A model generated the notes under the pieces. That model was given only the letters and a program-made list of their open reading frames with translations. It was not told the DNA's origin and searched no databases. This document shows, one piece after another, positions 1 through 64,000 of a stretch of 64,000 nucleotides of DNA. The position numbers and the translations under genes were made by a program. Source of the DNA: Macrostomum hystrix (taxonomy: Eukaryota; Animalia; Platyhelminthes). The first letter of the stretch is position 1. Every line of letters starts with the position of its first letter. The stretch covers positions 7,688,001 through 7,752,000 of the forward strand of contig CATNEN010000029.1 of NCBI GenBank assembly GCA_950097015.1, read 5' to 3'.

Positions 1-100
1 AAATTATTCAGAATTTAAAATACTAAAATAAACTAAATTAAACATAAATTATGCAACAACAATTTTCAATCCTTATCAAAGAATTGAAAGGCAGGCTTAC

Positions 101-3100
101 CAGGACGCTGTGCATGCCCAGGTAGATTCTGCTCAGACAGACCAACAGAGACCACATTGAGCACAGCAGGAAACCCAGCTCCGTTGAGTACTGAGTGGTT
201 GAAGGGTGTAAAAAGATAAATGTCGCAGGCCTCTCCGCCTATTAGCCAATCATAACACTGGAGTTCGTTTCCCCATTCTTGTCCGACCAAAGCATCGGAG
301 AGAGTTCTCCCTTCTGGACCAATCAGAACAATGGAGGCTCTTCCCCTTCTTGACCAATCAGAGCATCGCTAGCCATTTTCCCTTCTCTGTCAATTATAAA
401 TTTCGAAAAAACCATTACTACCTAACCTTTGGCCCAATAAAAATATTGCATACAATTTTTTTGCTCTCGAGCAGTCAAATGATTGCTAGTTATTCACAAT
501 GATAAAACAATTCTCATTTTGTACCTATACATCCTTAAGGAAAATGTAAATATTGTTATCCCAGTCGAATATAGGTGATATTCCAATTGAAAATTTACGT
601 ACAGAGTAAAAAATATCAATAAAAACTTATCCCACTGGGGGGTCGGTGGCAGAGCGGTTAACACGTTTGACTGTCTTACCATGGTCCCTAAGTTCGATTC
701 CACGGCGAGGCCACATTCATTCCACGGCGAGGCCACATTGAAGGCCAACCTTCAAAGCACAGTGTACGCTGCCTGACGATGAGAAAGTCAGGGCAGATGT
801 ACACACCTGTGTGAGCGTGTGCCTGCGTACGGTATCTGTGTGCGTGTGTGCTCAGGAGTCAGCGAAATGGGCAGAATTGCCTCCTCGCTGGCTGCGGGTC
901 TAGTGTCACCAATGATGTGACATTGCCAGCAGCCCTCCTGCTAATTAATAATATTATTATTATCCCAATGTAAAGCACACAGAATCCCTGACTAATCAAA
1001 CTGTCACCATAAAGGAAATATTATCAATAAAAACGGACAACAAATCCCAAATCTAGAAAAAACACTGCTCCCATAAACAGATTCCAATCGGTCAAGAGCC
1101 TCGTCTATACTCAAGATAGAGTCCTATACTCACAAGACAATAGCAAAGTCAATAATAATTTTAGCTCAGCATGAAGCCATAATCCGGATAGGACCATATC
1201 TATGGCTAGTATTTGACTGAGTGACCACACAGTGCCACAAACACGTGGAGAGACATAATGCAATTAACTTCAGCCGTTGGCTATATTTGATGGCCTAATC
1301 AGTTAGGCAAATTGCTCAGAGAGAACAGTACGAGCTGCCTTGCTGCAATTATTATCAGGCTCAGAAAATATGGGCATCGATCAGAAACAGAGATTTTACC
1401 TATTTTACCGTATTTCTGGATTCTATTTGGGACAAAGGTGAGAATTTGTGACTGGTTTAATTTCATTTGGAACCAGCGAGTTATTTTTGCACCTAAAATA
1501 TTCTGAACTAAAGATTTACACAATGACCAGATGACAATTGATTGACAGTTATATTCAAATTTACATTGATTAGCGAGAATAGTTCACCCTCTATTGCCAC
1601 GTGTAAAATGCACTTATACTCGTAGCAAATGGTGCGCAAACAAAAGGCTTAAAAATCGATTTTCGACTAAATTCTGACTGGCAGGCTGTTATTTGGCCCA
1701 CCAACTCGCCAAAAACGTATCCCTTTATTCTCACACGAGCTCATCATAAGAGGACGGCAGCAAACAGAGTTTTATTTGCACCGGTCAGCTTGCGAAGGCC
1801 CACCACTACAACGCGCTTATATTTCAGTCTATGCTCTCTTCAGAACAATAGAACGAGAATACAATAACCAATGGCTAAAGGGACTGAACGCATTAAAATG
1901 AATAAATTATTAACTATACACTATGAAGATTGTAAATAAAAAATACCTGACCAATCAGAAGATTGTGCATCTTTCACAAAAAAAACCAATCAGTGGATTG
2001 AGAACCTTGAAAACTGCCAATCGGATAGAATAAGCCACATTAAAATAGTTGCAGGAGGGCTCTGGGCAATGGCACATCATTTGGTGACACTAGACCCGCA
2101 GCCAGCGAGGATGCAATTCTGCCCATTTCGCTTACTCCTGAGCACACACGCACATAGATACTGTACGCAGGCACACACTCACACAGGTGTGTACATCTAC
2201 CCTGGCTTTCTCATCGTCAGGCAGTGTACACTCTCACTGTGCATTGGAGATTGGCCCCTCAAGGGCGTAAATTGCACGACAAGCCCCCAAGTCTTCTCTC
2301 CGCGGCTGCGCCCAAATTTTGTGGCCTCGCCGCGGAATCGAGCGAATGGACACTGGCGCGAAAGGCAAACGCGTTAACCCCTGAATAAGCCACATTGGAT
2401 TACACCAAGTGACGATTCGGATTTACTCACCAAGTAGCGATTCCTCGTGAGCAGGAATAGCGAGAATGGCACGGCTATCGCCGTGGTGGCGTGCGTCGAC
2501 GGGAAGCCGTACTCCAGCTCGTATCGGCGCTCCAGCTTGGCCACTGGCGGGCTAGCCGGCCGGGGACTCTTGATGACGTCCTTCAGAGCCTGGCCGAACC
2601 ACATCGAGAAGCTCCAGGCCATGACAACCCGACGGCAGACGTAGCCGTCAACATTCCAGAACCAATAGGGAAAGAAGGTGCAATTGAACTCTTCGTTGCC
2701 GAGCATGGCGCCGAATGAGAACAGGTGATAAAAGAACAGATTAGTGATCTTGTAGTCCACATTATTTCGCATCGAATAGTCCATTATCGAGTTCTGCACG
2801 CGATTCTTCACATTCTCCGTCCAGGCTCGCGCTTTGCTCATTTCCAGGCCTTGCTTCTTTCCCAGCGTCACCTGCTGCTTCTGCTGCTTGGCCGTTCCAT
2901 TTCCAATTCTACGCTGAACAGTTCTGTCAGCGCCTATGGCATCGTCCAGTTCGGTGCCCGAGTCACATTCTTCAGTGTCCGACTCGCAGTTGTTGTTCGA
3001 ATCGGATGTCTCCTCCTCTTCGTCCATCGAGTTCAAGCCGCTGTCCTTATAGCCGATGTCGATGCCGCATAGGCCTTGAAACCCGGCCACTAGCTTTGCA

Positions 3101-3138
3101 TCGTTCAGATAAGCGGCCAGGCTTTTAATTTGATTCAT
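101..3138 (-). CDS. SGPP: Sphingosine-1-phosphate phosphatase (PAP2 family), exons 1-2; gene continues past the left edge
   Basis: Exon 1 is 2431-3138 (ATG at 3138; LVAGFQGLCG, LGNEEF, KDVIKSPRPASPPV, EYGFPSTHA; donor GTGAGT after RYL, phase 0). Exon 2 is 101-190 (acceptor ...CACTCAG; YSTELGFLLCSMWSLLVCLSRIYLGMHSVL with the PAP2 SRxxxGxH motif; donor GTAAGC). Motifs match SGPP1/2 as recalled. Confidence 0.93.
637..960 (+). mobile_element. tRNA-derived SINE, family A, copy 1
   Basis: A-box-like TGGCAGAGCGG and B-box-like GTTCGATTCC, shared body (CTGACGATGAGAAAGTCAG; GCCTCCTCGCTGGC), ATT-rich tail, possible TTATCCCA target duplication; internal deletion/duplication relative to other copies. 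Confidence 0.85.
2045..2380 (-). mobile_element. SINE family A copy in SGPP intron 1
   Basis: Reverse complement of the same body and tail; head diverged or truncated. Confidence 0.85.
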
Positions 3139-4279
3139 GTCCTGTTTTCTTCTAGAAGCCGAATAGTCGCCGAAAAGATATCAGTCTCTTCTTCTTTACC
3201 CCTGTTCCCCTGGCCTGTTATTCTTGTTAAAAAGCAGCAGGAGAGCGGCTGGCCTAGTGTAGCAATAGCTGCTGTTCTCCGTCTATTGGTTGTCCTGAAA
3301 TTTGTCAGTTTTTGAGTGCTTAACAACAGTGTGACGGCATGAATCTCGGCCGGAGAATTCTTGGGACAACCTTTGGGGATGCTGCCACTGTCGCATATGG
3401 AGGAGGTGTACTTGGACACGGATGGGCTTGCAGAGCATCGGCCTGGGGTTGCGGGCTGATGAAGCTGATTGGTTGACAACGCCAGACAACAATGCCGTGT
3501 GGGACAGAAAGACAAGGCTAAATATAGGCTTCAAAATTTATGCACTTTTAAATTACAAAGGCTTCTGGTCTAATACCAGCCTTATTAGACGAGTATACTT
3601 ATTAAATTTCAGTTAATATTTATTAAACGGGAATAATCCTTGCATTAATGGTGCAATCTATCGAAACAAGAAACAAAGCTTACATTTTTTGCGCAATAAA
3701 CAGAGATGGAGACAGAGGGGGACATGGACGCAGACTTGTTTCAACCTCAAACCTCCCTCCTGGCTATGCGCAGAGGCAGAGAGCTGAGAAATGAATGAGC
3801 AAAGCACTGTGACCTGTCAACATCTCTCTAATGGGGTAGGGGGAGAAGGCGAGGGGTGGCAGGCGGTGGCAGGCAAGGAGAATTCAGGTTGAGCAAGGTC
3901 GCTCTCAAGGCCAGACAGTGCGTGGTGGCCTGATAGAAATCGATCGCACTAGATCACGATAAAGGAGATCTACTCTGAAGGCTGATTTAGTTCAGTCGCC
4001 AAAAAAGCAATCTAGGGACAGGAGCCGATAAAATTTCCCGTTGTTGGATAGCGCCTAGCCTACAATCGATGCAGTGCTACTTAGTCAGAATCTTCTTAAG
4101 TAATTAGTGTGATTTAAAGGCTGAGTAGGCATTCGTAATAATAAGAAGTCCGCGATGAGCACAGAAGTATTGCATCAATAATTGATAGAATTAGTTTTCT
4201 AGGCTAGACAGACCTCATCGGATAATTCAAGTAAATACGAAACACACCTGCGATTACGTCTTAGCCAGAGTATCTCTCC

Positions 4280-4640
4280 CCCGCCTCATTTCTTCTATGT
4301 CTCATCTCTTGCCTGCCTCATCTCTCCCCTGCCTCATCTCTCCCCTGTCTCATCTCTTCCCTGTCTCATCTCTCCCCTGTCTCATCTCTCCCCCGCCTCA
4401 TTTCTTCCATGTCTCATCTCTTGCCTGCCTCATCTCTCCCCTGCCTCATCTCTTCGCTGCCTCATCTCTTCGCTGTCTCATCTCTCCCCTGCCTCATCTC
4501 TTCCCTGCCTCATCTCTCCCCCGCCTCATTTCTTCTATGTCTCATCTCTTGCCTGCCTCATCTCTCCCCTGCCTCATCTCTCCCAGCTTCATCTCTCCCC
4601 TGCCTCATCTCTCCCCTGTCTCATCTCTTTCTTGTCTCTC
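4280..4640. repeat. CT-rich degenerate minisatellite (CCTCATCTCTCCCCTG-like)
   Basis: Direct inspection; source of ORFs 4297 and 4409. Confidence 0.85.
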
Positions 4641-7346
4641 TCTCATCTGTATTCCGTTTAATAATTGTCCTAGCTTATAGCCCAGCATAACTTTCCTGTT
4701 TATTTTCTTATATTTCTCATCTCTACAGTTTCCTGTGTTGCCGCTATCAATCCGGCCCCTCTTTATTAGATTTCTATCCCACCCCCAACCCCCATCAGGT
4801 ATTACCTTTATACCTCAAGCATACTTATTTTATAAGCCTTTATATCATCATTCACATAAAAATCGATTTGCAAATTAGTGCGACCTTTTTTGAAATTAGC
4901 ATTACAACTAGGCGCCCAAAATTTTCATTTGACGATGGCCGAAGCTTTGTAGCTAATTAACAAAGTGTGCGACACATTGTTACTGAAGATGAAGCCGACA
5001 TCAGTCATCAGTGATGTGGAGCCTGCGGGAGGGGGCGGGCAGGCAACCCGACCCAGGCTTGCCCCGCCCAGCTGTGTAAACTGATACGCATCAGTCTATA
5101 AATACACTGCGAGGTCTGACAGGGCACAACAGGAAATTATATGCTACACATGTGGGCGATTCGAAACAGCAGTGCCATCTAAGGAGGCTTGGTAACAGGC
5201 AAGCATGGTTTTTGTAGCAGCAATCAATGGCAAGTCTAGGGAAAAGAAAAACTTAAGTTTTCGAATACTTTTTTGAGTCGACACAAAAAGTTTCTTCCGA
5301 AGGGAAATAATGCTCAATGCTTCAGATATGAAAATAGCCATTTGGACAAGGTACTGAGCAATTAGCAACTCTATAATTATTACTCGAACTTAAGCCAGCA
5401 GGAAAGATTACACAATAAAATATGATGCACAAAAATGCACAAAATTTGCCAGTTGCCAATTTTCCATCTTTTTTTGCTATATGTATGTAAATCTTCATTC
5501 ACAATTCTAGATTAATAGTGGAATCAATCCTAATGTCCGTTCCTAAATTTAACCATATTGTACTGACCATGAAAACACATTAGGAAAGTAAAAAATTGCA
5601 ATTAATAACAATATACCAACATTATCCAGATACATTTAATCGCTAGAGCCAGTAGGAAAAACTTTATTCATTAAAATAAAATTATTCACAAAACTAAACT
5701 GAATTGCCAAAAAAAACAAATTGTTTTTGTCACTAAAATCTTCTCTTAATTGTAGATTGCAATAATTGTACTAGTTGGCAACTATAATAAAGCTATATCA
5801 AAGCTTAAAACGAAGATAAAAAAATCATAAGTATTTAAAAAGCGTATTTATTTAAAATACCATACTGGATTTGCTTTATTTTTTCTAATAATTTATAGTG
5901 CTTCAAAAGCTTTGCCTGGATCATACATATACAAAATGACTGCAATAACTTAAAAAGTTTTATAGAAATATATATTACATTTATTCTGTTTACGCGCAAA
6001 ATTTTCTTTATTTCTTAATATAAGTTATTTTAACGACAAATTACTTTCCCATAGTATCAAAAAATGATATGGTCCTTAAAAAATTATAGAGAACTAGAAA
6101 TAAATTTTGACTTACAATAACTAACTATAAAGCACTCAATAGGATCTGAAAATAACGTTGAAGAAGTTGTACTTCGAAATGTTCTGCTTTACTGTGGATG
6201 GCTAGTGAGCTCACTCGTGAGATGTATCATGCATGATATATGAGTAACCTCAAAGTGTTTTGCTTGCAAGCACACGCGCGATATTAGACAAAAAAACTCT
6301 CGATAAATATCTTTCTAAGATTACAAATAGTATAACAACTAATCAGGTAGTAAAACTATAGCTTTATGAAATTGCGTAGGCAACTCTTTTTTAACTTTCC
6401 ATTGAGAACTATAATAGCATTATATCTTATTATGATGCTATTAAGAGAGAATATACTGCGGCGTAGCAAGCCAGTTTTGACCTTCAATTGTTTTGTTGAT
6501 TTTTGAAGAGAATTACGTACGTCGGAAAAACGACAGTGAACGTTCTTGTACAGCGCATGACCTGTCGATAGTTCAATGGTTATGTATATAATGGCATGAA
6601 AAATCATGACACGTTTTATCACCTGAACATTTTTTTATTCTTTTGATACTATTTTAACTTTCGCAATAAATAAAAGCCGTAAATAAGGATTTGCGTTATA
6701 ATATTATTCTTTTAGATTTTAAATCTTTCTTTTGTTTACATAGGCATTCAATAACCAGAAGAAAACAGTTTACACCATTTCATTTTCCTTTTGAAAAGAA
6801 AAACAGCAATTATGCTATATATATTCTACAACTTTTAGAAGTGCGATATTGTAATAGCAGGAGTGCAGCGGCATTGGAGTTCATCCATCATATTTTAGCA
6901 GAGTATGAGATCTGTAATTTTGTATGTTTGCGTTTGTCCTAGTTATTGCTTTTGTTGCCATTTCTAGCTTTGCATATTTTATAAGCTGCGTTTAATATAT
7001 TAAATTTGTCAAAGGCTTCACTGGCAATCTTATGTATCAAGTAAATAAACTTTTAAATGAAAGTTAATGACAATAATGTATTTTTATTATAGTATAGTAT
7101 TATATTTTTGTAGTCCTTTGTAGTGTACTGTTTAAATAGCGCTTCATGTTTTTTTTACTGTAAATAAAATATAAAAATTGCTGGAATTTCCTTAGCAAAA
7201 TTATATGCCACTAAATAAGTAGGCCAAGTTTATTCACTGACAGGATATTTTGTTTAATCCCCTTTCTCCCTGAAGTGCACATTCTAACTGGCCTTCATCT
7301 TTTGAACTTCTATTTTGCAGTTATAACACCCCAGCCCAAGCTTTGA

Positions 7347-8712
7347 ATGTATAAGTCACACTCCAAAGACCCAGTGGTAAACTACATAGTAGACAATTCG
7401 CTGAGGCTCAACGATGTTCAGAAGTCACTGATCACTGAGACCATGAAGCTTGGACCACAGAGCCGCATGTTGGGCAGCGCCGACTCTCTGCAACTGCTCA
7501 GCAACATGTGCCGAATGATTCGGGCCAAGAAGACACTGGACATTGGAATGTTCACCGGCTACAGCGCGCTCAGCATTGCACAGGTGCTGCCTCCAGATGG
7601 TGAGTCCTACTCAGTGCTGGGCTAAAGTAAGCGCCACTGTTGATAAAATCTAGAGATTATTTAGTGTCCTGTATTGTTCAGATAGAGGTAGCTACCAAGA
7701 TTCGTATATATAGAAGGGAAAAACTGAATGACAAAAGATAACTTGTAGAAAATGTGTACACAAGATACAGACAGATGTAAGGAGAAATATATAATATTCT
7801 GGTATACGGACTGACACGATGCTAAATAGGTGTGATTGACAGGTGTACGTAGAGACATTTAAGTGTACCGACAGTAATGAGATGCAGGTTTACGGACAGG
7901 TATGAGATGCAGGTGTACGGACAGGTATGAGATGCAGGTTTACGGACAGGTATGAGATGCAGGTGTACGGACAGGTATGAGATGCAGGTGTACGGACAGG
8001 TATGAGATGGAGGTATACAGACAGATGTAATGTCACAGGTATGAGATGCAGGTGAACGGACAGGTATGAGATGGAGGTATACAGACAGATGTAATGTCAC
8101 AGGTATGAGATGCAGGTGAACGGACAGGTATGAGATGGAGGTATACAGACAGATGTAATGTCACAGGTATGAGATGCAGGTGAACGGACAGGTATGAGAT
8201 GGAGGTATACAGACAGATGTAATGTCACAGGTATGAGATGCAGGTGTACCAAATTTACGGGCATGCAACATGTGTTGCAACAGAGCTATCCGCCCCTAAA
8301 AACAGGCCGCGTTGTAACATGCGATGTGTCGAAAAATCACGAAGCCCTGGCTCGCCAGCACTGGCGTCAGGCCGGTGTTGAAGATCGCATCGACTTTCGT
8401 GTCGGCCCGGCCACTGAAACACTTCGCAAACTATTGGCCGACAATCAGGCCGGCAGTTTTGACTTCGCTTTCATTGACGCAGACAAAGAGAACTACGACG
8501 ATTATTATGAGCTCTGCCTGCGTCTTATCCGGCCCGGCGGGTTCATCGCCTTCGACAACGTGCTGTGGGGCGGCTCCGTGCTGGATGAAAACGACCAGAG
8601 CTCGTCTACCACTGCGTTGCGCAACATCTGCCGGAAACTGCACACCGACAGTCGGGTTGACGTCAGCATTCTCTACTCGGGCGATGGCGTTGCGCTGGCT
8701 TTTGTGAAGTGA
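7347..8712 (+). CDS. COMTD1: Class I SAM-dependent O-methyltransferase, COMTD1/CCoAOMT-like
   Basis: Exon 7347-7599 (ATG preceded by an in-frame TGA; KKTLDIGMFTGYSAL; donor GTGAGT, phase 1) joins exon 8306-8712 (GRVVTCD, FDFAFIDADKENY, GGFIAFDNVLWGG, stop). Acceptor at 7320 implies a 5'UTR intron or trans-splice site. Confidence 0.92.
7870..8250. repeat. Intronic minisatellite, about 25-bp GACAGGTATGAGATGCAGGTGTACG plus a longer variant
   Basis: About 12 copies of ACAGGTATGAGAT inside the COMTD1 intron. Confidence 0.9.
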
Positions 8713-9354
8713 CACTTTTGCGACTGAAGATTGTCAGGAATCAGTGAATTACTTTGAGAAACAGATCGATGTAGCAGTCGATTTACTGAGTAAATAAGTA
8801 AATTTTAGCTCTTGATTTACCGAATAAGCAGGTAACTGCAGCTCTTGATTTAATCAATAACCAGTTAGTTGTAGCAGTTGTTTTAGTGAATTAACAGGTA
8901 GATTTATCACCCGATCTACTAAGTAGTCCGTAAACAAGTTAATTTGCCTAGAGGCAAAAATGTTCTAATTGCATCAATTCGTTAATTCTTAACATTGGCA
9001 ATGTTCGTTCATGTATTTAAATGTGTTTATCTCCTTCTATTTAGCTTGTCGAATAGCTTCTCAAAGGTGATTTTCCATGGTGTGTTTGAGTTAACCAATG
9101 TTGCCAAACATATCATGGCTGCTGTTGCTTCTAATTTAGTATGCTTCTTAATAGAACATCGTATTTTTTTTATTTTACATACAAGCGTAATTCAGACGTA
9201 AAAGTTTCATTAAATATCTAATGCAATTCATTTTTCTAAATCTACTTTCAGTAGTGCGTATGTGTTTGCGCTTCGTTTTTAGCAACACAAATAAAGTTGA
9301 TACAAAAACTAAACAGAAAAAAAGTTAAAACTACTTTGATGATTAAATTGCGTC

Positions 9355-10095
9355 AGTATCTTAAACTGAAAGTGTCATTTCGATAGAAAAGTGCCAGTCT
9401 CTTAAAATGAAAGTGTCATTTCGATAGAAAAGTGCCAGTCTCTTAAACTGGAATTGCCATTTCGATAGAAAAGTGCCAGTCTCTTAAACTGGAATTGCCA
9501 TTTCGATAGAAAAATGCCAGTCTCTTAAACTGAAAGTGTCATTTCGATAGAAAAGTGCCAGTCTCTTAAACTGAAAGTGTCATTTCGATAGAAAAGTGCC
9601 AGTCTCTTAAAATGGAAGTGTCATTTCGATAGAAAAGTGCCAGTCTCTTAAAATGGAAGTGTCATTTCGATAGAAAAGTGCCAGTCTCTTAAACTGAAAG
9701 TGTCATTTCGATAGAAAAGTGCCAGTCTCTTAAACTGAAAGTGTCATTTCGATAGAAAAGTGCCAGTCTCTTAAACTGAAAGTGTCATTTCGATAGAAAA
9801 GTGCCAGTCTCTTAAACTGGAAGTGTCATTTTAATAGAAAAGTGCAAGTCTCTTAAACTGGAAGTGTCATTTTAATAGAAAAGTGCCAGTCTCTTAAACT
9901 GGAAGTATCATTTTAATAGAAAAGTGCCAGTCTCTTAAACTGGAAGTGTCATTTTAATAGAAAAGTGCCAGTCTCTTAAACTGGAATTGCCATTTCAATA
10001 GAAAAGTGCCAGTCTCTTAAACTGGAATTGCCATTTCAATAGAAAAGTGCCAGTCTCTTAAACTGGAATTGCCATTTAAATAGAAAAGTGCCAGT
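9355..10095. repeat. 41-bp tandem array (TCTCTTAAACTGAAAGTGTCATTTCGATAGAAAAGTGCCAG)
   Basis: About 18 head-to-tail copies, no spacers. Confidence 0.95.
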
Positions 10096-10243
10096 CCGTG
10101 AAATTTTTCGATGAAAAAGTTTCTATTTAGGAAAGTCTAGAGGGTGGACGTACTCACTACTTGGTATTTTAAATAGAAAAAGTCCATTGTAGCCGTTCTC
10201 ATCTAAATAGCTCTGCCCGACCCACGCGGCCATCAAGCGTCAC

Positions 10244-10275
<32 letters not shown>

Positions 10276-10919
10276 GGTCGCTGGCACCCAGCAGTGACTT
10301 TCTCTGTAGCGCTAACTATTGAATGAAAAAGCGTACAACTAAGCTTAGCCAAAGCACTGTCCGATAGCCATTTCTCTGTCTGTGAAGTATTGCCTTTGTT
10401 GCCTTTCCAAATGCGCACTGGCACAGTAGTATTAACAGCTCAGCTCAGCCCTTTGTCAACAAGCTTTATAAAGTTGAGAACCAGTTGCATTGGGCTGTTA
10501 GGTTAGAGAAAGAGCTATAGGCGAGAACTGCAAAGCTTCCTTTAGTGAAATCGGCAAGTGTCTCAATTTAAAAATAAATAGACATTTAGCATCATTGGCA
10601 TTCATTTCTGACTGTCAGTTCGTTTTATATAATATATTTATTAGCTGTGTTGTCACAGACACATCGTATATGAACAACGACTTTGGCGATGATTTCGGGT
10701 AAGATAACTTTGCTAGTTTAACATTTAACAGAACTGCTTGCCAATGAAATTAAAAAAATATTCTGCTTTTTCAAAATCTTGAGAATCGTGAATGTCATAG
10801 AAAGTTTCATAGAAACCAATTAGTCGTTATTTCCGAGAAATCAAGTAGTAAGTGCGTCTAAACTCTCATGAGATCTCCAAATTACTCGTTTCTTAGAAAT
10901 AGCGTAGGTGTTTGCTCTA

Positions 10920-11070
10920 GGGCCTACCTCAGGGCCCCTGAGGGCCCCTGTTTGCCCCTGAGGGCCTACCTCAAAGGCACAGTAAGATTTTAAACTGCCT
11001 GACGATGAGAATGTCAGGGCAGATGTACACACCTGTGTGAGTGTGTGCCTGCGTACGGTATCTATGTATG
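10920..11070 (+). mobile_element. SINE family A fragment
   Basis: Central hairpin CTGCCTGACGATGAGAATGTCAGGGCAG and following GT-rich segment. Confidence 0.75.
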
Positions 11071-12177
11071 CATAGGAGTCCTCCTCTATGGCTGCAGTTC
11101 TACTGCCACCAATTAGTATTGAAGTATTAATTTTTCTCATGAACTTACAAAAGACCCAGCACATGCGAATCTTCAGTGTTGTCATGGTTACTAAACAAAT
11201 ATTTTAATGTTATCAGTTGACACAATCTCATCCGCGATGCTATTTGATTAAGAGTTGGTAAATGTGATTCTTTAAGAGTATCACTTAAAACGGTTGCATG
11301 GTTTGCAGTGTCTACCTGAATATCAAATTACCAAATACTGATTATGGTACAAATTAGCCGTCATATATAAAATGCGTGGGCAGTAGAAGTTATAAAATCT
11401 ATAGAAATCTATATATAACAAAAACAGTCGATGACAAAATTCTAACAAAATAGGAAGTCAGAAGATGGTGCCGTTTCATCCACTTCATCTCTCGCTTGGT
11501 CTTATTGAGTACTCCATTTCTGTTCTCAAATGAATAGGCTTGTTGTGTCATAAATTTTGCAGTTTTATCGACATTAAACAGAAGTTTTAAATAGAGACAG
11601 AAATTCAATAGATTCAATAATGACAGAAATTTATTCAGCATCTGGGGGCGGAGAAGCGATGTGGATTTTTATCAGGGGGAAATAAATGCGATTTGACATT
11701 GCGTTCAACACAAAACGCTGTTGCTAAGCTGCTCATCTCATAGAATGTATCAGCCGACAATACCTGTTGCTATGTGACTAAAAATATTCATGAAGGGGAT
11801 TCACCTCTTGTCATGTGACTAAAAGCATGCCAGAGGGAGTTTCCGGATATTAAAATACCAGCTAAAATACAAGCTTAATTATCTTTACATATCCTTTGAA
11901 AAAAGGCTGAGAACGTCCTTCGGATTTCCCAGAAAAATAGACTAAATAACATTCCGCCTGTTTAAGCTAAAAAACGTCTCTAGGGGCATTCCCTTCTTGC
12001 CATGATGCTAATAATAACCTATAGGAATTTCCATGAAATCTAGTCAAAATGCAAGCGGAATTCAAATTTGCGGAAGCTAAATATAGCCTTGGGGAACCAC
12101 CTTGCTTAGTTAAAAAAATAGCCAATAAGAATTCCCTTGCAAAGTTGTTAAATGTGATCGAAGGAAATTTCTTTTAG

Positions 12178-15100
12178 TGCAATGCAGTGCAACCGAAATT
12201 ACATGTGACCAGTTTTCCATGCAATGGACCTTCTCCATCGCCGCCCTGGCTCGTCCGCAGCATCTCCGAGCCGGCGCGCCTGCGACTGCCGAACAGGCGC
12301 GGCGCAGCCACGGATCTCGAGCTGCCGCTGGCCGACGGTGGCCGACTCTTCGTGCCAGCCGGGGCGCTCAGCAGCATCAGACGAGGAGGCACTGGCCGAG
12401 CCTCTCGCGGTGCTGGGGCGAGTAACAAAAGGCGGCAACAACAGCCTACTGTAAATAAAGTACGCATAGATTTTATGGCAAGCAACATTACATGTAGATT
12501 TTTTATGATGCTGGAACACCCACACACCCAATCGCAAGCCCAATCCCCCACCCAATCCCACACCCAATCCCACACCCAACCCACACCCAGTCACATGACA
12601 TACCCGATCTCACACCCAATCCCCCACCCAATCCCACACCCAATACCACACCCAATCCCACACCCAATCCCACACCCAATCCCACACCCAATCCCACACC
12701 CAATCCAACACCCAATCCCACACCCAATCCCACACCCAATCCCACACCCAATCCCACACCCAATCCCCCACCCAATCCCACACCCAATCCCACAATCACC
12801 CCACACCCAATCCCACACCCAATGCCACACCCAATCCCACACCCAATCCCACACCCAATCCCCCACCCAATCCCACACCCAATCCCACACCCAATCCCAC
12901 ACCCAATCCCACACCCAATCCCACACCCAATCCCACACCCAATCCCACACCCAATCCCACACCCAATCCCCCACCAAATCCCACACCCAATCTCACATAC
13001 CCGATCCCACATAGCCAATCCCAATCACATCTGATTGGCACTCAATCCCATAACCCCATAATTCCACAAGCCCAAAATCCCATCTTCACCGTCCAGAGTC
13101 CAGGACAAACGCCACGCCGAAGCAGCAGGAGTGCCGCTGGCGGCCCTAGCGGCGGTCTCATCACCGCCTGGTCTGTTGACGGGGCGAACCTGCCCGACTG
13201 CACCCCACCGGTGCTGGAGCCGCTGGAACTGCTGGCCTCTCCAGTCTACCGGCTGCGACTGTCCGGCGGCTGTCCGGATGGTGCCACCAACTCAGAGACT
13301 GCCGCGGTCGCCTTGGCGACGCCCGAGGCTGCGTCAGCTGCGTCGATAAAGTCCGAAGCGGCAACGTCATCGCCAACGCCACTGTTGAAGCTGCCGCTGA
13401 CATCGCCGATCCGGCCAGACCCGTCCTGGCCGACCCTTCTGCGGCTCATGCACAGGCCAGAGCCGCCTTCGCCTCCTCCGCCGCCACCGCTGAAGGAAAA
13501 CAGCGATCTACTAGACGGGACTGATTCGCATGCGCTCATACCGCGGCCGCCGAGAATGCAGTGGCGCGAGCTGGTCATTGTGGCGGAGGTCATTAAAAGC
13601 CAATTGAACTTATAATCTTATCATTTATAATAATATGATTGTAGGCAGGGCTGCGGGCAATGGCACACCCGTTAAGTGATAGTCGACACGCAGCCAGTGA
13701 GGAGGCAATTCTCGAGGAAGCAACACAGATACACATATGCAGGCATACGCTCACATAGTTGCGTACACCTACCTGACTTTCTCAATACCTGAGTACAATA
13801 GAAACACTATCCCATCCTCTCAGGATGCTAGAAGTGTCACCTGCCGAGCAGTGAGCTCAGGTGTCTACCTGGTGACGCAACGGCCGCAGGTTGAGGTCTT
13901 CCCCGTAACGTCACGCGGCGGCCTGAACCGGGCGCGCATGTGCCCGCGAGTGTCCGTGCGGCTGCCTCGCGGTGGCTGCCTCGGCGAGGCGGAGTGCCGC
14001 CTGACGGTGAGAGACCTGGCTTACAATCCTCAATGTACTCTCATTAACTAAACACACGGGAACACCAGTACGTAAAATGAAACGATTTCTTGTGTATTTT
14101 TTAGCAAGCGAAAGTTGCCACTATCATTGAATGCATTATTGAGACGCGATTGTTAATAAAATTAATATTAATGCATTCGCTAAAGCAAAGTGGAAACCAG
14201 TCCTAGAGATCCACCCGATAGCACCCTGTGGGCAGTCGAAATACTTCGTCTTTGGAGCTGACAGTCGCATGATTTCTGAACTCCTCCATGACGGCTTGAA
14301 GACGCTGGCCGTCCTCGCTGCGCGTCAGTTGCCAGCGCCGCTCCACTGAGCAGTCCCGGGTTGCTTCGTTCAGCACGCGAACTGCCAGGGCCTCGGTCAA
14401 CAGGCCGCCAACCTCGCTGCGCATCCACAGCTGCCACTGGAGATTGTAGTCGTGATGCCGCACCTCGGTGAATTGGCCCGGATTTGACAGCGCGCTGCAA
14501 GCGGCGTCTCCCAAGCCGATTGAAACTCGCCGTCCAACTGGAACTCGTTCGTGTTGACGCGTTCACAGCGCTGCAGACCCAATGGCCAAATGCGGCTCGT
14601 CATGTAGGCAGCTCTGTTCCTGTCGCCCATGTAGTAGGCAGTTGGCCATGTGGCTGGTGAACCATCTGACCGACGCCTCACAACCTTAATGGACGAAGTG
14701 ACCGCGATGTCATAATGAGCCTCCTTCATCTCCACCAGGCTGTACTCATCATCGTAGTTAGACACGTTGAACTTGGCTAGTAGGGCGCGGACTCGCCATT
14801 TGTCGCCTCTGTCGCGCTGACAGAAGGCCGCCGCAGCGCATGATGTCGGCGGACCGTTCAGTTTGGTGGCGAAGCTGTTCATGCCACCGCCGCCGGTCAC
14901 TGACATCCATCGAGCTAGCAGGCGAGACTGTTCATCTGTAATCTTGATGCTTTCGCGCGGTGCTCGCTGCTTTGTCTCAAATGAAGGCGCCTCAGATTTT
15001 GGAGACGGCCAAGTCAACCAAACTAATGGCAAAAGCAGCAGCAGCAGAAGCAGCGGCAGCAACCGGACTAGAAGCAACGACAGACTTACTCCAGACTTTG

Positions 15101-17112
15101 CCCTCATTCCTGGTGTTGGCTGGGTGCTGTTTTCACACTAGTCTAATCTCAACACACGGCCATGCAGCAGATAAAAGGACTCGACGAAACTCGGCCCTCT
15201 CTCTTTTAAGCTGCGATGTGATTTGTGCCATAGACATAACTGTGCCGGCACTCTAAAAAATATGCATCAAAATCATTTTGTCTATGGCTGCCGGTTATTT
15301 TATTAGGTGGACTAAAAATGTCTTCGATGAATTCGCGATCTCGAAAGGAAATGACTGAATTAGTACATTCTAATGACACACCCACCCACCCACACACACA
15401 CACACACACACTTTCAAGTGGGCGTAAACTTTTTTATTTCGAGAGTCGAAATATCAACCAACCAACGAAAAAACAACCAACAAAACCGAAGACTGCGTAC
15501 AGCTGTACAAGTCTTCACATTTTGCACCTTCGCCCTCAGGTGCTGCCCTTCACAACCAGCCTGCCACCGTCTGCCTCAGCTGAGCTTCTCGCCCTCTCGC
15601 CCGTCTACGATTTTCGTCTCTCAGTCGCCGCTGGAGTTTCGGCCGCGACGGCCAGCGACACTTCGCCTTCCGCTGCCGCCGACGCTGCCGACTAACTCCG
15701 CCGATGCTGACGCTGCTACTGTCGTCATTCTGCGCCAATCGGAGGAGTCAGCAAACTGGCGCGTCCTCTGGGAGCTACCGCTGGCCAGCGCGGAGACCGG
15801 CGGCGCCGGCGTCGTCTCTTTCGACACCAGCCGGCTGGCGGCCGCCTTCTGCCTGGCCGTCCTGCGGCCGAGCGCTCCTGCCGGCGGGCCGCAGCGGGTG
15901 GCCGCCTCGGCGCTGCCGCTAATGCGCAGCCTGGCCGAAGCTCCGCCCGGTCGGCTGCTGGCGTTCGCCGATCTCCGCACACTGGCTGCTGCTGCTGCTG
16001 CCGATGGCTCATTTCGAAGGTTGTTCTGTGCGAACTGATAATAAAATCTGTGTAGAAGTGTAAAATTCTGCTGATGCTGAAGGACTGTCCAGCGCCTGTC
16101 CCAGACACAAGAAGGACTCTAGGCTCTCGATTAGGTCGATTAAGAGTAGAAAGATCACGTGGAGCATTTAAAATACCCGCACCTTTTTTCTGTATCCTAA
16201 AATATAAAAAAATCTTCACAAAAATCCAGAATACAAGCTCACATTTTCAAATTTAGTTCATTGAAAAGGGCGGAGAAGAAATTTTGATCCAAATGGTGGA
16301 CTTTCACTAAAGTCGGTCATTCGGTTTGGAAGCTATCGTGAAGTAGGCAGGCGGGTCTTTGCCCGGGAATTGCAAAACACAGAAAGTGCACACTTGTGAA
16401 CATCGATTAATTATTCAATCACACAGCCCCAGTCACTGGCGGCTCTGTCTTCGCTGGCAGATGACTACAAGCGGAGGCGGCGGCGCCGCTGCCGAATCAC
16501 CCGACGGCGTCGTCCGCGACGGCAACTGGACGCCGGTTGGCGTTTCAGCATTGATGCGGCTGCGCGAAGGCGCCACATTTGCGCTTCGCCTAAGCGGGAC
16601 AGCTGACTATGGCGATGTCCACGACCGCAGTCATCCAGTTTCGTCGCTCCTGCCCGGGACTGCCAGTCATCTATCGCGTCCGACCATCGGAGTCGGCCGT
16701 GGCTGCGGCGGCGGCTTCCGAAGCGAGAGCTGCAGAGTCAGAGTCGCCGCCAGCGGATGTCGTTCCGTCAGCAGTTCAAGCGGAACCGGCGACGCAATCC
16801 GGCGATGACCTAGAATCAAAGAAGAAGTCAAAGTCGGAATTGTTTCGGTGAATAATCGATTGATTCTGTTTCATTTTTCTGAATCATAGAACTTCACGTT
16901 GAGCTGTTATCGAGTTCAGTAGATTCAGTAGAATCATAGACATTATCCAATATTTTTGCATGAAATAAATGTCTTGCAGGGCTCAGCTGACAGTCGCTGA
17001 CGAATACGGCACACCGGTGCTAGCGGCCGAGCTGACCTATGATCTAGACAGCCTGTGCCGCTTGCTGGGCCTCATGGCTAACCAGGTGCAACAGCAGCAG
17101 CAACAGCAGCAG

Positions 17113-17146
<34 letters not shown>

Positions 17147-17267
17147 TACAGCAGCAGCTACAGCAGCAGCTACAGCAGCAGCAGCAACAGCAGCAGCAAC
17201 AACAGCACCAGCAACAGCAGCAGCAACAGCAGCAACAGCAGCAACATCAGCAACAGCAGCAACAGCA

Positions 17268-17314
<47 letters not shown>

Positions 17315-18577
17315 AACAGCAACAGATGCAGCAGCAGCAGCAGCTAAAGATGCAGCAACAGCAGCAACAGCAGCAACATCAGCAACAGCAGCAACAACAG
17401 CAACAGATGCAGCAGCAGCAGCAGCCAAAGATGCAGCAACCGCTACCCTCGCCAACAAGGTCTCTACCGAAGCTCGCACCGGTTGGTCAGACGACCACCA
17501 AGAGACAATCCGTTAGGCTGTCTGGCCGCGCGAAGAAGCGCGGACCGGATCCTGTGCAACTGGCTCCGGCCGTGCCCACCAGTGAGTGCTGTGTGTGTGT
17601 GTGTGTTTGTGGAAATGACGGAGCCCTGATCGTGGGATAATGAATGACCCCTGGTGGGATCAAGACCCACTGAGTGACCCCAGGCGGGATCAATACCGAC
17701 TGAGTGATCCAAGGTGGGATTTAAGACACACTGAGTGACCCCAGATGAGATCAAGACCCACTGAGTGACCCCAGATGAGATCAAGACCCACTGAGTGACC
17801 CCAGATGAGATCAAGACCCACTGAGGGACCCCAGATGAGATCAAGACCCACTGAGTGACCCCAGATGATATCAAGACCCACTGAGTGACCCCAGATGAGA
17901 TCAAGACCCTCTGAGGGACCCCAGGTGGGATTTAAGACACACTGAGTGACCCCAGATGAGATCAAGACCCACTGAGTGACCCCAGATGAGATCAAGACCC
18001 TCTGAGGGACCCCAGATGAGATCAAGACCCACTGAGTGACCCCAGATGAGATCAACACCGAGTGACCCCAGATTAGATCAAGACCCTCTGAGGGACCCCA
18101 GGTGGGATTTAAGACACACTGAGTGACCCCAGGGCCAGGTGGGATCATTGTGACTAGGAGAGATACAAGATCTATTTAAAACCAAGACGCATCCACCGAT
18201 TCGCAGGGGACCGCGAACCCAAGGTGCTGACCGGTCGCAGCCTGCAGTTCCTAGCTGAGCAATTCCTGCCGCGCCAGCTGGGACTCGGACTGGCTCGCCA
18301 GCTTCGCCTACCTGAGGGGGCCATCGCCGGCCTAGGATTCGACTCGGCAGCCGCGGCCGCCTCCGCCGCCGGCTCCGCTACAACAGGCAGCCTGGCCTAC
18401 AAGGCTCTGTTGCTATGGAAACGCTCGCTGGGATCCGTCGCCGCTGCTGCCTCCGTCGAGACCCTGGCACTGGCTTTGGCGTCAGTTGGTCGACCGGAAC
18501 TGGCAGACAGTGTTCGACGGTGCCACGCCGCCGACAGAGAATTCACGGCTGTAGCCGGTCAAGTCGAGTCACAATGA
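12178..18577 (+). CDS. DTHD1: ZU5-ZU5-UPA-(polyQ)-death domain protein, DTHD1/ankyrin/PIDD-like architecture
   Basis: Exons 12178-12421, 13104-13588, 13824-14006, 15540-~16020, ~16461-16847, 16980-17581, 18207-18577. Splice phases consistent except around 16020-16461. ZU5-like ITAWSV..PPVLEPLELLASPVYRL and RPATLRLPLP; UPA-like LREGATFALRLSG; C-terminal death domain (LLWKRS...LALALASVGRPELA). 5' end not found; apparent frameshifts near 15620 and 16610. Confidence 0.7.
12520..13050. repeat. 12-bp array (CCCACACCCAAT)n in an intron of the DTHD1-like gene
   Basis: About 40 copies; explains the PIPH/TQSH/GIGC/WDWV ORFs. Confidence 0.95.
13635..13790 (-). mobile_element. Diverged SINE family A 3' part
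   Basis: Reverse complement of GAATTGCCTC..GGCTGCG...GTGCCATTGCCCGCAGCCC. Confidence 0.7.
14203..15107 (-). CDS. Nested intronless gene, predicted type II membrane protein of unknown family, with one apparent frameshift
   Basis: ATG at 15107, N-terminal hydrophobic segment (LLLVRLLPLLLLLLLLPLVWLTW), GC-rich coding-like sequence. The 15107 frame and the frame ending at 14203 overlap near 14515-14530. Lies wholly within intron 14007-15539 of the + gene. Confidence 0.55.
17089..17440 (+). repeat. CAG/CAA trinucleotide tract, in frame as about 110 Gln-rich codons
   Basis: In ORF 16969-17640 between the UPA-like segment and the donor at 17581. Confidence 0.9.
17640..18140. repeat. About 30-bp intronic minisatellite (ATCAAGACCCACTGAGTGACCCCAGATGAG)
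   Basis: About 16 units with variant blocks, inside intron 17582-18206. Confidence 0.9.
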
Positions 18578-18942
18578 ACCGCCTTGAAACTTTAGTGCCT
18601 ATCTGTCTTTTATCCTGTTTTTTCAGATATTTCTTTCCTACATCTTTAACTTCTTTGACTGCTCAAAGTAGATGTGTCTTATTACTGACTAAGTAAGACT
18701 AATATTTTATCAGCTATAAAAGCCAGCTTATTTTTTACTGTACTTTGCTAAAGGTAAAGGAGACAGAATTTCAGGAAGCAATTTTTAGATTTTAAATATA
18801 TATTTTTAGAGACAACTTCTCAACAGAAAGCACATTACAGGTTTCTTTTTTATTTACTGTTCTCTGTATCTTAGCTGACGTTTGTGACAGTTAATTTATT
18901 TTGCGACTTCACGAAACAAGTCCTTATTATCCCCAGCATTCG

Positions 18943-19232
18943 GGGGTGAGAAGCAGAGCGGTTAACGAATCTGCCTCTCGCATTAAGGTTCCTGAGCTCG
19001 ATTCCGCGGCGAGGCCATATTCATTTGGGGCGCAGTCGCGGAGAGAAGGCTTGGGGGCTTGTCGTGCAATTTACGCCCTTGAGGGCCGACCTCCAAAGCA
19101 CAGTGATAGTGTGCACTGCCTGACAATGAGAAAGTCAGGGCAGATGTACACACCTTTGTGAGCGCGTGCCTGCGAACTGTGCGCGTGTGCTCAGGGGTCA
19201 GCGAAATGGGCAGAATTGGCTCCTCGCTGGCT
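18943..19232 (+). mobile_element. SINE family A copy
   Basis: tRNA-like head GCAGAGCGGTTAACG...GAGCTCGATTCC and full body; 3' end truncated. Confidence 0.88.
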
Positions 19233-20149
19233 TATTACCATTCCTACCCCATCATTGCATTTGTGTCAGCGGCAATTAGCCAGTCTTAGATCTGCAGATG
19301 GATAAACAAAGGAGAACATTAGTTGGGGCTGAAGTGATTAATCAGATTTTTACAAACGAAAAACCAGTGGAACAAAGCTGCAACGAATCGTACAGTAATA
19401 TCGACCAGCGTCTGTTTATTTTGGGCGAAAATCGAAATAAAACCGATCGATTTGTGCTCAAAGGGCAAAAAATTGAGTCAATTAAGCAAAGAAATGCTAC
19501 AGTATAGTATCAAACAGATCAAGCTTTGAATTCCAAAAATAAGCTAAAATCTTACTGCGATACAATAATGCTGTCACAATGGAAGAAATTGTGCTAATGA
19601 ATAACTTGAAAATAACGGTGATTTAACTACTTCGCGACAATGAGACTGGTCAGTCTTGCCTGAGAAAGAATTCTTCCAGTGTCAGATCTTTCAGCCTTGT
19701 CCTAGGGGGAAGGGGGCAACATTGTAAAAGCAGAATCCACAAAGTAAAGAATCAGGCTAATTGTGGGTATGTAAAATCCGGGATAGGTACAAACTACTGT
19801 TATAAAAAGTACACTAATATGATATAGTACTACAGTACTACAAAATGCACAGATAGCAAATTAGAAAATCAGTCATAAGAGATGTATCCGCATACGTATA
19901 TATGAATTCGTTTTTTAAAGCAGAACAAATGCACGAATCCGATCGGTAGTAAAAAAGCAAGACTGCTATAGTAGCTAGTTTCTAGGAGTAAATTGAAAGA
20001 TATCAAAGTGAAAGCAACAAAGCCTTGATGCAAGCTTCTCCCTGTCTGGGTTTGCACAGATAAATGTAATCTCCCACTATAGAATCCCATCAACTGGATG
20101 ATCCCCTTCAGTGAAATTATATGGGATTCCAGGACACTGGAAGGCATTG

Positions 20150-21105
20150 TCATCAGTGGAATCTCCAACAATAGGATTTCCCTGAGTTGAATCTCCCACA
20201 ATAGGATTACTTTGAGTGGAATATCCCACAATAGGATTACTTTGAGTGGAATATCCCAAAATAGGATTACTCTGAGTGGAATATCCCAAAATAGGGTTAC
20301 CCTGAGTGGAATCTCCCACAATAGGATTACTTTGAGTGGAATATCCCACAATAGGATTACTCTGAGTTGAATATCCCAAAATAGGATTACTCTGAGTTGA
20401 ATCTCCCACAATAGGATTACTCTGAGTGGAATATCCCACAATAGGATTACTCTGAGTGGAATATCCCAAAATAGGATTACTCTGAGTGGAATATCCCAAA
20501 ATAGGATTACCCTGAGTTGAATCTCCCACAATAGGATTACTCTGAGTGGAATATCCCAAAATAGGATTACTCTGAGTGGAATATCCCACAATAGGATTAC
20601 TCTGAGTGGAATATCCCAAAATAGGATTACTCTGAGTGGAATATCCCACAATAGGATTACTCTGAGTGGAATATCCCACAATAGGATTACTCTGAGTGGA
20701 ATATCCCAAAATAGGATTACTCTGAGTGGAATATCCCACAATAGGATTACTCTGAGTGGAATATCCCAAAATAGGATTACTCTGAGTGGAATATCCCACA
20801 ATAGGATTACTCTGAGTGGAATATCCCACAATAGGATTACTCTGAGTGGAATATCCCAAAATAGGATTACTCTGAGTGGAATATCCCAAAATAGGGTTAC
20901 CCTGAGTGGAATATCCCACAATAGGATTACTCTGAGTGGAATATCCCACAATAGGATTACTTTGAGTGGAATATCCCAAAATAGGATTACTCTGAGTGGA
21001 ATATCCCAAAATAGGGTTACCCTGAGTGGAATCTCCCACAATAGGATTCCCCTTAGTGGAATCTCTTACAATAGGATTCCCGAGTGGAATCTCCCACATT
21101 TTCAC
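20150..21105. repeat. 30-bp tandem array (TCTGAGTGGAATATCCCACAATAGGATTAC)
   Basis: About 31 copies; source of the 390-aa and 342-aa ORFs. Confidence 0.95.
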
Positions 21106-21227
21106 TAAATTTCACTGAGGGTGAAGCACTAGTTTACTCTATATAGTAAACGAGAAAACAATTGTGGTATATTTTACTAATTAGGCCAAGTTCATCCTAG
21201 CTCGGTCGGTTTGATTGAATCATTTAG

Positions 21228-23855
21228 TCAGTAGGCAAGAGATTTCGTTGAAGCGCGAAATTTTTTAGCAACCGGTTGGTTTGGCGACCTTAACAGCTGA
21301 CAGCCAGAGCCACATGAGGCACGCTTCATTGGCGGCGTCAGTTTCCGAGAGCGGCGAAACACAGGCGACAGGCTATGACTAATTGTACTATTATTGCTTT
21401 TATTATCACAAAAGCGGCGACGGCGTCGACAGGCGGCGACAGCTCGCGACGTCGAAAATATTGGCGACGGAGTTTGCAGCAGTGGCAGAGGCCGGGGCGG
21501 CTGTTGCTGAAATCGAAGCGGCAGTGGCGACAGAAAACTGCTGCCCTTGCAATCATCAGCTTCGTCGTCGGAGCTTAAATCGTCGAGATCGAATCCGCCG
21601 ATACCGCCGCCACCTCCGGCAGCGGCCCCTGTCGGCAAAGGCTGGGTGATAAAGTCTGGAAAGGCGAGTTCGGCTGCATTGTCAGCGCCTGCACCGGCGG
21701 GCGGAGATTTCGTCGCAACGGCACGAGCTGGAGTCAAGCCGCCGAAGCTGAGCTCGGATGTGCAGAGAGGATCTACGGGCCTGAGAAGTGCAGTTATGCG
21801 TATTGCAGCATTTATTAACGGTAAGAGTACATGCGAGAGCCGCCTAGACTCGTGGGAGAACTAAATGGCATGCCCTCAATCAGAAAATAGTTAAAAGCTC
21901 ACTTACTCATTGATGCTGTCATTTCTCCACTGTGAGTCCTGCGAAATAAGATGAAAGCAAGAAAGAGTCTTGTTAAGAAAATAGAATGGATTTAGTAAGG
22001 ATTCGCTTTTTAATAGGATAGGGTACAGCCATTCAGAGTACAGGTCACAGCAATACACAGAGTATAGGTCACAGTTATACACAGAATACAGGTCACAGCA
22101 ATACACCGAGTATAGGTCACAGTTATACACAGAAAACAGGTCACAGCAATACACCGAGTATAGGTCACAGTTATACACAGAAAACAGGTCACAGCAATAC
22201 ACCGAGTATAGGTCACAGTTATACACAGAAAACAGGTCACAGCAATACACCGAGTATAGGTCACAGTTATACACAGAAAACAGGTCACAGAAATACACCA
22301 AGTATAGGTCACAGTTATACACAGAAAACAGGTCACAGCAATACACCGAGTATAGGTCACAGTTATACACAGAAAACAGGTCACAGCAATACACCGAGTA
22401 TAGGTCACAGTTATACACAGAAAACAGGTCACAGAAATACACCAAGTATAGGTCACAGTTATACACAGAGGACAGGTCACAGCAATACACCAAGTATAGG
22501 TCACAGTTATACACAGAAAACAGGTCACAGAAATACACCGAGTATAGGTCACAGTTATACACAGAGGACAGGTCACAGCAATACACCAAGTATAGGTCAC
22601 AGTTATACACAGAGGACAGGTCACAGCAATACACCAAGTATAGGTCACAGTTATACACAGAGGACAGGTCACAGCAATACACCAAGTATAGGTCACAGTT
22701 ATACACAGAGGACAGGTCACAGCAATACACCAAGTATAGGTCACAGTTATAAACAGAGTACAGGTCACAGCAATACACCAAGTATAGGTCACAGTTATAC
22801 ACAGAGGACAGGTCACAGCAATACACCAAGTATAGGTCACAGTTATACACAGAGGACAGGTCACAGCAATACACCAAGTATAGGTCACAGTTATACACAG
22901 AGGAACAGGTCACAGCAATACACCGAGTATAGGTCACAGTTATACACAGAGGACAGGTCACAGCAATACACCAAGTATAGGTCACAGTTATACACAGAGG
23001 ACAGGTCACAGCAATACACCAAGTATAGGTCACAGTTATACACAGAGGACAGGTCACAGCAATACACCAAGTATAGGTCACAGTTATACACAGAAAACAG
23101 GTCACAGCAATACACCGAGTATAGGTCACAGTTATACACAGAAAACAGGTCACAGCAATACACCGAGTATAGGTCACAGTTATACACAGAGGACAGGTCA
23201 CAGCAATACACCGAGTATAGGTCACAGTCATACACAGAGGACAGGTCACAGCAATACACCAAGTATAGGTCACAGTTATAAACAGAAGTACAGGTCACAG
23301 CAATACACCAAGTATAGGTCACAGTTATACACAGAGGACAGGTCACAGCAATACACCAAGTATAGGTCACAGTTATACACAGAGGACAGGTCACAGCCAT
23401 ACACAGAGGACAGGTCACAGCCATACACAGAGGACAGGTTACAGTCATTTAGAGGACAGGTCACATAAATTTCACAGAGGACAGGTTACTGCAAGTCTGC
23501 AATACACAGAGTGCAAGTCACAGCCATACAAAGGACAGGTCACAGCAATACACAGAGTATAGGTCACAGAAATACACAGAGTACAGGTTACAGACATACA
23601 CAAAGGCCAGGTCATAACACAACTCACTGGTGGCTGATAGTACTGTGTAACAGGCGCCAGTGACAATGGTAGCTGGCTGGGCCAATTCTGACCGCAGGCA
23701 AATCCAGGCTCAGAATCAGTAGCCAATGTATCAGGAGAAGTGTCTGGTTTTTTATCATCGACACCTTGATCTAGCTCACAGTCTTCATCATCAAAGTCCT
23801 CCTCATCACAGCCGGCAAACAACTCAACTAAGGAGTTGTTGTTATCCCTGACCAA
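21228..23855 (-). CDS. 3' exons of an unidentified low-complexity protein
   Basis: Exons ~23850-23628 (donor GTGAGT, phase 0), 21938-21907 (phase 2, GTAAGT), 21780-21228 (stop) splice into one frame: ...YYQPP|DSQWRNDSINE|PVDPLCTSEL... Possible further exons at 25.2-26.4 kb not resolved. Confidence 0.6.
22035..23610. repeat. 48-bp higher-order array of two 24-bp subunits
   Basis: ACAGGTCACAGCAATACACCAAGT + ATAGGTCACAGTTATACACAGAGG, decaying to monomers near 23400; fills intron 21939-23627. Confidence 0.95.
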
Positions 23856-26794
23856 GGACTATAAAATAAAAATATTAAATGTGAATTCATTAACAAGACA
23901 TATTACTATACATTTATGTACAAAGGCCAGCATAACAGAATTGTCTTGTTGCTTTTTATGAGTTTATGATTGCTAAATTAATTTTCATTACTTTACAATT
24001 CCAGAAACCTGTAACACTTGAAAAAATCTTACTTTTGTCTGCTTTATTTTAGCAAAAAAGCTATTCGTTTATAGAGCCCACAAATAGATAAAAATAGACA
24101 GCTAGTTAAAATGGACAAATAAAGAAAAGTGTCAAACAAACTTTAGTTACTACAAACAAAAAAATGATTTTAATTAGGTAAAAATGCAATATGGATAAAA
24201 CTTTCATTGATTTATTAAAATGCCATAACTAAGGACACAGTGGGGCTTGTATGTATGTATCTAGTTCTGTTCCTAGGAACAAATCAACTGTCCCTAATAA
24301 TTGCCCATTCTATGCCTAGAGCCATAGCCATGCCCCTAGCTATGTGGACTTATGGTATGGCCACTGAGTCCCCAGCTCTGTGCATAGGGTCAAGGTAGCC
24401 ATATCTCTATTTATCTACTACTCCCTTGCCTGGGGACAAAGCAGTTGTCTCTAAATAATGGGCTTTAAATATACTAGGCCTAATGCCTATATTTACAGTA
24501 TATAATGTATCAGTTATTCTTTTAGTCTGCAATTGTGCAGATATGTATGTACCACAATATTAAGATTATTGTATAATGCCTGTAGTAGAAATGTTTAGTT
24601 TAGCACACTGTATGATGGCATATATATATATAGGCCTATATTGTTTTTAACACTTGGCAAGAAGTTTTTATTTACAACCACTAGCAACCAGATTGTATCA
24701 ATAATTGCTATATGCATCAAGAGAAACATTATAAATACACAAAATAAAGATATATGTATGTCCACATAATTGTGCTTTAGTATACTTTATTTAAAGCCCG
24801 TTATTTAGGGATACCTATCATGCCACAATGCCTCTAGATGTGGGAGTAGTAGGTATAGTGTCCCTAGGAACAAAGTTAGATGCATAGCTGCATAAAAATG
24901 CATAAAATGCATTAAAATGGTAACAAAGCAAGGAATATTCATCATTAGTGAAAGTTACTATTTATATTAAAAATGTTGCCATTAAGCATTGGAATTTTGC
25001 AGCTGAACTTGCAAAATATTTTTTAAGATCAGACTTAAAGAGCATAGCACTTGTGCCACAAAAATGAAGCAACATATAGATAAAGGGTACCGGCGATTGG
25101 TTCCCCTTTTATACAATTTGTTTGCCATTAAAATTTATACCAGAATGTGAAAATTCTAGGACATTTAAATGATCTTTGCACTATTTTTGTTGTAACCTAG
25201 ACATTTTGTTACAACTTGAGTAATGAAAATGTAAAAAGCGGTACCCAGAATTTCAGCTACTATGCTAAAAGTATTTTGGAAATATTTTACATACAAGATC
25301 AGGTAACACATGTAAAGAAGCCAACAACCATGACCATGACCGATCTCGACTTCGGATCATGTCTGCTAAAGTCTGCGCACATTTAAAATTTTACAAATGT
25401 GCTTTAGCATTTTAACAAAAATAGTAAATTTGAATATATCACTGATTTACGCATTTCTCCCCGAGAAAATCAGAAGAAATGTTTTTCAGCAGCAGTGTTT
25501 TAGTTCTAGCAGAATTTAAATAATCACTTAACGATGTGATTTATGTTTTATTCGACATAAATCATAAGTATTTAATGTATAAAGTAATGTAATACCAGTT
25601 ATATTTACCCTATTATGTCCAGGGACATAAGAATCTACCTAGTAGTCCCTGTTTTTGTCTAAATTAGTAATTTACTACAAATTATGCTAGTTAAACAAGC
25701 CTATTAACGCATAGAATATTACCTTTTACATATGAACGCAGATCCAATATTACCAGGCGAGGCAAAACTGTTTTCTAAACTTGAAAACAAAGCTAACCTG
25801 TCGGTGTACATACATATACGCCCATACAATAAGATGTATATAAATACTTTTCTTTATGTACGGAAATGCGCACATTCATGTACTAATTATTAGAAGGCCA
25901 GTTTACGTTACAGAAGCAAACTGCGGTTGAATAATGATTCTATTTTATGCATTCTAGCAGATGAATTAGGACTTTTTCAGATTATACTATGAGCTCGTAT
26001 TTGGATGAATAGTAAGTGGATTACTCGTATAAGCAATAAATTTTCTTCTCTTTCAAGCCTAAACTCGTGCTGAACTAGGCTATCTTTTACTACAGGTAAA
26101 CATATGCACTCCTCAATGTAATCTAGTAATAACAAGACAATTAGATACAGTACTTATTTTGACATGGTCAGAATAATAGAAACGAGGAAAAAAACTTGCC
26201 CTTTAAATTAAGAAATTAATTTGACATACGAAACGGCACAAGTATATTATGGCATGGCTAGCGTCGCTCGATAAATTTAAAGGGGTGGTAAAAAAGACAA
26301 AGGACCGGGCTACATCGCAGCGCACAATGCGTGACGATGAGATTGACGATGTGAATTAAAAGCTGTAGACAGAATAGATTTTCAACCAAAATTATATACA
26401 TTAAATATGAACTTGTTTGGTGGAAAATAGTTAAAAAATGCACACAATTAACATTGACGCCAACAAACAGTAGGCTTCCTAGAGACGCAATAGAAAAATA
26501 GACGACATGGACAACGGTGGATGGTCTGTTTCATTGACACGGCCAAGTTTAGCAAAAGAAAACGGACATTATTTCGCGATACACTTGTACAAATGGAACT
26601 TATTTTAAGCTTTAGAAACAAACATCAGTCACTCTTACAGTAACTGTTTTGTAGATATGATTTCTTAAATAAAATGTTGCTATCTGGCCAACTTAGCTAG
26701 GCTATATTCCCTGTTTATTTAATTTGTCGGAGCAGCGTATCACTTGTCCTCAAACAGCGGATTCCCAACGTGGTGTTGACATGACACTTACTCG

Positions 26795-27522
26795 TCATCC
26801 TTCTTCGCTCTCTTCCTCCTCGTCATCTTCGTCTTCCTCTTCATTGGCAGCATTGTTGCTCGACTTGGACCGCTTGGCGCCGGCCTTAAAGCTGCCCTGC
26901 TTGAAAGCAGCCATTTCCTGTAATGGGAAAATTAAGTAGTAAATGCTTTTACAAAATGTTTGTAACTATGCTATGTTACAATGTAAGTTAGCCAAGGCTG
27001 AAATGGCTACTTTACTGAATTTGGCTTAGAGCAAAGCACAGAAAAACTCACCTTCTCATATCGCTGTCGATCGCGAGCGGCCTTTTCTTCAAACTTCTTT
27101 TTGTTGTTGCAATGCTCCCAACGGCGGCCCATTTCCTTAGCGACATCGCCGACTCGCCACTCGGGATTCGCGGCACGCACTTTGGGACGCTCCTCACCGC
27201 AGAAGAAGAAGAAAGCAGAGAGTGGCCTCTTTGGCTGGTTGGGGTCCTTCTGCTTCTTGCGCTTGCGGCCCTTGTCTCCATCGACAGGCACGTAGGTCTT
27301 TATCTCGCGGTTAAACCGTTCCTTGTCGCGGGAAGCCATGTCCTCAAAACGCTTTTTCTCTTTTGGGTTCATTGTTTTCCACTTCTCGGCGCACTTCTTG
27401 GAGAATTCAGTAAACACAACTGGCTCATTAGGATGCTTCTTTTTGTGCTCCTCGCGAATAACTTGCACGAAGCAAGCGTAGGCAGTCATGGCGCCCTTGG
27501 GCTTTGCTGCGTCCTTAACCAT
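26795..27522 (-). CDS. HMGB: HMG-box protein of the HMGB1/2/3 type (two HMG boxes, acidic tail)
   Basis: Exon 27522-27052 (KPKGAMTAYACF; KDPNQPKRPLSAFFFF; donor GTGAGT, phase 0) joins exon 26917-26795 (EMAAFKQG...EEEDEDDEEEESEEG*). Confidence 0.96.
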
Positions 27523-28304
27523 TCTTCAGCTTAGCTCAGGCAGGGAAGCTGGCAGAACAGACTGATAAAAAAGAAGAATGGTAGCAATGCTTTATGAGGT
27601 CACCTTACTAGGCATCGTACTAGGCTTATAAATAAGATATTGCATAAGATAAGTTCATTCTTAGCTTCTGTCACAGCAGTGTGAACTTTAGAACTTTGAC
27701 TTTAGCTTAAAAATAAGGACAACCCTCAGTTTTAACTTGACTAGCCTTAACTTAAATTCAGTGTGGTGCATTCACAATTAGTAACTAATGCATCTTATAA
27801 ACCGATCTAGGCCGATGGCCTAGGCCTAGTAAGCTTATTAAGATTTTAAGCTGTTTGTAAGCTGTAATAAATACTTCAATTATTAGTCTTCTACTTGTAC
27901 TTCTATTATTAGGCCTAGTCTTCTACATTTACTTAATATTGCACTTTTACTATTCCTTTATTACATTTACCTACTAATGGAATACTTATTGGGCAGTTTT
28001 AGCTGTAAATAAAATTGACAAGAAACTAACTGCAATTATATGTTAACTACATAAGTTTAAAAGTTTAAAACCTTAAAAGGCTAGAAAAGTGTATTAAAAT
28101 AAGAAAAGGTTAGGTTCAGATGAAATGCAAGCATTTAGAATACAGCAAGTACTTACTTTTATCTTGTAAGACAAGAAAGTGGATCACAGGGATGCAGTTG
28201 TTTGGAGCCGGTCTGCTTGCGGACAGCGATAAGGGAAGATATTCAGAAGTAAGCAAAATGGCTTGCTTGAAGTCTTATGAAAAAAGAAACGATTCAACGT
28301 GATT

Positions 28305-28350
28305 ACTATTGGCTGCAATATATCACGTGATTAATAGACTAGCCAATAGA
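28305..28350 (-). promoter_or_regulatory. Candidate HMGB promoter: CCAAT box, E-box, CCAAT box
   Basis: ATTGG 28308-28312, CACGTG 28324-28329, CCAAT 28343-28347, just upstream of a putative non-coding exon ending in a GTAAGT donor near 28150. Confidence 0.4.
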
Positions 28351-29779
28351 AAAAGACGTATATAGTTTTAACAAAACTGCAAAATGAAGGCCTAACCGGT
28401 CTAAATGACACGTTTTTCTTACCGATGTTTAAACATTCTCTGATTATAACGCCCTAATTGCGATTTTTATATTTTCATGATCATTTGTTTTCCACGATGT
28501 TAAAAATATTTATTTATTTAAAAGACACGCCACACGTATAAAGCTAATTTCGTAGATCTATTGTAGACAATACATAGACTCCAAGAGATTAGATACACAA
28601 AATCATAAATATTTTTAGTGTTATAGATAAACTGGTAAACCACATTTTTATAAGTTATTAAGTCAATACTATATTAAATAGTAATATTAAATATTCTAAA
28701 ATACCGAATAAACATTGGATTTCAAATACTTGCATCACATCTCTAATCTGTAGTTTTTTATTTGGAATCCACTAATTTATTTGTGTATCTTATTAATTTG
28801 TCAGTTCTGAATTATTGATGGGTTTATGTATAATTTATGTAACATTTTAAGAAGTCAAGCATTTTATTTAGGACAGCCAAGCTAATTTCGCTAAGATATA
28901 AGATTTATCTTAAGCCTTTATTAGTTTTTTGTAACTCAGAAAACTCAGAGTTAGTAGGAAATTTAATATGCAACAAATTAATTGAAATAAATTCCTTAAG
29001 AAAAAAACGTTTTTCCTACTTTTGTTGAAGAAGTATAAAAAACACCAAAAGTTATCAAAGCTGTAATAAATAAAAATATAGAATTTAGAGATAAAATTAA
29101 AGCAAGTAATAGTCAAAGCATTTTTCCACTCGTGAAGTGTTTGTGTGTATGTGTGGGGCATCTCTGACAGTCATGAGCAGTCAATTAAGTAAAAAAAATT
29201 TATTATCAACATCATCATTTTGCTCTCTGCATATCGCTTTATAGAATATTTGTTAATATTCTATCAGAATTTTGTTTTTTTGTAGTTATTTTTTCATGTG
29301 TGTGTGTTAGTCACATATTTACACCTAGTAAGTTCTAGTTGTTTTAATAGAAAACTTTTAAGTTATGGTCTTACAATCGAAACGACAGATATGAAGATAC
29401 GGCAGCTGATCCATAATTGCAAACCTTGCTTCCCATTTTCTGTTGTTACTCTAAACTGGAACTAGAGGGAAAGAAAATAGAATAAAAAAATTGTTGGAAT
29501 TGATTCATTGATTGTTTTATTTGTTTTATTTGATTTGATTTGCTTGATTTTACTTATTTTGTTGATCCCTCATAGAAATGTTATGCACACTTTGTGAAAT
29601 TCCTCAATTTCTTAGCTCTCGTTTCTTATAGTCTTAAATCAGACAATTTTTTTCTTATATCGTATTTCGCTTAAATGTACTCCTTGGGTCCCTAAGTGGA
29701 ACATTTATCTATAAATATTTAATATTGTATATAAAAAATCAAAGCTTTACTATTAATACTAATAAATAATTACAGAACT

Positions 29780-30040
29780 AAGGGCACTGGCATGCACATG
29801 ATTTTGTGACAGTGGACCCTCAGCCAGCGAAGAGGCAATTCTGTGCATTCCACTGAATCCTGTGCGCACACGCACACAGATACCATACACAGGCACACAC
29901 TCAGGCAGCGCGTATAGTACACGGCAAACCCCAATCCTTCTTTCCACGGCTGCGCCCCAAATGAATATGGCCTCGCCGCAGATTCGAGCTCAGGGACCGA
30001 GGCAGACGCGTTGGACCGCTTTGCTACGAACCCCCCACCT
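29780..30040 (-). mobile_element. SINE family A copy with internal deletion
   Basis: Reverse-complement head (GAGCTCGAATCTGCGGCGAGGCCA) and 3' domain. Confidence 0.8.
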
Positions 30041-30526
30041 AGATGCTACATCGTGGTGAGAATGTTGAGGAACCAGTCTGGATTGAGCTTTAAGGGTTGA
30101 GTATTTGTTTTAGAAAAAATTATTTGCGATAAGTATTAGCGATACAGTCTTGTTTGATAGTTGTGTCTCATAAGTTGTTAGACTTCTCCATAGGCATCGA
30201 AAAGTAATAATAAGGTTTGTAGAGTAATTAGTTGCCGTTTATTTGAACAACACGCAGCTTGACTAAATAGTACGGGACAAAAAATTCAATAGAGGAAAAA
30301 AGTAAACACGTCGTGCTAACTGATCACAGACTTGGCAAATAACTTATTTGCAATCGAATAGATAATTAACAGAAGTATTTTTTTGATTTCGCATTGTCAT
30401 GAATTGGTCTTTTTAATATTTATGTATGAATCCGTTAAGTATATACATGCTTAATATTAAACAGTGCATTATGCCAGCTATTTGTGCTCTATCCGCAATC
30501 GTGTTTGCTCCAACGTACAATGGGCT

Positions 30527-33500
30527 TCAACTGCGTGACTCGCCAGCAGCCACTCCCTGCACCGACATTCCAGCTGTGGCCTGCATCGCCATCTCGATGT
30601 TATCGACTCGAGACGGTCCGTGCTTAATCAGCATGTAGATCTGCAGATTGGATTGTAAAAATCTATCAGATTTAGCTCGGCAATGACGATTCAGATGAAT
30701 ACCTTGATCGAAGGTACAACTACGAGTACGAGTACTAAAGTAGAAGGGCAGAAGAGTCTGGACTCTGAATACTCAATGCAACAGCTGCAGCTTTAGTACT
30801 TCAGCATGTGATATATGACGTGTTTTTCTATTGAATTTTTAGTTATTTAGATGCCATTTAAAGAGGATTTCAACAGTAGAAATACCCACGCTATTTTTCC
30901 CCTGGGGAAAAGCCACGGTGGTATTTCAAGTCACCACTACCTACTTCACGATATAGCTCCCAAACATAATCACCGATTTTCGTGAAATCGAAATTCTCCA
31001 CCTTTTACGATGAACATAATTTCAATAATCTGAGTCCATCTGTCGTAGGGACATTTGTTCTCAGCACGGCAACAAAAGCAGCCGTCTCTGAGATGCAGAT
31101 CGGGTGGATTTGTTGAAGGTCCCGCCGGTCACCGCCGGTTCTGCAGACAGTGATGAATTAGACCCTGGTGACTAATATGCCCACAACGAGCCGACGATTC
31201 GTTGATTTTTGGAAGATCGTCCACCGATGCATAGGATAGATATCACAATAATTGATCGGATAAAGCGGAAAATTTTAGCGCGTGTTCTGCACTTTTCGCT
31301 TGAATATTTTGGAAGATACAGGAAAAGAAATTGTGTATTAGAAATAATCACGCATGTGGTATTGCTGTTTATTTAATGAAATTAGTGTAGCTTTATTTTC
31401 CTAGATGGATTTTGTCTATGTCCCAGCCCAATCGCAAAATGCTATTTTTCGATGACATAAGAAAAGTAAGGACCACTAGAAGAAGATGGACGGGACACTT
31501 CGTTTCTTGGAAAAATATTACTCGTAAGCGCTGATTTTCACGTAAAAATGCACTAGCGAGATAGGAATTTTTCAAATTTTTCACGTTAAAGTGGTGATAA
31601 CTTCTTATTGCAAGCAGATCCAATGCTTTTCTTATGATATATCTTGCAAAACATGTTGCTTCAACGAATTTTAGAAAGTTTAATTTATGAATAAATGCCT
31701 GCGTATCTTTTTAAATCAACTCGAAGATCACATGCTCAAATTGCTTCATCTAGGACACTAATTGTCTCACCTTGCTCCCGAACACAAGCAGCAGTGTGGT
31801 GCTGGAGCACAGAATGATGCAGGTGGACACCAGCACAATGCGCAGCTCCTGGCTCCATGAGGGCATGGCAAACACTAGCACAACTCCAATGAGTCCCATC
31901 ACCAGGGTGTTGTAGACACAGACTCCAATCTTTTTTGAATCGTTGAGAGCATCCACCTGGACTGTGCGCGTCTCCCAGGCGAAGAAGATGCCGAAAATAA
32001 GTAGAAATCCTAGAGATAAAGAAGAAAATTAATTTGAATTCAAATTTGTGTTTTCGGTTGGCATGACTACTATGAGTAGTTGGCGTACCCTTGACGCCAA
32101 TCTCGATGCCGATCCAAATGTTCAAATAGTTGCAGACGCACTCGTCAATAGTTCCACGCAGTAGCGAGCCCTGGTCAGTTTCCTGAGGTTGTCGCAATAA
32201 ATGGGTTCTTTAAGAGTCACACGAGCTTAATCAAATAGTCCGAATGATACTCACCACGGCGAGCAGCACAGTTTTCTGCACTTGAATAGGATCCACAGCG
32301 GCCCAGATGCTCAGAATGGCAACGTCCACAGCCAGTACAGCCAGGATAACAGCGAACAGGTGTGAATCTTTGATGGCCTGATAATAATATTAAAAAAAGA
32401 ATTGCAGAATGACTGCAGGAAATTGCTCATCATTTGATATGCGAGGAGGCAATTCGGCCCATTTCGCTGACTCCCTGAGATGCACACACTCACACTGCTG
32501 TGTACATCTTGCTCTGATTTTCTCATCGTCAGGCAGTGCATGTACACTCTTACTGTCTTGGAGGTTGGCCCTCAAAGGGCAAGCCCCCAAGCCCCGCAAG
32601 CCTTATCTCCGTGGCTGCAGCCCCAAATAAATGTGGCCTCGCCGCGGAGTCGAGCTCAGGGATCCTGGTGAGAGAGGCAAACGCGTTAGCCGCTCTGCCA
32701 CTCACCCCACTTGATGACCTGATTGATTGAATGCAAGATATCTCGTAGCTTAAATATTTCATTTCTGTGTTTCTACTGTGAAATACTATAAGCCAGCGTG
32801 TGAGGCGGGTGTAGAAGGCCAGGGTGTGAGGTGTGTGTAGAAGGCCAGGGTGTGAGGTGGGTGTAGCAGGCCAGGGTGTGAGGCGGCTGTAGCAGACCAG
32901 GGTGTGAGGTGGGTGTAGCAGGCCAGGGTGTGAGGTGGAGGTGGGTGTAGCAGGTCAGGGTGTGAAGTCGATGTATGAAGGCAAGGCTTCCTAATATGTT
33001 GTACATTAGCTGTTTAGCTTAGTGCATGATCTTTTCACAGTTCAGTGACTATAATTATAAAATCGAGGGAGGTTTTACTCTTTAAATTGCAGCTTTGAAG
33101 AATGATTTTGAAGAATGAAGAATGAAGAATGATTAATCAACTAGAATCATGCTTATTCATCCGATAGAAATCACACGCGATAGAGTTTAAAATGCACACG
33201 GCCACTGCATCTTTTGTTACACAATCCAGGGTTTTCAGTAACAGGCAGCTGCATGCGTCTGTTGTTAAAAGACTTTAAACTTTTTTTACTTTTTAGTCAG
33301 TGAAGCAAAAGTAATTGGATTCGCATGCTCATTTGCAATCTTTACTTTAGTTTTTACGCCTTTGAAATAACCTCCTGTGTTCTTATAGATTTATCACAAT
33401 TCAGCCAACAGGAATTAAAATTCATTCTGAATAATATTTTCAAAGCCGAAAAATCCCACAGAAGCTTAACTAATACTTAGAAGCTTAGAAGCTTCACACT

Positions 33501-36500
33501 AATTCTTAGAAGCTTCACTAATCCTCATGAGCTTCAATAATCCTCAATAGTTTTACTAATCCTTAGAAGCTTAAAAGCTTCCTCAATCGTTTCACACCAG
33601 AAGCTTCACACTAATCCTCAGATGCGTCACTAATCGTCACGAGCTTTAATAATACTCAATACTTTCACAAATCCTCAGAAGTGTCACAGAAATGTCCACA
33701 GAAGCTTCATGCATCATAGCAAAGCTCGTTCGTGACAGGATACAGCATGGGAGGATCAAAATCATAGCATCATCACTATAAGTTGAGTCTAGTCCATAAA
33801 TTGGAGCACTAAAGGTAGTCCGCAGGTTTTACGTGTCTGAGGCATCATAACTTTGTCACGTCTAACTTTCCAGATCCAATTTCTGGAGTGCTTTTATTTA
33901 TAGATCGACAGAATGTATGTATATGCTGACCTAATTGAAAAAACGTAATCTTATATAGAACTTTATGGCGAATTAATGACCTTTGCGCCAATTCTGTGCT
34001 CAAATTTGGTTCGTTCTAAATTTATTCAATTCACTCCCTGCTGAGAGTTTTTATTCAGTTTAGAATAATATAATTCAAAAGAGATGTGTTCCCATAGTCT
34101 ATGGGTTCATGGAGTTGTGTTCCCACAGTCTATGGGTTGATGAAGTTGTGTTCCTGTAGTCTATGGGTTGATGGAGTTGTGTTCCCATAGTCTATGGGTT
34201 CATGGAGTTGTGTTCCCATAGTCTATGGGTTGATGGAGTTGTGTTCCCATAGTCTATGGGTTCATGGAGTTGTGTTCCCATAGTCTATGGGTTCATGGAG
34301 TTGTGCTCCCATAGTCTATGGGTTCATGGAGTTGTGCTCCCATAGTCTATGGGTTCATGGAGTTGTGCTCCCATAGTCTATGGGTTCATGGAGTTGTGCT
34401 CCCATAGTCTATGGGTTCATGGAGTTGTGCTCCCATAGTCTATGGGTTCATGGAGTTGTGTTCCCATAGTCTATGGGTTGATGGAGTTGTGTTCCCATAG
34501 TCTATGGGTTGATGGAGTTGTGTTCCCATAGTCTATGGGTTCATGGAGTTGTGTTCCCATAGTCTATGGGTTCATGGAGTTGTGTTCCCATAGTCTATGG
34601 GTTCATGGAGTTGTGCTCCCATAGTCTATGGGTTCATGGAGTTGTGCTCCCATAGTCTATGGGTTCATGGAGTTGTGCTCCCATAGTCTATGGGTTCATG
34701 GAGTTGTGCTCCCATAGTCTATGGGTTCATGGAGTTGTGCTCCCATAGTCTATGGGTTCATGGAGTTGTGCTCCCATAGTCTATGGGTTGATGGAGTTGT
34801 GTTCCCATAGTCTATGGGTTCATGCAGTTGTGTTCCCATAGTCTATGGGTTGATGGAGTTGTGTTCCCATAGTCTATGGGTTGATGAAGAACTCGTAGTG
34901 TTCTCATCGTTGATTCTAAAAGGTCTCAAATTGGGATTCGAGTGCACTAAAAAGACTCACAACTCGGCGCAGTTTGACGTTGGTGAAGATTTTGTGCACT
35001 CGCCAGGTCTTGGCCAGCATGGCGCCAAACGCGCACGAGTAGCCGAAGGCCAGCAGGGCGGCCTGCAGCCAGCACAGGGCGGCCCTGGTCTGCCAGAAGG
35101 AGTTCACTGCCATCACAATGCAGGAGGCGTAGCACAGTAGGCAGCCCAGGCCAATCACATTGTTCACGTAGGGGCTGCTCAGCTTGATGAGGCGCAGCTC
35201 GCGGAAGCGAAAATTCACCACCACAGCGGTCGCAGAAAGAGCCACCCCGACGGACGAGACGGCGATGACGGAGACTGCGCTGGGCCAGCTGAGCTGCAGG
35301 CGCTGGGTGAGCACCCCGGGACTGTCCACCGGGGGCGTCCCGTCTGACCCGGGTGGTGGCGGTTGAGATTCGTGAGAATTGTATTGAGATTTGTGAGAAT
35401 CGTGTAGATTCGTGAGAATCGTGTAGATTCGTGAGAATCGTGTAGATTCGTGAGAATCGTGTAGATTCGTGAGAATCGTGTAGATTCGTGAGAATCGTGT
35501 AGATTCGTGAGAATCGTGTAGATTCGTGAGAATCGTGTAGATTCGTGAGAATCGTGTAGATTCGTGAGAATCGTGTAGATTCGTGAGAATCATGCTCACC
35601 TGGAAACCAAATTTCGGCTGTCCAATTAGCCTTCTCTGTCGATGGATCGTATGTACCAACCAAATGGCGTTTCAGACCTACAAATTAGGCAGTACGTGTC
35701 AATTTCAGTCTAACAGGTGACAGTCTCGAATCTAACAGGTGAAAGTCTCGAATCTAACATGTGACAGTCTCGAATCTAACAGGTGCCAGTCTCGAATCTA
35801 ACAGTTGAAAGTTTCGAATCAGTTTAGCCGATGACATTGCATAGATATTTAATCTGTCAGAAGACACAAAATTGAAAACAGATAAATTGTGTCTCTAGGC
35901 GAAAGATTCTTGGCAAATAGACAAATTGATTTTAAGGTAAAAAATTCGCCGCTCGAGTACTTACCCCTGAGCTGATAGAACAGTGCCACAGATGACCTGT
36001 CTCCATTACGGTCGAAGAACACCCGGCCCTATAAAAAGAAATATTTTTTATGTTTTTGGTGTTTGTTGTCAGAACCTGGAATCTCACCCACATGGGCACA
36101 TACGCTCGTATTCTCACCGACAATCCCATGAAGTCGAGCTGCTTGAGGTTGTTAAACAAGGCCGCTTTGAACGAGGAATTATTGAGCTCCAAACTCTCGG
36201 TATAGTTGAAGCTTCGGAGCGTCTCATTCAAAGCAAGCGCGGCGGACATGACGGAGTCGAACCGCAGATCAAAGCCGTTGATTGTCTTCGGCGTAGCGAT
36301 GGGCGCGAAGCTGGGATAGGCTGATAGGAATGCGCTGAATATTTCGGCTAGGTCTAGCGAGGGATGGGAGAACAATACCGTTAAGTATCAGCTGAGACTG
36401 AGGAAAAGTGTCAGGTGATTTAGAAGTGTCAAATGAGTTAGAAGTGTCAGGTAAGACGGATAAGTGTCAGGTAAGACGGTTAAGTGTCAGGTAAGACGGT

Positions 36501-39500
36501 TAAGTGTCAGGTAAGACGGTTAAGTGTCAGGTAGGACGGTTAAGTGTCAGGTAAGACGGTTAAGTGTCAGGTAAGACGGGTATGGGTCCGAGAAAGTTAA
36601 GTATCAGGAGGCTAAAAGAGGTGAGCCTGAATCGCATGAACCACCCACCTTGCCAGCAACCCCAACTTGGGTCTCCAGTATGGTCGGGTCCATGACAACG
36701 CTGTCAAACTCGATTGAGCCCTCGAGGCTGACGGCCCGGTCCGCGTCTGAGCAGGAGCCGTTGATTGGCAGGTCGATGAATGGCAGACCAATTTGGATCC
36801 AAAAGTACTTTGACCCGTAGGCACGAAGGGATTTGATCTGGAAAATTTAGATTAGAGAAGCTAGTTGACAGTGAAGTATTAGAGTAGACAGGGAAGCATC
36901 AGAGTAGACAGGGAAGCATCAGAGTAGACAGGGAAGCATCAGAGTAGACAGGGAAGCATCAGAGTAGACAGGGAAGCATCAGAGTAGACAGGGAAGCATC
37001 AGAGTAGACAGGGAAGCATCAGAGTAGACAGGGAAGCATCAGAGTAGACAGGGAAGCATCAGAGTAGACAGGGAAGCATCAGAGTAGACAGGGAAGCATC
37101 AGAGTAGACAGGGAAGCATCAGAGTAGACAGGGAAGCATCAGAGTAGACAGGGAAGCATCAGAGTAGACAGGGAAGCATCAGAGTAGACAGGGAAGCATC
37201 AGAGTAGACAGGGAAGCATCAGAGTAGACAGGGAAGCATCAGAGTAGACAGGGAAGCATCAGAGTAGACAGGGAAGCATCAGAGTAGACAGGGAAGCATC
37301 AGAGTAGACACGGAAGCATCAGAGTAGACAGGGAAGCATCAGAGTAGACAGGGAAGCATCAGAGTAGACAGGGAAGCATCAGAGTAGACAGGGAAGCATC
37401 AGAGTAGACAGGGAAGCATCAGAGTAGACAGGCAAGCATCAGAGTAGACAGGGAAGCATCAGAGTAGACAGGGAAGCATCAGAGTAGACAGGGAAGCATC
37501 AGAGTAGACAGGGAAGCATCAGAGTAGACAGGGAAGCATCAGAGTAGACAGGGAAGCATCAGAGTAGACAGGGAAGCATCAGAGTAGACACTATTGCTCG
37601 CACTTTTTTGTGAGCTGAGTGACTCACCACGCACTCGAACCTCTTGCCGTAGTCTTCATTTGGCGCGCTCCTGACTGCGATGAAGATTCGATAGTCGCTG
37701 GCCTGTATGCAAAAATGTCGTTCGGCCCCACATTTCAGTAATGGATTTGTGAAAATTGAGATTGCAAAAAAGATCATATTAATTTAAATGCAACAACCAT
37801 TAGATTAGCAATGGAGTCTGTTGGGTCTCCGCTGAATATCATCTTCTGATAGGAAGTGATATTGTTCCTAATCAAAGCTTGCTCCAACTGCAGTGTCACC
37901 TGAAATTCAAGGGTTCAATAAGATACATTTGCGCTATTTTTGTACTTTTATTAGGCACAATTTACCTGCTTATAATTTTGTAAATCCGACTTTGTAGCCA
38001 ATTTTCTACTGCAAAACTATCAACGAACATCTCATGTTTTAAATACTGCGATCCTAATCATCCTACAATGCGATTCTACTCATTAGACAATGCGATTCTA
38101 CTCATTAGACAATGCGATTCTACTCATTAGACAATGCGATTCTACTCATTAGACAATGCGATTCTACTCATTAGACAATGCGATTCTACTCATTAGACAA
38201 TGCGATTCTACTCATTAGACAATGCGATTCTACTCATTAGACAATGCGATTCTACTCATTAGACAATGCGATTCTACTCATTAGACAATGCGATTCTACT
38301 CATACTACCATGTGATTCTAACCTTAATCAGCAAAATACAGCTAAAAAGTCTATAATTTTATTAACTCACGGGATAGACAATTTCACTGTCCGATGTAAT
38401 CAGGCCAATCTTTTTCCAATTGAAGCGTTTCAGCAGTTCAATGATGGGCTTGATAAACAGACTGTTAGTGATTGGCATGCGAATAAAGTAGGGATAGGAG
38501 TTCTTGTCACTCAGAGATGGTGACGTATTGCCGTAGCCAATCTGTGGGGAACAAATGGATTTAGATTTGTGATTTTGGAAATTTAACGATTTATTGTTTT
38601 TGGGCTCACTTCGAACTAAAATATTGAGTGTTTTGCTTGAGGAACGAACTTTAAGACTCAGAACTCGCAACCTATCGAAAATGTAGGATCTAGATTAGGA
38701 ATGCTGGGAACTGTAGGATCTAGATTAGGAATGCTGGGAACTGTAGGATCTAGATTAGGGATGCTGGGAACTGTAGGATCTAGATTAGGAATGCTGGGAA
38801 CTGTAGGATCTAGATTAGGGATGCTGGGAACTGTAGGATCTAGATTAGGAATGCTGGGAACTGTAGGATCTAGATTAGGGATGCTGGGAACTGTAGGATC
38901 TAGATTAGGGATGCTGGGAACTGTAGGATCTAGATTAGGGATGCGGGGAACTGTAGGATCTAGATTAGGGATGCGGGGAACTGTAGGATCTAGATTAGGG
39001 ATGCGGAGAACTGTAGGATCTAGATTAGGGATGCTGGGAACTGTAGGATCTAGATTAGGGATGCTGGGAACTGTAGGATCTAGATTAGGGATGCGGGGAA
39101 CTGTAGGATCTAGATTAGGGATGCGGGGAACTGTAGGATCTAGATTAGGGATGCGGAGAACTGTAGGATCTAGATTAGGGATGCTGGGAACTGTAGGATC
39201 TAGATTAGGGATGCTGGGAACTGTAGGATCTAGATTAGGGATGCGGGGAACTGTAGGATCTAGATTAGGGATGCTGGGAACTGTAGGATCTAGATTAGGG
39301 ATGCGGGGAACTGTAGGATCTAGATTAGGGATGCGGGGAACTGTAGGATCTAGATTAGGGATGCTGGGAACTGTAGGATCTAGATTAGGGATGCGGGGAG
39401 CTGTAGGATCTAGATTAGGGATGCTGGGAACTGTAGGATCTAGATTAGGGATGCGGGGAACTGTAGGATCTAGATTAGGGATGCGGGGAACTGTAGGATC

Positions 39501-42500
39501 TAGATTAGGGATGCTGGGAACTGTAGGATCTAGATTAGGGATGCGGGGAACTGTAGGATCTAGATTAGGGATGCGGGGAACTGTAGGATCTAGATTAGGG
39601 ATGCTGGGAACTGTAGGATCTAGATTAGGGATGCTGGGAACTGTAGGATCTAGATTAGGGATGCGGGGAACTGTAGGATCTAGATTAGGGATGCGGGGAA
39701 CTGTAGGATCTAGATTAGGGATGCTGGGAACTGTAGGATCTAGATTAGGTATGCTGGGAACTGTAGGATCTAGATTAGGGATGCTGGGAACTGTAGGATC
39801 TAGATTAGGGATGCGGGGAACTGTAGGATCTAGATTAGGGATGCTGGGAACTGTAGGATCTAGATTAGGGATGCGGGGAACTGTAGGATCTAGATTAGGG
39901 ATGCGGGGAACTGTAGGATCTAGATTAGGGATGCTGGGAACTGTAGGATCTAGATTAGGGATGCGGGGAGCTGTAGGATCTAGATTAGGGATGCTGGGAA
40001 CTGTAGGATCTAGATTAGGGATGCGGGGAACTGTAGGATCTAGATTAGGGATGCGGGGAACTGTAGGATCTAGATTAGGGATGCTGGGAACTGTAGGATC
40101 TAGATTAGGGATGCGGGGAACTGTAGGATCTAGATTAGGGATGCGGGGAACTGTAGGATCTAGATTAGGGATGCTGGGAACTGTAGGATCTAGATTAGGG
40201 ATGCTGGGAACTGTAGGATCTAGATTAGGGATGCTGGGAACTGTAGGATCTAGATTAGGGATGCTGGGAACTGTAGGATCTAGATTAGGGATGCTGGGAA
40301 CTGTAGGATCTAGATTAGGGATGCGGGGAACTGTAGGATCTAGATTAGGGATGCGGGGAACTGTAGGATCTAGATTAGGGATGCTGGGAACTGTAGGATC
40401 TAGATTAGGGATGCTGGGAACTGTAGGATCTAGATTAGGGATGCTGGGAACTGTAGGATCTAGATTAGGGATGCTGGGAACTGTAGGATCTAGATTAGGG
40501 ATGCTGGGAACTGTAGGATCTAGATTAGGGATGCTGGGAACTGTAGGATCTAGATTAGGGATGCTGGGAACTGTAGGATCTAGATTAGGGATGCGGGAAA
40601 CTGTAGGATCTAGATTAGGGATGCGGGGAACTGTAGGATCTAGATTAGGGATGCGGGGAACTGTAGGATCTAGATTAGGGATGCGGGGAACTGTAGGATC
40701 TAGATTAGGGATGCTGGGAACTGTAGGATCTAGATTAGGGATGCTGGGAACTGTAGGATCTAGATTAGGGATGCGGGGAACTGTAGGATCTAGATTAGGG
40801 ATGCTGGGAACTGTAGGATCTAGATTAGGGATGCTGGGAACTGTAGGATCTAAATTAGGGATGCGGGGAACTGTAGGATCTAGATTAGGGATGCTGGGAA
40901 CTGTAGGATCTAGATTAGGGATGCGGGGAACTGTAGGATCTAGATTAGGGATGCTGGGAACTGTAGGATCTAGATTAGGGATGCTGGGAACTGTAGGATC
41001 TAGATTAGGGATGCGGGGAACTGTAGGATCTAGATTAGGGATGCTGGGAACTGTAGGATCTAGATTATGGATGCTGGGAACTGTAGGATCTAAATTAGGG
41101 ATGCGGGGAACTGTAGGATCTAGATTAGGGATGCTGGGAACTGTAGGATCTAGATTAGGGATGCTGGGAACTGTAGGATCTAGATTAGGGATGCTGGGAA
41201 CTGTAGGATCTAGATTAGGGATGCTGGGAACTGTAGGATCTAGATTAGGGATGCTGGGAACTGTAGGATCTAGATTAGGGATGCTGGGAACTGTAGGATC
41301 TAGATTAGGGATGCGGGGAACTGTAGGATCTAGATTAGGGATGCTGGGAACTGTAGGATCTAGATTAGGGATGCTGGGAACTGTAGGATCTAGATTTTGA
41401 AGTCCGGGAAATATGCTTTATTATGTAATGAACTAAAGATTTCTGAGTTCCGTTTAACCAGAGTTTGTTTGATATAGATTTGTTTTCAACGAAAAGCATA
41501 GAATCTGGAACAGGGATATCAAAGCAAGGACGTATCAAAATGTAGTTTTTTTTCAACTAGACACGCAAGTCACGCAGTTTTTGCTGCAGATTTGAGCATC
41601 TTCTAGGAAACAATCTTCTAAAAAGGATTGCCACTTGAGCTACACACGGCTGGGTAAGCTCCCGGCTCATTCATCCTTGGATAATCGCTCAGCTAATTTA
41701 CAAAGCTAGAATACTGTCTTCGAGGTGGGTGTCACACGACTGTCTTTGAGGTGAGTGTGACACGAGTGTCCTTGAGGTGGGTGTTACTGGACTGTCTTTG
41801 ATGTGGGTTTGACACGACTGTCTTTGATGTGGGTGTGACACGACTGTCTTTGATGTGGGTGTGACACGACTGTCTTTGAGGTGAGTGTCACACGAGTGTC
41901 CTTGAGGTGGGTGTTACTGGACTGTCTTTGAGGTGGGTGTCACAGGACTGTCTTTGAGGTGGGTGTCACAGGACTGTCTTTGAGGTGGGTGTCACAGGAC
42001 TGTCTTTGAGGTGGGTGTCACAGGACTGTCTTTGAGGTGGGTGTCACAGGACTGTCTTTGAGGTGGGTGTCACCCTTCGACCTTAACAGGGTATGCGGCC
42101 AGTCCGCAGTCTCCTTACACCTGTGCGTGATCAGATACCTCTGGCTACGGCTGGTGGAACAGGTGATACCCTTCGACCTTAACAGGGTTCGCAGCCAGTC
42201 TGCGGGCCTGGCACTGCTCTAGGTGCTCTCTAATGCCTAAGGTCTCGCCGCGCTGAGGGGCTGGAAGGTCTGGGGAGTTTTACCGGCCATTAGCGTTTTT
42301 TTTTCTTCTTTTCTTTTCCGCATTCAAGCGACTTATGAAGACCAACCAAAGTTCCAGCACGTCCCAGGACTCTGCCGAAACGCAGGACTCTGCGTCGGCG
42401 ACGCAGATCCTCAGGACCAACGCCAGGGCGACATCGGATCCACCGGTGCCCCAAACTCATCCTGCCCCGCCGCCACTCAGGCAAACACCAGAGTGGCTGG

Positions 42501-45500
42501 ATCAAAGGGCAAACGCTCCCCTGCCAAGCAGGCCCGCAGCATCGCCCGTTTCCTGGAATTCCGGCGGCGCAAACAGGAAGCATGGTTGGCTGCGAAATCC
42601 GTGCCAACCACCGCCTCTTAGGAGGGGGCCGGCAACTCTGCGACCGTCGCGGAGGAACAGACACCCAACAAGGCGGCGGATTCCTCGCGTCGTCCGGGAA
42701 ACCCGGAAATGCGGAAAAGTGCCGCCCAGGCTTCTAGGGCGTCCCGTTCCTCTCGCAGCGGAACCTCTCACAGTCGCTTGGAAACTCCGACGACTGCTGG
42801 GGGGCCCGTGGCGGTAGGCGCTGGCTAAACTACGAGGTCAAAGCGCACTTACGCTGAAATGGCCAAGATGCAGCCGGCCTTGGTTATCCGAGGCCAGGAG
42901 ACGCCCCTATCGTCAGTGCAACTCGACCAGATTTGGCGCAGACTGGATTCCCATCTGGTCAAACTGGCACTGAGCAGCACTGTGCTACTCGTCCTGAAGA
43001 CCGACATCCAGGACCAAGCCCTCATTGTCCAGCCTGCCGACAACCAGTCCGGACAGCAACTCCTCGAGCTGCCGAAAACCTTCAACTGGGTAAGGAAATG
43101 GCCAACCTGTTAATCTACAGGGAGGACGAGCGCCCCCAGACACACCGTCATCGTGTTTGGATTCCAGCTCGTAACGCCGTCACCAACGGTGAGGAGCTGC
43201 GCCGCCTGCTGCTGGCAATCCAGCCGGATCTGCCAGCAAATGGAGCCGTGGTTCAAGAAACCATCACCAGACCTGGTGGAGACGGTTTTACGGCCACCCT
43301 AGGACTGTCGGACAGCTGGATACTCCGCTGCCCAGACATGTCCTTCATCAGTGCAGGTCTCACTCGAATGCAGATTTTCAGCTTCGAGTCCGACGCAGAT
43401 CCGCAGTCTCTGATGGATTTACACTACCATTGTTAGACCGGCCATCTCTTTTGCCGGCTTCATTTGGAACAGTGCCCTGGAGACCAAAGGGATTTTGGAG
43501 GCCCTAAGCAAGGTGCAGGGCCGTGCTTGTCGAGCCTTCATGAGTGCGGCACCCTCCACTCCCTTCGCTGGCATGAATGGAGCGAATGGAGCTTCCCTTC
43601 GCAGCCTCCCCGCTACATCCGAAGCTAAGTCAAGTAAGTCAAGTCTTTGAGCTGGGTGTCACATGACTGTCTTTGAGCTGGGTGTCACATGACTGTCTTT
43701 GAGGTGGATGTCCCAGGACTGTCTTTGAAGTTGGTGTCACAGGACAGTCTCTGAGGTGGGGTGTCACAGACAGTCCTGGATGTAGGTGTGGCTGAGTGGC
43801 ATGTAGACCTTCTTTTGTAAGAAAGTGTTTAATTTTAAATTGTTTGTACTTGATTTACTCAAATATCTTACTTGCTAATTAGCTTATCAGGCAGGCACAT
43901 CCTGTTTAGATATTTTGTTTGTCTGGGCTGGTCCCTCAGTGCTAACATTGAAGGTGAAGTTATTTTAAGCGGAATTTTAAAGCCGAAAAAAATCTAAAGA
44001 AGGTTTGAAAAACTTTATTCGCTATTTAAGTGAAACGTGGGGCGCATCAAGCACTGTGAAAAATGCATTTCTGTTTGAAAAAGAATTCACATATTCGCTT
44101 ATTCACAAATTGCAAATCTAAAAGCGACTTACCTGTGGCAGGTAGTAGTACTGAGCAATGTCTGCAACAATTTGAGACTGATGCGAGAACGCTGCTCCCA
44201 GGAGCAAGGCTTTGTTGGGCGTCTTGAGGTAGCCATCGATGAAAGCCTTGGCTGCGCTGCCCGTTGTCTCCTGACAAGGGCGAGAGATTCAACAGTTTTT
44301 TCTTCAAATTATTTTTAATGACACCTAGACCTTTTTTAAAGTTGGAAGTGGAAGTGGACACCCTGTGTTTGTAGTGGACACCCTGTGTTTTTAGTGGACA
44401 CCCTGTGTTTGAAGTGGACACCCTGTGTTTGTAGTGGACACCCTGTGTTTGTAGTGGACGCCCTGTGTTTGAAGTGGACACCCTGTGTTTGTAGTGGACA
44501 CCCTGTGTTTGAAGTGGACACCCTGTGTTTGTAGTGGACACCCTGTGTTTGTAGTGGACACCCTGTGTTTGTAGTGGACACCCTGTGTTTGTAGTAGACA
44601 CCCTGTGTTTGTAGTGGACACCCTGTGTTTGTAGTGGACACCCTGTGTTTGTAGTGGACACCCTGTGTTTGTAGTGGACACCCTGTGTTTAAACTAACAC
44701 CTAGAGTGGACACCCTGTGTTTGAAGTTGACACATTAAGCCCTCTTTAGGCGGACACATAAGGCTGTCTCTAACGATGGACACTTTAGTCTTTAGTACTA
44801 TAGCTATAGCGCGACGCATGCTGCTTATGACTATTCAGTCCATGGACTGGGTACTGAACATGTACATGGCGGATTTCACAACCACCCTCCATCACCCCAG
44901 CTACCCAGCTGATGCTGGTACCCATTTAACAGCTGGATGAACTGAAGCAATGTTGAGTTAAGTGTCTTACTAAAAGACAAAAAGCTGTTTCCAGTGGAGT
45001 CGGGAATCGAACTCTACCCGCTAAAATAGCATGCAAAATGGACTCAAACCTAGGAAGCGTTGAGCTTAGTGTGATGCATGTATAGATAGTATTAATCAAA
45101 TCATTACAGCTTTGGCTGAGCATTAATGCTAAGCTCTGCAACTAGTGGCATGTATACGTAAGATTCCCGGTCAGGTGTGCCAGCAACATCGAGGTAAATA
45201 TGCTGCGTCTCTTCTGACCCAGAAAATTACTTTCACTTCCCAGCTAGTGCTTTCCGCACCCCTGCTCAGTCCCAGCATCATTTTAGTTCGCTGTAATCAA
45301 TGCTCAGCGCATGAATCACAAACTGAATCGCTGGCCAGAGGAAATCAGAAGCAGCTAGGAGCAGAATTCGCATCTCGCATGGACTTGTGTACTTGTGGAA
45401 GGAAAATATGTACTTTTTCTGCTATCGCATGTCGTATCTAAAGGCTGCGTACAGCTGTTCAGTCCATGGACTGGGGTAGCGCCACAAAAGTTCTAGTCCA

Positions 45501-45527
45501 GCTGATGATTTATAGTCTACAACCATA

Positions 45528-45563
<36 letters not shown>

Positions 45564-45588
45564 AACAACAACTACTACTACTACTACA

Positions 45589-45626
<38 letters not shown>

Positions 45627-45930
45627 AACAACAACAACAACAACTACTACTACTACTACTACAACAACAACAACAACTACTACTACTACTACTACTACTA
45701 CTCACCATCAAGGCCAGCTGGGTTGTGCAGCTGAGCTGGAACCCAGGGAACAGATGACTCAAATTGTTATTAATGTAGGAAAACGAGAAGTTAAAATAGG
45801 CCGAGTCAGTTGCAAAGGCAGGCGATGTGGTACTGATGCACAGCAGGTTCACCATCAGTCGATCGTCGGAAGCAGCGCCCCCAGCAGTCAGGACTATCAG
45901 CACAATCAGCAGCTTTCTCAGCGTCTGCAT
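30527..45930 (-). CDS. GABA-B-like class C GPCR, paralog A (signal peptide, Venus flytrap, 7TM; about 743 aa)
   Basis: 14 exons: 45930-45706, 44270-44133, 38541-38371, 37899-37798, 37702-37628, 36837-36649, 36353-36118, 36028-35965, 35677-35600, 35343-34961, 32377-32255, 32182-32089, 32009-31771, 30640-30527. Motifs IGYGNTSPSLSD, YGSKYFWI, GRVFFDRNGDR, LIKLSSPYVNNVI, AKTWRVHKIF, FAWETR..LNDSKKIG. Exon 7 is 1 nt short of frame. Confidence 0.9.
32440..32710 (-). mobile_element. SINE family A copy in a paralog A intron
   Basis: Head GGGTGAGTGGCAGAGCGGCTAACGCG...GAGCTCGACTCC and body in reverse complement. Confidence 0.87.
32790..32960. repeat. About 26-bp G-rich minisatellite (GGCCAGGGTGTGAGGTGGGTGTAGCA)
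   Basis: About 6 degenerate copies. Confidence 0.8.
34090..34885. repeat. 31-bp intronic array (CATAGTCTATGGGTTCATGGAGTTGTGCTCC)
   Basis: About 25 copies. Confidence 0.95.
35365..35590. repeat. 19-bp array (GATTCGTGAGAATCGTGTA) filling paralog A intron 9
   Basis: About 11 copies between exons 35600 and 35343. Confidence 0.95.
36410..36580. repeat. 20-bp array (TAAGTGTCAGGTAAGACGGT)
   Basis: About 7 copies in intron 6. Confidence 0.9.
36885..37590. repeat. 20-bp array (AGAGTAGACAGGGAAGCATC)
   Basis: About 35 nearly identical copies in intron 5. Confidence 0.97.
38065..38305. repeat. 22-bp array (ATGCGATTCTACTCATTAGACA)
   Basis: About 11 copies in intron 3. Confidence 0.95.
38682..41396. 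repeat. 30-bp satellite (ATGCTGGGAACTGTAGGATCTAGATTAGGG)
   Basis: About 90 copies with two main variants; source of the spurious 899-aa ORF; in paralog A intron 2. Confidence 0.98.
41720..43790. repeat. About 26-bp minisatellite (GACTGTCTTTGAGGTGGGTGTCACAG) split by a retroelement
   Basis: Units at 41720-42070 and 43648-43790 flank the insertion. Confidence 0.9.
42071..43647 (+). mobile_element. Internally deleted non-LTR element: 5' leader, frameshifted ORF1, short ORF2 fragment and 3' tail
   Basis: ORF1 remnants (KRTYAEMAKMQPALVI; HRVWIPARN...LLLAIQPDLP) resemble LOA/Lian-type ORF1 (recall, not searched). 43410-43578 aligns to 50185-50357 of the full copy; ends in the same CTAAGTCAAGTAAGTCAAG tail. 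Confidence 0.82.
44345..44735. repeat. 20-bp array (CCCTGTGTTTGTAGTGGACA)
   Basis: About 19 copies in paralog A intron 1. Confidence 0.95.
44835..45030 (-). mobile_element. CORE-SINE (family B) copy
   Basis: Reverse complement: B-box GTTCGATTCCCGACTCC, CORE-like AAGACACTTAAC...CAGCTGTTAAATGGGTACC, tail CAGTCCATGGACTG. Confidence 0.75.
45525..45703. repeat. (ACT)n/(ACA)n microsatellite abutting the paralog A exon 1 donor
   Basis: About 58 triplets; the poly-T and poly-S ORFs are artefacts. Confidence 0.95.
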
Positions 45931-46499
45931 CCTCGAAGCCCTGGCCGAGAGTCATAAGTCACGACCAGCATGACTTGCCCTGTCAGTCATTTATACTCGA
46001 AATTTGACAGCTGCTAATTTCGGCTCCTATTGGCTAGAATTTCCAACCCCTCCCCCTGGTTCGACCTGTCCCTCTTCTGCTCAAGCGGAATTCTTGCAGG
46101 ACAATTAATTGAGCCAATTCTTTAATGCTCCAGCTCGCTCGAAAGCAACATGCAGTGCTCAGCTCTCTAGAAGTTCAAAATGACTTTGATCTCAATGGAA
46201 ATTGATTGCGCGCCAGACAAAGGCAATTTAGGGACCTTTAATCAAAGGTGAAAAAACTCGAAATCATTTATCTGGCATACTGACACTGATAACTGTTAGC
46301 ATTGCGCTTGCTGCTAAAAATAAATATAGTGGGCTATTGTTGCGACCTCTTTGGCTCACTGATGTATACAATATCACCATTATTCTCATCTATTCTCACC
46401 TATCCTGGCAACTACTAGATCAAATAAGTACCCCTCCATCTCACGTTCATTTTCACCTTAAAGTTTCACATCTATTATCAACACCAGTGTCACATTTGT

Positions 46500-46660
46500 C
46501 CGAACTTGAAGGTCGGGGTTTCGATTCCCGACTCCACTGGAGCAATTTGTGGCTTTTGACAAGACCCTTAACTCTGTGCTGCTTAAGCTCACGCAGCTGT
46601 TAAATGGGTACCAGCATCAGCTGGGGTTACTGAGGATAGATGTGGCGTTCCCCTTTTAAG
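46500..46660 (+). mobile_element. CORE-SINE (family B) copy
   Basis: GGTTTCGATTCCCGACTCC followed by TGTGGCTTTTGACAAGACCCTTAACTCTGTG...CAGCTGTTAAATGGG, aligning by eye to the recalled CORE consensus. Confidence 0.78.
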
Positions 46661-46749
46661 TCGCCCCTATTATCGTCTTAGTCGTGCCCATAATCTAATA
46701 GGTTTTTTTCTACCTCCCATCTATTCCCCAATCTCAAGATCTCACCCGA

Positions 46750-47215
46750 GCGGTGAGTGGCAGAGCGGTCTAACCCGTTTGTCTCCCGCACCAACGTCCC
46801 TGAGCTCGATTCCGCGGTAAGGTCACATTCATTTGAGGCGCAGCCGCGTAGAGAAGGCTTGGGGGCTTGTAGTGCAATTTGCGCCCTTGAGGGCCAACCT
46901 CCCAGGCACAATGAGAGTGTACACTGCCTGACGATGCGAAAGTCAGGGCAGATGTACACGCCTATGTGAGTGTGTGCTGTGTACAGTATCTGTGTGCGTG
47001 TGTGCTCAGGAGTCAGCGAAATGGGCAGAATTGCCTCCTCGCCGGCTGCGTGTTTAGTGTCACCAAATGATGTGCCCTTGCCCGCAGCCCTCCTGCATCT
47101 CACTCCATTTGAATTTATACTGCTAATAGAAAATAAATTGTTCGAATGTACAAATAAATGTGGCCTCGCCGAAGAATCGAGCTCAGGGATCTTCGTGTGG
47201 GAGCACGCATTACTA
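46750..47215 (+). mobile_element. Full-length SINE family A copy (46750-47100) followed by an inverted head fragment (47150-47215)
   Basis: GTGGCAGAGCGG...GAGCTCGATTCC head through GCCCGCAGCCCTCCTGC; reverse-complement head downstream. Confidence 0.87.
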
Positions 47216-47749
47216 CACCGATTTAAACTCCATAGAATTGTCTTTTGTCGGTAAGACAAAAGTCCTTGAAGGCCCATCTCATAGGCATGCCCTTGAGGAA
47301 GGGCAAATGCACTCAGACTGTAGTCGGTGCTAGTGTTTCAACCTGGCAAAGAAATTAAATTTTCAACAAGCCAGTTGAAATTGAAAGGATCCATTCTCAA
47401 AGGAAGCACTCAGCTAGATTGTGCAACCAGAGAGCTAGAATGCTTTACTAAATGACTTCAGTTGTCATACAACCTGCTGAGATTCTTTAAAGCGGTTATA
47501 TTTTATTTAATTAGCCTTTCATTAGACGTGATTTTGCTCAGACATCATTAGAGCTTGTCGATAGGCATGCGACAGTGCCCGTTCTTGAGCACTCATGTTC
47601 TCAAGTTGATTGCTTCCAAGGCTGAAAAGCAATCTTCACTCAGGCGCTGGCTTTTTGGCGTTCTCAACTGCTCGATTCAGCTGGAATAGGGTTGAGACCC
47701 TATTCGAGACTGGGAATATGAGAAATTATAGGTGAGAATGCTGGATTGA

Positions 47750-48360
47750 CAGACACTCACTGGGTGGACAGACACTCACTGGATCTATAGACACTCACTG
47801 GGTAGAAAGACACTCCCTGGGTGGACAGACACTCACTGGGTGGACAGACACTCACTGGATCTATAGACACTCACTGGGTAGACAGACACTCACTGGGTGG
47901 ACAGACACTCACTGGGTGGACAGACACTCACTGGATCAATAGACACTCACTGGGTAGACAGACACTCACTGGGTGGACAGACACTCACTGGGTGGACAGA
48001 CACTCACTGGATCTATAGACACTCACTGGGTAGACAGACACTCACTGGGTAGACAGACACTCACTGGGTGGACAGACACTCACTGGATCTATAGACACTC
48101 ACTGGGTAGACAGACACTCACTGGGTGGACAGACACTCACTGGATCTATAGACACTCACTGGGTAGACAGACACTCACTGGGTAGACAGACACTCACTGG
48201 GTGGACAGACACTCACTTGGGTGGACAGACACTCACTGGGTGGACATACACTCACTGGATCTACAGACACTCACTGGATCTACAGACACTCACTGGGTAG
48301 ACAGACACTCACTGGGTAGACAGACACTCACTGGGTAGACAGACACTCTCTGGATGGACA
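47750..48360. repeat. 19/21-bp minisatellite (GACAGACACTCACTGGGTG)
   Basis: About 31 units. Confidence 0.93.
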
Positions 48361-48409
48361 GACAGAAAGTTGAGATTTGAAAAAATAACTGTTTGATATT
48401 CGTGGGAAA

Positions 48410-48580
48410 TTTGTTGAGATTCGTGAGAATCGGAAAGAGATTCGTGAGAATCGGAAAGAGATTCGTGAGAATCGGAAAGAGATTCGTGAGAATCGGAAAG
48501 AGATTCGTCAGAATCGGAAAGAGATTCGTCAGAATCGGAAAGAGATTCGTGAGAATCGGAAAGAGATTCGTGAGAACAAA
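48410..48580. repeat. 21-bp array (GATTCGTGAGAATCGGAAAGA)
   Basis: About 7 copies; shares its core with 35365-35590. Confidence 0.92.
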
Positions 48581-48679
48581 TAGAGAGAATACTGACAGAA
48601 GTGTGTTAAGAAAAATGTCAAGTCACCGCTAAACCACCACAGGTCGCTGTACCAGATTACAGTGTCATTCTTTCTACTG

Positions 48680-51653
48680 TTAGCTTCCCGAGCTAGCTTC
48701 CCTGCTAGCTTCATCGATAAATCCGCTCCCTGGTGGAACCCAGCGCTTGGAACCCTCCGGCGCAAGGCCAAATCCCTCGAGCGGATTGCGCGGAAAAGCA
48801 CGGACCCAGCTGACCTGACCGCCTACCAGAATGCGATTCGTGACTTTAAGCGTGACACCAGGAAAGCGAAGTCCGAAAAGTGGCGCCAATACTGCTCCGA
48901 GCTGGAGGGCGCCCGCCCAACTTCTCGCGTTGTAAAAGCGCTCACTCTTGACAAAATGTCGAAGCTCTCAGTGATCAAAAGACCGGACGGCCGGCTTGCT
49001 GAGAATCCTGGCGAATCGCTGGACATCATGCTCGCCAGCGCTTTCCCTCAGACTGCGCCGCTTCAGGACCCGCCGGACCACACTCCGGGCGGACACATCC
49101 TTGCGACAACTATTATCACTAGAGAACGGACAGCTTGCGCTGCTAATTCCTTCTCGCCTTTTAAGTCGCCTGGACCTGACAACATTTACCCCGCCTTCCT
49201 ACATGAAGCGGTGAAAAATGACAGGTTCCTCGGCCTCCTTTGCAACCTGTTCAAGGCCTGTATCACCCTTGGGTACGTACCCAGGTCTTGGCAGGAAGCC
49301 ACTATCGTCTTCATCCCCAAACCTGGGAAGGGAGACTACCACTCCGCCAAAGCCTTCCGCCCCATCAGCTTAACATCCTTCTTTCTTAAGCTGCTTGAAA
49401 GGCTTGTTCTTTGGCGCCTCCTTCACGTTGAGCTGAGGAACTCCCCGCTCTCCGCCAACCAGCACGCTTTTCGATCCGGACGTTCCATCGAAAGTGCTCT
49501 GCATGCCATTGTCGACAAGCTGGAGCGCGCCGTGCTTGGCACCGGTTTTGCTCTCTCGCTTTTCCTCGACATTGATGGTGCCTTCGATAATGTGCTTTTC
49601 GGAGCCTTTAGGCGAGCCCTGGAACGCCGGGCTACGCACGAGCACCTCACCCGCTGGATCATGTATATGATCTCTCACCGAACTGCCACCTCGCACCTGC
49701 TTGGCCACTCCCGTTCTGTGAATGTCCAGAAGGGAGGCCCGCAGGGTGGCGTTCTCAGTCCGATCCTTTGGAACCTTGTCATGGACGAGCTGCTCTGCAG
49801 CCCTGACCCGGACCCGGTCCAAAAAATCGGCTATGCTGACGACGTCACCGCCACCGTGGCCGGACCGTCTCCCCCGGTTCTTAGAGATCTTTTGCAAGCT
49901 TTCATCCACCGTGCCGAGCGCTGGGCCCATAGCTGCGGCCTCAAACTCTCTGAGTCCAAGACCGTCGCCATTATGTTCACCAGCAAACGAAACTGGAGGA
50001 TTGAGCCTCTCCTTCTCTATGACAAACCCATCGCCATGGAGAAGCAAACCAGATGCTTAGGTGTCATCCTCGACCACAGGTTGAGCTGGACACCTCACGT
50101 CAAATTCAAAACCCGCAAAGCTCTTGCGACGCTCGCGCAGATCCGCAGAGCCTTCGGCGCCACCTGGGGCCTCACCCCCCGCCGTCTCTGGTGGATTTAC
50201 ACTACCATTGTAAGACCGGCCATCTCTTTTGCCGGCTTCATCTGGAATAGTGCCCTGGAGACCTAAGGGGTCCTGGAGGCCCTAAACAAGGTGCAGGGCC
50301 GTGCTTGTCGAGCCATCATGAGTGCGGCACCCTCCACTCCCTTCGCTGGCATGAATGCCTTCCTGGACCTTCCCCCTTTAGATCTTTTTATCAAGGGGGA
50401 AGCGATGAAGACGGCTCGTCGTCTTCTGGACGCGGGCATCTCCATCCGGAAGCAACTTGCCTTCAGCAAGCGGAACCTCCAGCCCCATGGCGACCTCAGC
50501 CTTCGGGACCTGGACGCAGCAGGAGGTCTCAAAATTCTCTCAGACGGAATCCCGTCGACGCTGTGCCCACCGCTAAAATTCAAAACCAGCATTCCGCCTC
50601 GCCAGGAAGTACGTGACCACGGCCAAACCCGTGAAATTCACTGCTTCACCGACGGATCGCAAATCAACTCGGTCTCTGGTTTCGGCTACTGCATTATGTC
50701 CGGAGGGAAAACTGTGGCGACCTTCTCCCAGCACACCGGCATAAACTCTACCGTTTTTCAGAACGAAGTTCTCGCCATCAGCTCCTGCGCCCTGGAGCTG
50801 ATCAACCAAAACGTCCACGGAGCAGAAATCTTCCTCCACTCGGACAGCCAGGCGGCGATCCATGCCCTTGGACGCACGCACACCTGCTCGCGCACAGTCC
50901 TCGACTGCGTCGCGCAACTCAACCGCTTAGGGACCCACAACAAGGTGTCCCTAAGGTGGATTCCAGGGCACTCTGGCCACCCTGGTAACGAATTGGCCGA
51001 CAGCCTCGCCAAGGCCGGTTCGACGGGTTCGCTTTTTGGCCCCGTGCCTGCGGTCTCCACCCCTACCGCCGTCGTCAACACTCGGATTAACCAGTGGGTG
51101 ACCTCTAAGCACAAGGACAGATGGATCAATACCGCCGATTGTCGGCAGTCTCGCGCTGCTGTCCCTTGTCCCTCCACTGCCCTCCGCAAAGCCTTGCTTG
51201 GACTGAACCGCAAGGACATCAGGGCAGTTACCATGGCCCTCTCTGGCCATGGCTGTTTCGCCAGGCACCGCTTCCTGCAGGGCAAAATCCGCAGTGAGGA
51301 GTGCCCCTTCTGCCTCTCCTATGTTGAGGATGCAGAGCATTTTATTTGCGACTGCCCCGCCTTCACTCAGGACAGGCTCACCTATCTCGACTCAAACCCG
51401 GATCTCCCCGACGTTTTCAGGCCTGAGAACATCTGCCAGCTCGTCCGATACCTGAGGGCCACCGGGCGAGCAACCCTCCACCTCCTGGACTCTCCGGAGG
51501 AGGACCGCGCTGCGGACGCCGGCACCACCGGATCCCCCTGCGCGACACCGCAGCTCTAGTTGCCCGTGGTCGCCAGGGGCTAGCGGAATGGGCGGCAACG
51601 CCTCCCCGCTGCATCCGGAAGATGCCCCCTGCAGCTAAGTCAAGTAAGTCAAG
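48680..51653 (+). mobile_element. 5'-truncated non-LTR retrotransposon (RT, RNase H, CCHC knuckle), LOA/Lian-like
   Basis: PWWN linker; KSPGPDNI; FRPISLTSFFLKLLERL; QHAFRSGRS; LFLDIDGAFD; GGPQGGVLSP; GYADD; RNase [33 protein letters not shown]; [15 protein letters not shown]. ORFs 48662-50266 and 50291-51559 are in one frame split by TAA at 50264. Endonuclease absent; tandem TAAGTCAAG tail. Confidence 0.95.
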
Positions 51654-51664
51654 ACATTTGTTGT

Positions 51665-52520
<856 letters not shown>

Positions 52521-53169
52521 AGTAAAAATAAAGCAGAAACAGGAATTGCATTTTGTACCGTTTTTATTTTTATCGATGTCTAAGTCACACGTGCTAATTC
52601 CAGATTCTTTTTAGCCAACGCAATTTAGCTATAAATCAGAGCCTTGGCTACTATAACTAGACCGAAGCTAACCTAGCAGTCTTTGACGCCTAATTAAATG
52701 TGCTACCTAAAATGTGCTCAAAGCGAATATCTATATAAATGTGCACGCGTCAGTCTAGTACGAGTTATTAATAGAATCTTTGAGAAACGTTGCTTGGTAT
52801 ACCGTGAAACCGTTTCAAAGACCAACGCTGGTGGGTTGGCCAGTCACACAAGAATTAAACCAAAGGTGGTTGTCCACTTTCGGTCGGTATTTCACTTAAA
52901 TCACTCGAGCCTTCGGCTCTCGGGATTTAAACACATACCGACCTCAAACCCATAGAATATCGTATACATAAATTAGTTGGTTTCAGGTGTCTATAGAGGC
53001 ACTGCCACTATTCACTAAACCTCCATTCTATGGGAGCGGGTGCAAAAACGTGAGTGATCTAATATAGTGGGGCTTTTCGTGAAAATTCGGAGTGCTAAAA
53101 ATGTCAATTAAACGGATCATTGTTTCCAGAATAATATTTTATTTACCAGCCAAAAATTTTCGTCCGATT

Positions 53170-53560
53170 AAACCCTCTTACAGGTGTGTTTGTCTGCTGC
53201 TTAACCTTTCTACCGGTGTGTTTGTCTACCGCTTAATCTTCCTACCGAAGTGTTTTGTCTGCCGCTTTACCTTCCTACCGGTGTGTTTGTCTACCGCTTT
53301 ACCTTCCTACCGGTGTGTTTGTCTGCTGCTTAACCTTCCAACCGGTGTGTTTGTCTACCGCTTAACCTTCCTACCGGTGTGTTTGTCTACCGCTTAACCT
53401 TCCTACCGATGTGTTTTGTCTGCCGCTTTACCTTCCTACCGGTGTGTTTGTCTACCGCTTTACCTTCCTACCGGTGTGTTTGTCTGCTGCTTTACCTTCC
53501 AACCGGTGTGTTTGTCTACCGCTCTACCTTCTTACCGATGTGTTCGTCTACTGCTTAACA
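53170..53560. repeat. About 32-bp degenerate array (TACCGGTGTGTTTGTCTACCGCTTTACCTTCC)
   Basis: About 12 units. Confidence 0.88.
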
Positions 53561-53782
53561 TTTCTTTTCGTGGTTGCTACCTATCTATCTGTTCAATTAT
53601 CCATCCTCCAGGTAAGCCAGTGATAGTCTCAGAAGCTTCACAGAAATCACCCAAAAACTAGCAGTTCTTGTGAAAGCGTCAGTGCGCAAAGCCTGAATAG
53701 TAACATCGATTATTTAGTTGTCCATTGAACTTCTTTCCTGACGTCAAAAGTTTGTCATCCAGCTTGACAGACTTCTCCGGTG

Positions 53783-56700
53783 TCAGGCTTTGTGCTGGCT
53801 GGTGCTGCTGGTACCGTTAGCCGCTGAGGCATTGGCCTGTTCAATTTCCAGATCGTCTACGCGGTTAGGGCCCACTTTCATCAGCTGATAAACCTGCATT
53901 GGACAGAGTAAAAGTTGGATTTGCAAATTACTCTACTAAAAGTAGTAACATTCAGAAAGTGACACAATGGCACACCACTTGGTAACAGTAGAGCTGCAGC
54001 CAGCGAGGAGGCAATTCTGCCCATTTCGCTGACTCCTGAGCACGCACGCACACAGATACCCTACGCAGGCACACACTCACACAGGTGTGTACACCTGCCC
54101 TGACTTTCTCATTGTCAGGCAGTGTACACTCTCACTGTGCTTTGGGGGCCTTGGAGTTTGGCCCTCATGGGCGAACTGTAAACAGTAAACTGTAAACTGT
54201 AAACTGTAAACTGTAAACTGTAAACTGTAAACTGTAAACTGTAAACTGTAAACTGTAAACTTTAAACAGTAAGCTGTAAACTGGAAACTGTAAACTGTAA
54301 ACTGTTAACTGTAGACTGTAAACAGTAAACTGTAAACTGTAAACTGTAAACTGTAAACTGTTAACTGTAGACTGTAAATAGTAAACTGTAAACTGTGAAC
54401 TGTAAACAGTAAACTGTAAACTGTAAACTGTTAACTGTAGACTGTAAACAGTAAACTGGAAACTGTAAACTGTAAACTGTTAACTGTAGACTGTAAACAG
54501 TAAACTGTAAACTGTAAACTGTAAACTGTAAACTGTTAACTGTAGACTGTAAATAGTAAACTGTAAACTGTGAACTGTAAACAGTAAACTGTAAACTGTA
54601 AACTTTAGAGTGTAAACTGTAAACTGGAAACTGTAAACTGTAAACAGTAAACAGTAAACTATAAACTGTAAACTGTAAACTGTAAACTGTAAACTGTAAA
54701 CTGTAAACTGTAAACTGTAAACTGTAAACTGTAAACTGTAAACTGTAAACTTTAGAGTGTAAACTGTTAACTGGAAACTGTAAACTGTAAACTGTAAACA
54801 GTAAACTATAAACTGTAAACTGTAAACTGTAAACTGTAAACTGTAAACTGTAAACTGTAAACTGTAAACTGTAAACTGTAAACTGTAAACTGTAAACTTT
54901 AGAGTGTAAACTGTAAACTGGAAACAGTAAACTGTAAACTGTAAACTGTAAACTGTAAACTGTTAACTGTTAACTGTAAACAGTAAACTGTAAACTGTAA
55001 AATGTAAACTGTAAACTGTTAACTGTAAGCTGTAAACTGTAAAAAAAGAAACCAAAAATTGGTTTGTAATTTGAAATACCCGTGGACTCTTTACTGTTAT
55101 TGATACTCAACTTGCTTGCTAGTAAATTAGACTTTAATTTAAACCAATAAATCAGCTATCCAATTATAATGTTATCTACTCGTTGTAAATAGCAATCAAA
55201 GATAATTAACTACCCTTGGCGGCAGGACAAAGGTCTGTTGACCAATTGAAACCGCGATAAAGGAGTGTCACCTCAGCCTCACTATTTGAGCTATCCAATC
55301 AGAATACAGTACGAAATTATGCAATTAAACACTTCCAAGCCAAATTCAAACCTTGTGACCAAAAATGAGCACGATGGTTGTTGTGCAGCCAATCAGAATG
55401 CAAGCGGTGATGAGCACATATCGGAGACTGTGCTCACTCTCTGGCAGCACAAACGATAGAACGACAGCGATGAGGCCCATCACCATCGTGTTGTACACGC
55501 AGATGCCGATCTTCTTCGAGTCGTTGAGGCCTTCGATGTACACATTGCGAGTCTCCCAGGCCAGGAATATCCCCAGAACGAGGAGAATCCCTGCGGAGGT
55601 GGGGATGTACACATTGCGAGTCTCCCAGGCCAGGAATATCCCCAGAACGAGGAGAATCCCTGCGGAGTTGGGGATGTACACATTGCGAGTCTCACAGGCC
55701 AGGAATATCCCCAGAACGAGGAGAATCCCTGCTGAGTTGGGGATGTACACATTGCGAGTCTCACAGGCCAGGATTATCCCCAGAACGAGGAGAATCCCTG
55801 CTGAGTTGGGGATGTACACATTGCGAGTCTCACAGGCCAGGAATATCCCCAGAACGAGGAGAATCCCTGCGGAGGTGGGGATGTACACATTGCGAGTCTC
55901 ACAGGCCAGGAATATCCCCAGAACGAGGAGAATCCCTGCGGAGGTGGGGATGTACACATTGCGAGTCTCCCAGGCCAGGAATATCCCCAGAACGAGGAGA
56001 ATCCCTTCGGAGGTAGGGATGTACACATTGCGAGTCTCTCAGGCCAGGAATATCCCCAGAACGAGGAGAATCCCTGCTGAGGTGGGTATGGATGCTTGAC
56101 CTTCGGGTGTACCTTGGGGTTGTAAATGTGCCCCGATGGCATCCGGATGGCCAAGAGGACGTTCCGTAAATTTGACGAGCTTAAGTAATGTAGAAAATAC
56201 CTGTAATTAACTATTATGCAACAGACTGTGTGGGTGCCTACCTTTCAAGCCGAGGAGCACCCCAAGCCAGGTGTACCAGTGTTCGCTGCGGCACAGGTGA
56301 ATCTGAGGCCGGGTTACAATCCCATTCACTAAATCCTCCTGAAGGTAGGATTTTAAATAGTTTTTATAGCATTCGCTTAAGTTATATGCCTTCCATAGTT
56401 TGAGCCACTCATATCATAAGTCATTTGAGTCACTCATATCATCAGTCATTTGAGTCACTCATATCATCAGTCATTTGAGTCACTCATATCATCAGTCATT
56501 TGAGTCACTCATATCATCAGTCATTTGAGTCGCTCATATCATCAGTCATTTGAGTCAGTCATATCATCAATCATTTGAGTCACTCATATCATCAGTCATT
56601 TGAGTCAGTCATATCATCAGTCATTTGAGTCAGTCATATCATCAGTCATTTGAGTCACTCATATCATCAGTCATTTGAGTCACTCATATCATCAGTCATT

Positions 56701-59700
56701 TGAGTCGCTCATATCATCAGTCATTTGAGTCGCTCATATCATCAGTCATTTGAGTCACTCATATCATCAGTCATTTGAGTCACTCATATCATCAGTCATT
56801 TGAGTCACTCATATCATCAGTCATTTGAGTCACTCATATCATCAGTCATTTGAGTCGCTCATATCATCAGTCATTTGAGTCACTCATATCATCAGTCATT
56901 TGAGTCACTCATATCATCAGTCATTTGAGTCAGTCATATCATCAGTCATTTGAGTCAGTCATATCATCAGTCATTTGAGTCACTCATATCATCAGTCATT
57001 TGAGTCGCTCATATCATCAGTCATTTGAGTCGCTCATATCATCAGTCATTTGAGTCGCTCATATCATCAGTCATTTGAGTCAATCATATCATCAGTCATT
57101 TGAGTCGCTCATATCATCAGTCATTTGAGTCGCTCATATCATCAGTCATTTGAGTCGCTCATATCATCAGTCATTTGAGTCAATCATATCATCAGTCATT
57201 TGAGTCAATCATATCATCAGTCATTTGAGTCGCTCATGTCATCAGTTATTTGAGTCACTCATATCATCAGTCATTTGAGTCGCTCATATCATCAGTCATT
57301 TGAGTCGCTCATATCATCAGTCATTTGAGTCGCTCATATCATCAGTCATTTGAGTCAATCATATCATCAGTCATTTGAGTCGCTCATATCATCAGTCATT
57401 TGAGTCACTCATATCATCAGTCATTTGAGTCGCTCATATCATCAGTCATTTGAGTCGCTCATATCATCAGTCATTTGAGTCGCTCATATCATCAGTTATT
57501 TGAGTCACTCATATCATCAGTCATTTGAGTCGCTCATATCATCAGTCATTTGAGTCGCTCATATCATCAGTCATTTGAGTCGCTCATATCATCAGTCATT
57601 TGAGTCAATCATATCATCAGTCATTTAAGCAGGGCCAGGGTATCGCGATGCTTGAGAAAAGTGCACTCTATCCTTTTTTAAAGTCTCTGGCACCTGATTG
57701 GAATTTTATAACAAAGCTGTGCTATAATGGCTATGATTGTTGATTGAAAGCCGTTAATGATGTACGGATTGTGAAAGGCAGATCTGGATTGGGGCGTAGA
57801 CACAATTAGAAATATTTCAAAGCTTATAGTCACGTCCTTTTTTTTTATCATGCTTAATTACATAGAAAGCTTTTTAAGTTTATACGAACTAAGTTTGGAA
57901 CACGCCTCGTAATAATAATAATATTTTTACACTTGCAAAAAACACATGTTTTGTTTAATTAAACAATTTTAATTCTGTCTGTTTTTAATTCGGTCTGTTT
58001 AATTAAATCTTTCATGAATTCAGTTAAATTGTTTTATTTCAATTAAATTTTAATTTGAAGGTAATGTTACTTTAATCAATAATAATATTTGTATTTTACT
58101 TCAATTTAAATTCATTTAAAGGAATTGTCTATTTATAAAAAAGTCCTTAATTTTTAATTAGGGTTATAATTTTTTGTTTGCAAGAAAATGTGTAAAGATC
58201 GACCTCATCTGCCAGGCTCAGTACGGTGACAATGGGCGAGTCTACCAGGCTCCATACTACGAAGAAGATAGCGTCGGTGGCCAGCAGGACGGCGATCAAG
58301 CCAGCCAGGTGGCGGTCCTTGATTGCCTGTATGATTGGCGATGGCAGACGAATAGTTCTAGACTAGGTCGGGAGTCGAACCATCTGATCCAGAGTCCGAC
58401 ACCTTACTGTACGACTGTTCAGTCCATGGACCGGGGGACACAACACCCGCCTTGACTTTCCCCAGCTAATGCAAATATTAATTCAACAGCTGGATGAACT
58501 CAAGTAATTCAGAGTTTAGTGTCTCCTAGACGACAGAAACTGTTCGAATGGAGTCAGGAATCGAACCCTCGACCTTCAAGTCGTTAGTCCGAAACTCTAA
58601 CAACTAGGTGAGCTTCATTTGATGACACTAGACCCGCAGCCAGCGAGGAGGCAATTCTGCCCATTTCGCTGACTCCTGAGCACGCACGCACACAGATACC
58701 GTACGCAGGCACACACTCACACAGGTGTGTACATCTGCCATGACTTTCTCATTGTCAGGCAGTGTACACTTTCACTGTGCCTTGGAGGTTGGCCCTCAAG
58801 GGCGTAAATTTCACGACCAGCCCTCAAGCCTTCTCTCCGCGGCTGCGCCCCAAAAGAATGTGACCTCGCCGCGGAATCGAGCTCGCGATATCCGCTCTGC
58901 CACCAACCCCCAGCTCTTGTTGATATCCGATTTTAAAACTCCCAGCCAATTTCTTGTACTTTGATATAGTATTTATGAAAATACTATTTCACGAAATTCA
59001 TGAAGCCTGATTTCAACAGTAAGCCAGCAACTCACCATGGATCGCATCCTCTTGTTGGTGAAGATGCGATGAACTCGCCATGTCTTGGCCAGCATGCCAC
59101 CGTAGGCGGATGAATAGCCCAGGGCCAGCGAAACCTGCTGCACCCAGCACAGGCCTGAGGTTGTCAGCCAGTGTGAGTTCACCGCCATCACAATGCAGGA
59201 GCCGAAGCACAGGATGCAGCCGCACCCAATGATGTAGTTGATGTTCGGGCTGCTCATTTTGATGAAGCGTAGGTCGCGATAGCAGAAGTTGACCAGCATG
59301 GTGGCAGCAGTGAAGAGTATTCCCACTATGGCCAGAACAATCATCACAATCATGACAACCCTGCTCACAATCTGCTTCTGCAACACTAGGCGCGGCACGT
59401 CCTTCGGCAAATAGGCACCTGAACAGCGAATGGTCTGATATTAGTAAGCTGTCACTCACGTCACTGTGATGTTTTATTATGAATTGTGTGTCACAAATCG
59501 ATAGAAACATTACCTGGAAACCACAGAGGTTTAGTCCAGTTGATTGAATTAGTCCATACATTGTACAATCCAACCAAATCTCGCTTCATATCTGAAAATA
59601 TGATATTATGATATGATTTTGACTACATATTACAGTCCTCTAAAGGTAGCCTCATTTTTCTACCTATCACTTACTTCGCAGCTGATAGATGAGTACGTTG

Positions 59701-59777
59701 GCCAGGCGGTCTCCCGAAGAGTCAAAGTTGACTCGGCCCTGAAATGCGACCAGCAGCAGCAGTAGTATTATTATTAT

Positions 59778-59821
<44 letters not shown>

Positions 59822-59873
59822 GTAGTATTAGTAGTAGTAGTAGTAGTAGTATTATTATTAGTAGTAGTAGTAT

Positions 59874-59926
<53 letters not shown>

Positions 59927-62900
59927 TCTCCTATATATAAGCCCGAATTATACTATTTCTCACCGTGTGGCCCATGTAGTCGACGTTTTTGAGCTGCTCA
60001 AACAGCTTCTGCTTCATCACCTCAGTGTCGTTCTCGGACATGTTCGACGCCCGCATCTCTGCGGCTGCTTTGCTAGCGGCTATCGCCGCTGTCACAACGG
60101 AGTCCATCCGGATGTCCAGCCCTGTGAGGCCGGACACTGCGGTGACGTTCTTTAAACCTGGGTACACTGACAGGAAATCCTTGTACATCTGGGCTGAAGT
60201 CTGAAATCATGCATGCTCTTCAATGAGATTCTTCGATGTATAATTTTTTTCGCAGGTTCAGCTCCTCACCTTGTTGTTAATGCCAACGCCATTGAAAATG
60301 GCGATCTCCGAGTCCATCTCAATCGAGCCCTCCATAGCGTGCGCCATTTCGTCTGGCGTGCATGAGTCATTCGTGAAGGTCGCGAGGTTCCTCGGCATGC
60401 CGATGTGGATCCAGAAATACTTCTCGCCGTATGCGCCCAGGTTGTAGATCTGTGGAGGGTGGGTGCGGCTGGATTGGAAGCATGTTTTGAAGGCCATGAG
60501 ATCGTTGAAACTTTGGCTCTGATTGGCTAGGTTCAACTACTTATCTACACACTTTGGCTCTGATTGGCTAGGTTCAACTACTTATCTACACACTTTGGCT
60601 CTGATTGGCTAGGTTCAACTACTTATCTACACACTTTGGCTCTGATTGGCTGGGTTCAATTACTTATCTACACACTTTGGCTCTGATTGGCTGGGTTCTA
60701 CTACTTATCTACACACTTTGGCTCTGATTGGCTGGGTTCTACAACGTATCCACTCACTTTGACTCTGATTGGCTGGGTTCTACAACGTGTCCACTCACTT
60801 TGACTCTGATTGGCTGGGTTCTACTACTTATCTTCTCAAGTCTTTATTTTAGTGATGGCTTCTTTATGACGCGGAGAATGGGAAATATGGCTTTTGAAGG
60901 CTCACCGTGCATGGCAGGCTATTGGTCAGGGGCTCGGCAACTACGGAGCGCACGGAGAGGAAGATCCGAACATTCTTGTTCTGAAAAGAAGCAGAAAACT
61001 TTTTTCGTTGTCTTTTGACAAGCCGTACAATGGATTTTCGGAGCATTTAAAACGATTCCTGTCTCACAAGCATCGCTGAAAGGCTCTCTGTAGCGTCCGA
61101 TTTGTACACCTGCTTGTACAGCAGCCTGATATTGTAGGCATCAATCTTGGACTCGATGTCTTGACTGACCTACACGACGAAGAAAAGTCTGCTATAACTT
61201 AAAAAATAAATCGAATCCCTTAAAGTGCGGGTCCGCCATTGCAGAATTTGACAGCAGTAAGAAACCATGATTCCATCATCATCTCTCAGTGAAAATCCGC
61301 GGGATTGTTGTGAAGCGGCCCCATGGAATGATCAGAGCAATGAGCCTACCGGAAACACAACCGCATAGTCAGAGGCCAGCAGGCCCACATTCAGCCAGTT
61401 GTAGGTGCGCAGTATCTCTAGCGCTGGGTTCACATTCAGTGCATTGTTGCCGTACATGCGAATGTAGAATGGATAGGCCACCGTGTCGCTGAGTGCTGGT
61501 GACGTGTTTGCGTAGCCAATCTGCAGTTTTATTTACGAATACCCTTTGTAACACATACGTACATCCCTCATGGGACTCAGGTGTTGTTTACAGAGGGGAG
61601 TGAGTGGCAGAGTGAGCGGTCGAACGCGTTTCCCTCTCGCACCAAGGTTCCTGAGCTTGGTTCCGCGGCGAGGCCGCATTCATTTTTGTCTTCTACAATT
61701 TACGTCATTAAGGGCACAGTGAAAGTGTACACTGCCTGACGATGAGAAAGTCAGGGCACCTGTGTGTCCGTGCCTGCGTACAGTATTTGTGTGCGTGTGT
61801 GCTTTTGAGCCAGAGAAATGGGGAGAATTGCCTCCCCTCGCTGGCTGCTTGTCTACCGTCACTAAATGATGTGCCATTGCCCGCCGCCCTCCTGCAATTA
61901 TTGTTATTATTATTAATTGTTGTGATTCTATTATTAGAATCAGTTATCGATTCGTGGAATAAGATCTTTTTGTCTGCGACCTACAGCGTACCCTGTCAGC
62001 CCAGTTCAAGACAAGGCTAATTCTCTCGCCTTGTGTGGGCTAGCCCAATCATGTCTCGGGCCAGAGAGTTGACAAGTTAAAGAAATTTTCTTCGCCGAAA
62101 ACAATCATTGCCAAGTCTGTCATCAGGAAAGTGACCCAAAAAAGGGAAAATTTGAATGGACCAGAGCCTTGCCAATAATAAGTTGGCGAGGCTCGGATTA
62201 GAGGGCCGCAGACAGGTAGCCACATTCGGAGCACCTGGGCCCCTCAGTCGGTGCTTGTCGGCAGCTACACTTATAATTCGCATTTTTGCTGCTTCGAAAG
62301 AGAATAAATGAAGGAAGAGCAAATTAGGAAAATTTTAAATTGGAGGCCTGCGTCGAGAAGCTATTGATTTCTGAAACACACGGTGCTTGGTTCCCAGGTG
62401 GCTAATGCTTCTGGCCCTACAAATAACAAGCAACTTGGATTACAGGAGAGGCACTGCAGCTTGGTGCGCTTGGCGACTGCTTCTCAGCCGCTGCTTTCTG
62501 AAAAACTATCTTTTTCAAGCTCAACTGTTTGACGTGAAGAAACTCGCCAATCGGCCATGCCGAAATTCTTGAGACATTCTCAAAATGCGAAACTCCACTT
62601 CAGGCTAGCCAAGTGTTTTGACTTTAAAGGACGTATTCCATTCGTTTCTTGTGGTAATTTTGATTTATTTTTAAATGAATTTTCTCTCTCGTCTTGTTTT
62701 TCTTTTGAGGCTGTTTTGCAGCGCTAAACTATTGCACAAAAAGTTTTCGCTCACCTGCGGCAGTCGATAGTACCTGGCCACGGCGGCCACCCACTCAGAC
62801 TGCGAAGAGTACGTGGCACCGAAGATTAGCACCTTGTCCTTGTCCGGGTAGTAGCTGCGAACTAGGGCGTGAACTGCGCTGCCCGTGTTGTCCTGGAATT

Positions 62901-63434
62901 GCGAACGGTACGGAACGGTACTGAACGGTACGGAACAGTACGGAACGGTACGGAACGGTACGGAACGGTACGGAACAGTACGGAACGGTACGGAACGGTA
63001 CGGAACGGTACGGAACGGTACGGAACGGTACGGAACGGTACGGAACGGTACGGAACGGTACGGAACGGTACGGAACGGTACGGAACGGTACGGAACGGTA
63101 CGGAACGGTACGGAACGGTACGGAACGGTACGGAACGGTACGGAACGGTACGGAACGGTACGGAACGGTACGGAACGGTAGGTGCTTCAAAGCTCACCCC
63201 ATCGGTGTACTGATAGTCCATTTGAAATCTAATTTTCGGAAACAAATCTGTCCTGCTGTGAACATAGTTCACGGAGTATTCAAGGTAGGCGATGTCGTTG
63301 CGAAAATTTGTGTCGTTTGAAATGATGCACAGCGCCTTGATCACTGCATTAGACTGGGCTGAGCAGCACACTGATAGGAGTAACAGCCAGTTGGCAAGTA
63401 ACTTATGACACCTGTCAGGCATGACTTGCTGCAT
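53783..63434 (-). CDS. GABA-B-like class C GPCR, paralog B (about 744 aa with the innermost exon 13 acceptor)
   Basis: 14 exons: 63434-63198, 62892-62755, 61520-61350, 61169-61068, 60980-60906, 60449-60270, 60200-59964, 59738-59675, 59591-59514, 59418-59036, 58326-58204, 56338-56242, 55590(up to 56073)-55352, 53893-53783. All phases consistent; nine exon lengths identical to paralog A (138, 171, 102, 75, 64, 78, 383, 123, 239). Confidence 0.92.
53965..54175 (-). mobile_element. SINE family A copy, 5' part lost at the heptamer array
   Basis: Reverse-complement central hairpin and 3' domain. Confidence 0.85.
54176..55040. repeat. (TAAACTG)n heptamer array
   Basis: About 120 units in the last intron of paralog B. 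Confidence 0.97.
55541..56095 (-). repeat. 69-bp array of splice acceptor plus exon 13 start, 8 copies
   Basis: CACATTGCGA recurs at 55541, 55610, 55679, 55748, 55817, 55886, 55955 and 56024; unit translates as PTSAGILLVLGIFLA(W/C)ETRNVYI. Confidence 0.97.
56405..57625. repeat. 25-bp array (ATATCATCAGTCATTTGAGTCACTC)
   Basis: About 48 copies in paralog B intron 11. Confidence 0.97.
58412..58608 (-). mobile_element. CORE-SINE (family B) copy with intact tRNA-like head
   Basis: Reverse complement CTAGTTGTTAGAG...GAGGGTTCGATTCCTGACTCC...CAGCTGTTGAAT...GTCCATGGACTGAACAG. Confidence 0.78.
58612..58912 (-). mobile_element. SINE family A copy
   Basis: Head GGTGGCAGAGCGG with short deletion, full body; 3' end abuts the family B copy. 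Confidence 0.88.
59760..59925. repeat. (AGT)n/(ATT)n microsatellite in paralog B intron 7
   Basis: Source of the poly-Val ORF 59744. Confidence 0.95.
60510..60835. repeat. 41-bp array containing CTGATTGGCT
   Basis: About 8 copies in paralog B intron 5. Confidence 0.92.
61596..61915 (+). mobile_element. SINE family A copy with ATT tail
   Basis: GAGTGGCAGAG...GAGCTTGGTTCCGCGGCGAGG head; ends CCCTCCTGCAATTATTGTTATTATT. Confidence 0.85.
62905..63180. repeat. (CGGAACGGTA)n decamer filling paralog B intron 1
   Basis: About 27 copies. Confidence 0.97.
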
Positions 63435-63647
63435 ACAGTTGCCGGCTGAAGATCGTCGAATGCTGCAAAGCAGGCTATTTATCCTATTTATGCACCACCT
63501 CAGATCCGCGCGGAGAGGACAAACCGAGTGACCAATGAGGTCGGAGCTCGAATCCAATGACTTCATCTCCCTTGAGACATTTGGACACAACACTCCATCG
63601 TGGGATTTTTCGCTCGGCTAAGGAATAAATTTAGTTCAGAAGCAAAT

Positions 63648-64000
63648 ATTTATGTACTGAAGCACAGACCAATGTACTGAAGCACAGACCAATGTACTGA
63701 AGCACAGACCAATGTACTGAAGCACAGAACAATGTACTGAAGCACAGAACAATGTACTGAAGCACAGACCAATGTACTGAAGCACAGACCAATGTACTGA
63801 AGCACAGACCAATGTACTGAAGCACAGACCAATGTACTGAAGCACAGACCAATGTACTGAAGCACAGACCAATGTACTGAAGCACAGACCAATGTACTGA
63901 AGCACAGAACAATGTACTGAAGCACAGACCAATGTACTGAAGCACAGAACAATGTACTGAAGCACAGACCAATGTACTGAAGCACAGACCAATGTACTGA
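63648..64000. repeat. 20-bp array (AATGTACTGAAGCACAGACC), runs off the right edge
   Basis: At least 17 copies. Confidence 0.97.

Follow-up and report, generated by a model that had tools for sequence, protein, structure and literature searches.

The receptor gene and its paralog

The 64,000-nucleotide stretch of the Macrostomum hystrix genome analysed here (the window) carries two paralogous receptor genes on its minus strand, one of which contains a tandem repeat spanning the junction between an intron and the exon that follows it. On the similarities described below, this gene is a class C, GABA-B2-like receptor. Protein and profile searches were made exon by exon. The exon behind the repeated junction (exon 13; 55352-55590, 239 nt, with the acceptor AG at 55592-55591 and the donor GT at 55351-55350) encodes the end of TM5, ICL3, TM6 and TM7, as indicated by its matches to the 7tm_3 domain, to GABA-B2 and to the paralogous gene in the window (paralog A). 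It covers positions 175-251 of the Pfam 7tm_3 profile (PF00003) with an E value of 3.4e-12, and GABA-B2 or GABA-B1 accounts for each of its 15 best PDB sequences, with GABA-B2 chains coming first (E 4e-13). The original prediction, which had placed the border between TM5 and ICL3 of a GABA-B-type receptor here, is thus borne out, the segment from FLAWETRNV to LNDSK being aligned to GABA-B2 from residue 656 onward.

Further upstream in the gene, the exon at 58994-59422 (minus strand) encodes TM1-TM3, matches positions 5-108 of the 7tm_3 profile (E 2.7e-24), is open and is 48% identical to its counterpart in paralog A. A match to the Venus flytrap domain (ANF_receptor, PF01094) is found in the exon at 61335-61532 with an E value of 1.3e-7, this being the one exon scored against that profile. 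The nine exon segments that are detectable by comparison with paralog A are all open and 34-60% identical to it, and on account of this the gene looks otherwise intact. The exon immediately upstream of the repeated junction (exon 12; 56242-56338, minus strand), assigned from its sequence and reading frame and from a weak match to positions 32320-32388 of paralog A, supplies the first half of TM5 (…HWYTWLGVLLGLK + G). It ends in AAAG|GTAGGC, with the donor GT at 56241-56240, which is where the original prediction had placed the exon 12 donor.

Protein word searches with exon 13, with a 217-aa genomic read-through and with the TM1-TM3 exon recovered no near-identical protein and none with a repeated segment of this kind, the best database relative being a Macrostomum lignano protein with 53% identity. 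The conserved part of exon 13 (beginning LNDSKKIG) has matches at 68-84% DNA identity at no fewer than 13 other loci of the assembly, which points to a large family of GABA-B-like receptors in this genome.

Comparison with paralog A allows the ancestral layout of the junction to be reconstructed. The homologous exon of paralog A (31771-32009, minus strand) is likewise 239 nt long, is 59% identical to exon 13 and has a single T-rich acceptor, preceded by an intron of ~84 nt at the same position and in the same phase as the intron that holds the array. In both genes a phase-1 intron divides the Gly codon that follows a Lys (G + GG). The introns of paralog A are generally short, those considered here measuring ~66 and ~84 nt. 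As intron position, phase and the 239-nt exon all agree with this single-acceptor paralog, 55590 is the canonical acceptor of the array-bearing gene, and we infer its use from the same agreement; the earlier observation that the innermost acceptor yields an exon of exactly the size seen in paralog A holds on comparison of 55352-55590 with 31771-32009.

A tandem array across the 3' splice site

TRF detects on the minus strand, at 55535-56090, a tandem array of 8.1 copies with a period of 69 bp, free of indels and with 96% matches. Its score of 1014 led us to reject a chance origin. Direct reading of the eight head-to-tail copies shows that each unit consists of the last 14 nt of the intron, which are C-rich and end in AG, followed by the first 55 nt of exon 13, exactly as originally described. 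Based on the alignment to GABA-B2, this exon-derived part supplies TM5 with its second half and ICL3 with its first residues. The eight acceptor positions proposed earlier coincide with the GGATTC starts observed on the minus strand at 56073, 56004, 55935, 55866, 55797, 55728, 55659 and 55590 (units 1 to 8, numbered here from the outermost to the innermost). All eight retain the AG, in line with the earlier claim; it is preceded by C in seven copies and by A in copy 2, which reads GAAG rather than GCAG. Upstream of the array, the non-repeated part of the intron occupies 56091-56241 and, together with the 14 nt before 56073, would represent a pre-expansion intron of ~168 nt.

Every unit contains a GGGG run. 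By eye, the inner units show no branch-point motif of the yUnAy type, the sole clean example (TTTAC) lying ~50 nt upstream of the outermost acceptor; none of this is decisive for the location of the branch point. At the unit borders, the trinucleotide CAT is common to the intron (…GCATCCATACCC…) and the exon (…GTGTACATCGAAGG…), a possible microhomology. A search of the whole 220-Mb assembly finds the 69-bp unit at this single locus, and a transposable element or dispersed repeat was rejected as its source on this ground.

As 69 is 3 x 23, all units are in the same frame. An in-frame TGA is nonetheless present in the outermost copy at 56039-56041 (minus strand), in place of the Trp codon of FLAWETR, so that this copy reads GILLVLGIFLA*ETR; the X1 contigs described below cover it at a depth of ~60 with no differing letter. 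The original prediction had stated that the outermost acceptor adds seven units with no stop and that any of the eight acceptors would give a receptor with 0-7 extra segments. Both statements have to be revised, since only seven acceptors leave the frame open, and these would provide for 0-6 extra segments.

The array lies in a genome that has an exceptional abundance of minisatellites. The window contains 29 tandem arrays, which make up 26.6% of its bases and have periods of 3-76 bp and up to 124 copies, and an array is present in almost all introns of the two receptor paralogs. The studied exons themselves are flanked by arrays of 25 bp x 49 (56399-57626) and 7 bp x 124 (54174-55043). Approximately 35 kb beyond the window, at contig positions 7787085-7789244, lies a 20-bp x 108 array with the consensus ACTGCACCTCAGAGTCACTC, the reverse complement of which contains GAG|GTGCAGT. 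Additionally, an interspersed repeat family with open frames of the type ...ESAKWAELPPR... occurs on both strands, in introns of the paralogs as well as elsewhere in the window (58608-58926, 53970-54125, 32440-32705, 29792-29991, 742-900, 46681-47337 and other places).

Variation among the units

The copies of the array differ from one another by up to 7%. The inner ones are identical or one to three bases apart, and the two outer ones are two to six bases removed from the rest. Divergence of the edge copies together with near-identity of the inner ones is the ordinary pattern of minisatellites.

Within the exon-derived 55 nt, only two columns vary among the eight units. The first is the third base of the codon for the conserved Trp of FLAWETR, where unit 1 has TGA, units 3-6 have TGT (Cys) and units 2, 7 and 8 have TGG; the innermost copy, unit 8, retains FLAWETRNV. 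The second records one TTC-to-ATC change (Phe-to-Ile). All changes in the exon-derived part therefore alter the protein, i.e., the TGA, four Trp-to-Cys and one Phe-to-Ile, with zero synonymous changes, and these tiny numbers give no sign of coding constraint on the extra copies. On the other hand, the variable columns amount to 5/14 in the intron-derived part versus 2/55 in the exon-derived part (Fisher p 0.003, a post hoc comparison of eight units), and this excess could be a hint of constraint on the latter. The changes in the variable columns are mostly C-to-A or G-to-T.

The G-to-T change that converts Trp to Cys has a second effect: 33 nt downstream of every one of the four central acceptors (units 55935, 55866, 55797 and 55728) it produces the sequence CCT|GTGAGA, which resembles a consensus donor. 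The TGT codons and donor-like sites occupy 55695-55903 on the minus strand, the GT dinucleotides starting at 55902, 55833, 55764 and 55695. These sites provide candidates for phase 1-1 micro-exons of 33 nt, with micro-introns of 36 nt between them. The surroundings of the acceptors at 55935 and 55590, in turn, are identical from -69 to +32, and hence local sequence cannot explain a choice of 55590.

Copy number in sequencing runs

The read evidence consists of assembler contigs from four runs (X1 to X4), none of which is recorded as RNA, and the array is crossed in full by none of these contigs and by no read. Word depth in X1 is 78-82 over the single-copy flanks, and both borders of the array are present at that depth, including a contig covering 56057-56398 at a single-copy depth of 81.6. 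The variant-specific pieces of the array are found at a depth of 155-314, i.e., two to four times that of the flanks, and the depths of the pieces are roughly proportional to the copy numbers in the assembly: 314 for the TGG type (three assembly copies), 310 for the TGT type (three) and 155 for the AACTCAGCAG junction (two), with 108 and 58 for the single-copy types. Further, X2, which comes from another study, and X3 each provide one 99-nt contig over a unit-unit junction with 0 mismatches, and neither contains anything of the array flanks; this is expected if the data are so shallow that only repeated words pass the abundance filter of the assembler. X4, from a sister species, contributes only 38 conserved nt belonging to a paralog. 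These observations argue that the array is multi-copy in the reads and against its inflation during assembly. The X1 word depths, which stem from contigs short of the full array, even hint at slightly more than eight copies, ~1-2 above the assembly.

One variant piece is found in X1 at 0.4x depth, and the depth falls to zero in the bin 55980-56023, which holds the variants private to unit 2 (its CCCTACC and its GAAG acceptor). The two private bases of that unit could stem from a second haplotype or be errors of the assembly. A separate discrepancy occurs outside the array at 55133, in the intron downstream of exon 13, where the X1 contigs lack five bases of the assembly at full depth (78/78). 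The X2 contig corresponds perfectly to 55626-55724, that run yielding neither exon 12 sequence nor any of the unique part of exon 13. X2 dates from 2020, and its contigs average ~240 nt; it may be RNA, in which case a unit-junction contig unaccompanied by unique exon sequence would be odd and would count against the reading preferred below.

Interpretation of the expanded junction

The structural and comparative features of the locus probably reflect a young junction minisatellite that is selectively neutral and has turned duplicated exon sequence into intron, with a working mRNA being produced from 55590. Both the neutrality of the array and the choice of acceptor are what we infer from the sequence. 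The process would have begun with a tandem duplication of a 69-bp segment lying over the 3' splice site of an intron that was already present, after which unequal exchange would have expanded the array. In the course of this the intron would have grown from ~168 to 651 nt, and the first 55 bases of the exon would have come to lie within it seven times over (385 nt), with a spare acceptor in front of each copy. Production of functional mRNA would then fall to the innermost, exon-proximal acceptor at 55590, the sole one to restore the conserved 239-nt exon, and the other acceptors would either be unused or yield rare products that are aberrant or lost to nonsense-mediated decay. The original prediction had offered, as one of two readings, that intron sequence was being caught in the course of its creation from exon sequence. 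The conversion of exon sequence into intron is indeed the part that fits better, but the intron was not newly born: the coding sequence of paralog A is interrupted at the same codon and in the same phase, which indicates that an old intron has grown, as opposed to a new one having been gained.

A different outcome of the same expansion, to which we assign a minor but appreciable likelihood, is that the array harms its gene. An outer acceptor, be it 56073 or another, would be chosen, with most of the resulting mRNA either being degraded on account of the TGA or encoding a disruptive insert between TM5 and TM6, and the locus would recently have become an allele of low output or one that has lost its function. 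The TGA lies 33-35 nt into the exon defined by the outermost acceptor, and the original upstream intron with its presumed branch site adjoins this copy only. The shortness of the paralog A introns (~66-84 nt) suggests recognition across the intron, in which case the outermost acceptor, and with it the TGA, would be favoured. This consideration, in conjunction with the local identity of the 55935 and 55590 acceptors, is what gives the harmful alternative its share of probability. Loss of the gene might additionally be tolerated, redundancy being suggested by the 14 or more matches to GABA-B-like exons in the genome. Against this, all detectable exons have remained open and 34-60% identical to paralog A even though the copies of the array have had time to diverge by up to 7%, and the analogous duplication in the human CBS gene is spliced at its distal, exon-proximal site (PMC1802585). 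Splicing at 55590 with the extra copies as inert intron is accordingly the account that we prefer, in the conditional form given above.

The other reading offered originally, namely that the array constitutes a repeat-number switch, is unlikely. It supposes that several acceptors, possibly combined with the four GTGAGA sites, are used, so that 0-6 extra 23-aa segments, or else micro-exon units of 11 aa, follow TM5 and precede ICL3, with repeat number tuning the topology or coupling of the receptor. Seven of the eight acceptors are in frame and stop-free, and the GTGAGA sites 33 nt after four of them would generate units of phase 1-1. The exon-derived part is also less variable than the intron-derived part. 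Moreover, the suggestion that the extra units are hydrophobic enough to act as membrane segments is tenable on hydropathy: the 19-residue Kyte-Doolittle means of the 23-aa unit PTSAGILLVLGIFLA[W/C]ETRNVYI range from 1.7 to 2.15, as compared with 2.2 for the true TM6 and 2.6 for TM7. However, an open frame is weak evidence in this case, because one third of all periods are multiples of three and 55 of the 69 bases already belong to an in-frame exon, so that a unit which is 80% exon would be in frame and stop-free by chance about once in four times. The extra copies, carrying a stop, Trp-to-Cys and Phe-to-Ile changes and no synonymous ones, look free of coding constraint, and the protein word search retrieved no database protein with such a repeat. 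Products of this kind are in any case unlikely to work, as successive segments would be joined by loops of only ~4 polar residues and the insert would fall in the loop responsible for G-protein coupling. In its strongest form, the proposal would have all eight acceptors and all four GTGAGA sites in use, with a length-variable minisatellite setting the number of 23-aa or 11-aa units after TM5. If true, this would amount to a heritable, repeat-number-dependent switch of the topology or output of a GABA-B-like receptor, but we regard it as very improbable.

Least credible of all is an assembly artefact, by which a true locus of one or two copies would have been inflated by the assembler: the lack of any single read or contig over the whole array and the absence from X1 of the private variants of unit 2 might be cited in its favour, but the copy-number-like depths of the variant pieces between borders of single-copy depth and the junction contigs from two other samples oppose it, and the reads, if anything, suggest slightly more than eight copies.

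Relationship to known splice-site duplications

Minisatellites that include splice sites have human examples in F7, IFI6 and the 31-bp VNTR of CBS, and those described mostly amplify 5' splice sites. Zhuo et al., in PNAS in 2007, reportedly described minisatellites with repeated splice sites in human genes in terms of "introns from tandem arrays". The array in the M. hystrix receptor gene resembles these human cases in that its unit carries a splice signal, that duplicated exon sequence falls in the intron and that alternative sites arise, and it differs from most of them in amplifying the 3' splice site. Tandem arrays of splice sites are, in other words, already known from human genes, and the present locus is another instance. 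As a single locus it matters little, being a minisatellite seeded by chance over a splice site, with a human counterpart on record. Its interest lies rather in the natural experiment that it presents: the acceptors at 55935 and 55590 being identical over the interval given above, any choice that the spliceosome makes between the two rests only on long-range context. Taken together, splice-site arrays could reveal the basis on which a flatworm spliceosome selects one of several identical sites, as well as the way in which exon sequence turns into intron.

Duplication of exon sequence is an established model for the origin of introns, in which a size that is a multiple of three permits in-frame alternatives (PMC2891723). 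The M. hystrix locus agrees with this model as regards both the duplicated exon sequence that becomes intron and the in-frame size of the unit. Unlike in the model, no new intron has arisen here and an old one has instead been lengthened.

In the human CBS 844ins68 allele, the 3' splice site of intron 7/exon 8 is duplicated together with its surroundings (~68 bp), with G runs lying between the acceptors (PMC1802585), and use of the distal site was shown experimentally, according to the account of Romano et al. 2002 that is given in PMC1802585. The two loci share a tandem copy, ~68 bp in size, of an intron end plus an exon start, which places identical acceptors in a row, and the G runs of the human allele have a parallel in the GGGG of each unit described here. 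They differ in that CBS 844ins68 has two copies and the present array eight, and in that distal-site use, an experimental result for the former, is for the latter a prediction. By analogy of structure, CBS 844ins68 is the closest precedent for the expanded junction of the M. hystrix receptor gene.
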